Below are positions 1-48,507 of a stretch of DNA of 48,507 nt, one piece after another; within the stretch, counting starts at the first letter, position 1, and each line of letters starts with the position of its first letter. Position numbers and translations under genes: made by a program. The notes beneath the pieces were generated by a model, which searched no databases, was not told where the DNA came from, and saw only the letters and a list, made by a program, of their open reading frames with translations. Source of the stretch: a virus (Duplodnaviria > Caudoviricetes); the IMG/VR virus record IMGVR_UViG_3300034073_003137, positions 1 through 48,507 of that record; one strand, written 5' to 3'.

Positions 1-64
1 TAACAGCAGTTCTGGATTGCTTAGTGCCTACTTCCATTTCCTGTAAATTTTTTCCACGAGACAT
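1..64 (-). CDS. g22: prohead core/scaffold protein gp22, N-terminus only (runs off the window)
   Basis: ATG at 64 with GGAGAG SD-like sequence upstream; reads MSRGKNLQEMEVGTKQSRTAV; lies directly downstream of g21 as in T4-like phages. Confidence 0.75.
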   Translation of the reverse strand, partial: MSRGKNLQEMEVGTKQSRTAV

Positions 65-99
65 TTGAAACTCTCCGTTTAAACCTTTTAAATTAACTA

Positions 100-110
100 T
101 ATTTATTTAT
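100..110 (-). promoter_or_regulatory. T4-type late promoter (ATAAATA, two overlapping copies) upstream of g22
   Basis: Plus-strand TATTTATTTAT in the intergenic gap between g21 and g22. Confidence 0.6.
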
Positions 111-121
111 GTTTTAAGAAA

Positions 122-769
122 TTACAAAGAATTCAAAAACTCATTAAATAATGAAAGTTTATGTTCTTCTAATGATCTTTGTGATACATAAGAATTAACT
201 TTATTTTTTATAGATGCAACTTTTTGCTCAAGTATGCCATTATTCCAAACCCACTCAACACCTTCCATAATTCCTTGAACAAATGCATCAGGAGCAGAAG
301 GATCTGCTACAATATCTGCTGCAGTTGCAAGCATAAAATCTTCACCAACTTCTTTGTATCCCTTATTGTTTTCTCTTAAAGATCCAATTCCCCTTGAAGA
401 CACACCTAAGCAAACACCATCTTTAAGAAGTGATTCTGCAATTCTTCCCATAGGAGTGGAAAGAATTTGTGCCTTTCCAATCCAGTCATTGTTTTTTTGT
501 TCAAGAGAAACAATTTTATGGGAAACTCTATCAAGATTTACAGTAGGACCGTCTGGATGACCTAGTTCTCCAAGAGCACGACCTTTTTGAACATAATTTT
601 CATTATATCTTTTTACTTCCCTTTCCATAATTGAAAAAGGATACATTCTTCCATTACGATTTACACATTCACTTTGAAGAAAAACTCCTTGAATATAGAA
701 TTTTTTATTAGTTCCAGTTCCTTCTGTAAGAACTTTAACTTTTTCTACTTCTTCTCTGATTAGTTTCAT
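122..769 (-). CDS. g21: prohead protease gp21
   Basis: NRNGRMYP, ALGELGHP, GVSSRGIGSL and DIVADPSAPDAFV motifs. Confidence 0.97.
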   Translation of the reverse strand: MKLIREEVEKVKVLTEGTGTNKKFYIQGVFLQSECVNRNGRMYPFSIMEREVKRYNENYVQKGRALGELGHPDGPTVNLDRVSHKIVSLEQKNNDWIGKAQILSTPMGRIAESLLKDGVCLGVSSRGIGSLRENNKGYKEVGEDFMLATAADIVADPSAPDAFVQGIMEGVEWVWNNGILEQKVASIKNKVNSYVSQRSLEEHKLSLFNEFLNSL

Positions 770-773
770 AGCA

Positions 774-1040
774 CTAATTTGTAAATCCTACTTTGTTTGC
801 TTTTATTTCAGAAGATGTCCAAATAACATCAGTTGGAGATTTTTCTAAAAATTCTACTGAATTTCCAGGCATAGAAAAATAATTACTAGTTGCAGCTCCA
901 ACAGATGAAGCAATTGCTACTGTAACGGAACCACTTGTAGTATTATGAAGTCTAATGCAAGTAGCATTGGATATGCTAGTAGCTGCTCCAGCACTCGTTG
1001 GTGTATTAATTTCAGTTTCAATTACTCTTGTTCTTTGCAT
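774..1040 (-). CDS. hypothetical protein (88 aa) in the head gene cluster
   Basis: ORF collinear with neighbours; ATAAATA late box at 1063-1069. Confidence 0.7.
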   Translation of the reverse strand: MQRTRVIETEINTPTSAGAATSISNATCIRLHNTTSGSVTVAIASSVGAATSNYFSMPGNSVEFLEKSPTDVIWTSSEIKANKVGFTN

Positions 1041-1076
1041 TTTATGAAAGATTAATATTAGTTATTTATTATTTAA

Positions 1077-2372
1077 TTAAGTTAGATCATAAAACCCCAA
1101 AGCAGCAACAATTCCTCCAGATCCAGTAATTGTTCTTGCTGCTACTGTGTATATATCACTTACTTTTGATTGAGTTCTTCCAAGTTGTAAATCCCAATTA
1201 TATCCCTCAGATACTTTAATTGCTCCGCCTGCTTGATTAGAACCAAATGCATAAGAAAAATCTACTACTTGACCACCAGTAATAGAAGATGCACTAATAT
1301 CATATTCAACATTTGGACTTTCTGATAAAGTAAATGCTGCTCCCACTAAAGTGGGATTTTTTATGAGTGCAATAACATAAGGAACATTGTTACTTAAAGG
1401 TAATCCATTAAATTTTGTTGGCAAAATAATAGAATCTTCTCTTCCGGGAGAAAGACGAATAGATACAATGGGTAGAAAATCAGTACCCACTGTAACTGAA
1501 GTCGTTTTTCTTACAAAGGTTTCAGCAACTTTCTTCTCATATCCACCATTTGATTGAACAGATACACAAATTTGTTTCATTACTGATGGTGATGTTGTAA
1601 TTCCAGTATTTAAAATTTCATATCTCACTGGTAAATTTGGAGTAGTCATATAAACTGTGTCTATATGATTTGAATGGTTGAATTGATGTGCTATAATAAA
1701 TTTTCCATCAATTGCAAACCCAACTCTAACCGATCCCACACCTAACCATTCATATTCACTAAAAAGAATTTGAGCTTTGGAAATATCCAATCGAATACCA
1801 CTTGGATTACTTGTACTAAATCCAGTTCCATCGAGAGTATCTATGTTCCACTCTGATTGAGGAACAGTAATTACAGTAGTTACCCCAGATACTGATGTTC
1901 TTTTAATGATATTAAGTTGATAACCATCAAGTTCCAACATTATGCCGTTTTCAGATGATGCATATCCAGCTCTTTGAACAAGATTTTCCTTTGCTGGATT
2001 AAATACAAAAGTTTGAAGAATCTGTAAAGATTTTCCAGGTTGATATGAAAATACTCGTTTACTTTCACGAACAAATGAACAACCAGCAGTTGTTCCAATT
2101 CCTAATGTTGCTGTGCTTTGTTCTTTTATAGTCCCAACAGTAGACCCTGTTCCAACAATTAAATCACTAAAATCACCATCTTGAGAATAACGATGGGTTG
2201 AGTCAAAAAGTGTGTATGGATTTGATATTTTTAATCTACCAAAAAGATCACCAGAAAATCCTTGACCAAGTGGATCAAAAACATTTCCATACCGATCTGC
2301 TTGAATAAAAACCTCAAAAAGACTTCTTTCTTGGTTTAGATAATCTTGATTTTGTTTATTCCACTGAGCCAT
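1077..2372 (-). CDS. hypothetical beta-rich protein (431 aa), possibly virion-associated
   Basis: Long ORF between g20 and g21; G/S/T-rich; DLFGRL, YQPGKS and EWLGVGSVRVGF motifs. Confidence 0.75.
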   Translation of the reverse strand: MAQWNKQNQDYLNQERSLFEVFIQADRYGNVFDPLGQGFSGDLFGRLKISNPYTLFDSTHRYSQDGDFSDLIVGTGSTVGTIKEQSTATLGIGTTAGCSFVRESKRVFSYQPGKSLQILQTFVFNPAKENLVQRAGYASSENGIMLELDGYQLNIIKRTSVSGVTTVITVPQSEWNIDTLDGTGFSTSNPSGIRLDISKAQILFSEYEWLGVGSVRVGFAIDGKFIIAHQFNHSNHIDTVYMTTPNLPVRYEILNTGITTSPSVMKQICVSVQSNGGYEKKVAETFVRKTTSVTVGTDFLPIVSIRLSPGREDSIILPTKFNGLPLSNNVPYVIALIKNPTLVGAAFTLSESPNVEYDISASSITGGQVVDFSYAFGSNQAGGAIKVSEGYNWDLQLGRTQSKVSDIYTVAARTITGSGGIVAALGFYDLT

Positions 2373-2374
2373 TA

Positions 2375-2692
2375 TTAGTCAATCCATTCTAATTTTGATG
2401 GGTGATATCGTTTTACATCTTTAATGTTGAAATTTTTTTCCAGCATAGGATAGATTTGTTGAACAATTGCACCAGGATAATTTGATTGCAATTGTTCACC
2501 CAAATCTCTTTTTGATGGTATTCCAGTTTCTGATACTAGTTCTAATCTGTAAATGCTTCCATTCCACAATATATCAGCAACATATTCTTCCCCAATTCTT
2601 TGAGGTTCTGATGGGGAATTGACATAAAGGTTTCCGTTAAAATCGCCTGATATGTTTATAGATTCTGATATAAATTGTTTGAATGATTTCAT
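2375..2692 (-). CDS. putative internal head protein with a capsid-targeting-like N-terminus
   Basis: N-terminus MKSFKQFISE resembles the T4 internal-protein targeting sequence MKTYQEFIAE; lies in the head cluster. Confidence 0.65.
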   Translation of the reverse strand: MKSFKQFISESINISGDFNGNLYVNSPSEPQRIGEEYVADILWNGSIYRLELVSETGIPSKRDLGEQLQSNYPGAIVQQIYPMLEKNFNIKDVKRYHPSKLEWID

Positions 2693-2693
2693 T

Positions 2694-2858
2694 TTATTCT
2701 GTCTCTTCCTCTGTTTCGGTGTTGAATAAAGAAGAAGCCACTACAGGTCTAAGAGTATCAATTCTGTCTGAGGCTTTAGTAAATAAAATATCCTTTATTT
2801 TATCACTAATTTGTGATGGGGATTCATCTGAAACAATCATATCCATTAATTCGTCCAT
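2694..2858 (-). CDS. small acidic protein (54 aa), positional equivalent of T4 prohead core gp67; absent from the ORF track
   Basis: Manual translation MDELMDMIVSDESPSQISDKIKDILFTKASDRIDTLRPVVASSLFNTETEEETE; fills the gap after g20; CTAAATA at 2884-2890. Confidence 0.75.
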   Translation of the reverse strand: MDELMDMIVSDESPSQISDKIKDILFTKASDRIDTLRPVVASSLFNTETEEETE

Positions 2859-2886
2859 AGTATTTAAAAATTAACTATGCTATTAT

Positions 2887-4569
2887 TTAGATCTCTCCTC
2901 CTTTGGGCAAATTCATTGGTTTTGTATTCACTTCTGGTTCTATTGGAACTTTTCCAGATTGTCCTTCTATGTTATCACCGGGAACTGGATCCATATCCAT
3001 TGGCATTCCAGTTTCTGGGTCAACTGGCATATTTGGATCTGGAATAACACCATCTTCTATTTCTTTTTTAATTAATTTGTCTTGTTCAATTATTTCTTCA
3101 TCAGTTTGTTTCAATATATTTCTTCTTACATAATCTTGAGAAAAATACTTTCCAATGTAAGGTTCTGCTGTAGCAGCAATGTTTAACCTTTCAGTGAGTA
3201 ATTCAGCGTCTTTTAATTCTGAAAAATGATTGTCATATAAGAAATCGAACTGAATATGTTCAGACATTTCTTTCCAATCTTCTGGTGTGATTATATTTTT
3301 AAGAATTAGTTGTGTTCTTAAAAGATCATAAAAAACACCAGAAAATCTTTTTCTTAATCTTCCGACAAACTTAGTAAATTTAAGTTCATCTCTTAAGATT
3401 TCGGAAGATCTGCCGAGATTAAATCCACCTTCTCCATCCATTCTGGAAGGGGGAACATTTAATGCTCTATAAAGTTTTTGTTTAAAATATTCTATATCAG
3501 TGATTTCTCCCAAATTTTGACCACCAGGAAGAGTAGAAATTTCTGTACCTCTTCCACCTTCTCTACGAGGTAACCAGAAATCCTCAAGCATACTCATAAA
3601 CTTTTTATCATCACGAATTTCCCCAGTAGAAGCATCATAGACAAGTTTATTTCTATAACGCATCATTACATCACGAAGATATTGTTCTGCCTTAACCTTA
3701 GGAAGATTTCCTACGTCGATGTAAAATATTCTACGTTCAGGTGCTCTTGATAATCTATAAATTACCAAAGAATCCTCAATCATACGAAGTTGATTGAGAG
3801 ATTTAATTGCTTTATGAAGATATGATAAAATAGTATTCTTATTTCTATCAACAAGTCCGGAAGTGCAATATGTAATAGAGTCTTTGGACATTTTTATTCC
3901 ACGACTGGCAATACCTCCACTAAGATCACTTAATCCAGTTGAATTTTGGAAGTTTCCCTTGGGATTATAAATGAAATATTCTTCTATTTCAGGAAAAATA
4001 TAATCCATTGGGTTATCATCATTTTTTGTATATGCATTAGGTTGATCTTTTTTTGAAATTTTTTGCTGCCTTACATATCTAATTTTTAAAGAATCAATAT
4101 ATCTTAATTCTTGTATTCCTTCTTGAGGTTTCTTTAAATCAATTACTTTATGGTAAAAAAGTCTTCCGTCAACATACCAATTTCTATAGATTTCGTGACA
4201 TTTTCTATCGAAATCCATTAATTCTAAAATAGATTTAAATTCTTCTCTTATTTTTTTCTTTAATGAATCACTAGCATTTAAATTTGATAATTCTATTTGA
4301 ACAGGAGAGTCGTTTTGGTCTGAAACAATAGCTTCATTCACAATATCTTCAATAGCACTATCAACTTCAGGATGAAGTGCCATCTCTCTATATCTTTTAA
4401 TTAAATCAAATTCTGTTCTATATACTCCTTCAATATCAACATAAGATCCAAAAAATCCACTGGTTAGATAATAATCAACCCCGTCCTCATCATTCTGAGG
4501 AACGGGGGAAACTATAGAAGGACTTATCTTATCATTATCTTCAATAGAAAAACCAAATAATTTTGCCAT
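2887..4569 (-). CDS. g20: portal vertex protein gp20
   Basis: YRLSRAPERRIFYIDVGNLPKVKAEQY and EDFWLPRREGGRGTEISTLPGGQNLG motifs. Confidence 0.99.
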   Translation of the reverse strand: MAKLFGFSIEDNDKISPSIVSPVPQNDEDGVDYYLTSGFFGSYVDIEGVYRTEFDLIKRYREMALHPEVDSAIEDIVNEAIVSDQNDSPVQIELSNLNASDSLKKKIREEFKSILELMDFDRKCHEIYRNWYVDGRLFYHKVIDLKKPQEGIQELRYIDSLKIRYVRQQKISKKDQPNAYTKNDDNPMDYIFPEIEEYFIYNPKGNFQNSTGLSDLSGGIASRGIKMSKDSITYCTSGLVDRNKNTILSYLHKAIKSLNQLRMIEDSLVIYRLSRAPERRIFYIDVGNLPKVKAEQYLRDVMMRYRNKLVYDASTGEIRDDKKFMSMLEDFWLPRREGGRGTEISTLPGGQNLGEITDIEYFKQKLYRALNVPPSRMDGEGGFNLGRSSEILRDELKFTKFVGRLRKRFSGVFYDLLRTQLILKNIITPEDWKEMSEHIQFDFLYDNHFSELKDAELLTERLNIAATAEPYIGKYFSQDYVRRNILKQTDEEIIEQDKLIKKEIEDGVIPDPNMPVDPETGMPMDMDPVPGDNIEGQSGKVPIEPEVNTKPMNLPKGGEI

Positions 4570-4596
4570 AATTTAACTGAACTCTAGATGTTTATC

Positions 4597-4603
4597 TATT
4601 TAT
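4597..4603 (-). promoter_or_regulatory. late promoter ATAAATA upstream of g20
   Basis: Plus-strand TATTTAT about 28 nt upstream of the g20 ATG. Confidence 0.55.
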
Positions 4604-5217
4604 TATCCTTGTGCGGAATTACTTCCTGCTTGCTCTGGATACCAGAACTGAACTTGGAACTCAACAGTAAATTCTTCAATTGTATCAGTAGTATCATATG
4701 ATAAATCAATTGCAGAGATGTTGGTGGGGAAAATATCCTTAAATTTATACTGTGCTAATACATTAGCATTTCCGCCAGTACCAGTACCACTTTCTCTACC
4801 AACTGCGGTTCTTCCTAATTGAAGAACAGTAGCATCTGTCATATAAGAATTGGGTTCAGTCAAACCACTATGGTCTGAATATTGCCCAATACTTTGCATC
4901 CAATACTCAAAAGCTCTTCTATGTGAGAAGTTTTCATCATTTATTACTGTTACGGTCCAAACATCAAATGTTCTGTCTCCCGCAACTTTTAGAGTACGTC
5001 CTCTAAAAGGAACCTCAATTGGTGCTATAATTGATGCTGGAAGTGCTGCTGCTTTACATAGAAAAGTGAAATTTTCTGCATCAAAAGCACCTCCTACTCC
5101 CTGAGCATTAGATACTCCTGCTGGGAAACTTGGTATAGAAACCTCAAAAAGGTTGGGACGAGCACCACCTCCAATTAATTTAGATTTAAATTGTGAAAGA
5201 CCTTTTAGTGTTGCCAT
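4603..5217 (-). CDS. g19: tail tube protein gp19
   Basis: GGARPNLFEV, FRGRTLKVAGDRTFDVWTVTVIND and FPTNISAIDLSYD motifs. Confidence 0.97.
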   Translation of the reverse strand: MATLKGLSQFKSKLIGGGARPNLFEVSIPSFPAGVSNAQGVGGAFDAENFTFLCKAAALPASIIAPIEVPFRGRTLKVAGDRTFDVWTVTVINDENFSHRRAFEYWMQSIGQYSDHSGLTEPNSYMTDATVLQLGRTAVGRESGTGTGGNANVLAQYKFKDIFPTNISAIDLSYDTTDTIEEFTVEFQVQFWYPEQAGSNSAQG

Positions 5218-5252
5218 TTTAGAATTCCTCCTTTGTAATTAATTTATAAAAA

Positions 5253-7685
5253 TCAAACAGTTCCAACCACTTCTTCAAAAGAAACGCCAGTTCTGGTGGC
5301 AACAAAAGTAAGGGTCACATAGTTAATGGACTTAGCTGGTTTTAAGAAAATATCAGCTCTAAATTCATTATTATCAATAACGTCAGGAGTATTATTAGTT
5401 TCATCACATTTTACAAAGAATCCATAGAGACCTCTCTTTGCTTGAACATCACGTAGATAAGGTTCAACAATATTTACAAAGTTTGCTCTAGTGATTTCAT
5501 CATTCAATTCAAACAACTGTGCTTGAGCAGTTCTTTCTAGTGCCTGCTCTACAGTAAGGAACAATCTACGAACGTTAATTCTATCGAAAGCAGAAGCATA
5601 CCCAAGAGCAGTTTTATCACCAAACAAGAGAATACCAATTCCAGGTTGATTAACAATTGAATTGACTCTCAATGGATAAAGTTGATCTCTTTGTGCTTTG
5701 TTTGGATTATATGCAAGTTTTATTGCATTATTAAGAATACCTCTTTGTTGTCCTGCTGGTGAGAACCAAGGATAAGCAAATATACTTGTACGAACCATTA
5801 ATCCTGCAACGTCAGCATTACAAGGAACATAACGGAATCTATTGTTAAATCTATCATAGGTATACTTATATCCACTATCAAATACTGCATATGATGAAGA
5901 TGGAAGTGGGGAGAAAAATTCTAAAATATTATCAGTTTGTACATCAGAATTAGTAATATCTATCACATCTGCTCTATGTGGAGAAATTACAGCAATACAA
6001 TCCTTTCTTCCATTTGCGATAGAAATCAAATGACTTGCTTTTGCTTGAGATTCAAACTTATTTCCAAGTCCTGGTCCCATAATTAAATAATCTACAGCAA
6101 TCTCGTCTCTGTTTGAGAATAAGAGATAAGAATTAAATAGATCTCCAAGAGTTGCATTCATTCCCTTATTATCACCGTAATCTTTACCCCCAGATAAAGT
6201 GTAAGTTACGTTTCCAATGGCACTAAATGTTCTATTTTGTGCTTCTAAATTCCAAAGTCCTTCAGGATCTGTATAAGGAATGATCCCAGAACTAAATCCT
6301 GTTGCAAATACTGGTTCATTGACATTTAAATCATCTGAAGGATTATCACCAGCATATACATAATCTGAAAAAACTGACAGATAATTTTTCCACCAATTTT
6401 TTTGAGGTGAATTTACTGCTGAGATTGAATCGACAGCTTTAGAAAGACCAATATGCTTTTCTAAGATGTTTCCTTGAATTCCTGTAACAGAACCTGTGTC
6501 ATCAATGACAACAATATGCATTTCGTCACTTCTTGAATTTCTTTCTGCTGCATATTGTGATGTTCCTGGTTTTGGAGCAATTGACCTCCAGAAAATTAAG
6601 CTATTTTCTAAAGATATAATTTGCTCATCATACCAGTCTAAAATATCACCGGCAGAAGAACCAAGAGTCTCAGTTCTTGCTGGAATTGAATCCGAAACCT
6701 CGGGATCATAGATATTAACAATATTTCCAGGTCTAAATGATCTTAACTGTGTTCTTTGAGCATAGGTTATAGGTGTTTCTACTCCTGAAGAATCAACTAC
6801 TGAAGTGATCTTAACATCTATTGAACTATTTCCTACTCCAGTTACAATTGATTTCAAGAATCCATTAAATACTGTAGTTGTTCCAATTCCTGCTGAAGGA
6901 ACATTATTTAAGGTTGTTGTAACTGCAAAACCTACTTGAATTGCTCCAGTTACAGTAGTAGTTCCAAAATCAAATTCACTGTCTACAATAGCTGATTGTA
7001 GAGATGGGTTTGAAATTGAAATTGTACCATCACTTCCAATACCAGTAACCGTAGTTCCTGCAGAAATAACACCATTAATATTACATCTAATTTCTTGACC
7101 AACTACAATAGAAGCTGTAGAAATAGCAACAGTACTTGCTCCTCCTACTATAATTCCCTCTCTATTGTTAATTACTGCTGAAAAAGTTACAGTTTCAGTT
7201 GTTATTCCTAAAATTTGATCTGCTTTATCATCAATAATTGCAACCTTTAGATTATTTGCCCAAGAACCTGGAGTTTTTGCTGCAAAAATATAGTTTGCAA
7301 TGTCATCGGCATAATTTGCCTCATAATCATCAAAGTTTTTAATTTTCAGGTCATCTTGTCCAACAGTTGAAACCCCTGAAGAATTACGAATAGCATTTGC
7401 ATTTACTAATTCTACTCCATCAGTTCTTACTACCTTCAATACTCCTCCATAAGAAAGAAATGAAGAAGCACTCATCCAATACTCATACTGACCATCTTTT
7501 GAAGATGGTCTTCCAAACACATTGATTAATTCTTGTTCTGTGGTTATGTCAATAGGTTCATCGACAGGACCAACTGCAAACGGACCCGCAATTGCTCCAA
7601 TATTATCTAAAACATTATCAGCTCTTCCTACAGTTAAATCAACCTCACGGATCAGTACGCCGGGAGATAATTGAGGAGTCGCCAT
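5253..7685 (-). CDS. g18: tail sheath protein gp18 (810 aa)
   Basis: LSPGVLIREVDLT N-terminus; PWFSPAG, FGDKT, FDRINVRRLF and KSINYVTLTFVATRTGVSFEEV motifs; AAGGAG SD; ATAAATA at 7719-7725. Confidence 0.98.
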   Translation of the reverse strand: MATPQLSPGVLIREVDLTVGRADNVLDNIGAIAGPFAVGPVDEPIDITTEQELINVFGRPSSKDGQYEYWMSASSFLSYGGVLKVVRTDGVELVNANAIRNSSGVSTVGQDDLKIKNFDDYEANYADDIANYIFAAKTPGSWANNLKVAIIDDKADQILGITTETVTFSAVINNREGIIVGGASTVAISTASIVVGQEIRCNINGVISAGTTVTGIGSDGTISISNPSLQSAIVDSEFDFGTTTVTGAIQVGFAVTTTLNNVPSAGIGTTTVFNGFLKSIVTGVGNSSIDVKITSVVDSSGVETPITYAQRTQLRSFRPGNIVNIYDPEVSDSIPARTETLGSSAGDILDWYDEQIISLENSLIFWRSIAPKPGTSQYAAERNSRSDEMHIVVIDDTGSVTGIQGNILEKHIGLSKAVDSISAVNSPQKNWWKNYLSVFSDYVYAGDNPSDDLNVNEPVFATGFSSGIIPYTDPEGLWNLEAQNRTFSAIGNVTYTLSGGKDYGDNKGMNATLGDLFNSYLLFSNRDEIAVDYLIMGPGLGNKFESQAKASHLISIANGRKDCIAVISPHRADVIDITNSDVQTDNILEFFSPLPSSSYAVFDSGYKYTYDRFNNRFRYVPCNADVAGLMVRTSIFAYPWFSPAGQQRGILNNAIKLAYNPNKAQRDQLYPLRVNSIVNQPGIGILLFGDKTALGYASAFDRINVRRLFLTVEQALERTAQAQLFELNDEITRANFVNIVEPYLRDVQAKRGLYGFFVKCDETNNTPDVIDNNEFRADIFLKPAKSINYVTLTFVATRTGVSFEEVVGTV

Positions 7686-7747
7686 TTTTTTCTCCTTAGT
7701 CTCAGTTTATCTAAGAAATATTTATTAAAAACTTAAATTACAGAAGA

Positions 7748-9400
7748 CTAACTTATATATTCCCACATATAGGAACGATCCCCATACTCATCAGTATACC
7801 ATCTATCTCCATCATTATCAACGAATGTATTTTCATCATTAATACCATCTACTATAAAACCAAAAGGAGACATATCTTGCTCTACTTGGTTTTTTTGCTC
7901 CTCATATATTCTTTTTCTAATATCTTGATCTGTTAATTCTTTAAAATAATCTTGAAGTATTAACCAAGCATACATTACAAGACACATTACTAGGTCATCA
8001 TTTTTTCCTTCTTCTGCTTCAAACGAATTTCCTTTTTGGATAAATGTAGTAAGTTCATTTATGATTTCAAGATCATTAAAAACGAGTTTATTATCTTCTA
8101 TTAATGTTTTTAAGTTTAAACAACCAACTTTTTTAGTTGTTTTGGACATTTTTACACCAAGTTGGACTTTTTTACCAGAAAATCCTTGCCCTAAAATTTG
8201 CCCAGCTCTTCCTCGCATTGAACTCATTAGAAGATTAGAATATTCTAAATCATAATGGAGTCCTGCTGCTACTTGATCTCCAACATCGTTTACCTCACAT
8301 AGAACATAAGCACTATTATATGATTTTGCTACATCTTTGATTATATTTGGAAAAAGTATTGGTCTTATTTGATTATTTCTATACTTTGCTACTACTTTGT
8401 GTGGAAACTGTGACACATCAATCACCACAAATGCAGAAAAATCCTTTTCAACCCCACGAGCAACGTCTACGGTAATGACATAAGTATGATCTTTTTGAGG
8501 CTCTTCATAAACATCCAACCCTGCATTTGATGTTTTGGGATTATCAAATGTTAGTCGATTCAATACAGGACCAGATATTAAAGTATCTGATGATCCTAAA
8601 AATAGACATTCAAATTCTTGTCTCCATTGAGATTCTGAAGTATTTGCTATAGTAGTTCTTTTAAACTCTTCATCTCTTCCTGGAACATCAGTCCAATGAA
8701 CTTCAATTGGAGAGTATTCATTTCTTCCTTTTTGAGCATCATCCCATAAACGGTAAAAATGATTCATACCGTATGGGGTACTAACCACAATCACTTTTGA
8801 TGATTGTCCAGATGTAATTACAGGATAAACTGAACTAAAAAAATTGTCAGCAACAGTGTTTGGAACGAAAGCAAATTCGTCCAAGAAAATAATATTATAT
8901 GTTCCACCTCGGATTGAAGATGCTGAAGTTGAAGCAGCAGTAATCTTAGATTTATTTTCAAGTTCCATTGAACCTTTATTCCAAGATATGACTCCTTGCT
9001 GCAACCACTTAGGTAAATTTTCATATCCAGTCTGAAGACGATCAAGAAGATCCCTTGCAGTGGATGCTTTGTTTGCAAGAATTGCAATATTTACATTATC
9101 ATTAAAAATAGCATAATGGAGAAGATATGAAACTACTGTAGTACTCTTACCTGACTGACGAGGAAGTTTACATATACTAAAACGATTATTATGAAAAGTA
9201 TCAATCATTTTTTCTTGAAACGGATACATATCAAATTTTGATAATCCGTGATCAAGAGTTACAATTTGTATATAGTTTCTAGCAAAATAAACTGGATCTT
9301 GAGCACATTTAATCCACTCAATAACTTGTTCTTCTGTAAATTCAATCTTAGTATTTGCCTTTTTAAGTAACGGGTTACCAAGATAATATTCTTCAGCCAT
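7748..9400 (-). CDS. g17: terminase large subunit gp17
   Basis: Walker A PRQSGKST, Walker B IIFLDEFAF, STPYG coupling motif, nuclease motifs DVARG and DDLVM. Confidence 0.98.
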   Translation of the reverse strand: MAEEYYLGNPLLKKANTKIEFTEEQVIEWIKCAQDPVYFARNYIQIVTLDHGLSKFDMYPFQEKMIDTFHNNRFSICKLPRQSGKSTTVVSYLLHYAIFNDNVNIAILANKASTARDLLDRLQTGYENLPKWLQQGVISWNKGSMELENKSKITAASTSASSIRGGTYNIIFLDEFAFVPNTVADNFFSSVYPVITSGQSSKVIVVSTPYGMNHFYRLWDDAQKGRNEYSPIEVHWTDVPGRDEEFKRTTIANTSESQWRQEFECLFLGSSDTLISGPVLNRLTFDNPKTSNAGLDVYEEPQKDHTYVITVDVARGVEKDFSAFVVIDVSQFPHKVVAKYRNNQIRPILFPNIIKDVAKSYNSAYVLCEVNDVGDQVAAGLHYDLEYSNLLMSSMRGRAGQILGQGFSGKKVQLGVKMSKTTKKVGCLNLKTLIEDNKLVFNDLEIINELTTFIQKGNSFEAEEGKNDDLVMCLVMYAWLILQDYFKELTDQDIRKRIYEEQKNQVEQDMSPFGFIVDGINDENTFVDNDGDRWYTDEYGDRSYMWEYIS

Positions 9401-9413
9401 AACTCAGTTCAAC

Positions 9414-9668
9414 CTACCATTTAACTTTATTTGCCCAATAAGCAGCACTCATTTTCCCCTTTGCTATATTCTTAGCGTGTCTTGCCTTGAATCTTTCTCT
9501 ACGACTTTTATAAGATTCAGATTCACCTTCTTTTTCGGGGGAACCTTTTACTCCCAATTGACCAAAACGAATTAATTTCTCTTTCCCATCAGTGCAAGCT
9601 TTTACTACGTGAGATTTTCCAGTTTCTCCTGATCCGTGTGCTTGTGCTTTTGGTTTGTTGCAAGGCAT
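9414..9668 (-). CDS. basic 84-aa domain (RFGQ...FKARH...SAAYWANKVKW); probably also made as the -1 frameshift extension of the upstream ORF
   Basis: Lys-rich ORF; its frame stays open upstream through the slippery site; its ATG lies inside a hairpin. Confidence 0.75.
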   Translation of the reverse strand: MPCNKPKAQAHGSGETGKSHVVKACTDGKEKLIRFGQLGVKGSPEKEGESESYKSRRERFKARHAKNIAKGKMSAAYWANKVKW

Positions 9669-9689
9669 TTCTGCCTTACCTACTTTTTT
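9660..9689 (-). other. candidate programmed -1 ribosomal frameshift cassette
   Basis: Minus strand GA-A AAA AAG-TAG followed by hairpin GTAAGGCA-GAAA-TGCCTTGC; a -1 slip enters the frame of 9414..9668. Confidence 0.7.
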
Positions 9690-11302
9690 TCATCAAGTAT
9701 TTCAACCTCTTCTCCCATAGGTTTTACATAGTTTTTATTTGCTCCCAATTTTCCTCCACTTCCTCCTTTATTCGCATAAAGTATAGGTTCTCCTGGAGTA
9801 AAATCTGCAATTCTATGAGTTACTACTCTAGATCCTGGATAAATTTTTTGTATCTCATCGGATATTTCAGATCTAGATGGAACTTTTGCTTGTGGGAAAA
9901 ATACTTGTATTGAATAATACTTACCTCTCCAAGATAAAGTTACAAAAACATTATTTCCTGTTTTTGCAGGCATTCTTGCTGCCTCATCAACGCAGTTTGG
10001 AACTTCTTTTCCATCTTTTATTTTTGTTGGAGGATTTCCTAATTTTTTACCTTTCCAACATTTAGTCGCTCCAACATTTTTTCTTGCTTGCTCAATACCC
10101 TCTTCTATATCTAATGTTTTTGGGTATCCTTTTTGTCCCGGTTTTTTTCTAGGTAAACCTTTTTTTCTACGATTATGGATATTTGCCCAAAGACCAGGAT
10201 TCTCTTCTTCTATAGATCCAGATTTAATAATATCAATAAATTCGACATAATAATTTCCATCAGCATCCCTCACTATGGAACTCTCTTTTTGAGTCTCCAT
10301 CTTTTTGAGTTTAGTGTAATAATTTGGAAGTTCATCTAAATGCTGAAGTGCTGTTATTCTTGCCTCACTTTTACTTGTAGTATGTTCAAATTCAACTTTT
10401 GTCCCAATTTCTAATTGCTTTTTAATTTCTTCAACAGAAACTCCGTGTTTTTTAGCAATTTCTTCTGGTGTTTTGTAAGATTTTGTAGGACCTTTTGGAT
10501 CCTTTTCTTCTGACATTGGGCACTTTTTCTTTCCGTGAATAGGGCAGGGTTTTCCTTCACCAGTATGAGCACAAGATTCTCCAACTGGTTTACCTATTCC
10601 AACTTCAGTTGGTTTAACTTTTTGTCCAGGAACTTTCATTCCCTCAGGCAAAGTCTTACATACTTTATCAGTATTACACCAATACATCCCCTTTCCACAC
10701 TTTTCTTCTCCGAGAATTTTTTCTACTAAAGAAATTTCTTCTTTGAATGGAAGAGAAGGACCTTTTAATTTTGACTTAGCAACTTTTGCTTCATTTGGAT
10801 TTGGACTTTTAGTTAGACCTCTTATTTTTGCTTGTTTTTGGGTTGTTCTATGAGATTTGGGATCAATAGTATGACTTATTTGTTCTTCAACCTTTTCATC
10901 ACTTTGAAGATACTCTGCTGCAGTATCAATATAGTCTGCTGCTTTTGTGATTTTTGATTGAACCCAAGCAGGGAGTTGCTGTTTACCAGACTTTATAGAC
11001 TTTCTAAGATTTTGAACTGCGTTCTCAATTGAATCCAATTCATTTCTTGCCATATAACCTTCATCATCTGGTTTTTCCCCAGATGCAATTTCTTTATGGT
11101 CTTCGTGAATTTTTTTCATTTTCCCCTTGATCCAATCGTCTGGTGTCTTTTTATATTTATTTTTAAAAGAATTATGAAGTTCTTTAGCAGTGACATTATA
11201 TGATTTCATAATTTTTCTCATTAGACTGTCAATAGAATCATAAGAAATATTATCTAATTCTAATAGTTTTTTCTTTAATTCTAATACTGCTTGATCTAGC
11301 AT
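9680..11302 (-). CDS. modular Lys/Glu-rich putative internal head protein (540 aa) with a DUF5661-like segment
   Basis: Lies between g16 and g17; short modules separated by hydrophobic-x-E motifs; GTKVEFEHT...QHLDELPNYYTKL segment. Confidence 0.75.
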   Translation of the reverse strand: MLDQAVLELKKKLLELDNISYDSIDSLMRKIMKSYNVTAKELHNSFKNKYKKTPDDWIKGKMKKIHEDHKEIASGEKPDDEGYMARNELDSIENAVQNLRKSIKSGKQQLPAWVQSKITKAADYIDTAAEYLQSDEKVEEQISHTIDPKSHRTTQKQAKIRGLTKSPNPNEAKVAKSKLKGPSLPFKEEISLVEKILGEEKCGKGMYWCNTDKVCKTLPEGMKVPGQKVKPTEVGIGKPVGESCAHTGEGKPCPIHGKKKCPMSEEKDPKGPTKSYKTPEEIAKKHGVSVEEIKKQLEIGTKVEFEHTTSKSEARITALQHLDELPNYYTKLKKMETQKESSIVRDADGNYYVEFIDIIKSGSIEEENPGLWANIHNRRKKGLPRKKPGQKGYPKTLDIEEGIEQARKNVGATKCWKGKKLGNPPTKIKDGKEVPNCVDEAARMPAKTGNNVFVTLSWRGKYYSIQVFFPQAKVPSRSEISDEIQKIYPGSRVVTHRIADFTPGEPILYANKGGSGGKLGANKNYVKPMGEEVEILDEKK

Positions 11303-11304
11303 AT

Positions 11305-11745
11305 TTATTTTTCTTCTGGTGTTAACTTATTTTTTAATAACTTTGATAGTTCAGCAGTAGATCCAACAAACAAAGCATTTGTCACATTAGTAGGACCACT
11401 AGATTGCTTAACTTCTTCTATATCTTTTAATTTCTTTTGTAGTTCCATTAATTTATCTGTTGCATCAGAAACATTCTTAATTAATTGACCAACTACTTCA
11501 TATGCTCTTGGAGACTCAGTTTCTTGTGCAAGTTCTAGAACACTATTAATTGCCTCTTGCCCCTTTTCAATTATGGAATAAAAATTTCCCCTAGAGTATT
11601 CATAATCTTTCTTTATATCACTAATTAATGATTTAGGATCCTCTTCAGAATCAACTTTTTCTAATTTAGAAAAATTTAAATCTTTTGACACAATTTCACT
11701 TGAAACATTAAACACTTCATTTAACTTATCGAATTTTTTAGACAT
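11305..11745 (-). CDS. g16: terminase small subunit gp16 (cyanophage type)
   Basis: DYEYSRGNFY, SPRAYEV and TNALFVGSTAEL motifs; downstream of g15; probable ATG at 11745 (MSKKFD). Confidence 0.85.
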   Translation of the reverse strand: MSKKFDKLNEVFNVSSEIVSKDLNFSKLEKVDSEEDPKSLISDIKKDYEYSRGNFYSIIEKGQEAINSVLELAQETESPRAYEVVGQLIKNVSDATDKLMELQKKLKDIEEVKQSSGPTNVTNALFVGSTAELSKLLKNKLTPEEK

Positions 11746-11749
11746 AAGT

Positions 11750-12754
11750 TTAACCAAAATCTAACCCACTAAATCCAAAATCATCTCCAATTTGTATTAG
11801 AGCATTATCCTGTGCTGTGATTACTTTAACCTCAGATCCAGAAACGTGACTTGTTATTGGAGTTCCATAAGAACCTCTAACAACATTAAGAACATTTCCA
11901 TTTTTACTGGAAACATATAAAGTCTCATTATTTATAGTAAAATAAGATTTTTCTGGTATGTTAGAAGCATTCTGCACTTCTATCATTGTAGAATCAATGT
12001 GAACGTCATTACTTAATATAGTAGTAGCTTGATCACTATAACTTCTTGTTGCTACTGGTTCAACTGAATAAGTAAGATCTCTTGAAACAGATCTGGTGTC
12101 CCCAGAAACAAATCCAAGAGAAACTTTTTTGATAATATCCTTGGATGCACCACTGAATACTGGTCCAAACAAGTAAACTTTAGCTGTAAATTTGAGGGTA
12201 TATATTAAAGCTCTTCTTGTAGTGAAATCACCTTCATAATCATCTTGCATTAGAATACTATTCAATACAATAGGGACATCTCTTTTTTCTCCTATTGTCT
12301 CGATTAAATTTATTGATAATGTATATGAAGGTTGAAAATATGGCAAAATTTGCTCAATAATTTGAAGCATATCATCATTAAACTTAGTAAAGATATTTAA
12401 TTCAAAATCCATATTGTATGGAACCGGCATATAAGTTTTCTTTATATCAGTTGAATCTGTTACTGACTTAGATAAAAAACTTTGTGTAGTTGTTAATTTT
12501 CTTGACTGATCATAAGATAATCCATTAAATTCAAACGACATTCTTGGCAATGTTATTTGAACTGGACTATTTAAATTTGGTTGCTGCTCTACCCTTGCCA
12601 AAAACTTTTGAATTGGACCATAAGCAAGAGGCACTTTTATTAAAGAAGTTGTTTGACCTTGATCATTGGATTGTTTAATGGTTATATCATTAAATAATGA
12701 ACCAAATCCTATGATTGTTTTTCTAAATATTTCGTGATAGAAGTATTCAAACAT
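11750..12754 (-). CDS. g15: tail sheath stabilizer/terminator gp15 with a C-terminal accessory domain
   Basis: YFYHEIFRKTIIGFGSLFNDI, VPLAYGP, LPRMSFE and QIIEQILPYFQP motifs. Confidence 0.95.
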   Translation of the reverse strand: MFEYFYHEIFRKTIIGFGSLFNDITIKQSNDQGQTTSLIKVPLAYGPIQKFLARVEQQPNLNSPVQITLPRMSFEFNGLSYDQSRKLTTTQSFLSKSVTDSTDIKKTYMPVPYNMDFELNIFTKFNDDMLQIIEQILPYFQPSYTLSINLIETIGEKRDVPIVLNSILMQDDYEGDFTTRRALIYTLKFTAKVYLFGPVFSGASKDIIKKVSLGFVSGDTRSVSRDLTYSVEPVATRSYSDQATTILSNDVHIDSTMIEVQNASNIPEKSYFTINNETLYVSSKNGNVLNVVRGSYGTPITSHVSGSEVKVITAQDNALIQIGDDFGFSGLDFG

Positions 12755-12786
12755 TGGCTTGCTCTTGTTATACTATATTTAACATT

Positions 12787-14217
12787 TTAAGGTATTCCAA
12801 AGGGATTTGCTTCACTAAAGTCTAATATATCATCAGCTTCTTGTTGAATTACATCATTTTGTCCATAATTATCATTTAATCTATTTAAATTAGTAGATCT
12901 AATACTGTAAGTAGCATTAGATTCTTCTCCAGTCACAGTTTCTCCAGAAATAAAGACACCAGTAGAATTTGAAACTTCTAATACCTTCGTTAAAATATTC
13001 CAGGATTTTACAATTGCCGTAGCACCACTTGAACTTCCTACTACTTTTTCGTTATACTTATAAGTTCCAAATCCAACGATAGTTTCTGGAGAACTTATGA
13101 GAACTTGTGGAGATACTGTATATCCAAGACCAGCATTTATTATTCTGATTTGAGATACTTCTCCAGCAGGATTTAATATAGCTACGGCTTGAGCAGCAAT
13201 AGATGACACTCCCACAAAAGTCACAGATGGAGGATTAACATAACCAGATCCCCTATCAGTGATATTAATTGGACCAACAATACCATCTCCTATTGTTGAG
13301 AATGCTTCTGCTCCAGATCCACCACCTCCATTAAAAGAAACTTTCGGAGGAGTTATATATCCATAACCTGGGTCAGTTATTTCTACACCTTGAACTCTTA
13401 ACAAGGTTGGACTTGGTTCGCATAAGTCAACAATTCCTCCTATCATTGTTGCAATTCCAGAGGCAGTTCCATTAAATGTGGGAGAGGCAGAAAATGAAAC
13501 GGTTGGACTTGTTTTATATCCAGAACCTCTATTAGTGACTGTAACTAATCTAACTCCACCATTTCTAATTTGAGTTGTTGCAGTAGCAGTATTTCCAATT
13601 CCTATTAACTGTAAGGTTTGGGTCACACTGTACTGGTCTCTTCCTTCTAGGTCATCTCCGGTGCCGTCAGTGTCATATCCACCACTTAGAGGATCATCAA
13701 TGAATTCTAGTCCAGTATTAATAATTTCATTTTGATATCTGAAGAGTTCACATCTTAACTCATACACATAATTTTTTCTTAGTTGATAAAAAGGTTTTTC
13801 GTGCTCTACAAATTTAATTTCAAACAATCTATTTCCAAATGGAAAATAGATTAAATCCCCCTCCTTTGGTCTACTAGAAAGTTTTATATCAGGAAGATTT
13901 TTAATTAACTCACGAATGTAAATGTCATACCTATCTTTTGAAATTATAAGATTCAAATCATCAATATCTTGAACACCAAATTTAGAAAGAATTGTTCCCT
14001 GACCTGCAAATCCATCATAAGAATCAATATAAGCTTCAATTGGATAAGCAAAATTAAATTGTGATTCTACTACTTCTTTTACTACAGTTTTTTCAGTTAT
14101 ATACTGCCTAGGTAAGTAATAGACATCAACTCCATAAATTTTTAACTGCTCATTTACAAGATCTTGAATTAGATTTTGCTCTGATTTTGATCCTTGAAGA
14201 AAGAATGGATTTAACAT
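12787..14217 (-). CDS. g14: neck protein gp14 with inserted Gly-rich beta repeats
   Basis: YGVDVYYLPR, RPKEGDLIYFP, FEIKFVEHEKPFYQL motifs and C-terminal DFSEANPFG. Confidence 0.95.
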   Translation of the reverse strand: MLNPFFLQGSKSEQNLIQDLVNEQLKIYGVDVYYLPRQYITEKTVVKEVVESQFNFAYPIEAYIDSYDGFAGQGTILSKFGVQDIDDLNLIISKDRYDIYIRELIKNLPDIKLSSRPKEGDLIYFPFGNRLFEIKFVEHEKPFYQLRKNYVYELRCELFRYQNEIINTGLEFIDDPLSGGYDTDGTGDDLEGRDQYSVTQTLQLIGIGNTATATTQIRNGGVRLVTVTNRGSGYKTSPTVSFSASPTFNGTASGIATMIGGIVDLCEPSPTLLRVQGVEITDPGYGYITPPKVSFNGGGGSGAEAFSTIGDGIVGPINITDRGSGYVNPPSVTFVGVSSIAAQAVAILNPAGEVSQIRIINAGLGYTVSPQVLISSPETIVGFGTYKYNEKVVGSSSGATAIVKSWNILTKVLEVSNSTGVFISGETVTGEESNATYSIRSTNLNRLNDNYGQNDVIQQEADDILDFSEANPFGIP

Positions 14218-14221
14218 ATGT

Positions 14222-15064
14222 TTATCCTATCATATCTAATGGAGGAAGTTCATATGTTAAGAACATTTTCTCAAGTATAATGTCTATTTCTCTTTGACCA
14301 TCATCGTATAATTGTCTGCCATTCAATTCAATACCACCGGGAAGTTTAACTCCTTGGAATTTAATAAGATTTTGTCCCCACTGTTTTTTAATTAAAGCAG
14401 TTAAATATTCTTTCAAAAATGAATCATTCCAAACTTTTGAAAAATCATTTGGATCCATCATTCTATAACAATCAATGACTAAAATTTCTCCTGGTCTTAA
14501 TGATCCCCAATCAATATCTAGATATAGTCTATCTTGTCTTTTATTAAATCTAATTTGTTTTTGAGTTGTCAATAACCAATTTAAATCTTCAAGATAAGTT
14601 TTTACCATTGAATAGGTTAAAAGATCAATTGATCCCCAATAATAAATGTCATTTAAAAATATTTGATACTTAATGCTAAACATTCCACTTGAAAGTGTAT
14701 TAGACCCTTCAAATTGGAATATTTTATTAACACCAATTACGTGAGGAGGTATTGGTAAATAATTTCCAGTTTCATAATAGTTAAAATCTGTGGGAGTTCC
14801 TGTTATATTTGCAGAAACTGTAGAAGTAGTAACTCCGACTGAATCAAAAGTTTTAGATCTTCCTCTTTGAATATCTTCTTGGGTTACTTCATACTTAAGA
14901 AAAGTCTGATAAACACCATCAAAGTGCCTTTCCTGAAATAACTGAATGGCATCATCGACAAGATCCTCTATCTGCTCTTGAGCAACGTTTATTTCAAGAA
15001 CAGGAGCACCTAGTTTTCTTAGACAATAATCGATTAATTCTTGTCGGGTTGATGGTTGTGCCAT
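14222..15064 (-). CDS. g13: neck protein gp13
   Basis: LIDYCLRKLGAPVLEINV and QWGQNLIKFQGVKLPGGIELNG motifs. Confidence 0.96.
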   Translation of the reverse strand: MAQPSTRQELIDYCLRKLGAPVLEINVAQEQIEDLVDDAIQLFQERHFDGVYQTFLKYEVTQEDIQRGRSKTFDSVGVTTSTVSANITGTPTDFNYYETGNYLPIPPHVIGVNKIFQFEGSNTLSSGMFSIKYQIFLNDIYYWGSIDLLTYSMVKTYLEDLNWLLTTQKQIRFNKRQDRLYLDIDWGSLRPGEILVIDCYRMMDPNDFSKVWNDSFLKEYLTALIKKQWGQNLIKFQGVKLPGGIELNGRQLYDDGQREIDIILEKMFLTYELPPLDMIG

Positions 15065-15096
15065 TAGAATTATCAGTACCTATATTATCTATAATA

Positions 15097-15321
15097 TTAT
15101 TGATTTAATATAGATTTCAGCATACTTTTAATTTCATTAATGTCATCTTTTAACTTTAGAACCTCTTCTTCAAGATTAAGATGATTTTCTTTTTCTTTTC
15201 TTTTTTGTTCTTTTAATCTCAAATAATTATTATATTGAGATCTACTAACATTTATAATTGAGTTTGTTTCAGGGTCTCTTAAGAGACCCAATTGATCTTT
15301 TATGGGGATTAAATCAGACAT
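15097..15321 (-). CDS. conserved hypothetical protein (74 aa) with a coiled-coil C-terminus
   Basis: LLRDPETNSIIN...LKDDINEIKSMLKSIL; collinear ORF between the VrlC-like gene and g13. Confidence 0.75.
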   Translation of the reverse strand: MSDLIPIKDQLGLLRDPETNSIINVSRSQYNNYLRLKEQKRKEKENHLNLEEEVLKLKDDINEIKSMLKSILNQ

Positions 15322-15323
15322 AA

Positions 15324-18300
15324 TTATGCTAATGCAATTGCTCTAACGTCTTTCAATTGAGGAACATATGATTGGTTAGTAGAAGTCATAACTAATTTTA
15401 TTCTATAGTATGTGAATGATGGTAAATTATTTGCAGTAAATTCATACTCTACAAAATTATTATTTTCAAAGTCTAAAATAGAATTTTTTTCAGTGAATAT
15501 ATCTGGTCTACCATCACTATTTTCTGGGTTAACAGTTTCTAACAAATTATTTAAATTATTATATCCAGGGAATAATTCAAATACTGGATCTGAATTTTCC
15601 TTATTGTCAATTGAATATAAAGCTCTCATATCAGAATAGATATTAATATCTGCAGATACATATAACTTCAAAGATGTAGCTGGATTTTGTAATCTTATAG
15701 ATTTTGTTACATATAAAAATGCATTTTGATCTCTCACTAAAGAGTTTACTCTATTATCTCCTGGATATTCATTATCTCCAACTATTTTATTAACTCTGTT
15801 AGTTGTAGTAATAATACTAGTTCTTGTTAAATCAATACAAGGGGATAGTCTTGAATCTGCTGAAGACAAGGTTAGCAATACATTAAGTGATTTATTTCCA
15901 GGCAACTCTGTCAATAGATTACTTTCATTCACAGAGGAACAAATCAGTCTTGGGGTTGGGAAATAATTATAAACTCCTAAACTAATTGGACTAAATCCTT
16001 GATCAACGAAAGACTCTTCGTTTCCAGAAATACTTTTTCCACTAACTGTTCTAACTTGACTTGATATGTTAGTAGATCCTGGAGTAAAAGTTTCAATTAT
16101 TGGTGTAAGTAATTCAAATTGCATATTTTGGGTGCAAGAAACATCAACTCCACCATCAAATTTACTGTCTCTGAAATAAAGAGCAGGTTTTAAACTAGAA
16201 GAAGGAGTTCTATCAGCAATTTCTAATGTAGAATCTTCACTTGTAAATGCTTCTTGACTTAATCTTAAAGTATAATAATCTAATCCAATTGCATTATCAA
16301 TAGTAGCATCTTCCAATCTATGAGTTTTATTTATTCTTAATAAAGAAACTCCATTTATTTCATATTTCCTAATTTCACTCTCTACAGAATGAGAAGAAAT
16401 AATGGTATTATCTATTCCTCTTTCTGTGATATTTAAAGAGTTATTACTAACACTGGTATATTTAATAATTTCTCCATCAATTATTGCATAACCTGGATTT
16501 GTTGGAGATACATTAAGACCTTCAAAAGTTGTGAAATTATCAGAATTGGTTACACTTAGAGATCCAACAAATACACTTGATAGATCAGAGTTTATTTTTG
16601 ATGGAGGTACATCTGGAGTCACTCCACTTAATTGAACATAATTTAATGTAGAATGCATTCCGTGATTTAAATGTCTTACTCTAAAGTGCAATCCATCATT
16701 TTCAACAATAATTGGAGAAATTGGAGTAATATTTCCTCCACTACCAGAATTTAACTGAACAAAGTTTCCAGATGAATTTACAAATTGAAGTGTATTACCT
16801 ACTCCTACTCCAGTATTAAATTCACCTTGAACATCCTCTAAAATAATTTCATTAAAAGAACTTACTATTCCTACAGAAATTCTTAAATTTCTTCCAAGAT
16901 TATCTGCTCCTAAATTATTTACAGTTAATACATCACCAACTTGATATCCATATCCTCCAGTAACTATTGTAGCACCTATGGCAACTCCATCTTGGATGGT
17001 AATATCTGCAGTAGCACCATTTCCAGATCCGGTGATTGATATTAGTGGAATATTTGAGTATAATAAGGATCCACTGGAAGGAGTATATCCTATGCCAGGG
17101 TTGTCTATATTAATTCCAGAACCTCCTGGAGCAGTTCCTCCTGTGGCAAGTCCAACCTTACCAGCATAAATTCCAAAAGCACCACTACTTGATTGAAAAA
17201 CTGTGCTTCCAACTGGAAAATTAGAATCAGATTCTGTTATTGTATTAGACAATCCTACTCTAATTTTTCTAGAAATAAAATCTAGAGGATTATTTGTTAA
17301 TGTTGGAATTTGAGCATTCCCCTTAGTTAGTTGGGGATTATAGAAATTAATTGTTCCAGGATTTGTGCTAAATTCAGCACGATACAAGGTAAATTTCAAA
17401 TCTTCATATTGACTTGGAGTCCAAGTTGAGGCATTTTGAGATTTAAATAATGATCCTAGTATTGGTTGTGTAGTTATTCTTTCCCCTGTCAAAGTATCTG
17501 TTGGAGGTATAAACTCCCCTTCATCATCACCTTCAGGATCTCTTCCTAGTATAGATGAAATCCAAACAAAATATGAAGTTGAATTAGAAAGTAATACAAC
17601 TGCATATTCTTGACTTCCTTCTATATAAACTGGACTTTCAAACTCAAAAGTAGTTGGAACAGATGCATCGTCAGAAATATTAACTTGATCAGGGGTTAGA
17701 GTAACTTCACTAAAAGGTAATATTGTTTGAGTAGGAGTTCCCAAATCCATAGTTCTAATCTGACAAGATACTGGAATCGAAGCATCTTTAGATTGGAAAT
17801 ATACATCAATTTTAGTTAAATATACTCCACTAGGTTCATCACAGGCAAATGATTGTGCTAGTGGATCAATATAAAGACCAGTAAATTGAGTTTCAGTCTT
17901 AGTTTGACTTCCCGCTGCTATTGAAGTAACTTTTGCATTTCTTATTGAAAGAATTTTTTCTTGTATTTTCTGAGTTTTTCCTTCAGCAAAATAATTAGTT
18001 TCTGCTGCAGTTCCTCCAGATCCAGGAATAAAGGTGTTATCACTATCACTGGTTAGTCTAAATGATCTTATTCCAGATTTAAATTTTAAATTTTGAATAA
18101 TATTTGGGTTAGGAATAAAGAAAGATCCTACAATATCACCAAAATTATCACTAACCAGTGAAATATTACTAACAGTAGCAATTGCCTTACTTGTTCTTCC
18201 TACTAAAGTGTAATCTTTTTTAATTAGTCCGTAATATGAAGTATCGGACATCAATGACATTGATGCAGTATCAACATTTAATAATGTAGAAGTTGAAGAG

Positions 18301-21300
18301 TATGAAGAAGGAATAGTTTGCCCTATATTGTAAGGATTTTCAGTAAATGTTTGAGATGGAGAATCAAATTTTCCTTTTTTATGATTTGGAGTTGCTAATC
18401 TAAAAGAACCTAAAATGGAAGATTGTCCTGATATTTTAATATCAACCGTTTCTCCAACAATAAATGTTCCAGAATTCATTGTTATTTGAACTAACTTTGG
18501 AAAACATTCATTTGTCACATTAACTCCATCAAAAAATGCATAAAGTTTAGTATTTGGTTTTAACTTATCTGCTCTAAACTCTACATTTCTTGATCTTATA
18601 TATGGTTGTATATCTACAGAAACTACTGAAGAACCTAAAGATTGAGTTTCAAATGTTTCAGTTACTTTTAATTGGGTTCCACTTCTTCCATATAAAGCAT
18701 CTACAACTTGAACGTATAAACCTGTAGTTGGAATTACTCCTGCATTAGACGCAGCTCTACTTCCACCTACCCAAGTAAATTTGGATGGATTGGCAGTTTG
18801 TTCTGCCGTAAAGGCATTTCTAAGTGCTTCAGATTCTGCTGTCCCTCCTTGGGATTGGGTTCTAGCATCAGCCCACCTTGGAGTTCCATAACCAAGTAAA
18901 GACCAAGACCCCCAAACAACTGGACCTAATCCAGTCTGTGGATTTACCCCTTCAGTTAATGCTAATTGATTTAACGTTGACAAATAATTTCCTTCCATTT
19001 CAATTGTCAACGGATCTAATCTAACTGTATCTATCCATATATCTGAAGAAGGATTAAGTTTAATATCTCCTTCCCAGAAAGTTAAGATATATGGTTGAAC
19101 ATTTTCTACTCTAGTTGCATAAGGTTGCTTAATAAATTCTTTATCAGTATAAGTTAATGTTATAATATCTCCAGACTTTCTTATATTAGATCCAATTATG
19201 TCTTCGCTTGATATATTTTGGAGGTCCTCATTTGTAGTTGCACCAATTCCAAGTCCACCTTTTGTTGCAAGTAAAAGATCAATTGAAGTAGTATAATGAG
19301 ATGGTCTTAATGTATTAAAGAATGGATCTACTGAATTTCTAATTCCAATCCTATCTTCTTGTGTAGACAAAGAACTGAAATTATCAACAAAAAATCCAGA
19401 TTTAAATCTATTAAGTCCAGAAGAATCTAAAATTTGTAAATTTGAGGTTTCAGATTCCAACAATGATAAAGTAGTATAATATTCTAGATTTTTAATCCTA
19501 GTTTCAAGTTTTGAGATATCTGACATTTGATATCTCTTATAATCAAACGATGTTATTGATGCCTTTTTAGTATCATAAAGGTATGGGGGAAGAAATATAT
19601 TTGCTATTTCTAATGATTCATCTACTGGTTGTGGTGGTTTTGGATTTTCATCGGGAACACCGGATTTAACAATAAATTCTCCATTTCTATTGACAAATAT
19701 TCTATCTATTCTTGGTAGATAAAAATTATAGTTTAAAAGTATGGATTCATCAGAAGCTAAAATATTAGTTGAACTATTTCCTTGCTGATTAAATTTTCTT
19801 CCTTCAAATTCAAATGGTGATCTTTCATTTAAAGCAACTGTATAATCAGAAACTCTAGGTCTTATATCAACAATATCAGTTACTCTATATCCATTATGAT
19901 AAGAAATTTCATTCTTATAATCAAATAACTGATAAGAATTTGCCGTTGTAATATCCCCATCATCTTGAGAATCATAATATGCATATTCAAAGTATACTTT
20001 TATTTTTTTCTGAGGTTCTAAAATTCCTTCGTTTCTAATAATTCTTCCATAGTCATAAAATGTATCTCTTTGTCCATTATCAAAAGTAAAAGATTTTGTT
20101 ATATTTTTGCTTGGGGTTTCTAAAGAACTTATTATTGCAACTACTCCAGATTCTTTAAATTCTACAGTTTCTCCAATTGTAAATGTTGAATCGTTTTGAT
20201 AAACAAATGTAATTTGATTAGATGATGGTAATTCTGCAAGTATTGCAATAGAATTACTGCTTTTACCTATAATTTTTTCACCAATTACTAAATCAATTGT
20301 AGATGCATTAGGACTTACTATTGTAGATAAAACAGCATTTGGTGCTGATGGGGTAGAAATATCTAGAGACTCAAAAATACCATAAACTTTTATTATATCG
20401 GGAACATTTAATGATATTTCTTTATCTTGAACTCTTGTTCCATATGGATAATTTCCAAATTGTAACCCATCATTTCTTGTAGTGGTTCCAATTCCAGAAG
20501 TAGTGACAGTAGATTTATCTACTACTAAAGTTCTAACTCTTGCTTTTTTCTTTATTTTTGATTTTACATTAATTTTTCTTAATGTTGCAATTAAATTTGC
20601 CCCTGTACTACTGGAAGCATTCAACCCCTTAATTTGTAATTGTCTTCCATCAGAAGAAATTTGAACTTTATCTTCTGATAGTGGTTCTAATGTTCCATCA
20701 GAAGTAAATAAGGAATATCTTTCTTCATCATAAGGTAGGAAAAATTCATTTGTATCTGCCTGAATTGTTTCAGTAGAATTGCTAGTTATATTTACTGTAT
20801 ATTGTTTTCGTATGTTTAAATTGGAATTCGTCAAATCAACATCAGATACATTCTGTTTTGATAATGGAGAATATAAGAAATTATTAGACCCCTGCAAATA
20901 ATTTGTTGTTAAAACAGTTAAATCAGTAACTGAAATATTTGAGGTTGGAAGTTTTCCTTCACAAACACCAACAATAGTTGATACTCCAACAATTTTTGCA
21001 AATGTTGATATATCATCAGTAAATAATTCTGTAATTTTTGCATAATTACGTGTCGCAGCCGTAGAAGAATTAGTAAAACTTATGACATCATTTACTTTTA
21101 AATTATCCAAATAATCTAATCCAGGAATAGTAATAGTTGAAATTCCTGCAGATGATGCTCTAGTTATTGAACAAATTCCGATAGTATAAAAATTACTTTG
21201 TATTGTATCCCCATTAAAAATATATGAAGAATCATCAGAATAAATTGATTTAACATCTGAGATACTATAAGAAGTTACTGCTACTGCAACTCTACTATTT

Positions 21301-22892
21301 CTTATTCCATCAAAAGTAAAAGATTCATTTTTTAGAAACTTTCCATTTGTATTATATAAAGTAATTACAGTAGAATTAGAAACATTATCTTTTAGATAAC
21401 CAACAGCACCACTTGAGTTTCCTATTACATAAGTTGGTGTAGTTAGTGTTATAGGTTGATTTAGAGTTATTTTGGTATAAGTTTGAATATCATAAAGAGA
21501 AATGTCCCATCTATTAGAATCTAGTAATTCTCCAGTTCTATATGATCCTTCTTCTAATGCAAAATCAAATACTCTTGCTACTCCAATTTCTTCTCCCGCA
21601 GCAGAAGTGTTTATATCCCCTATTCTACTATTTCTTAAACTTATTACATAAGAATTTCCAATTCCTATAGTTGGTGCTCCAGTAACTCGGTTAATTGCTA
21701 ATGTTGGTCCAGTATAATATGGAACTGATTCATCACCGGAATTTTTAGTAGTCCTTGGTTTAGATATATCTAAAAATGTAGGTGAATTTACTTCAACTTC
21801 ATAACCTCTAACATATGCTTTTCCTGGTGATATCTTATATACAGCAAGATCTTCATTTGCTATATTCCCATCATATGTTCTTTTTCCTTCCGCAAAAATT
21901 CCATTATTACCTAGATTATCATTTAATGAATCTTCACAACTAACTTGAAATCTTTTTACATAGTAATCTCCAGATTCTTCAAATGTTCTTTTTGCAAATT
22001 TATCATTAATAAGATTATAAAGAGTATCATTTGGAGTATCTCTTATAATACCACCTTGAACCCTTGCAATTTCTACAAAATTTTGACTATTATTATCATC
22101 TAATGTTCTTTTATCTAAAAGTGCTGTAATTTTTAATCTATCTGCTCCTGGTGCAGCATAGTTATTAAATCCTTTAGCATTATCAGTTAAAGTTTCATCA
22201 AAAGAAGATGTTATAATTTCTTCTACTACAGTAAACCCAATCCTATAATCTGGTGTGTTTGTATATTGATCTAAAATTATAGTTTGGGTGGGAACAGTTA
22301 CAAAATGCCCTCTAAGATAATAAACTCCATTAGATACAGTAAATGAAGATCCAAAAGAGTTTGCATTCAATGAAATAGTTGAAGCAAAAGATTCCCCAGC
22401 AAGAAAAGCATTATTTGAAGTGACTATACTTTCTTCAACTAATAAATTTTCACCATCCTCAAAAAAGAAACTTTCGTTATTTTGAGTGTTAGCATTTAAA
22501 TAACTAACATAGATTGTTACGTTTCCTCTTTCAGATTCGTTTGAAGTTAAAACCTTATTGATAACTGCAGATATTCCAGATCTTTCCCCCTTTACTTTAA
22601 CTCCAATAAAGGCGCTAATATAGGAAGATACATTAATGCCTAAAAATTCATTATTAAGTTCTACTGCATTATAAAAATTGTTGTAACTAGTTTGCCCAGG
22701 AATTACTTTAGCACCTTCTTTAAATATATGATCACCAAACTTTTCTATTTGGTTTTGTAATATTGATTGTAAAGTAGTTAACTCTCTAGCCTGAACAGGA
22801 TATCCAGGTTTAAAAAGAACTTTATAATAGTTCTTATTTTGATCAAAATCATCAAAATAAGGAGATACGTTAAGGTTAGTTTCCTGTGGCAT
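15324..22892 (-). CDS. large virion structural protein, VrlC/DUF4815-like (2522 aa)
   Basis: N-terminus NLNVSPYFDDFD...VLFKPGYPVQARELTTLQSILQNQ; APGADRLKI, KRYQMSDI...LEYYTTLSLLE, FKSGFFVDNF and DPLAQSF motifs. Confidence 0.9.
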   Translation of the reverse strand: MPQETNLNVSPYFDDFDQNKNYYKVLFKPGYPVQARELTTLQSILQNQIEKFGDHIFKEGAKVIPGQTSYNNFYNAVELNNEFLGINVSSYISAFIGVKVKGERSGISAVINKVLTSNESERGNVTIYVSYLNANTQNNESFFFEDGENLLVEESIVTSNNAFLAGESFASTISLNANSFGSSFTVSNGVYYLRGHFVTVPTQTIILDQYTNTPDYRIGFTVVEEIITSSFDETLTDNAKGFNNYAAPGADRLKITALLDKRTLDDNNSQNFVEIARVQGGIIRDTPNDTLYNLINDKFAKRTFEESGDYYVKRFQVSCEDSLNDNLGNNGIFAEGKRTYDGNIANEDLAVYKISPGKAYVRGYEVEVNSPTFLDISKPRTTKNSGDESVPYYTGPTLAINRVTGAPTIGIGNSYVISLRNSRIGDINTSAAGEEIGVARVFDFALEEGSYRTGELLDSNRWDISLYDIQTYTKITLNQPITLTTPTYVIGNSSGAVGYLKDNVSNSTVITLYNTNGKFLKNESFTFDGIRNSRVAVAVTSYSISDVKSIYSDDSSYIFNGDTIQSNFYTIGICSITRASSAGISTITIPGLDYLDNLKVNDVISFTNSSTAATRNYAKITELFTDDISTFAKIVGVSTIVGVCEGKLPTSNISVTDLTVLTTNYLQGSNNFLYSPLSKQNVSDVDLTNSNLNIRKQYTVNITSNSTETIQADTNEFFLPYDEERYSLFTSDGTLEPLSEDKVQISSDGRQLQIKGLNASSSTGANLIATLRKINVKSKIKKKARVRTLVVDKSTVTTSGIGTTTRNDGLQFGNYPYGTRVQDKEISLNVPDIIKVYGIFESLDISTPSAPNAVLSTIVSPNASTIDLVIGEKIIGKSSNSIAILAELPSSNQITFVYQNDSTFTIGETVEFKESGVVAIISSLETPSKNITKSFTFDNGQRDTFYDYGRIIRNEGILEPQKKIKVYFEYAYYDSQDDGDITTANSYQLFDYKNEISYHNGYRVTDIVDIRPRVSDYTVALNERSPFEFEGRKFNQQGNSSTNILASDESILLNYNFYLPRIDRIFVNRNGEFIVKSGVPDENPKPPQPVDESLEIANIFLPPYLYDTKKASITSFDYKRYQMSDISKLETRIKNLEYYTTLSLLESETSNLQILDSSGLNRFKSGFFVDNFSSLSTQEDRIGIRNSVDPFFNTLRPSHYTTSIDLLLATKGGLGIGATTNEDLQNISSEDIIGSNIRKSGDIITLTYTDKEFIKQPYATRVENVQPYILTFWEGDIKLNPSSDIWIDTVRLDPLTIEMEGNYLSTLNQLALTEGVNPQTGLGPVVWGSWSLLGYGTPRWADARTQSQGGTAESEALRNAFTAEQTANPSKFTWVGGSRAASNAGVIPTTGLYVQVVDALYGRSGTQLKVTETFETQSLGSSVVSVDIQPYIRSRNVEFRADKLKPNTKLYAFFDGVNVTNECFPKLVQITMNSGTFIVGETVDIKISGQSSILGSFRLATPNHKKGKFDSPSQTFTENPYNIGQTIPSSYSSTSTLLNVDTASMSLMSDTSYYGLIKKDYTLVGRTSKAIATVSNISLVSDNFGDIVGSFFIPNPNIIQNLKFKSGIRSFRLTSDSDNTFIPGSGGTAAETNYFAEGKTQKIQEKILSIRNAKVTSIAAGSQTKTETQFTGLYIDPLAQSFACDEPSGVYLTKIDVYFQSKDASIPVSCQIRTMDLGTPTQTILPFSEVTLTPDQVNISDDASVPTTFEFESPVYIEGSQEYAVVLLSNSTSYFVWISSILGRDPEGDDEGEFIPPTDTLTGERITTQPILGSLFKSQNASTWTPSQYEDLKFTLYRAEFSTNPGTINFYNPQLTKGNAQIPTLTNNPLDFISRKIRVGLSNTITESDSNFPVGSTVFQSSSGAFGIYAGKVGLATGGTAPGGSGINIDNPGIGYTPSSGSLLYSNIPLISITGSGNGATADITIQDGVAIGATIVTGGYGYQVGDVLTVNNLGADNLGRNLRISVGIVSSFNEIILEDVQGEFNTGVGVGNTLQFVNSSGNFVQLNSGSGGNITPISPIIVENDGLHFRVRHLNHGMHSTLNYVQLSGVTPDVPPSKINSDLSSVFVGSLSVTNSDNFTTFEGLNVSPTNPGYAIIDGEIIKYTSVSNNSLNITERGIDNTIISSHSVESEIRKYEINGVSLLRINKTHRLEDATIDNAIGLDYYTLRLSQEAFTSEDSTLEIADRTPSSSLKPALYFRDSKFDGGVDVSCTQNMQFELLTPIIETFTPGSTNISSQVRTVSGKSISGNEESFVDQGFSPISLGVYNYFPTPRLICSSVNESNLLTELPGNKSLNVLLTLSSADSRLSPCIDLTRTSIITTTNRVNKIVGDNEYPGDNRVNSLVRDQNAFLYVTKSIRLQNPATSLKLYVSADINIYSDMRALYSIDNKENSDPVFELFPGYNNLNNLLETVNPENSDGRPDIFTEKNSILDFENNNFVEYEFTANNLPSFTYYRIKLVMTSTNQSYVPQLKDVRAIALA

Positions 22893-22898
22893 AATTCT

Positions 22899-24485
22899 TT
22901 AGAATTGCAAAACGATTTTGATATTCTCTCTTTGGTTTTGTGACCTAGTAATAGAAGGTCTATGGTCTACATAAACGACATTGCCAGAATTTTTTTTAAC
23001 TTCTGGCACTGAAACACCATTTACAAAAAATTGACCAAGTTGATATGTCCTATTATTTATTACTGTAGTTATACCTGGATTTGTATTTGATCCATAATTA
23101 GAATCGATTTGCAAATTGATGGATCCACCTTCTATCACTAAAGATCCTCCTGTACCTGGATTTGAAGTAAAAGATTCTAATTCAAATCCATAAGTTGGTG
23201 ATGAATTTTTTGACCCATCTGGATTAAATCCATACAAGGTTCTATCTTGCCAATATTTTAAAACTCCTGTATTAGAATCATACGAAATTACTTTTCCAAC
23301 AGCAGTAATTCCAGTTCCTACAGTTTGTGTCACTAAAGAATCAGCAGTAAACCTTGCATTTTTAAAATCATCTGTGTTTTCTATTCCTATAAGTTTTAAT
23401 GCATTTAATGCACTTGCTTTTTCAAGAGATAAAATAGAATCTGATCCATATTGTTCAGGATTTTGAACTATTCCAATTCTAGAGATTTCATTTCCAACAA
23501 TAAAATCTGGATTTTCAGTATCATTTTCAATTTTAGAATAGATCATTGCATAGTATGCTCCAAGTTCTCTATTAATATCATACCCATGTCCACCTTTTGG
23601 GGGAATTATTACTTTAAATGATGGTAATAGAGTATTTCCGGAAACTGGTATTCCACTATTTGCCAAATCTACAGTTCCATAAGTATACCCAGATCCTCCA
23701 CTGGACACAGTTATAGATTGAACTTTTGAATCATTATCTACTAATATTACTGCAGTTGCTCCAGTCCCATCTCCTTTTATTGGAACATTAGTATAAATTC
23801 TATTTCTTGGACCTAGATTTCTACCTCTATCTTCTATTAGAATAGTTTTTAACTGTCCACTAGTTGTTGCATTATTCTTTACTAAAGAAGTTTGTGCCTC
23901 TATTCCCCAGTTCTTAGGAACAGGAATAAAATTAGTACTGTCAAATCTTATAATATCAGAGGGATTAACTGTAAAAAGATATTTCCAAATATATCCATCT
24001 CCACTATCTCCAGCAGATCTTGGTTCCAAATCAGTAAAAATTGGTTCATCTAAAGAAGGTCTTCCGTTTGGATTTTCTGGAGTTGTTCCATTATTCAAAC
24101 AAATATAAACTTTATATTCATTGTTTAATACATAAAAGTTAGAAGAATATAAACTAGTTGCTCCTGTTGCATTAGCAACATTATTTCTACTTATATCATG
24201 TCTATACATGTCATAAGTAACACCACTTTCCCAATCAATTTTTCTAATACACTGCTTTACATCTTCTTCTTTTATTTTTTTCAAGGCAATCATTGTATCC
24301 CAATAATCATTTTCATCATCAAAAGAATCTTTTGGTGATGGAGGACTTTCATTCCACTCCGAATCATACTCAGAAGAATTAGGAAGACCCACAAAAACGT
24401 AATAAGATTGATCTTCAGAAGAAAATCTTTCAACAAAATTCTTTGCCTTTGATATTCTTAATTGATCTGTTATTATTGCTGGCAT
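22899..24485 (-). CDS. g8: baseplate wedge subunit gp8
   Basis: MPAIITDQLR, YKVYICLNNG, DGYIWKYLFT and C-terminal QRENIKIVLQF motifs; ATAAATA at 24501-24507. Confidence 0.92.
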   Translation of the reverse strand: MPAIITDQLRISKAKNFVERFSSEDQSYYVFVGLPNSSEYDSEWNESPPSPKDSFDDENDYWDTMIALKKIKEEDVKQCIRKIDWESGVTYDMYRHDISRNNVANATGATSLYSSNFYVLNNEYKVYICLNNGTTPENPNGRPSLDEPIFTDLEPRSAGDSGDGYIWKYLFTVNPSDIIRFDSTNFIPVPKNWGIEAQTSLVKNNATTSGQLKTILIEDRGRNLGPRNRIYTNVPIKGDGTGATAVILVDNDSKVQSITVSSGGSGYTYGTVDLANSGIPVSGNTLLPSFKVIIPPKGGHGYDINRELGAYYAMIYSKIENDTENPDFIVGNEISRIGIVQNPEQYGSDSILSLEKASALNALKLIGIENTDDFKNARFTADSLVTQTVGTGITAVGKVISYDSNTGVLKYWQDRTLYGFNPDGSKNSSPTYGFELESFTSNPGTGGSLVIEGGSINLQIDSNYGSNTNPGITTVINNRTYQLGQFFVNGVSVPEVKKNSGNVVYVDHRPSITRSQNQRENIKIVLQF

Positions 24486-24503
24486 TTTTACTTTTTTATC
24501 TAT

Positions 24504-27500
24504 TTATGCAAAATAATTTAAATATTTAAGGGGATTAAACCTTCTAACAATAGTGGAAGAAGTTATACCAACGGGATAAGAATTAAATTCTTTTGGAGAT
24601 CTTCTTCTAGAAGTATATATCTTACCCCAACTATAATCTCCATAATAACCTGTAACAGAAGATCCAATAATATTATCTATATTTGATACTTTTACTAAAA
24701 CTGAATTAATATAAGTAACTCCTATTCCTGGCATATCTTTTAATTTAATATCATAATCATAAACCTGATATACATTATCCATAAAATTAGTACTAATTCC
24801 AATGGAAGAATTATCAGTTCTCAGAGAATCTATATTAGTGCCAAGATTTGAATTGGAAACTTTAAAATAATAATCAGTTTTTATTCCACTAATTCCAGTA
24901 GTTGCTATTCCTACTCTATCAGTTAATTGTTGTCTGACATAGGAATGAATAGGAATTGAGAAGTCAAAAATAAGTCCTAGAGTTCCAGTAATTGTCGTTG
25001 TTCCAACTCCAACAATAGTTCCAAAATCTCCCTCATATTCAACTCCTTCAACTATTTCATAGAAAATAGAAGGTTCTTCAATGAGTATATTTGGGGGTTG
25101 ACTTGAAGTATATCCTGATCCAGGATTAACTATATTAATAGAAGTAATTTCTCCATTTAAATTTATGCTTACAGTAGCAGTACACGTAGATCCATTTCCA
25201 AGTGGAGAAGATACTACAACAGAAGGACTAGTTGTATATCCAATACCAGAATCTACAATTTGTATATCGTCAACTTCGCCAGATACTATTAGTGCAGTTG
25301 CAAATCCTGCTCTAATTTCTTTTTGGGATAATAATAAAATTTTATCTTGAGATTCTTTTGATATTTCAAATTCATTTGAACTATCAAAAAATGTTTTAAT
25401 ATTTTCAACAAAGAATTCAGTACTTGAAGCACTTACTGGTTGTATTAAATAAGTTTCCGGATAAATTAAAGGTTCATAAATTATTCTATCTTTTGTAACT
25501 TCTTTTCCGTTTATAAATTTATCGTCTGTTTGACGGCACCAAATCAAAGGTCTTCTTAAATCTTGATCTCTTGTAATTCCCTGTCCACCATATATGTTTG
25601 TTCTTATTGTATCTGAAGTAAGTACTTCTTCAACACTTCTAGATACTTGATCTAAATCCCTAGATCTATCATAAATTCTAACATTATCACCTTCTTTAAT
25701 AGTTTCTAGAATATCTTTATCTCTAGTGTCTACATTTCTAGTTCCTCTATAAAATAGTATCCTGCATTTATCACCTTCTCTTGGAGGTTCTGTAAATGTA
25801 ATTAAACTTCCACCTCTTATATCGTATGATTTTTTAGGAACTTGTAAAACATTGTTAATAGTAATAATTAGATTTGCTGCTATATCAATATCAAATCCGA
25901 GTCTAGGTCTAATTGAAGTTCTATTACCATTAATTGAAATTGGAAATACTCTTCTTTCGCCATCGAATAAATTATCTATATTATCAATTACTTGCAACTG
26001 TCCTATTGACCAAGAGTTAAACTCATCATTTTTGACTTCAGTAACATATACCTGAAATTCTTTAAAGGATAAGGATGAATCGGTTGGTATACCACTTTGT
26101 CCACCAACATCTACTGTTAAAATATCTCCTGGTTTATATCCAAATCCAAGATTCCTAACATCATATTTTATAACACTAGATCCTTGACCAACCACTACAT
26201 CAATAGTTGCTTCAGTTCCAACTCCAGGTTGAGAAAAAGAACTATATTTTAAAGGTAAACTCCAATATTGTAATGGAAGATCAAAGACTACTTTTGGTGG
26301 GGTTAATCTACTATATCCAGAACCTGGATTTGTTATACTGACTCCAACAACACTACCATTTTGGATGGATGCTATTCCAACATATTCAATAGAATTACTT
26401 TGTGTTTTAACTCCAACTTTTACTGAAGTTTGAATTCCAGGACGATATCCTGACCCACTATTACCAATACTAATAGATTGTATTGTTCCAGCCAATGAAA
26501 CCAATGCAGTTCCTCCAGCAGAAACTGTTGGTTGATATCCAAATCCTTCAGTAGATCCAATTGAAAAAATTATTCCACCTCTAGGAAGTTGTGATGTATT
26601 TACATCATATGCAACAGATGCAGCAGTACCAACAAAAGTAATAGAAGTTATTCCTGCGGTTTCTTCAAGAAAAAAGTCATTATCTATTATAATTCCTGTA
26701 GTTCTTGAAGGAGTTTGTGATATATCATTTATTAATACTATTGCATTATCACTAGATATTCCACTAACAGTTTCACCATTCTCAGTTAAGGTAAAAGATC
26801 TTTTATAACCATCAAAATTTTCAGAAAGAGAATCAAACAAATAATTTTTTTCATATGCTTCTTCAGTTCCAAGAGGAACGCCAGATCTTAAAAAGACTCT
26901 TCCACTAAATCTAGATCTAGAATCTAAATTTGTATACTCCAAATCAGAACCAGAAACATTTTGATCTAATCTAGACAAATCATTACCATATGGAGCAGAT
27001 GCAAAATAAATTATGTTATCGATTATATTATAATTTCCCTGAACAATCGTAATAGTTGAACCTATAGAATGAGGTTCAGCATTTGTTCCTAAAATAGGTC
27101 TTTCAACTTTTATTTTATTGTTTTCAGTTGTGCCTATGCCAACTGTAAATACCCTCATATATTCACTATCAATTTTTATAATGCTACCACCTTTGAAATC
27201 TGAAGTATCATTAATTTCAAAAACAGTTTCTGCACTTCCAATTTCTTCTTCTATAAAACTAGTCAATCCTGTAGAAATAATTGGAGATTGTGCAACATTA
27301 TCTAATGTAATCAAACATTTTTTATTTTGATTTTTAGATAAAAATTTATGTTGACCAAACCCTAAAGAATTTATTATTAAAGGTCTAGGAGGGTCTGCAA
27401 GAGCATCTTCTGCAGTTGCCGCAACTCTGATATCAATAGCAGATACTTTAATTACATAAAAAGTTTTTGGAAGATATGATGTAGATACTCCAGAGATTAC

Positions 27501-27752
27501 AGTAGGTTGAATTCCTATTGGAATATCCCCATTTTCTATGGAGTATTGATACTCCAACTCTTCCCCTGAAGAATAAAAATGATTAATTATTCTTATTGTG
27601 TTCGTTGGTATTCTTATTACTGTATTATTTTGAGACTCAATTGGTCTTTCAAATATTAACAAATCATTGTATGTTAACAGAAAAGAATTTGCCTCTCCAA
27701 GTGTTGGATCCCTATACTCACCGGAAGAAGATGAAAAAGTAATATTGCTCAT
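24504..27752 (-). CDS. baseplate/tail structural protein, probably the C-terminal part of a cyanophage-type gp7 (1082 aa)
   Basis: Lies between the g7-like ORF and g8; GSGY beta repeats; ends YGDYSWGKI...RFNPLKY; ATGA overlap with the upstream ORF. Confidence 0.75.
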   Translation of the reverse strand: MSNITFSSSSGEYRDPTLGEANSFLLTYNDLLIFERPIESQNNTVIRIPTNTIRIINHFYSSGEELEYQYSIENGDIPIGIQPTVISGVSTSYLPKTFYVIKVSAIDIRVAATAEDALADPPRPLIINSLGFGQHKFLSKNQNKKCLITLDNVAQSPIISTGLTSFIEEEIGSAETVFEINDTSDFKGGSIIKIDSEYMRVFTVGIGTTENNKIKVERPILGTNAEPHSIGSTITIVQGNYNIIDNIIYFASAPYGNDLSRLDQNVSGSDLEYTNLDSRSRFSGRVFLRSGVPLGTEEAYEKNYLFDSLSENFDGYKRSFTLTENGETVSGISSDNAIVLINDISQTPSRTTGIIIDNDFFLEETAGITSITFVGTAASVAYDVNTSQLPRGGIIFSIGSTEGFGYQPTVSAGGTALVSLAGTIQSISIGNSGSGYRPGIQTSVKVGVKTQSNSIEYVGIASIQNGSVVGVSITNPGSGYSRLTPPKVVFDLPLQYWSLPLKYSSFSQPGVGTEATIDVVVGQGSSVIKYDVRNLGFGYKPGDILTVDVGGQSGIPTDSSLSFKEFQVYVTEVKNDEFNSWSIGQLQVIDNIDNLFDGERRVFPISINGNRTSIRPRLGFDIDIAANLIITINNVLQVPKKSYDIRGGSLITFTEPPREGDKCRILFYRGTRNVDTRDKDILETIKEGDNVRIYDRSRDLDQVSRSVEEVLTSDTIRTNIYGGQGITRDQDLRRPLIWCRQTDDKFINGKEVTKDRIIYEPLIYPETYLIQPVSASSTEFFVENIKTFFDSSNEFEISKESQDKILLLSQKEIRAGFATALIVSGEVDDIQIVDSGIGYTTSPSVVVSSPLGNGSTCTATVSINLNGEITSINIVNPGSGYTSSQPPNILIEEPSIFYEIVEGVEYEGDFGTIVGVGTTTITGTLGLIFDFSIPIHSYVRQQLTDRVGIATTGISGIKTDYYFKVSNSNLGTNIDSLRTDNSSIGISTNFMDNVYQVYDYDIKLKDMPGIGVTYINSVLVKVSNIDNIIGSSVTGYYGDYSWGKIYTSRRRSPKEFNSYPVGITSSTIVRRFNPLKYLNYFA

Positions 27753-30700
27753 ATAGTTATAGCTCCGTCTTGATCGGTAAGTCCTACAATGGTTGTTAAT
27801 ATTCTTATATCATAGTCAATGTCTTCATAGGGAGTGAAGTATAATTCAAAATTTCCAGAAACATTGTTAATTTCTGAATTAAATTGACCTATGGAATTAT
27901 CAAAGTTCAATACTCCATATTCAACAACTAAAGATTCTTGTCTTGAATTATTTAATAAAGTATTCATTTCAATGAATTCAAATCTATTATTAGTTTTATC
28001 TTGTATTACAATATTACTATATGTAGTGCTGTATCTACTTGAGTGAGTAAAAATTAATTTATTTTCTGGAATATCTCCAGTCATAGTTGTAGATATAAAT
28101 TTTGAATTAAATGTATTTCCTAAAATTTGAAGATTGCTATCAGTAACTCCGGTATTTCCAATAGAAGTAATGGTAGCATTTACAAATAAAGAAGTACCTA
28201 TTCCGACATTTGGATGTAAAATTACTTCAAGATCACCACTATTAAGTGATGCACTAAAAGTTACTATTCCAGCAGAGTAATATGGAGTTAGATTTAGATT
28301 ATTTAAATCACCAAAACTATTAATCAAAACTTCTTCATCATTATGAAGAATGCTAATTTCATTAAATTGATAATAAGAATTCCCAGTATCTGATATGGTA
28401 ACCAATAATTTACATGCACGTTGATCAGTAGATATTCCTGGTAAAGAAATTGGGTCAGAATCATCTGATGGAATAATGGTGTTTACATATTGTATCTTTG
28501 CTATATCTCCAAAGTTTAATTCAGTATTAGCAGCACCTACTAGAGCATCACCTATTCCTGTTGAAAAATTATTGTATTTGTAAATCTTTCTTTCGGAAAC
28601 TGAAGGATAGAAAAGTAATTCTCCAAATCTATCAATTTCAGTTCTAAAATCAAAATAACCCATTGTATCTTCACTAGAGATTACTGCATATTGATTTAAG
28701 TATCCTTCTACTCCATCATGAAGCAGAGATACAAATAAAGATTCTGTTCTTGTTGGATCTAAAACATCATATATGTAAACAAAATATTTTCTATATCTTA
28801 CCTCTTCCAACTCAAAAGTATCAATTACTTGGAAAGGTCTTGGTTCTGCTGTGGTAAATTTATCTGAAATGTCATCAATGAGTAAAACTCTATTTCCTAT
28901 TGACTCAATGTAGTCTTGTAAAATTCTAGAATCAAAATAAATTTCATTAGATCTTACTCTTCTGTTTACGATAAATGAATTTTCAGTTACAAGATCAAAA
29001 TCGTGAACACAGTTAAAATCAATAAATTCTGAGGATATACTTTCTGCATAATAATTACCAAGATCTTGAGATGTAGATAATCCAGTATTATAATTCTCAG
29101 ATTGAACTAAAATATCACTAAACTTTTTAAATCCAGAGGTATGATTAATATTACTTACAACATCATTCCATTGTGTAATATCAATTGGAGATTCTATTGA
29201 ATATGAGAAATATTGATAATAATCACTATCATATAATCTTTGGTAATCATTATTTAAAAATCCAGTTTCTAATCTCCATCCTTGTTTTACAGTAGTATTT
29301 GAATTTATATCTAAGTAAGTATTAAATGATATGATACTTTCAATAAGTCCTTTTACATTTGATGTTTGCCCTACTAAAATATCTCCAACTGTAAAATCTT
29401 TATTAGAAGTTACCTTCAGATAATTATTTTCAGGATCCCAACCCTTAACTATTCCAGAATTATTTGATGATTCAACAGTTTCATTAATACCAAATTCAAT
29501 AACTTTTAATTTTGTCTTGAATTTAGGGAAATATTTCTTTGGAATTACCACTCCTTTGGAGAACCGAGTATTATAAACTCCAGGATCTTCACCGGGTTCT
29601 AAAATTCCATCTAAACTATATGAAAAATTAGCTCCACTGAATCCGAAATTTGGATTAAGAATTTCAATTTTAAAGAGTTTGTATTCATAATTTTCTGAGT
29701 TATAACCTTTACTTTCTTCAGATTCTACACTTACATTTTCAATTAATACTTCATCTCCCAATTCAAATGGGAAGTTGACAGTATTATTAAATTCACCTTC
29801 TAATATTACTGTAACTCTGTTAGTGAATTGATCATAGAATATATCACTAATTAAAAATCCATTATCATTATTAATTGGAATTATTATTGGTTCAACTTTA
29901 CTTATACCTTTTGTATTTTGTAATATCAGTACTTCATTGTCTTCAATGTCATATTTTAGCAAAACATCATCGACAACTTCATTGCTTATTCCATCTAATA
30001 CAACTAAATCTGGAGAAGAATTATAATTTTTTCCTCTACTTTCAACTTCAACAAAATCAAATATATTAAAAGGTAAAATTCTAATTATTGAAGGAAATAT
30101 GCACTTTGGTCTAATAGTAATATCTGAAGAATAATTAAATCCTATATCTTTTATTTTTATATTATTTGATGTTACATTTCCAATAGTACTGGTAGATATT
30201 TCTAATATAGCATTTGTTCCAATTCCACTTTGAATAGTTTTAATAACTGGGACTTTATTATATAATTTATTTTGATTATTGACAGATACTTTTGATATTC
30301 CACCTAAAGTAGTAGAAGAATCAGTTTCATAAGTAATTGTAGAATTATTTCGATTATAAATTTTTGCTTCTACTGGGTTAATAGTATCAAAAGTAAATGT
30401 GTTTGAAGTGTAATTTGTTACTCTTTGTTTTCCTTGAATTTGACTATTAACTAATGAAATTCTATTAAAGTTTATTTGTTCTTTATCAATGTATATCTCT
30501 TTTTTAACAGAAGGTAATCTATTTAAGTCTATAGGAACTAAAGAATAATAAATTGTATCTGGTAAATTTTTAGTTTTTAATGTAATTGTTGAGGTAGTTC
30601 CTACCCCAATACTACCAGAAGTTGTTATATCAAATGTTCCAAACTCGTTTTCAAAATTTTCATCGTAAAATAATTTCAAATCAAAAGCTGGTCTAATTGT

Positions 30701-33700
30701 TGATCCAGATCTATATGATAAAGAAGGATCTGAAACATCAAATATAACATCTTGATACTTTGTAATTTCTATTTTTGGATTTATAGGATATAATCTTCCT
30801 ATTCCAGATGAGGTTAATTTAATAACATTTGGAAGTGCTTTTTTAGTTTCTGTTAGACTACTACAAAGACTAATTGTATTAGAATCAATTATTACTGCAT
30901 AATACATTTTATCATTAACTAATCCCCCAATAGGGACAGTTTCACTATAAATTAATTTTTCAGATGTTGAAAAATTATGATTAAATACTGTTAAAGTATT
31001 ATCAATAGTATTAACACTTTGAATAGTCTTAGGAGTAGTTGTAAATCTTCTATTAGAATCATTGTATATTAGTTGTATAGTGGTTGAAATTCCAGATTCA
31101 ACATTAAGATAAACAAAATCTTCTAAACCTAATCCATGAGGGGTTAAAGTTGATACTGTTGAAATATTTTGCGATAAACTTCCAGTTAAAACATTTGGAT
31201 AATTTGTAGTAAAACTATGATATGCTCCTGTTCCTATTCCTGAGAAATACACAATATCATTGGAAGATCCAATCCCATCTATCTCACCACTAGATCCTAT
31301 TGATACAGGTTGAGTAGAAATTCCAATTAAGTTATTTGATATTTTTACTGCATATACAATACTATTTCTCTGTAATTGAACAATAGTTGATGTATTCGTA
31401 GAAATTGATAAAGGAGATCCATCATAAGATGTGTATATTAATTCATCATTAGTGTTTAATTTATGGTTTGGTAAATATATTGATTTTGTTGGAATATCTA
31501 AAGTGTTCCACTTATTCAAGTTAGCATTTATTACAGTTCCTGGGAATGCTGAAGTATTAAAATCGAGTTTTATTAAGGTGCTTCCAATTGAAACAATTTT
31601 TCTTCTATTTGAATTATATTCAATGTTTGAAGAGTTTATAATTTGAACATAACCGCCAGAAGAATACTTAGTAATATCAGATGGATTTTTAAAGTATATT
31701 GTTGTCTCTACTCCTTTTTCTATAATAATTGGAGTATTTAAATTGTTTATAGAGAAAAATAGTGTGGAAGTGATTCCTACTCCTGATGTTAACCCTATTC
31801 CAACAGATACTAATGGATCAAAATAATATTCTTCATTAATTTTGTGGTTATAAAAATCTGAGGTTATTCCAGTGTTAAATAAAACTTTTCTTGATAATGA
31901 TCTCAATTGATCACCAGCATTATGAGATGTCCCTATTGTAGAATTTACACCTCGTAATACTCTAATCTGATAATTTACTTTATCAATGTTTAAAATTTTA
32001 ATAATTTCATCATTAATTTCATAAAGATCATTTTCTTTTACTGGGAAATCTAAATTACCATAAACTTTAAAAGTTGTGACTATTCCAGTAAAAAACTCAG
32101 AATTTATGTCTTCAAATAAAGTTAAAGTATTATTTAAAACTTGAATTTTATTTGTTTTTCTATATTCATATTTTGAAGTTAATGTTACTAATGAATCATT
32201 ATAAAAATTATGAGGACTTGTAGAAATTCCTATAAAATCCCCAGACCTATTAAATGGATAAAATTCAATGTCATTAACTGAAATGCTATTAGAAGTTACA
32301 GTGGATATATTTTTACCTTTTATCCTTACAACTCTTCCATTTGGGACATTATCATCAAATATGATAGAGTCATTAATTTTATAATTATCTCCGGAGTTTA
32401 TAACTTCTATTGAGTCAATAGTACCAGAATCAGTAAACTCTACTTCAATTTCTTGAACCTTTTCTTCATAAGGTTCAAAAATGAATTCATAATCACTATT
32501 AGAATCTAGTAAATTATAAGGAGTAGTATTTCTTAGTAATTTATTTTCTATAAAGTACTGCTCATTTAAAAGTGTTGGTTGATTAAAGTTAAAATCTATT
32601 ACTTTACTTTTGTAAGAATTTCCTATTACATAAGGAAAAACTGGAAATTTATAATTTAAAAATTGACCTGAGGATTGAATGTTTTCTGAAAATGTCGAGA
32701 AGTATGCGTATACTCCATTTGGAAATTCGGGAGTTATACAATATCTACCATTATATTCATCGAGATCTCCATTATCAGTAAATTCATAATCTTCTATAAA
32801 AGATCCTAAAGGATAAGTAACACTACTAGGACCATCAATTCTTCCTTGTCTTTGGGTGTATTTTAGAGTATACCCACTTCTCATCAATCTAATAATACCC
32901 GAATTCCCATTTGAAAATCCATAAGGACCATATATTGGATTTCCATCATAAGACCATCCAATTATTGGTGAATGTGATGATGAATTTATTTCTCTATTTG
33001 AAGTATTTAACTGCAAATCTGAAATATAGTTTTGATTAACTGTTGAATATACAGATGCTCTTAAAGGTCTAGCTGGATATAAATGACCATATTGTAGATC
33101 ATTTAGTCCGTTGAATATTACACCATCATCTGGTAGAATTTTTTGATTTAAAATATATTTTTGAACTAAATTAATTCTCCAAGATTTTATAATGGATTTA
33201 AATGTTGCTCCACTTCCACTAGGGACAACACTTAAAAATGTATCATTTTGAGTATAACCAAATCCACCAGAAACAACCTTAACTTCTGAAATTGATCCTT
33301 GAGAAATAACAGGAACTAAAACTGCACCAAATCCAGAACCTCTAATGATAATATCTGGAGTTGCTCTATAATTTAATCCTGGGGATTGAATTATAATTCT
33401 TTCTATTGATCCCTGATTAATTATAGGTGTTAATTGAGCACCACTACCCTCTATTAAGAAAATGTTTGGTTGTCTATCAAAGTTTATAATTTCAGAAGAA
33501 CCATATCCAACACCACCATTTTCTAAAAATACAGATTGTATTTTTCCTCTAAAAATTGGAACTACTTTTCCAAAGTAATCCTGACCAGCAGTTGAGGAAA
33601 TTCCAACTTTTCCAGTAAGTTTTACAGTTATTGGAGGGTAATTGAAGTAATCATTTGTAAATGATGGTGAGACAAAATCAATATATTCTTTATTTTTAAA

Positions 33701-36700
33701 GAACAATTCTGGATCACTATCAGGACCAATTTGAGATAACTTCAATTCATCCTCTGTAATTTTAGTAACATAATAAGAGTTTGAAGAAGTTAATCCAACA
33801 ATTGGAGTGATTTGAGGTAAGTAAGTTATAATTTCACCGTCTAAGTATCCATGCTTATTAATTACTAGGGTGTCTGATGCTGTGTTTATTCCAGAAACTC
33901 TTGTTCTTTTATTTTGGTATCCAGAACCAGAAGATAATATCTCAACAGAGCTAATCTTTTTCTTAAGAGTAGTAGATCTTAAATTGTGTATCCCCCTACC
34001 TTCTTCATTAAAGTTGATTGAATTTATGCCAGCAATAGCATCAGGTAAACTATTATGTAATGCAACTTTATATGAATCTAAAACTGAAACATAATATTCA
34101 AAATTAGTGTTTATGCCTAAAACACTTTTTTGTCCATTTGTTTCATATATAACCTTTTCATTATCTACAAATCTATGAGGATCAAAGAACTCAATGACGT
34201 TATTTGTAATATCAACTAATTCTGAATTAAATTCAGGTGAATGAACAGAATTAACTGTTCTTACTCTTGCCTTTGCTCCAGAACCATTTCCTCCACTTAT
34301 GGTTATTGAAGGTTCTTCAACATAATCAAATCCAGGATCAACAATATCAAATCTTTTTAGTTCTCCAATTACTGAGCAATATGCACTACATCCAGTTCCA
34401 ATAGCATCAGTAACTAATAAATTTGGAGGATTTATTACATCATAACCATCACCCTCAGATGTAACTAGAATTTCTTCTACAGGACCATAAAAAACTTTAT
34501 CAGAGGATTTATAATTTAATAGTTCTACTCCATTTACAAAGATTCCAATAGGTCCTGGTTCAGTTTCTTTTTTAACATCAACTAATTCTGGTGTTGATAT
34601 CTTTTTAAGTAGATTTTGAGCTTTTAGTTTTAGTGAATTAAATTTGATATCATTAAATTCAAATCTTTCTAATCTACATTCATTTAATTTTCCAGTAATT
34701 ATTACATATTTTTCATTAAAAATATTTTCTCTACTTCTTGATAATTTGATTGTATTATCATCTTCAACCTTCACATAAAATAAAGATGTAGTTAATCCCA
34801 CTCCATCTACTTTAATGTCACTTAAAGAAGATGGTCTAAAAACAACAGAGTCCCCACTATAGTAACTATGATTTATTATAGTTAAATCACTATTATTTTC
34901 TGGTAAAGTTATATCAGAAAACTTATGAGAAAAATCATCTACATTAATGGCAGTATTTAAATAACTTGGTAAGGAGGGTGAAGCTACATATAAAGATTTT
35001 TCAGAGTCTATGTAAGTATTTTGTACATTAGTATTATAAGTTTTGTATGTGTTTATTGTAGTTTGATCTGAATTAACTATTGAATTTTGATTTACATTAA
35101 GTTTTGATATTACTTTTCTTAATCTAGATGCTAAAGAAATTAAATCAGACTGGCTTAAAGTTGGAAACTCATTAAATAATTCTTCTAAATTACATTTAAC
35201 AATAAGTTCTTTTGAATTATTAATTTCAATAACTCTTCCAAAATAAGGTTTATTGATGGAAAAGAATAAATCTATTCCATCACCTTTAACAAAAGTATGA
35301 TTATCAAATAAAGTTATTTTTAAATCTTTAAGAAATACATTAGTCTGTGTTGGATTTAAATCTTCTATATTTTGAATATTATAGTTTGTTGCAATATTAA
35401 AAAACCAATTATTTTCTTTTACTCCTTGACAGTCTTCACCTAAGGTCTTAATGCTGATAATATCACCCTTCTCATAATAAGAATTTGCATCAAAAGAATC
35501 AATACCAGATATTACTCCTGTTACTCTTACAGTTACTAATTCATTATTGGAATTAAATCCATAAGCATAGTTATTAATTTTTACTTCTGTTCCTCCCTCT
35601 AAAGGAAGAATTATTCCAGAACATCCTAAAAACTGATTTAAAACTTTTGAAGTATATGTAATGACAAATGAGGTTTCATTTACTCCATCGGAGTCTAAAT
35701 CTAAATCAACAACTAACTGTCCTGAGTTCGGGAATCCAATAGTTGAATCTACATCAAGATAAGTTGAGTTTTGTTCTACTCTACTTGTTAAAATAGTTTT
35801 AGGATGAATACTAAAATTACTTTTAATTGATCCAAATACATCAATATCTTTATCATAACCAGAATCCAAACTAATAGTATAGTATATTCTTCCTCCTCTG
35901 GAAATTCTCTTTACATCAGTAATAGTTCCTCTAGCATCTGAGAATAGTCCATTTGTATCTCTATCTTGATAGAGAGTTCCATTAACTAAATCTAATGGAT
36001 CTCCTACTATTGATTCTACAACCAAATCTTGCGTTATTCTAAACTGAGCATCTGAAGGTTGAATTAAGTAATCCCTTGGTAAGATTACTTTTGGAGTAAC
36101 TCCATATAATGCTCCAAAAAGAATTTTAAAAGAATCTTCTGTTCCTTTTGAAGTATAAAGATCGTTAGACTGCTTTATAAAAAGTCTTTCATTTAAGGAT
36201 TCATAAAAGTCTTTATTTTCTAACCCAGGAGTTATTTGCTTCTTAATCTTAGTAAAAAATTCTTTTAAGAATAAGATGCTTAGATTATGTACTCTAGAAT
36301 TAATTAGGTGTTCAGAAGATTCAGTTTCTTTAAAAACTAATTGATCTTCTTTTGTAGAATTATTCAGAGATGTTGTTCCACTAAATCCTCTGATACATTC
36401 AGTAAAAGAAGTCTTAGTTTTACTTTTATAGGTTATAATCTCATCATCAATTAAAATTAGTCCATAAGAATTTGGAAATCCATCCGTAGATTCAACAAAT
36501 ATTTCATCATCAAAGAATGAAATATCAGAAGTTAAATTAGTAAATTCTATTAAATTTGTTAGGTTGTCTACCTTCACATAATTATCAATATTTTGAATAA
36601 TGTCTGAAGGATTTCCCTGTGATTCTAATGAAAAATAGTACTGAGATAGAAACTCAGATACTAAAGGATACTCTTCTCTGACAAATTCGGGAAGTTGATT

Positions 36701-36739
36701 TTCTACGATTGAACTAATTTTAATTCTATTCTCTAGCAT
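27749..36739 (-). CDS. g7: baseplate wedge initiator gp7-like giant protein (2996 aa)
   Basis: N-terminus VENQLPEFVREEYP and LYTSKGTEDSFKILF; HSPIIGWSYDGNPIYGPYG; DSDYYQYFSYSI and HTSGFKKF; follows g6. Confidence 0.85.
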   Translation of the reverse strand: MLENRIKISSIVENQLPEFVREEYPLVSEFLSQYYFSLESQGNPSDIIQNIDNYVKVDNLTNLIEFTNLTSDISFFDDEIFVESTDGFPNSYGLILIDDEIITYKSKTKTSFTECIRGFSGTTSLNNSTKEDQLVFKETESSEHLINSRVHNLSILFLKEFFTKIKKQITPGLENKDFYESLNERLFIKQSNDLYTSKGTEDSFKILFGALYGVTPKVILPRDYLIQPSDAQFRITQDLVVESIVGDPLDLVNGTLYQDRDTNGLFSDARGTITDVKRISRGGRIYYTISLDSGYDKDIDVFGSIKSNFSIHPKTILTSRVEQNSTYLDVDSTIGFPNSGQLVVDLDLDSDGVNETSFVITYTSKVLNQFLGCSGIILPLEGGTEVKINNYAYGFNSNNELVTVRVTGVISGIDSFDANSYYEKGDIISIKTLGEDCQGVKENNWFFNIATNYNIQNIEDLNPTQTNVFLKDLKITLFDNHTFVKGDGIDLFFSINKPYFGRVIEINNSKELIVKCNLEELFNEFPTLSQSDLISLASRLRKVISKLNVNQNSIVNSDQTTINTYKTYNTNVQNTYIDSEKSLYVASPSLPSYLNTAINVDDFSHKFSDITLPENNSDLTIINHSYYSGDSVVFRPSSLSDIKVDGVGLTTSLFYVKVEDDNTIKLSRSRENIFNEKYVIITGKLNECRLERFEFNDIKFNSLKLKAQNLLKKISTPELVDVKKETEPGPIGIFVNGVELLNYKSSDKVFYGPVEEILVTSEGDGYDVINPPNLLVTDAIGTGCSAYCSVIGELKRFDIVDPGFDYVEEPSITISGGNGSGAKARVRTVNSVHSPEFNSELVDITNNVIEFFDPHRFVDNEKVIYETNGQKSVLGINTNFEYYVSVLDSYKVALHNSLPDAIAGINSINFNEEGRGIHNLRSTTLKKKISSVEILSSGSGYQNKRTRVSGINTASDTLVINKHGYLDGEIITYLPQITPIVGLTSSNSYYVTKITEDELKLSQIGPDSDPELFFKNKEYIDFVSPSFTNDYFNYPPITVKLTGKVGISSTAGQDYFGKVVPIFRGKIQSVFLENGGVGYGSSEIINFDRQPNIFLIEGSGAQLTPIINQGSIERIIIQSPGLNYRATPDIIIRGSGFGAVLVPVISQGSISEVKVVSGGFGYTQNDTFLSVVPSGSGATFKSIIKSWRINLVQKYILNQKILPDDGVIFNGLNDLQYGHLYPARPLRASVYSTVNQNYISDLQLNTSNREINSSSHSPIIGWSYDGNPIYGPYGFSNGNSGIIRLMRSGYTLKYTQRQGRIDGPSSVTYPLGSFIEDYEFTDNGDLDEYNGRYCITPEFPNGVYAYFSTFSENIQSSGQFLNYKFPVFPYVIGNSYKSKVIDFNFNQPTLLNEQYFIENKLLRNTTPYNLLDSNSDYEFIFEPYEEKVQEIEVEFTDSGTIDSIEVINSGDNYKINDSIIFDDNVPNGRVVRIKGKNISTVTSNSISVNDIEFYPFNRSGDFIGISTSPHNFYNDSLVTLTSKYEYRKTNKIQVLNNTLTLFEDINSEFFTGIVTTFKVYGNLDFPVKENDLYEINDEIIKILNIDKVNYQIRVLRGVNSTIGTSHNAGDQLRSLSRKVLFNTGITSDFYNHKINEEYYFDPLVSVGIGLTSGVGITSTLFFSINNLNTPIIIEKGVETTIYFKNPSDITKYSSGGYVQIINSSNIEYNSNRRKIVSIGSTLIKLDFNTSAFPGTVINANLNKWNTLDIPTKSIYLPNHKLNTNDELIYTSYDGSPLSISTNTSTIVQLQRNSIVYAVKISNNLIGISTQPVSIGSSGEIDGIGSSNDIVYFSGIGTGAYHSFTTNYPNVLTGSLSQNISTVSTLTPHGLGLEDFVYLNVESGISTTIQLIYNDSNRRFTTTPKTIQSVNTIDNTLTVFNHNFSTSEKLIYSETVPIGGLVNDKMYYAVIIDSNTISLCSSLTETKKALPNVIKLTSSGIGRLYPINPKIEITKYQDVIFDVSDPSLSYRSGSTIRPAFDLKLFYDENFENEFGTFDITTSGSIGVGTTSTITLKTKNLPDTIYYSLVPIDLNRLPSVKKEIYIDKEQINFNRISLVNSQIQGKQRVTNYTSNTFTFDTINPVEAKIYNRNNSTITYETDSSTTLGGISKVSVNNQNKLYNKVPVIKTIQSGIGTNAILEISTSTIGNVTSNNIKIKDIGFNYSSDITIRPKCIFPSIIRILPFNIFDFVEVESRGKNYNSSPDLVVLDGISNEVVDDVLLKYDIEDNEVLILQNTKGISKVEPIIIPINNDNGFLISDIFYDQFTNRVTVILEGEFNNTVNFPFELGDEVLIENVSVESEESKGYNSENYEYKLFKIEILNPNFGFSGANFSYSLDGILEPGEDPGVYNTRFSKGVVIPKKYFPKFKTKLKVIEFGINETVESSNNSGIVKGWDPENNYLKVTSNKDFTVGDILVGQTSNVKGLIESIISFNTYLDINSNTTVKQGWRLETGFLNNDYQRLYDSDYYQYFSYSIESPIDITQWNDVVSNINHTSGFKKFSDILVQSENYNTGLSTSQDLGNYYAESISSEFIDFNCVHDFDLVTENSFIVNRRVRSNEIYFDSRILQDYIESIGNRVLLIDDISDKFTTAEPRPFQVIDTFELEEVRYRKYFVYIYDVLDPTRTESLFVSLLHDGVEGYLNQYAVISSEDTMGYFDFRTEIDRFGELLFYPSVSERKIYKYNNFSTGIGDALVGAANTELNFGDIAKIQYVNTIIPSDDSDPISLPGISTDQRACKLLVTISDTGNSYYQFNEISILHNDEEVLINSFGDLNNLNLTPYYSAGIVTFSASLNSGDLEVILHPNVGIGTSLFVNATITSIGNTGVTDSNLQILGNTFNSKFISTTMTGDIPENKLIFTHSSRYSTTYSNIVIQDKTNNRFEFIEMNTLLNNSRQESLVVEYGVLNFDNSIGQFNSEINNVSGNFELYFTPYEDIDYDIRILTTIVGLTDQDGAITI

Positions 36740-36740
36740 T

Positions 36741-38642
36741 TTAACTTCTTACAAGATTTCCATTTGTATAACTTGATGTGATAATAAAATCTGATCCGGA
36801 GATATCAGATCCAGATGATATATTATCAGAAATCATATTAATAGTACTGCTATTAATATCTATTACAATATATAACTCCTGTTTTCCAATGATATCATTT
36901 GATTTAGGAGTGACTGATATCTGAATTATTGAGTCTTCTCCTTCAATTCTTGAAGTTCTTGCAATATTTACAGGATTTAAATTAATTTCACCTTTTTCAT
37001 AATCTATAGTTCCTGCATTTGTCTTAACAATTTCATATTCAGTCTCACTTATAAGTTTAAAAAATACAATTGTTCCAGTTTTTCCATCCTTATTCGGAAA
37101 ATCTGTCAAATAAAGAGTATTTGGATTGCCATTTACTACAAATCCTGAAGATTTTACATTAAATCCTTTCTGATTTGGATAAATTGGATTGCCATAACAG
37201 ATAAGATAGCTTGCAAAGGTGTTCAATGCTGCTCTTAAATCCCTTCTTATCTTTATTTTTGTGATATTTGAGGTAATAGCTTGATTACTATCGTCAATAA
37301 GTTTTAAAAATTTACTATATTTGAATCTAGTTCCGTAATTATTCAAATTTTCTCTAGAATAATTAATGATATTATTGATAATAATGCTTCTTAACTCACT
37401 TGGTTCAGAAAAAAGATTCTCATTATAGTAAACTGAACTGTCAATTTCTATGTAAAGGTACTTTAGATCAAGTATTTCTGTAACAATTCCTGCTACACTA
37501 TACTTTCTTATCAGTCTTTTTAGATTATCTTTAATTAAATTAGGAACAAATGGTCCAGATTTAGGTTTAATTGAGATAAAAACCTTACCATAACTTGGAG
37601 GATCTAATTCTTCCCCTCCAAAAACAGAAACTGACTCTGTTTCTGGGTAAATTCTTGGAATTAATGCCTCATAATCATTTGCAGTTACTGCTCTATTCTG
37701 TGCAGAGTATATTCTTGGAGCATAATTTCTGATTGAATTTACCGATTCAATCTCAGATCCACCCTGAGAAGGTGAAATTGTGCTGATAAGAGATATACCA
37801 GTGGGAACAACTCTTCCATTATTATCAATAATTCTTCCTGAAAAGGCAAAAGAGGTCAATCCATTACCATTTTCCCCATTACTTATAACATAAGAAGCAT
37901 TAATATAGTTCTGATTGTCCAGTTTTTTACCAAAAATATCATCTCCAAATATTAATTCATATCTTTGATCTTCTATTTCTTGAATAAAGAATACTTTTGA
38001 TCTAGGAGTAACATTAAAAAGACTATCAGACAGTAAAAACTTTCTTGTTACTGTGCTTGATTGAGAATTCTTAACGTTTACTCTAATTGTAGATGTGTCA
38101 ATATTAGCATTACTTAGAATAAATCTTTGATTTAAATTATTAACATCTACTGTAAAATTTTGTGTTAGATATGTTCCTTCTACAACTTCGATATTTTCAA
38201 AAGAAGCAATATCATTTATAATTGGAACTGTGACATCTTCTAGAAGAGAAAAAGTAAAACTTGTATTTCCAAAAGCATTTGAGGTGCAAACCAATCCTTT
38301 TTGAAGAGTCAGGCTAATTGGATTTGTAGAAAGTGTAGATGTATTAACAAAGAAAGATATGACTGCTCTTGATGATGTTCTAGATCTTGGTGTGTATCCA
38401 ATATTCTTAGCAAGGGATACTACGTTCTCCCTAAGAGTTGCACTATCAATAAAAACCTCATTGCTAACCATATTAGCATTGTATGAGGTGATGTAAGTAT
38501 TATACGCAAGAACATCAATTAATGCTGATAGATTTGATCCTTCAAAATCATAATCAGTAAAATTTGAATTTGCGCGTAGATACTCACGAAGAGTTGATTT
38601 TATTTGATCGAAGTCTAAATTAGTAAAATTAACTAATGCCAT
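36741..38642 (-). CDS. g6: baseplate wedge subunit gp6
   Basis: LDFDQIK, FTDYDFEGSNLS, LAYNTY, FIDSATLRENVVSLAK and QNRAVTANDY motifs. Confidence 0.96.
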   Translation of the reverse strand: MALVNFTNLDFDQIKSTLREYLRANSNFTDYDFEGSNLSALIDVLAYNTYITSYNANMVSNEVFIDSATLRENVVSLAKNIGYTPRSRTSSRAVISFFVNTSTLSTNPISLTLQKGLVCTSNAFGNTSFTFSLLEDVTVPIINDIASFENIEVVEGTYLTQNFTVDVNNLNQRFILSNANIDTSTIRVNVKNSQSSTVTRKFLLSDSLFNVTPRSKVFFIQEIEDQRYELIFGDDIFGKKLDNQNYINASYVISNGENGNGLTSFAFSGRIIDNNGRVVPTGISLISTISPSQGGSEIESVNSIRNYAPRIYSAQNRAVTANDYEALIPRIYPETESVSVFGGEELDPPSYGKVFISIKPKSGPFVPNLIKDNLKRLIRKYSVAGIVTEILDLKYLYIEIDSSVYYNENLFSEPSELRSIIINNIINYSRENLNNYGTRFKYSKFLKLIDDSNQAITSNITKIKIRRDLRAALNTFASYLICYGNPIYPNQKGFNVKSSGFVVNGNPNTLYLTDFPNKDGKTGTIVFFKLISETEYEIVKTNAGTIDYEKGEINLNPVNIARTSRIEGEDSIIQISVTPKSNDIIGKQELYIVIDINSSTINMISDNISSGSDISGSDFIITSSYTNGNLVRS

Positions 38643-39043
38643 TATCGTGTTGGCTGAAGTGCGAATGACAACTGTTGAGGAAGAACATCAATTCCAATAA
38701 TTTTATAATTGATTGTAACGTTAAATTCGTTATTATCATAATTCGGAGAAATAATTACATCTATTAATTCCACTCTTGGTTCATATCTGTTAATAGTGTT
38801 GGTTATTTCATCTCTTATAATTGATGCTGAAATATCATCTATGTTTTCAAAGAGAGATCTACCTACTTTTGATCCTAGATTCTCATTAAAGAATCTTTCA
38901 CCGGGTTGGGTAAGCACAAGATTTCTTACAGACCTAGCAATAGCACTTTCATTTTTAAGTGCAATAAGATCGTAGTTCAGGGGATTTGCCTGAAACGTCA
39001 TGCTTAAATCTTTAAATCCTCTGCTTACCCTTTCTAAAGGCAT
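38642..39043 (-). CDS. g25: baseplate wedge subunit gp25
   Basis: AIARSVRNLVLTQPGERFF and INRYEPRV motifs; ATAAATA at 39064-39070. Confidence 0.95.
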   Translation of the reverse strand: MPLERVSRGFKDLSMTFQANPLNYDLIALKNESAIARSVRNLVLTQPGERFFNENLGSKVGRSLFENIDDISASIIRDEITNTINRYEPRVELIDVIISPNYDNNEFNVTINYKIIGIDVLPQQLSFALQPTR

Positions 39044-39062
39044 GAAATAAAATAAATCTATA

Positions 39063-39302
39063 TTATTTATTCATTTGATAAAGAGGTTCGGTTCCATATT
39101 CCCAGTCATCATAATCATTGTCATTTCTAATTTTCTCATGAATTTCATTTTGAATTGCGAAATCATGTCTTTTGGGGGTGTAATCATCGTGATTAATTTC
39201 ACGAAGCATCTTTTGTTCTGAAAATGCTCCGTAGTCAGATGCTAAACGATCTGTTCCCCACATTTTTCTCATATATTCAGTGTTTCTATCTGATTGTGAC
39301 AT
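39063..39302 (-). CDS. hypothetical protein (79 aa, MSQSDRN...)
   Basis: ATG at 39302 preceded by AGGAG; this start avoids the overlap with the upstream ORF. Confidence 0.7.
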   Translation of the reverse strand: MSQSDRNTEYMRKMWGTDRLASDYGAFSEQKMLREINHDDYTPKRHDFAIQNEIHEKIRNDNDYDDWEYGTEPLYQMNK

Positions 39303-39345
39303 TTGTTTTCTCCTGATTTGAAAATCAGAACTTTTAAAGGGGTTT

Positions 39346-39957
39346 CTATCCCTTGTCGTTGTCAATCAAAAATCCAAGTCTATGATAATCCTCATCCTCT
39401 ACAAATGTATACTTACTATCTATATTCATATCTTCTCCTTTCCAGACTGGTATTGCAACTGAATTCCCATATCTAAAATCAGAATTCCTTCGGAAATGAA
39501 CCTCAATAAGTTTACCCTCAATAAATTCACAATTAATCCATTCATATGTTTCTTTGAATGAATTCAATATCTTTGGAAATTCAACTTCACGATTCACCTT
39601 ATACCATCTAGACCACTTATAGAGAGCGTTTTGCTGCGATCTTTCCCCCTTCACAATAAGACTCGGTATTCCTCTTCTAAAATCCACACTCAAATGTTCT
39701 CCTGAGAATAATTCACACCAGAACTCTGAGGGATGTAGATGTTCTGTTGAGTCTTCAATGAATTCTACACGAGAAAAACGGCCCATACCCATAAGGTTCA
39801 TAGAAGGCCTTACAATATAAAAGTCGGGTTTAGGAACCGAGAGTCCTGCTGGACCACAGTTATATCCTAAAACCCGACTAAGTATCAGTTTATTATAAAC
39901 CCAAAGGTCCTCTGAATGTATTGAATTCCACTCTGAGGAGACCTCCAGATGATACAT
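39346..39957 (-). CDS. hypothetical protein (203 aa), possible ATP-grasp-like fold
   Basis: YIVRP..NLMGMG, ELFSGEHLSVDF and INCEFIEGKLIEVHFR loosely resemble ATP-grasp motifs. Confidence 0.6.
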   Translation of the reverse strand: MYHLEVSSEWNSIHSEDLWVYNKLILSRVLGYNCGPAGLSVPKPDFYIVRPSMNLMGMGRFSRVEFIEDSTEHLHPSEFWCELFSGEHLSVDFRRGIPSLIVKGERSQQNALYKWSRWYKVNREVEFPKILNSFKETYEWINCEFIEGKLIEVHFRRNSDFRYGNSVAIPVWKGEDMNIDSKYTFVEDEDYHRLGFLIDNDKG

Positions 39958-39960
39958 AAA

Positions 39961-40101
39961 TTATTTTCCCTGACCTCTATACTTTTTCCCTGCACCATTC
40001 CGAGAGGTTGCGGAATACTTTGTGTGCTTCCCTAGACCCTGACGGGTGTTCTTGGGATTTGATTCAATTTTTTGTCCGTTTAGATTCGGTCTTTTTGCCA
40101 T
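39961..40101 (-). CDS. small basic protein (46 aa); absent from the ORF track
   Basis: MAKRPNLNGQKIESNPKNTRQGLGKHTKYSATSRNGAGKKYRGQGK with a strong AAGGAG SD. Confidence 0.8.
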   Translation of the reverse strand: MAKRPNLNGQKIESNPKNTRQGLGKHTKYSATSRNGAGKKYRGQGK

Positions 40102-40116
40102 AATGATTCTCCTTTA

Positions 40117-40899
40117 TCAAATAACTCTGATCTTTTCGTGACCAACACGAATTCGTGGATCACACCAAATTTCAAATCCAGCATCTTTTGCATCGAGACA
40201 GAATGATACGTCTTCTCCGCACATATCCTGGACATTCCCAGATTCAAAAACCTGCATCTTTGGAGCAAACCAAGGATACTCAAGATTTTCAAATACTCCT
40301 TTCTTAATCAGAACCCAACCAAATCCAGTATAATCAACTGTAAATGGTTTTCTACGTTTTGAAATTGATTCAACGGTTTCGTGATTCATCACTCCACCAT
40401 TCTTTCGGAAGTCATCTTCTTCCAACCAGTGAGCAACAGATGTGGTATGACCATCTTCTGTTGCATACCAACCAGCAACAATTTCCTTTTCTACGGTAGT
40501 TCCTTCTTCGTCTTCTGTCAATGCCAGATCACAGAGTTGCCAGAACTTTTCTGTATTAAAAACAATGTCACTATCAATCCAGAGTTGATAGTCATAATTG
40601 AGTTTTCCATCCCAAGGAATCTGATTGGGTCCTCTGAGAACATTTGCTCCTAGACACTTACAACGAGCAAAGTTTACCATTGATGAATAATCTTGTGAGA
40701 TCTGAATGCTCATTCCATTCTGAACCATATCAAAACAGAGTTGAACAAAACTTTTCAGAAATGTAAATGAACACCCTCTGCCGGGAAGACAGAAGACAAT
40801 TGATTTACCTTTCATTCTTTCTTTAATCGCATCATAATCCCACTGTGCTTCCTTTGCAACCGTGGGAGTTTTTGCCTTTACAGTGAATCCTTTTGCCAT
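40117..40899 (-). CDS. GT-A fold (family 2-like) glycosyltransferase
   Basis: DxD motif WIDSDIVF; TGFGWVLIK; GEDVSFC; C-terminal DPRIRVGH. Confidence 0.8.
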   Translation of the reverse strand: MAKGFTVKAKTPTVAKEAQWDYDAIKERMKGKSIVFCLPGRGCSFTFLKSFVQLCFDMVQNGMSIQISQDYSSMVNFARCKCLGANVLRGPNQIPWDGKLNYDYQLWIDSDIVFNTEKFWQLCDLALTEDEEGTTVEKEIVAGWYATEDGHTTSVAHWLEEDDFRKNGGVMNHETVESISKRRKPFTVDYTGFGWVLIKKGVFENLEYPWFAPKMQVFESGNVQDMCGEDVSFCLDAKDAGFEIWCDPRIRVGHEKIRVI

Positions 40900-40922
40900 A
40901 AGAGTTAATAACTTTCAATACA

Positions 40923-40951
40923 ATTTTAATCGTTTATTTAGAACTTGTCAA
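40923..40951 (-). promoter_or_regulatory. sigma70-type promoter TTGACA-17-TAAAAT with an embedded late box CTAAATA
   Basis: TGTCAA 40946-40951, ATTTTA 40923-40928 and TATTTAG 40935-40941 on the plus strand, upstream of the glycosyltransferase. Confidence 0.7.
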
Positions 40952-41143
40952 TTAATGAGAAGAATCACGCACCACCTCGGAATTCAGTGTGAGTTCCTCA
41001 TATGAGAGATCACACACATTATACTCCGTGTTTGCGATGCTCACGAAGTTTTTTAGAGTATTCCAAACCACTGGGAATTCTTCTTCGTGAATTGAATGAT
41101 AAACACATTTATCCTTTGCATATATGTGATATATTTTGTGCAT
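40952..41143 (-). CDS. hypothetical protein (63 aa, MHKIYHIYAK...)
   Basis: ATG at 41143, just after the stop of the upstream small ORF. Confidence 0.65.
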   Translation of the reverse strand: MHKIYHIYAKDKCVYHSIHEEEFPVVWNTLKNFVSIANTEYNVCDLSYEELTLNSEVVRDSSH

Positions 41144-41147
41144 TGGT

Positions 41148-41291
41148 TTATTTTGCCAACGCATTATATATGATGACAATCAGAAACCCAATGGGCACTC
41201 CGATAATACGCAGAGTCTGCTTCGGATATCTGATTAACCACCCAGCAAACACAACCTTCCAAAAATTCCAATAGGGGGTTCTTCTTTTCAT
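41148..41291 (-). CDS. small membrane protein (47 aa); absent from the ORF track
   Basis: MKRRTPYWNFWKVVFAGWLIRYPKQTLRIIGVPIGFLIVIIYNALAK; basic N-terminus and hydrophobic C-terminal helix. Confidence 0.7.
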   Translation of the reverse strand: MKRRTPYWNFWKVVFAGWLIRYPKQTLRIIGVPIGFLIVIIYNALAK

Positions 41292-41474
41292 CTCAAAAAT
41301 TTTCTGCGGGATTTTTTTATCTAAAAGGGTATTTGGGGTGAGTTTTTCCTGGGGGATTTTTTTATATGCAGGGGAGGTATAGAACGCTCGTGAGTGTAGA
41401 TCCTTGTAGGTTAGAAAGTCTTAAAAACCTTAAAGGGGGCGTTACGCAAAATATAAGGAATAAGAAACAATCAT

Positions 41475-41800
41475 AATAACTGCTAACACGAATAAAGAAT
41501 AAGTGTTATTCGTGTGTTATTCGTTATATTTTGTGCCCTTCTTTATACTGTCTGCTCATACTTTCCAGTATATAATTATATTCAGAACAGTTGTTTACAT
41601 AAGAAACGAACAATTCATTGTGTATTAGAATAAAACAACGAATTGTTTATACTATCTCACGAGTTGTTTATTCTTTATAAGAACTCACGTAGAGATAATG
41701 ATTGTGAGTTCTCAGTTGTGAAACAACTGTTCTGAGTATAAAGATATACGAACATCTGAATGTTTTCAGTATAAGTTACCAACGAACATTCAGATCTTCG
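41475..41800. repeat. cluster of inverted repeats, potentially a structured RNA or DNA element
   Basis: 41486-95/41506-15 (10 bp); 41577-96/41721-40 (19 of 20 bp) enclosing inner stems; 41749-64/41785-800 (15 of 16 bp). Confidence 0.7.
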
Positions 41801-41943
41801 ACATAAGACTTCACCTTCTCATTGGGTTCTAGTTTGAATAACTTTTTCCAATCAATCTGATGTGGATTGAAATCTTCTAATGCCTCAATCTCTAATGTGA
41901 TACGATACCTATTCTTTTGTGCAGCAAGATAAGAACTAGACAT
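41776..41943 (-). CDS. hypothetical protein (55 aa); absent from the ORF track
   Basis: MSSSYLAAQKNRYRITLEIEALEDFNPHQIDWKKLFKLEPNEKVKSYVEDLNVRW; candidate promoter at 41983-42012. Confidence 0.7.
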   Translation of the reverse strand: MSSSYLAAQKNRYRITLEIEALEDFNPHQIDWKKLFKLEPNEKVKSYVEDLNVRW

Positions 41944-41982
41944 AAGACGTAAGAAGCAGGGTGAACGAATGACTGAACGATA

Positions 41983-42012
41983 AGTCTACCAGATATAACT
42001 GTCTACTGTCAA
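41983..42012 (-). promoter_or_regulatory. sigma70-type promoter TTGACA-18-TAGACT with extended -10 TG
   Basis: TGTCAA 42007-42012 and AGTCTA 41983-41988 on the plus strand. Confidence 0.55.
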
Positions 42013-42016
42013 CCGT

Positions 42017-42399
42017 ATTACACGAATAAGATAAGAACACGAATGAGACTGTGTGTGAGTCCTTATACATTGTTCTTATCCTTGCCCTTATAAACGAATC
42101 AAAATCATACACGAATGATCTTATGCTTTATAAGAACAAATGTGATTGATTTTGAATTCCTATACGAACAGACTCTAAACACGAATAAGTCTCAAAGGAA
42201 AAGAAAAGTCATAAGCATATTTATTCAGTTGTATACGATTTTCTTATATACACGAATGAATGTGTGAGTATAAGAACATTGTATTGTTGTGAAATGAGAT
42301 CTTATACGATAAGACTCTAATCACGAATCAGGATTGTGTCATTATAGAATATCTGTCATTCGATGTCAAGTCTTATACGATTGCCTTCTAATCACGAAT
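42017..42399. repeat. six-unit periodic array (70-72 bp period) of the bipartite motif TA-YACGA-N12-CACGAAT
   Basis: CACGAAT starts at 42038, 42110, 42180, 42251, 42322 and 42393; each has an NACGA half-site exactly 17 bp upstream (42021, 42093, 42163, 42234, 42305, 42376). Confidence 0.9.
42341..42369 (-). promoter_or_regulatory. consensus sigma70 promoter TTGACA-17-TATAAT inside the array, firing leftwards
   Basis: ATTATA 42341-42346 and TGTCAA 42364-42369 on the plus strand. Confidence 0.8.
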
Positions 42400-42496
42400 T
42401 GATTCTAATTCTTATAATGCTTCTCAGAGGCATCTGTATGCCCCAGGAAGGGGGTTCAAATAAGGTCTTAGTATGTTTCCCTTCTTATACTCTATT

Positions 42497-42527
42497 ATTA
42501 CCCCTTCGGGGTAATTTCCTTCGGAAA
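42497..42527. other. two adjacent perfect hairpins with 3-nt loops (GAA on the minus strand)
   Basis: ATTACCCC-TTC-GGGGTAAT (42497-42515) and TTTCC-TTC-GGAAA (42515-42527). Confidence 0.75.
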
Positions 42528-42581
42528 CGTTTCTGATTGTTTATAAGATCTTATACCCTTATCTTCATCGGTAACAAACCT

Positions 42582-42611
42582 ATTCTAATTGTATTCTTAT
42601 AGGTCTGTCAA
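42582..42611 (-). promoter_or_regulatory. sigma70-type promoter TTGACA-18-TAGAAT, firing leftwards
   Basis: TGTCAA 42606-42611 and ATTCTA 42582-42587 on the plus strand. Confidence 0.6.
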
Positions 42612-42614
42612 GTG

Positions 42615-42643
42615 TTGACTTATAAGAACTAATGTCTTATAAT
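42615..42643 (+). promoter_or_regulatory. sigma70-type promoter TTGACT-17-TATAAT, firing rightwards
   Basis: TTGACT 42615-42620 and TATAAT 42638-42643. Confidence 0.7.
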
Positions 42644-42778
42644 AACGAAATCAGGATAGAACATAGAATTATAAAGATATATTCAGAAGTCTTATATGCA
42701 CTTATAAGGTCTAATCACGAAGTCTTATAGTATTTGGATTTCTTATGTCAGGGGGTACAGATTCTTATGTGTCCCCTC

Positions 42779-42807
42779 TTGACAAAAAAAGGTCTGCGTG
42801 TTATAAT
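42779..42807 (+). promoter_or_regulatory. consensus sigma70 promoter TTGACA-17-TATAAT with extended -10 TG
   Basis: TTGACA 42779-42784, TG 42799-42800 and TATAAT 42802-42807. Confidence 0.85.
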
Positions 42808-42939
42808 AAAACGTCCAAGATCACATAAGAACTGGGACATAAAAGGCATAAGTGAGCATAAAGAATACAAAGAATAATAAGTGTTAAGAATTATAAGAAA
42901 TATCAGCAAAACAAAACATTAATTTAATAATAACTTAAT

Positions 42940-42946
42940 CTAAATA
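42940..42946 (+). promoter_or_regulatory. late promoter box CTAAATA upstream of the endonuclease
   Basis: CTAAATA about 28 nt before the ATG at 42974, similar to the spacing upstream of structural genes. Confidence 0.5.
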
Positions 42947-42973
42947 CAAACAACGGAAATATATTTTATTGCA

Positions 42974-44002
42974 ATGGCGTACATCTACTCAATAACAAAC
43001 TTAGTCAATAATAAGATTTACATCGGTCTTACTACTAAATCAAATCCTTATGATAGATGGAAGCAACATTTATACCTAGCAAAGAATAAGGATAATTTAT
43101 CTGAATCAAATTCTGCTTATACAATGCCAATCATAAGAGCAATTAGTAAGTATGGTGCAGATAAGTTTAAGTTTAGAGTTGTAGAGGAATGTGATGATAA
43201 TATTGTAAATAAAAGAGAAAAGTATTGGATTGAGAAATTTGATACTTGTAGCAATAAAGGATATAATGCTACATTAGGTGGTGAAGGTGTAAATAAACCT
43301 CGTAAGTATTGGAGTAACCATCCAAATAGTAAACCAATTAGTTGTTTTACATTAGAAGGTGAATGGGTAAAAGATTATGATACTGCTGGTGTTGCTGCTG
43401 ATTGTTTAGGTAACAAAAAGGGGAAAACATCTATTAGTGCTTGTATAAAAGGAATTACATTTCAAGCACTTGGGTATAGATGGGCATATAAAGGTGAAAC
43501 TCCTAAACTAATTGAAAAAAGAGTTAATCGTCGTGGTGAGATATATGGCATACATTTAAAAAGTGATCGTAAGAAAATGTGGAAATGTGCTGCTGATTTT
43601 GCAGAAGAAATTATTGGTAATCGTAGATCAAATAATGGTATTGTTCAGTCATTGAATAGTCCAAACAATAATAAACTACAAGTTTATGATTGGTATTTGT
43701 TTAGAAATAAAAATGATGCTTTGAGTGATTGGACTCCTGCAAAAAGAGCAAATTATAGTTCTGACTACTTTTCAAAGTTAGGTAAATTGAGTGCAAAAAA
43801 GAAGAGTGTTGCTGTAAAAGGAGTAAATGTAAATACTGGTGAAGTAGTTGAATTTAACAGTATTTGTGAAGCATCATACTTTATAAAGGGTGAAGGAGAT
43901 AGAAGTGCTGTTCCTAACATTCATAAGAACATTAAAAGATTAGAGAATGGTCAGAGATGGTGTTATGCTTTTGGGTATCGTTGGTATAAAAATTATTCAT
44001 AA
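42974..44002 (+). CDS. free-standing GIY-YIG (Seg-like) homing endonuclease with NUMOD1-like C-terminal repeats
   Basis: YIYSITNLVNNKIYIG, RWKQH, REKYWIEKF and GYNATLGGEG motifs; repeated modules ending GYRWAY and GYRWY. Confidence 0.92.
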   Translation: MAYIYSITNLVNNKIYIGLTTKSNPYDRWKQHLYLAKNKDNLSESNSAYTMPIIRAISKYGADKFKFRVVEECDDNIVNKREKYWIEKFDTCSNKGYNATLGGEGVNKPRKYWSNHPNSKPISCFTLEGEWVKDYDTAGVAADCLGNKKGKTSISACIKGITFQALGYRWAYKGETPKLIEKRVNRRGEIYGIHLKSDRKKMWKCAADFAEEIIGNRRSNNGIVQSLNSPNNNKLQVYDWYLFRNKNDALSDWTPAKRANYSSDYFSKLGKLSAKKKSVAVKGVNVNTGEVVEFNSICEASYFIKGEGDRSAVPNIHKNIKRLENGQRWCYAFGYRWYKNYS

Positions 44003-44202
44003 TCCATTTCATAATAGGCAGAAATCACAATATCATCATTTTGATGAACTAACTTAGACATTCGGGAATGAATGTTTGAGACATTATAGTTAGTGAATTG
44101 TGCTTCATCGAGAATGGAATACAGTTGCTTTCTTTCTCGTTGTGTTTTTGGTTTGCGTAGAGCACAGGAATTGTAATGTGCGTTGCGATGAGTGCGAGAC
44201 AT
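43993..44202 (-). CDS. hypothetical protein (69 aa)
   Basis: MSRTHR...LRKPKTQRER; last gene of the small-ORF cluster; GGAG upstream. Confidence 0.65.
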   Translation of the reverse strand: MSRTHRNAHYNSCALRKPKTQRERKQLYSILDEAQFTNYNVSNIHSRMSKLVHQNDDIVISAYYEMDYE

Positions 44203-44203
44203 T

Positions 44204-44329
44204 CTATTTCTTCTCCGTAGTGAGAACAGTTACAATAGTTGAATCAGGAGTCAGATAATCAATTTGAACAACAGTTGGGGAGATTTGTTGTTTGCCGACA
44301 ATCGTAGAAATCAGAAGAAGTTCAAGCAT
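44204..44329 (-). CDS. small hypothetical protein (41 aa); absent from the ORF track
   Basis: MLELLLISTIVGKQQISPTVVQIDYLTPDSTIVTVLTTEKK; tiles the gap between neighbours. Confidence 0.55.
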   Translation of the reverse strand: MLELLLISTIVGKQQISPTVVQIDYLTPDSTIVTVLTTEKK

Positions 44330-44450
44330 TTTTTTGAATCAGTCGAATGGACTCAGTAATCGAAGTAGTCAGATAAAGTGGTTGATACGATGCATTGGTG
44401 ATCGCATAAACAACCTGTTTTGTTTCTACATCGTATGTATAAACAATCAT
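44322..44450 (-). CDS. small hypothetical protein (42 aa); absent from the ORF track
   Basis: MIVYTYDVETKQVVYAITNASYQPLYLTTSITESIRLIQKNA; ATGA overlap with the upstream ORF. Confidence 0.55.
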   Translation of the reverse strand: MIVYTYDVETKQVVYAITNASYQPLYLTTSITESIRLIQKNA

Positions 44451-44641
44451 TTGATTTTTGATTTCAGAAGAGAAAGAACACATTCACGATCAATACTATC
44501 ACCTAGAAACTTTTCATTCTTAATTCTCAGAATTTGTAGATGAGTTGATGTTGCCTTTTTGATTTGTTTGAGTGTGTATCCATTTCCGTAAATCCCATCG
44601 GGACCATAGAAGGATAGCACATAATCGTAGAAGTCAGTCAT
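44447..44641 (-). CDS. hypothetical protein (64 aa, MTDFYDYVLSFYGPDGIY...)
   Basis: ATG at 44641; YVLSFYG..GIY and F.GDSIDRE motifs. Confidence 0.7.
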   Translation of the reverse strand: MTDFYDYVLSFYGPDGIYGNGYTLKQIKKATSTHLQILRIKNEKFLGDSIDRECVLSLLKSKIK

Positions 44642-44651
44642 TGAGACATAA

Positions 44652-44885
44652 TCAGGAAAGAATGTGACGGTAAGAAAGAGAGTCAATCATCCAACCGCAT
44701 TGTGCGGTGAGTTCTTCGACTAATTCATTGCCAATGTCCTCATCATCAGCATCATCGGGAACTTCAATCTCAACAATGTAACCTACATACTCCTCTTGAA
44801 GATGCTCTTGAAGATTTGGTTGTTGAAGTAGATCATCAGAATCGAGATCGAAAGAAATGTCGGTGACTTGAAGTTGGAGAATCAT
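44652..44885 (-). CDS. acidic hypothetical protein (77 aa)
   Basis: Collinear ORF; VTDISFD...ELVEELTAQCGWMIDSLSY. Confidence 0.7.
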   Translation of the reverse strand: MILQLQVTDISFDLDSDDLLQQPNLQEHLQEEYVGYIVEIEVPDDADDEDIGNELVEELTAQCGWMIDSLSYRHILS

Positions 44886-44886
44886 T

Positions 44887-45087
44887 TCAGAAACTTTCGG
44901 TTGCTTGTTGTTGCATCATCACATCTGTTTCCATCAGATTGAGATTGTCTTCATTCCAGGCATCAGCAATGAAATCACCTTCCTCATCATAAAGTTCACT
45001 CAACCAATAATCATAGAGTGAAGCATTGAGATCAGCAAGATTCGCAAATGCGTTGCTGATTGCGTCGTTGATTTGCATTTGAGTCAT
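44887..45087 (-). CDS. acidic hypothetical protein (66 aa, MTQMQIND...)
   Basis: ATG at 45087 after a pyrimidine-rich leader. Confidence 0.65.
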   Translation of the reverse strand: MTQMQINDAISNAFANLADLNASLYDYWLSELYDEEGDFIADAWNEDNLNLMETDVMMQQQATESF

Positions 45088-45115
45088 TGATGAAGAATTG
45101 AAGAATGAAAATGAA

Positions 45116-45286
45116 CTAGACAAGAGCAAGAGCAGAAGAATCTTGACGAGGATTCTTGATTTGCTTACACCAGGCAGATTTGCGATTCTTCACTTGCGAA
45201 GGAAGTTTGCTGTAACCTTGAACTTCATTCACAAGAGCAATGAGATTGAGAAAGAATTGCTTTTCCATTCTCTGTGCGGTGGTCAT
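45116..45286 (-). CDS. hypothetical protein (56 aa, MTTAQRMEKQFF...)
   Basis: ATG at 45286 with GAGG SD, downstream of a palindrome promoter. Confidence 0.7.
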   Translation of the reverse strand: MTTAQRMEKQFFLNLIALVNEVQGYSKLPSQVKNRKSAWCKQIKNPRQDSSALALV

Positions 45287-45309
45287 TGCCTTTCCTCGAT
45301 TGCTACGCA

Positions 45310-45370
45310 ATCCTAGCACGGGACGGGGGGGTTCGGGGGGTGTAGTGTGCCAGTTTGACAAGTGGCACAC
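45310..45370 (-). promoter_or_regulatory. early-type promoter with upstream palindrome GTGTGCCA-N10-TGGCACAC and -10 TAGGAT
   Basis: Palindrome 45345-45370; TGc-TAGGAT at 45310-45318. Confidence 0.65.
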
Positions 45371-45383
45371 CGGGGTCTGAGAC

Positions 45384-45536
45384 TCACCCTGAGACTGGTA
45401 GCATCAGGGAATAAGCAAATGTATTCTCACAAAGATTTGACAGTTCATCATCAGTCAGTTGTGAGAGTTGAGACACAATCTCAGCAAAAGTGAGAGTGGG
45501 TTCTTTCAGTTCAGGATACTGAATTTGATTCATCAT
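45384..45536 (-). CDS. small hypothetical protein (50 aa); absent from the ORF track
   Basis: MMNQIQYPELKEPTLTFAEIVSQLSQLTDDELSNLCENTFAYSLMLPVSG. Confidence 0.5.
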   Translation of the reverse strand: MMNQIQYPELKEPTLTFAEIVSQLSQLTDDELSNLCENTFAYSLMLPVSG

Positions 45537-45678
45537 CTTTGGGAAGAAAATCGTTGAGTTTTTGAATCAGTGGTTCGGTGAGTTCATAACTCTTGAACCA
45601 GGATTGATCTTCAAGAACATACAATCCGTGAAGAATTGTATTGAGTTCTTGTTCTGTGAATTGAATTGTAATGTCCAT
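45511..45678 (-). CDS. small hypothetical protein (55 aa); absent from the ORF track
   Basis: MDITIQFTEQELNTILHGLYVLEDQSWFKSYELTEPLIQKLNDFLPKDDESNSVS. Confidence 0.55.
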   Translation of the reverse strand: MDITIQFTEQELNTILHGLYVLEDQSWFKSYELTEPLIQKLNDFLPKDDESNSVS

Positions 45679-45718
45679 TGTTTTACATTTGTGAGACTAC
45701 CCACATCATAGCATAAAC

Positions 45719-46303
45719 TCAACCGAACCGTTTGGCACAAATAGGACCAATTCCCATTTGCACCGAAAGAGGATCACTCAAAGTGCGACCGCAAATCGAA
45801 CAGTTGCCAGTCTCGTGACCGTAAATCTTCGCAAGTTGCAGAAGATTATCATTGGCATCTTCCAGAAGATTCTTTACATCTTCGGAAACATTACCTTTGA
45901 GAACTCCACTGTGAGTGATTTTACCCACATAAACTTTGTTCTCATAGATGTAGACACAACCAACGTTTGGTCCTCGATTCACAGTGGAAAGAGTAATACC
46001 AGGAAGTCGAACTTGCAACTTACCGCAAGCACCACTGGCAGAATACATCTTTGTCACCAGATCATAGTATTCTCCACGACCAGACTCTTGATTCTGGTCA
46101 GTTTCTTTCACATTCTCGGTTGCGAGATAGTGCATCCAAGCAATTTGCTTATCAGTCAGTTTCTTACGAGAAACCAGACTCATTGCGAAAGAATTATTCG
46201 ACAGAGATTCCAGAAGGTATTGCTTGGCATCATTCACATCAGAAAACAGAGAATCGAAAACGATCTCTTGACCCTTCTTTTCAACAATGAAAGTGTTGGT
46301 CAT
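45719..46303 (-). CDS. DUF6011-like zinc-finger protein (194 aa)
   Basis: C-terminal CSICGRTLSDPLSVQMGIGPICAKRF; ATG at 46303. Confidence 0.8.
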   Translation of the reverse strand: MTNTFIVEKKGQEIVFDSLFSDVNDAKQYLLESLSNNSFAMSLVSRKKLTDKQIAWMHYLATENVKETDQNQESGRGEYYDLVTKMYSASGACGKLQVRLPGITLSTVNRGPNVGCVYIYENKVYVGKITHSGVLKGNVSEDVKNLLEDANDNLLQLAKIYGHETGNCSICGRTLSDPLSVQMGIGPICAKRFG

Positions 46304-46354
46304 TGAAATAAAGAATAAAGAACTGGGTGGTCGGGGTGCTCCCTCCACCCTTTA

Positions 46355-46412
46355 ATAATACCACACTTTGGGGTCTGTGCTCATTTTATGTGCCACTAGA
46401 ACAAGTGGCACA
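46355..46412 (-). promoter_or_regulatory. early-type promoter with palindrome TGTGCCACT-N6-AGTGGCACA and extended -10 TGg-TATTAT
   Basis: Palindrome 46389-46412; -10 at 46355-46360. Confidence 0.7.
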
Positions 46413-46425
46413 AGGCATCTGCGAC

Positions 46426-46629
46426 TCACTGCGAGATCGAGTATAGGTATTGCATCAAATCAGGAACCTTGGAATTATCATAAAATGGATCAATGTCAAC
46501 TGGGATCTCAAGATAAGGATAAAACTCGGTAAGATAATTTACCATAAATTGTCCGTATCGTTGAGTTCCACAATGCTTCATAAAAGCATCGTTGACATCT
46601 TTAATGAAGAAATTGTAATCAAAAGTCAT
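46426..46629 (-). CDS. hypothetical protein (67 aa, MTFDYNFF...)
   Basis: RYGQFMVNYL...IDPFYDN; overlaps the upstream stop. Confidence 0.65.
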   Translation of the reverse strand: MTFDYNFFIKDVNDAFMKHCGTQRYGQFMVNYLTEFYPYLEIPVDIDPFYDNSKVPDLMQYLYSISQ

Positions 46630-46879
46630 CGTAGTCACTGGTGTCAATTAAATTCCATTCAAGATCTAAACTGTCAATGAACTTTAGAAGTTCATTCTCA
46701 TCTGAGGGTAGATTTTCATCTTCATCAAGACAAAATTGTGCAGAACATAATCCAGGTCCAAATTCTTTTGGATCAAAATAAGTTCCCTTGAATGTAACAA
46801 TGCTGTCCTCTACAACAGCATTTACATTTACTACACCCTCCTCATCTACAAAGATTTCTTCAATTGAAAGAACAGACAT
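46619..46879 (-). CDS. acidic hypothetical protein (86 aa, MSVLSIEEIF...)
   Basis: ATG at 46879 after a pyrimidine-rich leader; AVVED...DPKEFGPGLC. Confidence 0.7.
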   Translation of the reverse strand: MSVLSIEEIFVDEEGVVNVNAVVEDSIVTFKGTYFDPKEFGPGLCSAQFCLDEDENLPSDENELLKFIDSLDLEWNLIDTSDYDDF

Positions 46880-46908
46880 ACTAGAAAGAAAAGAAAAGTG
46901 TGGGGGAA

Positions 46909-47586
46909 TTATACCCCACACAGTTGACGTTGAACAGAACCACTTGCCTGCCGATGAAGTGACACACCAGCACCGACATTTGCACCCACAGCAGCACCAG
47001 CACCACTCGCACCATTCATTCTCTTGGCACGACCAAACCGCATCGTAGACAGTTTCTTATCCACTGCCTCTGCATCATCGTGAGTGCGACCTTCCTCTTT
47101 CTTCATTTCAGCAAGTCGCATTGCAACTTTATCTGCAAATGCCTTGCGGAAATTAAGTTTGAAAGAACGGGAAACAGTAGCACCAGTCAGTTCGGCAAGA
47201 ACTTTCTCTGCTTTATGAGCAGTTTCTGCCTCACGTTCCATCACTTGACACAGATAGTCAAAATAGAGTTTGACTTGGATTTGCTGACCCTCACTACCGA
47301 TCACTTGAAGTGATTTATGATCTACCTTGTTGGAAAGGTATGCTTTTGCATCATAGAAGTTTGCGACAGCATTGAGCAGAATGGAAAGAGCAGCATTGGT
47401 TTTCTTGAAGATCATAAACGACTCATCAAGAACTTGAGTTTCAGTTGCTTCACTGATCGAAACTCCGTATTGCTTACAGAGTTTATCAATCATCGCAGCA
47501 GCAGCAGATGCTTCACCCTCAAAGTCAGTTCCATTCTGGAGTTTCAGAATGGATTTGATTTTGGCAATAACTTGTTGACGATCCAT
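46909..47586 (-). CDS. DUF2786-like protein (225 aa)
   Basis: N-terminus MDRQQVIAKIKSILKL...EGEASAAAAMIDKLCKQYGV; ATG at 47586, downstream of the promoter -10. Confidence 0.75.
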   Translation of the reverse strand: MDRQQVIAKIKSILKLQNGTDFEGEASAAAAMIDKLCKQYGVSISEATETQVLDESFMIFKKTNAALSILLNAVANFYDAKAYLSNKVDHKSLQVIGSEGQQIQVKLYFDYLCQVMEREAETAHKAEKVLAELTGATVSRSFKLNFRKAFADKVAMRLAEMKKEEGRTHDDAEAVDKKLSTMRFGRAKRMNGASGAGAAVGANVGAGVSLHRQASGSVQRQLCGV

Positions 47587-47610
47587 CGTGTCGGTTGCTT
47601 GTGTCTCTGT

Positions 47611-47669
47611 ATTATAGGGCATCCGGTGCCCCGGTGCGAGGTGTAGTGGACAGTGCTACAAGTGGCACA
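47611..47669 (-). promoter_or_regulatory. early-type promoter with imperfect palindrome TGTGCCACTTGTAGCACTGTCCAC and -10 TATAAT
   Basis: Motif 47646-47669; ATTATA 47611-47616 on the plus strand. Confidence 0.7.
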
Positions 47670-47686
47670 GTCTCACATTGGTCTCA

Positions 47687-48088
47687 TCAAAGTTGTGCTT
47701 CAATCAAATCAGCAATTTGTTTGAATGTTGAACCATTATCATTCAATTCAGCAATTGCGACATTGATCCAAAATTGATCTTCATCTCCATTTTCATCTTC
47801 ATCTTCAACTTTAATGGTAGGAGAACTAGAGTAAAGTCCTGCCCATTGCCTCACCGATGATGGAAGAAGTTCACTTTCTCCGTCAAAATACCAATAATCT
47901 TGAGGCAGAGGATTTTCATCATACTCTCCCTTAAACACCCAACCTTTATTAAAGGGTTCTTGTGCGTAAAGATCGCAAAGAACACCTAGACAACAGAAAC
48001 CATCATTACTCCGCAGTCTTCCGGTTGCTTGCTGATACTCACCAGAACGCAGAGCATCCACCCATTTTTGTTTGATTTCGGTATTCAT
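47687..48088 (-). CDS. conserved phage hypothetical protein (133 aa)
   Basis: WVDALRSGEYQQATGRL...FCCLGVLCDL...LNDNGSTFKQIADLIE. Confidence 0.8.
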   Translation of the reverse strand: MNTEIKQKWVDALRSGEYQQATGRLRSNDGFCCLGVLCDLYAQEPFNKGWVFKGEYDENPLPQDYWYFDGESELLPSSVRQWAGLYSSSPTIKVEDEDENGDEDQFWINVAIAELNDNGSTFKQIADLIEAQL

Positions 48089-48129
48089 TTGAATAATAAA
48101 ATAGAATTGAAGTTGTAAGAGTTGTTTGT

Positions 48130-48252
48130 TTAGACTACAAACTCCTCAAGAAAATAATCTACTGTGATTTCCATTTCCTCACAGATTTTCTCTACACACT
48201 CACCAGTGAGTTGTTCGTACCAGTAGCAAAAGATGATTTGTTCTTCGGTCAT
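48130..48252 (-). CDS. small acidic protein (40 aa); absent from the ORF track
   Basis: MTEEQIIFCYWYEQLTGECVEKICEEMEITVDYFLEEFVV. Confidence 0.6.
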   Translation of the reverse strand: MTEEQIIFCYWYEQLTGECVEKICEEMEITVDYFLEEFVV

Positions 48253-48259
48253 AGTTAAA

Positions 48260-48427
48260 TCAAGCAAAAACTCGGGAGATCAGCACACCTTCTCGATACA
48301 CATTGACAGGAGCACCATTGAGTTCAGCACTCCAATCCCAGGCAGAATCATAAGCACGTTCTTCATCCATAAAGTATTCAGCATCATCCAGAATGAAACC
48401 TTCGGTTTGAGGAAGAATTGCGAACAT
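48260..48427 (-). CDS. hypothetical protein (55 aa, MFAILPQTEGF...)
   Basis: ATG at 48427 after a pyrimidine-rich leader; AYDSAWDWSAE. Confidence 0.65.
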   Translation of the reverse strand: MFAILPQTEGFILDDAEYFMDEERAYDSAWDWSAELNGAPVNVYREGVLISRVFA

Positions 48428-48455
48428 TGGATTAAAGAAAATAGTTGGAAATAAA

Positions 48456-48476
48456 GAGGGAGAATGTATCTCCCTC
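48456..48476. other. intergenic hairpin GAGGGAGA-ATGTA-TCTCCCTC (terminator or processing stem)
   Basis: Perfect 8-bp stem, followed on the minus strand by TTTATTT. Confidence 0.5.
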
Positions 48477-48507
48477 AATTAGAATCAGAGGGCAGCAAGG
48501 TATGCTT

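Follow-up and report, generated by a model that had tools for sequence, protein, structure and literature searches.

Short repeat arrays at phage termini are familiar from lambda, where cosB carries the sites R1-R3, and from SPP1 with its pacL and pacR boxes, while in T7 the SRL and SRR repeats adjoin the 160-bp terminal repeat. Classical terminase sites of this kind lie nearer to the genome ends than the array described below lies to its boundaries. In the accessible parts of three papers (PMC4893331, PMC9146016, PMC7852597) the T4-like cyanophages count as circularly permuted or as probable headful packagers of the T4 type. Sequencing of S-PM2d gave approximately twofold coverage at 10.5-12 kb, the cause of which was called unexplained, and a similar excess occurred at 137.8-139 kb in S-RSM4 (Rihtman 2016, PMC4893331); in the available text the authors argue against exact terminal repeats and report no repeated units. 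The S-PM2 patch is read as terminal redundancy in the available part of a further study (Puxty 2015, PMC4503421).

The locus considered here lies in a stretch of 48,507 nucleotides (the window), the record of a virus estimated to be 23% complete. Baseplate wedge genes are present, and the 260-aa product of a gene near the array is 82-87% identical to proteins of the Synechococcus phages S-SM2, Bellamy and S-SCSM1; on these grounds the window phage is taken to be a T4-like cyanophage related to the Kyanoviridae, its host being presumed from this relationship. The array and the smaller repeats around it are as follows.

42017..42405, plus strand: six-unit array, two ACGA(A) half-sites per unit, 17 bp apart
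42710..42721, plus strand: lone right half of the repeat, TCTAATCACGAA, a partial copy
41486..41790, plus strand: additional ACGAA sites between the core and the 55-aa gene, at 41488, 41606, 41638, 41748 and 41782
42497..42526, no strand: two small inverted repeats with a CTTCG/CGAAG centre, present in several, not all, relatives

The pattern ACGA-N12-CACGAAT matches exactly at 42022, 42094, 42164, 42235, 42306 and 42377. A preliminary description of this DNA had reported six copies of CACGAAT, each with a second half-site 17 bp upstream, and both statements are borne out: the copies start from 42038 to 42393 with unit spacings of 72, 70, 71, 71 and 71, and the two ACGA cores of each unit start 17 bp apart. 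The upstream half-site had been given as TAYACGA, whereas that of unit 2 is TAAACGA, and the linker is 12 nt long instead of the ~10 nt first proposed. Each unit consists of a conserved stretch of ~28-31 bp followed by a T-rich spacer of ~40 bp. When at most one mismatch is allowed, the window holds seven matches against 0.25 expected per shuffled window, and seven were reached in 0 of 100 shuffles. Tandem Repeats Finder does not have the array among its reported repeats, and the window's copy is unusually degenerate compared with those of its relatives. The partial copy announced at ~42710 is there as TCTAATCACGAA, and the stretch said to be shared by spacers 2 and 4 is TATAAGAACA, at 42129 and 42269 respectively.

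Other small repeats accompany the array. The stretch with the additional ACGAA sites also holds inverted TTCGT at 41509 and 41520, and arms of 29 bp, 90% complementary and 124 nt apart, form an inverted repeat at 41568-41749, directly downstream of the 55-aa gene. The paired inverted repeats with a CTTCG/CGAAG centre at 42497-42526 recur in L001, L034, L061 and L064, and could form stable GAA-triloop DNA hairpins on the minus strand.

A search of IMG/VR with a two-unit pattern returned 46 loci, as the preliminary description had suggested should be attempted, and motif, period and locus proved to be conserved. In 44 of these contigs, all from T4-like cyanophage relatives, the array occupies the same locus, with the 55-aa ORF directly to its left and then usually genes for proteins of 47, 75 and 260 aa. 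The remaining two (L030 and L038) are 17-bp tandem repeats devoid of the flanking genes and were dropped; they consist of about six copies of CACGAATGTAATTTATC in an unrelated viral context and satisfy the same search pattern. The 44 loci reduce to ~16 distinct arrays of 4-6 units, with periods of 68-73 bp (70 intervals) and the consensus TACGAAnCTTATCTAATCACGAATGA. Taken over 94 units from 24 arrays, which are not independent units, the unit consensus is TACGAAnCTTATCTAATCACGAATGAnTT, and the T-rich spacer behind it carries little information; the invariant letters of the consensus are set by the search pattern, whereas the consensus of linker and flanks is not. The linker of the same 94 units has the consensus CTTATCTAAT, which argues for selection on sequence as well as on spacing, so that of the original proposal of selection on geometry rather than sequence the first half stands and the second does not.

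Between orthologous arrays (14 pairs) repeat identity is 0.84-1.00 and spacer identity 0.63-0.98, and the spacers, which have a GC content of 29%, keep the same order with no turnover; they are inherited vertically. Linkers are more alike within arrays (0.75) than between arrays (0.63), and spacers within an array are barely more alike (0.55) than shuffled ones (0.49). Period and position persist even where the 55-aa protein of the phage shares only 57-78% identity with that of the window, and eroded arrays occur in some relatives (L061, L064). Ten long contigs were searched for the motif: in the nine that bear arrays it is restricted to the array locus, and the tenth had none, and the density of ACGAA is maximal at the array locus in five of five contigs. 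The cultured relatives tested lack the array. Scans of metagenomes and genomes with a looser pattern gave at least 147 loci, with the 55-aa gene at 12 of the 147 listed and at 0 of 27 genome matches; looser-pattern loci lacking this gene were set aside after motif counts and GC content. Full-text literature searches, to which most subscription papers were closed, yielded no account of either the array or the boundary motifs introduced below.

The genes and promoters around the array in the window are these.

41776..41943, minus strand: 55-aa ORF, phrog_12516, beta-alpha-beta by prediction, without a fold match; neighbours the array at 44 of 46 loci
41983..42012, minus strand: sigma70-like promoter of the 55-aa gene, conserved, with 9/12 or better in each of the 21 arrays scored
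42341..42369, minus strand: leftward sigma70-like promoter within spacer 5, perfect (12/12) and lineage-specific, 1 of 93 distinct units
42582..42611, minus strand: second leftward sigma70-like site, 11/12
42974..44002, plus strand: GIY-YIG homing endonuclease, an optional insertion outside the predicted repeat and not part of the element

For the 55-aa protein 50 homologues were found, every one of them short and lacking a Pfam domain; its model has a pLDDT of 71, Foldseek and VIA gave no match, and the Atlas clusters found are only unnamed ones. The gene also occurs in phages that lack the array, and marine isolates possess both gene and promoter without it. The two leftward promoters of the preliminary description exist as sites, but they are not conserved: the one within the array is confined to its lineage, and a leftward promoter after the array is found in only eight of 21 arrays. 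GIY-YIG genes lie beside two of the 22 array loci that have at least 1.4 kb of right flank. The endonuclease was rejected as a partner of the array: the relatives' copies are 29-44% identical to the window's, and in run X14 a contig of a close strain skips the gene, joining 42918 to 43991. Beyond the rightward promoter, divergent GIY-YIG genes of this 29-44% identity turn up again on the opposite strand in L033, L046, L059, L070, L155, L171, L263 and L303, a recurrence that suggests an insertion hot-spot. Of 21 clade-enriched proteins scanned against Pfam, none matched a DNA-binding family; a 54-aa early ORF (L350:6702-6863), present in three array-bearing contigs, resembles a ribbon-helix-helix protein by eye and has no Pfam hit. 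In S-SRM01 (L080:3760-3890) five copies of CTCGTCGAGA lie upstream of the 55-aa homologue, partly within a small acidic ORF.

The array is positioned between two conserved non-coding motifs, which delimit a predicted segment.

41290..41470, plus strand: non-coding core, family-wide, with A/T tracts, TGTAGGTTAG at 41405-41414 and a GC-rich tail
42779..42825, plus strand: rightward sigma70-like promoter, then AAGATCACA (42817); predicted right boundary 42816/42817
41420..42816, no strand: predicted direct terminal repeat or pac-proximal segment of 1397 bp, deduced from the homologous ends of the S-M1 record

The core sits ~600 bp to the left of the array, and the predicted left boundary lies ~5 nt to the right of TGTAGGTTAG. 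The S-SM2 copy of the core matches 267-288 phage records, nearly all of them cyanophages and mostly unannotated there; the window's core is too divergent for blastn to find a cyanophage record and was assigned by motif and synteny. RNAalifold predicted no pairs in the core on either strand in 60 sequences. Directly right of the core many uncultured relatives, with the array or without, have a pair of ACGAAT sites 16-19 bp apart that resembles an array unit, and ACGAA occurs nearby at 56 of 60 cores, a share inflated by the choice of the set. The right-boundary motif (promoter/AAGATCAC, (A/T)AGATCAC) lies ~420 bp to the right of the array; of 61 non-redundant cores 27 could be paired with it, and only three long loci are without it. 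All ten arrays for which both boundaries are available lie inside the interval, whose predicted length is 1139-2388 bp.

Further repeats are found around the right boundary. In L075, L076 and L072 tandem repeats of 10-22 bp (ACATTTAGAACAAG, GCATTTATAA) with variable copy number follow directly past the AAGATCAC motif, and in S-PM2, at ~19.4-19.6 kb (L253:7420-7620), tandem repeats of the AAATCTTAAG type adjoin a boundary-like motif. Clusters of two to four boxes of the TTTTCCACA type, which we take to be the cyanobacterial DnaA box, come after the rightward promoter and are followed by ACATTTTTAATTG in L081 (S-SM2 58064-58093), L034, L061, L070, L075-L079 and L126; other phages have ATTCTCAA/TTGAGAAT inverted pairs in their place.

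Ends of isolate genomes deposited in databases fall at homologues of both motifs. In the S-M1 record an exact terminal repeat of 567 bp starts at GCGTGCT/AAGA and stops 5 nt short of GTAGGTTAG, and the WH25-B record starts at the same base as this repeat, the two records beginning at the homologue of the promoter/AAGATCAC motif. A repeat of true length is present in the S-M1 record only, and WH25-B is a close relative, perhaps oriented to S-M1. The ends of the RN05-S and S-E7 records overlap by 77 and 127 bp, spanning the core; we read these lengths as typical of assembler k-mers. Two IMG/VR contigs end 15 bp (L058) and 97 bp (L057) past the boundary, and five of eight others end within 140 bp of it. 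Among the matches listed, the records of S-H9-1, S-H9-2 and S-SCSM1 begin 1.8-2.8 kb from the core and miss the boundary motif, and the majority of records have been oriented to some other place; the predicted left end is the starting point of none of the 44 contigs with an array. An excess of contig ends to the right of the core (43 versus 2 of 80) is attributable to the variable early region and was not counted as evidence.

The ends of records of the S-M1 type are presumably physical termini, and to judge from the two homologous motifs the window phage would use the same boundaries. The array would then lie 600-980 bp from the left boundary and more than 400 bp from the right one, inside a predicted repeat of 1397 bp in which 17 of the 36 plus-strand ACGAA sites of the window are found, with the other 19 spread over 47110 bp. 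The terminal segments of S-M1 and WH25-B are free of ACGAA; since this is so, and since cultured relatives lack the array, it is not required for termini in general. The T4-type terminase family PF11053 was found in five of five relatives searched, and the small terminase genes lie far from the locus.

Coverage offers a further hint. The deeper patches of S-PM2 and S-RSM4 fall in the early cluster, 4-7 kb before gp25 and between the core and a boundary-like motif, and at 1.2-1.5 kb these patches are narrower than the predicted intervals of 3.5 and 5.8 kb; continuous coverage on a circular map would be compatible with a direct repeat. In four of four public runs the longest contigs are, weakly, deeper over ~41.3-42.4 kb than most flanking pieces. 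Given as flank, inside, flank, the depths are 18-25, 41 and 23 in X5; 113-165, 390 and 115-174 in X14; 150, 225-244 and 122 in X3; and mostly 2-4 (one flank 19), 12-15 and 4 in X20. These figures are means summed over mixed strains and are for this reason a hint only; they vary 1.5-3.4-fold, contigs cannot show ends, and in X5 the depth falls at 42387, short of the predicted boundary.

Taken together, the array is very probably a DNA docking array for a sequence-specific protein, which would bind the ACGAA pairs, and on the strength of the homologous boundary motifs it probably lies in a terminal-repeat or pac segment. That the docking array serves end processing or packaging within the predicted repeat, through a protein that is a candidate only, is a tentative reading to which we give somewhat less than an even chance. 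It is favoured because the ACGAA pair lies beside the predicted left cut and has been multiplied nowhere but between the boundaries, an arrangement reminiscent of the end-flanking repeats of T7 and of the lambda repeats after cosN. On the end-processing reading, the ACGAAT pair beside the left boundary would be the basic site, which the array clade would have multiplied at ~71-bp steps, perhaps to hold one protein oligomer per step. The bound protein would be packaging-related, either the small terminase or an accessory protein, and may act in repeat duplication, cutting or packaging. Extended to the family, the proposal becomes slightly more tentative still: Kyanoviridae genomes may not be randomly permuted, but may have fixed short terminal repeats cut at the TGTAGGTTAG core and at the promoter/AAGATCAC motif, one clade having placed an ACGAA-pair landing pad inside them for the candidate end-processing protein. 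This would amount to T7-like handling of the ends by a terminase of the T4 type.

The preliminary description had proposed a protein-binding array of a replication or segregation locus. The conserved motif, period and locus support the first part; of the second, the context points more to a terminus. Units acting as iterons of a replication origin are nevertheless conceivable, with an initiator or helicase loader assembling beside the rightward promoter, DnaA-box-like sites and an AT-rich tract, an arrangement compatible with a terminal location. The array does consist of evenly spaced direct repeats at a conserved site, and in S-SM2, G004 and G006 the record's densest cluster of triplets of the TTTTCCACA type lies at the locus and is followed by an AT-rich tract. 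T4 oriE provides a parallel, having evenly spaced 12-nt repeats that are conserved in relatives and whose role is called ill defined in the accessible part of the source (PMC3016281). Against an origin, there is no skew inflection at the locus or anywhere else in S-SM2 and Bellamy, a test weakened by co-oriented genes; the TTTTCCACA boxes are absent from five of eight records scanned and from the window's stretch, and where present they fall beyond the predicted repeat, at a distance of 0.7-1.4 kb from the array. The unit periods of 69-73 bp do not keep a single helical phase, no Rep-like gene is adjacent, and no initiator candidate emerged from the fold searches with the 55-aa protein or from the Pfam-scanned clade-enriched proteins. 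We consider an origin unlikely. Two related ideas were discarded: the array does not replace the DnaA-like boxes, since both occur together, and the apparent skew minimum of the window is caused by the plus-strand GIY-YIG gene and does not appear in relatives. For a parS-like role, no ParA/ParB-type gene was seen among the 18 neighbouring ORFs scanned in this record, 23% complete as it is.

The units might also be operators or activator sites for the promoter of the 55-aa gene and for neighbouring early promoters, as the array always abuts the conserved sigma70-like promoter (21 of 21). Rightward promoter-like sites scoring at least 10/12 moreover occur in eight of 93 spacers against 1.2 expected, five of them with the -35 element right behind the repeat; these five in-register sites, however, look like one inherited spacer of a single sub-lineage, and most units are without a promoter, which is also why the idea of an array of promoters was rejected. 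The 55-aa gene and its promoter do without the array in marine isolates, and four to six double sites over 350 bp would exceed the needs of one small gene, so that control of early transcription is an improbable function.

Still less probable is a role at DNA entry, in which the sites would serve as decoys that catch a host protein involved in DNA binding or defence, or would signal a pause or end protection on the DNA that goes in first or last. The injection-stop region of T5 carries repeats, a terminal position would suit such a function, and ACGAA is concentrated in the predicted repeat; a decoy, on the other hand, needs neither a fixed period nor a single orientation, and of the 27 matches in bacterial genomes none is cyanobacterial, the exact two-unit pattern being a poor test of host sites.

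It is very unlikely that the array is transcribed and cut into ~71-nt RNAs serving as guides or as a protein sponge, the second suggestion of the preliminary description, which had named the GIY-YIG protein and the 55-aa ORF as possible partners. The array has the dimensions of a CRISPR array, the window's copy is predicted to fold more stably than its shuffled versions, with z of -2.7 in one calculation and about -3.4 on both strands in another, and one metatranscriptome contig spans 41656-42389, where DNA carry-over is possible and the strand is not given. Over 11 arrays, however, the fold z ranges from -3.5 to +2.0 on both strands, and the fold of the window is strand-symmetric. No Rfam family, CRISPR repeats included, falls on the array (a scan of 39000-45000 gave two weak unrelated hits elsewhere), and the promoters reading through it are not conserved. 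The spacers are positionally inherited and have no match in phage records, where the earlier account had proposed to look for their targets. That account was right in calling the repeats not CRISPR-like and free of cas genes, as neither an Rfam match nor spacer turnover nor a nearby cas gene was seen. Because the spacers are vertical, a conserved RNA fold is wanting and GIY-YIG is an optional passenger, the guide-RNA reading is not supported; the 55-aa gene fares no better as a partner, occurring as it does in phages without arrays. A neutral, decaying tandem duplication, with which the fourfold-site-like rate of spacer drift in close pairs and the eroded arrays would agree, is largely refuted by repeats that stay 84-100% identical while spacers within arrays are near the shuffled level, and by a period, motif and position that outlast the divergence of the 55-aa proteins, and is the least probable of all.

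The docking array in its predicted terminal setting draws its interest mainly from the fixed ends that it implies for a family usually treated as permuted. The two boundary motifs yield base-level predictions of genome ends across the family, with repeats of 718 bp foreseen for S-SM2 and 470 bp for Bellamy, and the array provides a defined 28-bp bait for the protein that would handle them. Were the ends indeed fixed, DNA entry would have to be read differently, and likewise the siting of early genes and the gain of genes in the hot-spot.

Among described systems, CRISPR arrays, phage mini-arrays and TIGR arrays share with the window array the dimensions of repeat and spacer and a degenerate first unit, but the window array shows no spacer turnover, Rfam CRISPR match, conserved fold or box C/D motifs, and no cas or Nop-domain gene was seen near it. 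The ~1.2-1.5-kb regions of S-PM2 and S-RSM4, as far as they are described in the accessible text, occupy the same syntenic interval, where the early cluster finishes a few kb ahead of gp25, with about twofold depth; they differ in having no array and in patches narrower than the distance from core to boundary. T4 oriE (PMC3016281, available part) resembles the array in that its direct repeats are regularly spaced, occupy a syntenic site in T4-like phages and have an early-type promoter nearby; its repeats, however, are 12 nt long and sit where the strand switches and the skew shifts, and the window array has bipartite units, a ~71-bp period and neither a strand switch nor a skew change. Overall the comparison suggests repeated protein sites at a phage end or origin, known in kind, in a form that we did not find described. 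With T7, lambda and SPP1 the array has in common that direct sites are repeated in non-coding DNA near a genome end, as predicted here, and that a promoter lies at one boundary; it is set apart from them by its two-part 28-bp unit and ~71-bp period, by its predicted position within the repeat, hundreds of bases from either boundary, and by the T4-type terminase (PF11053) of the phages that carry it.
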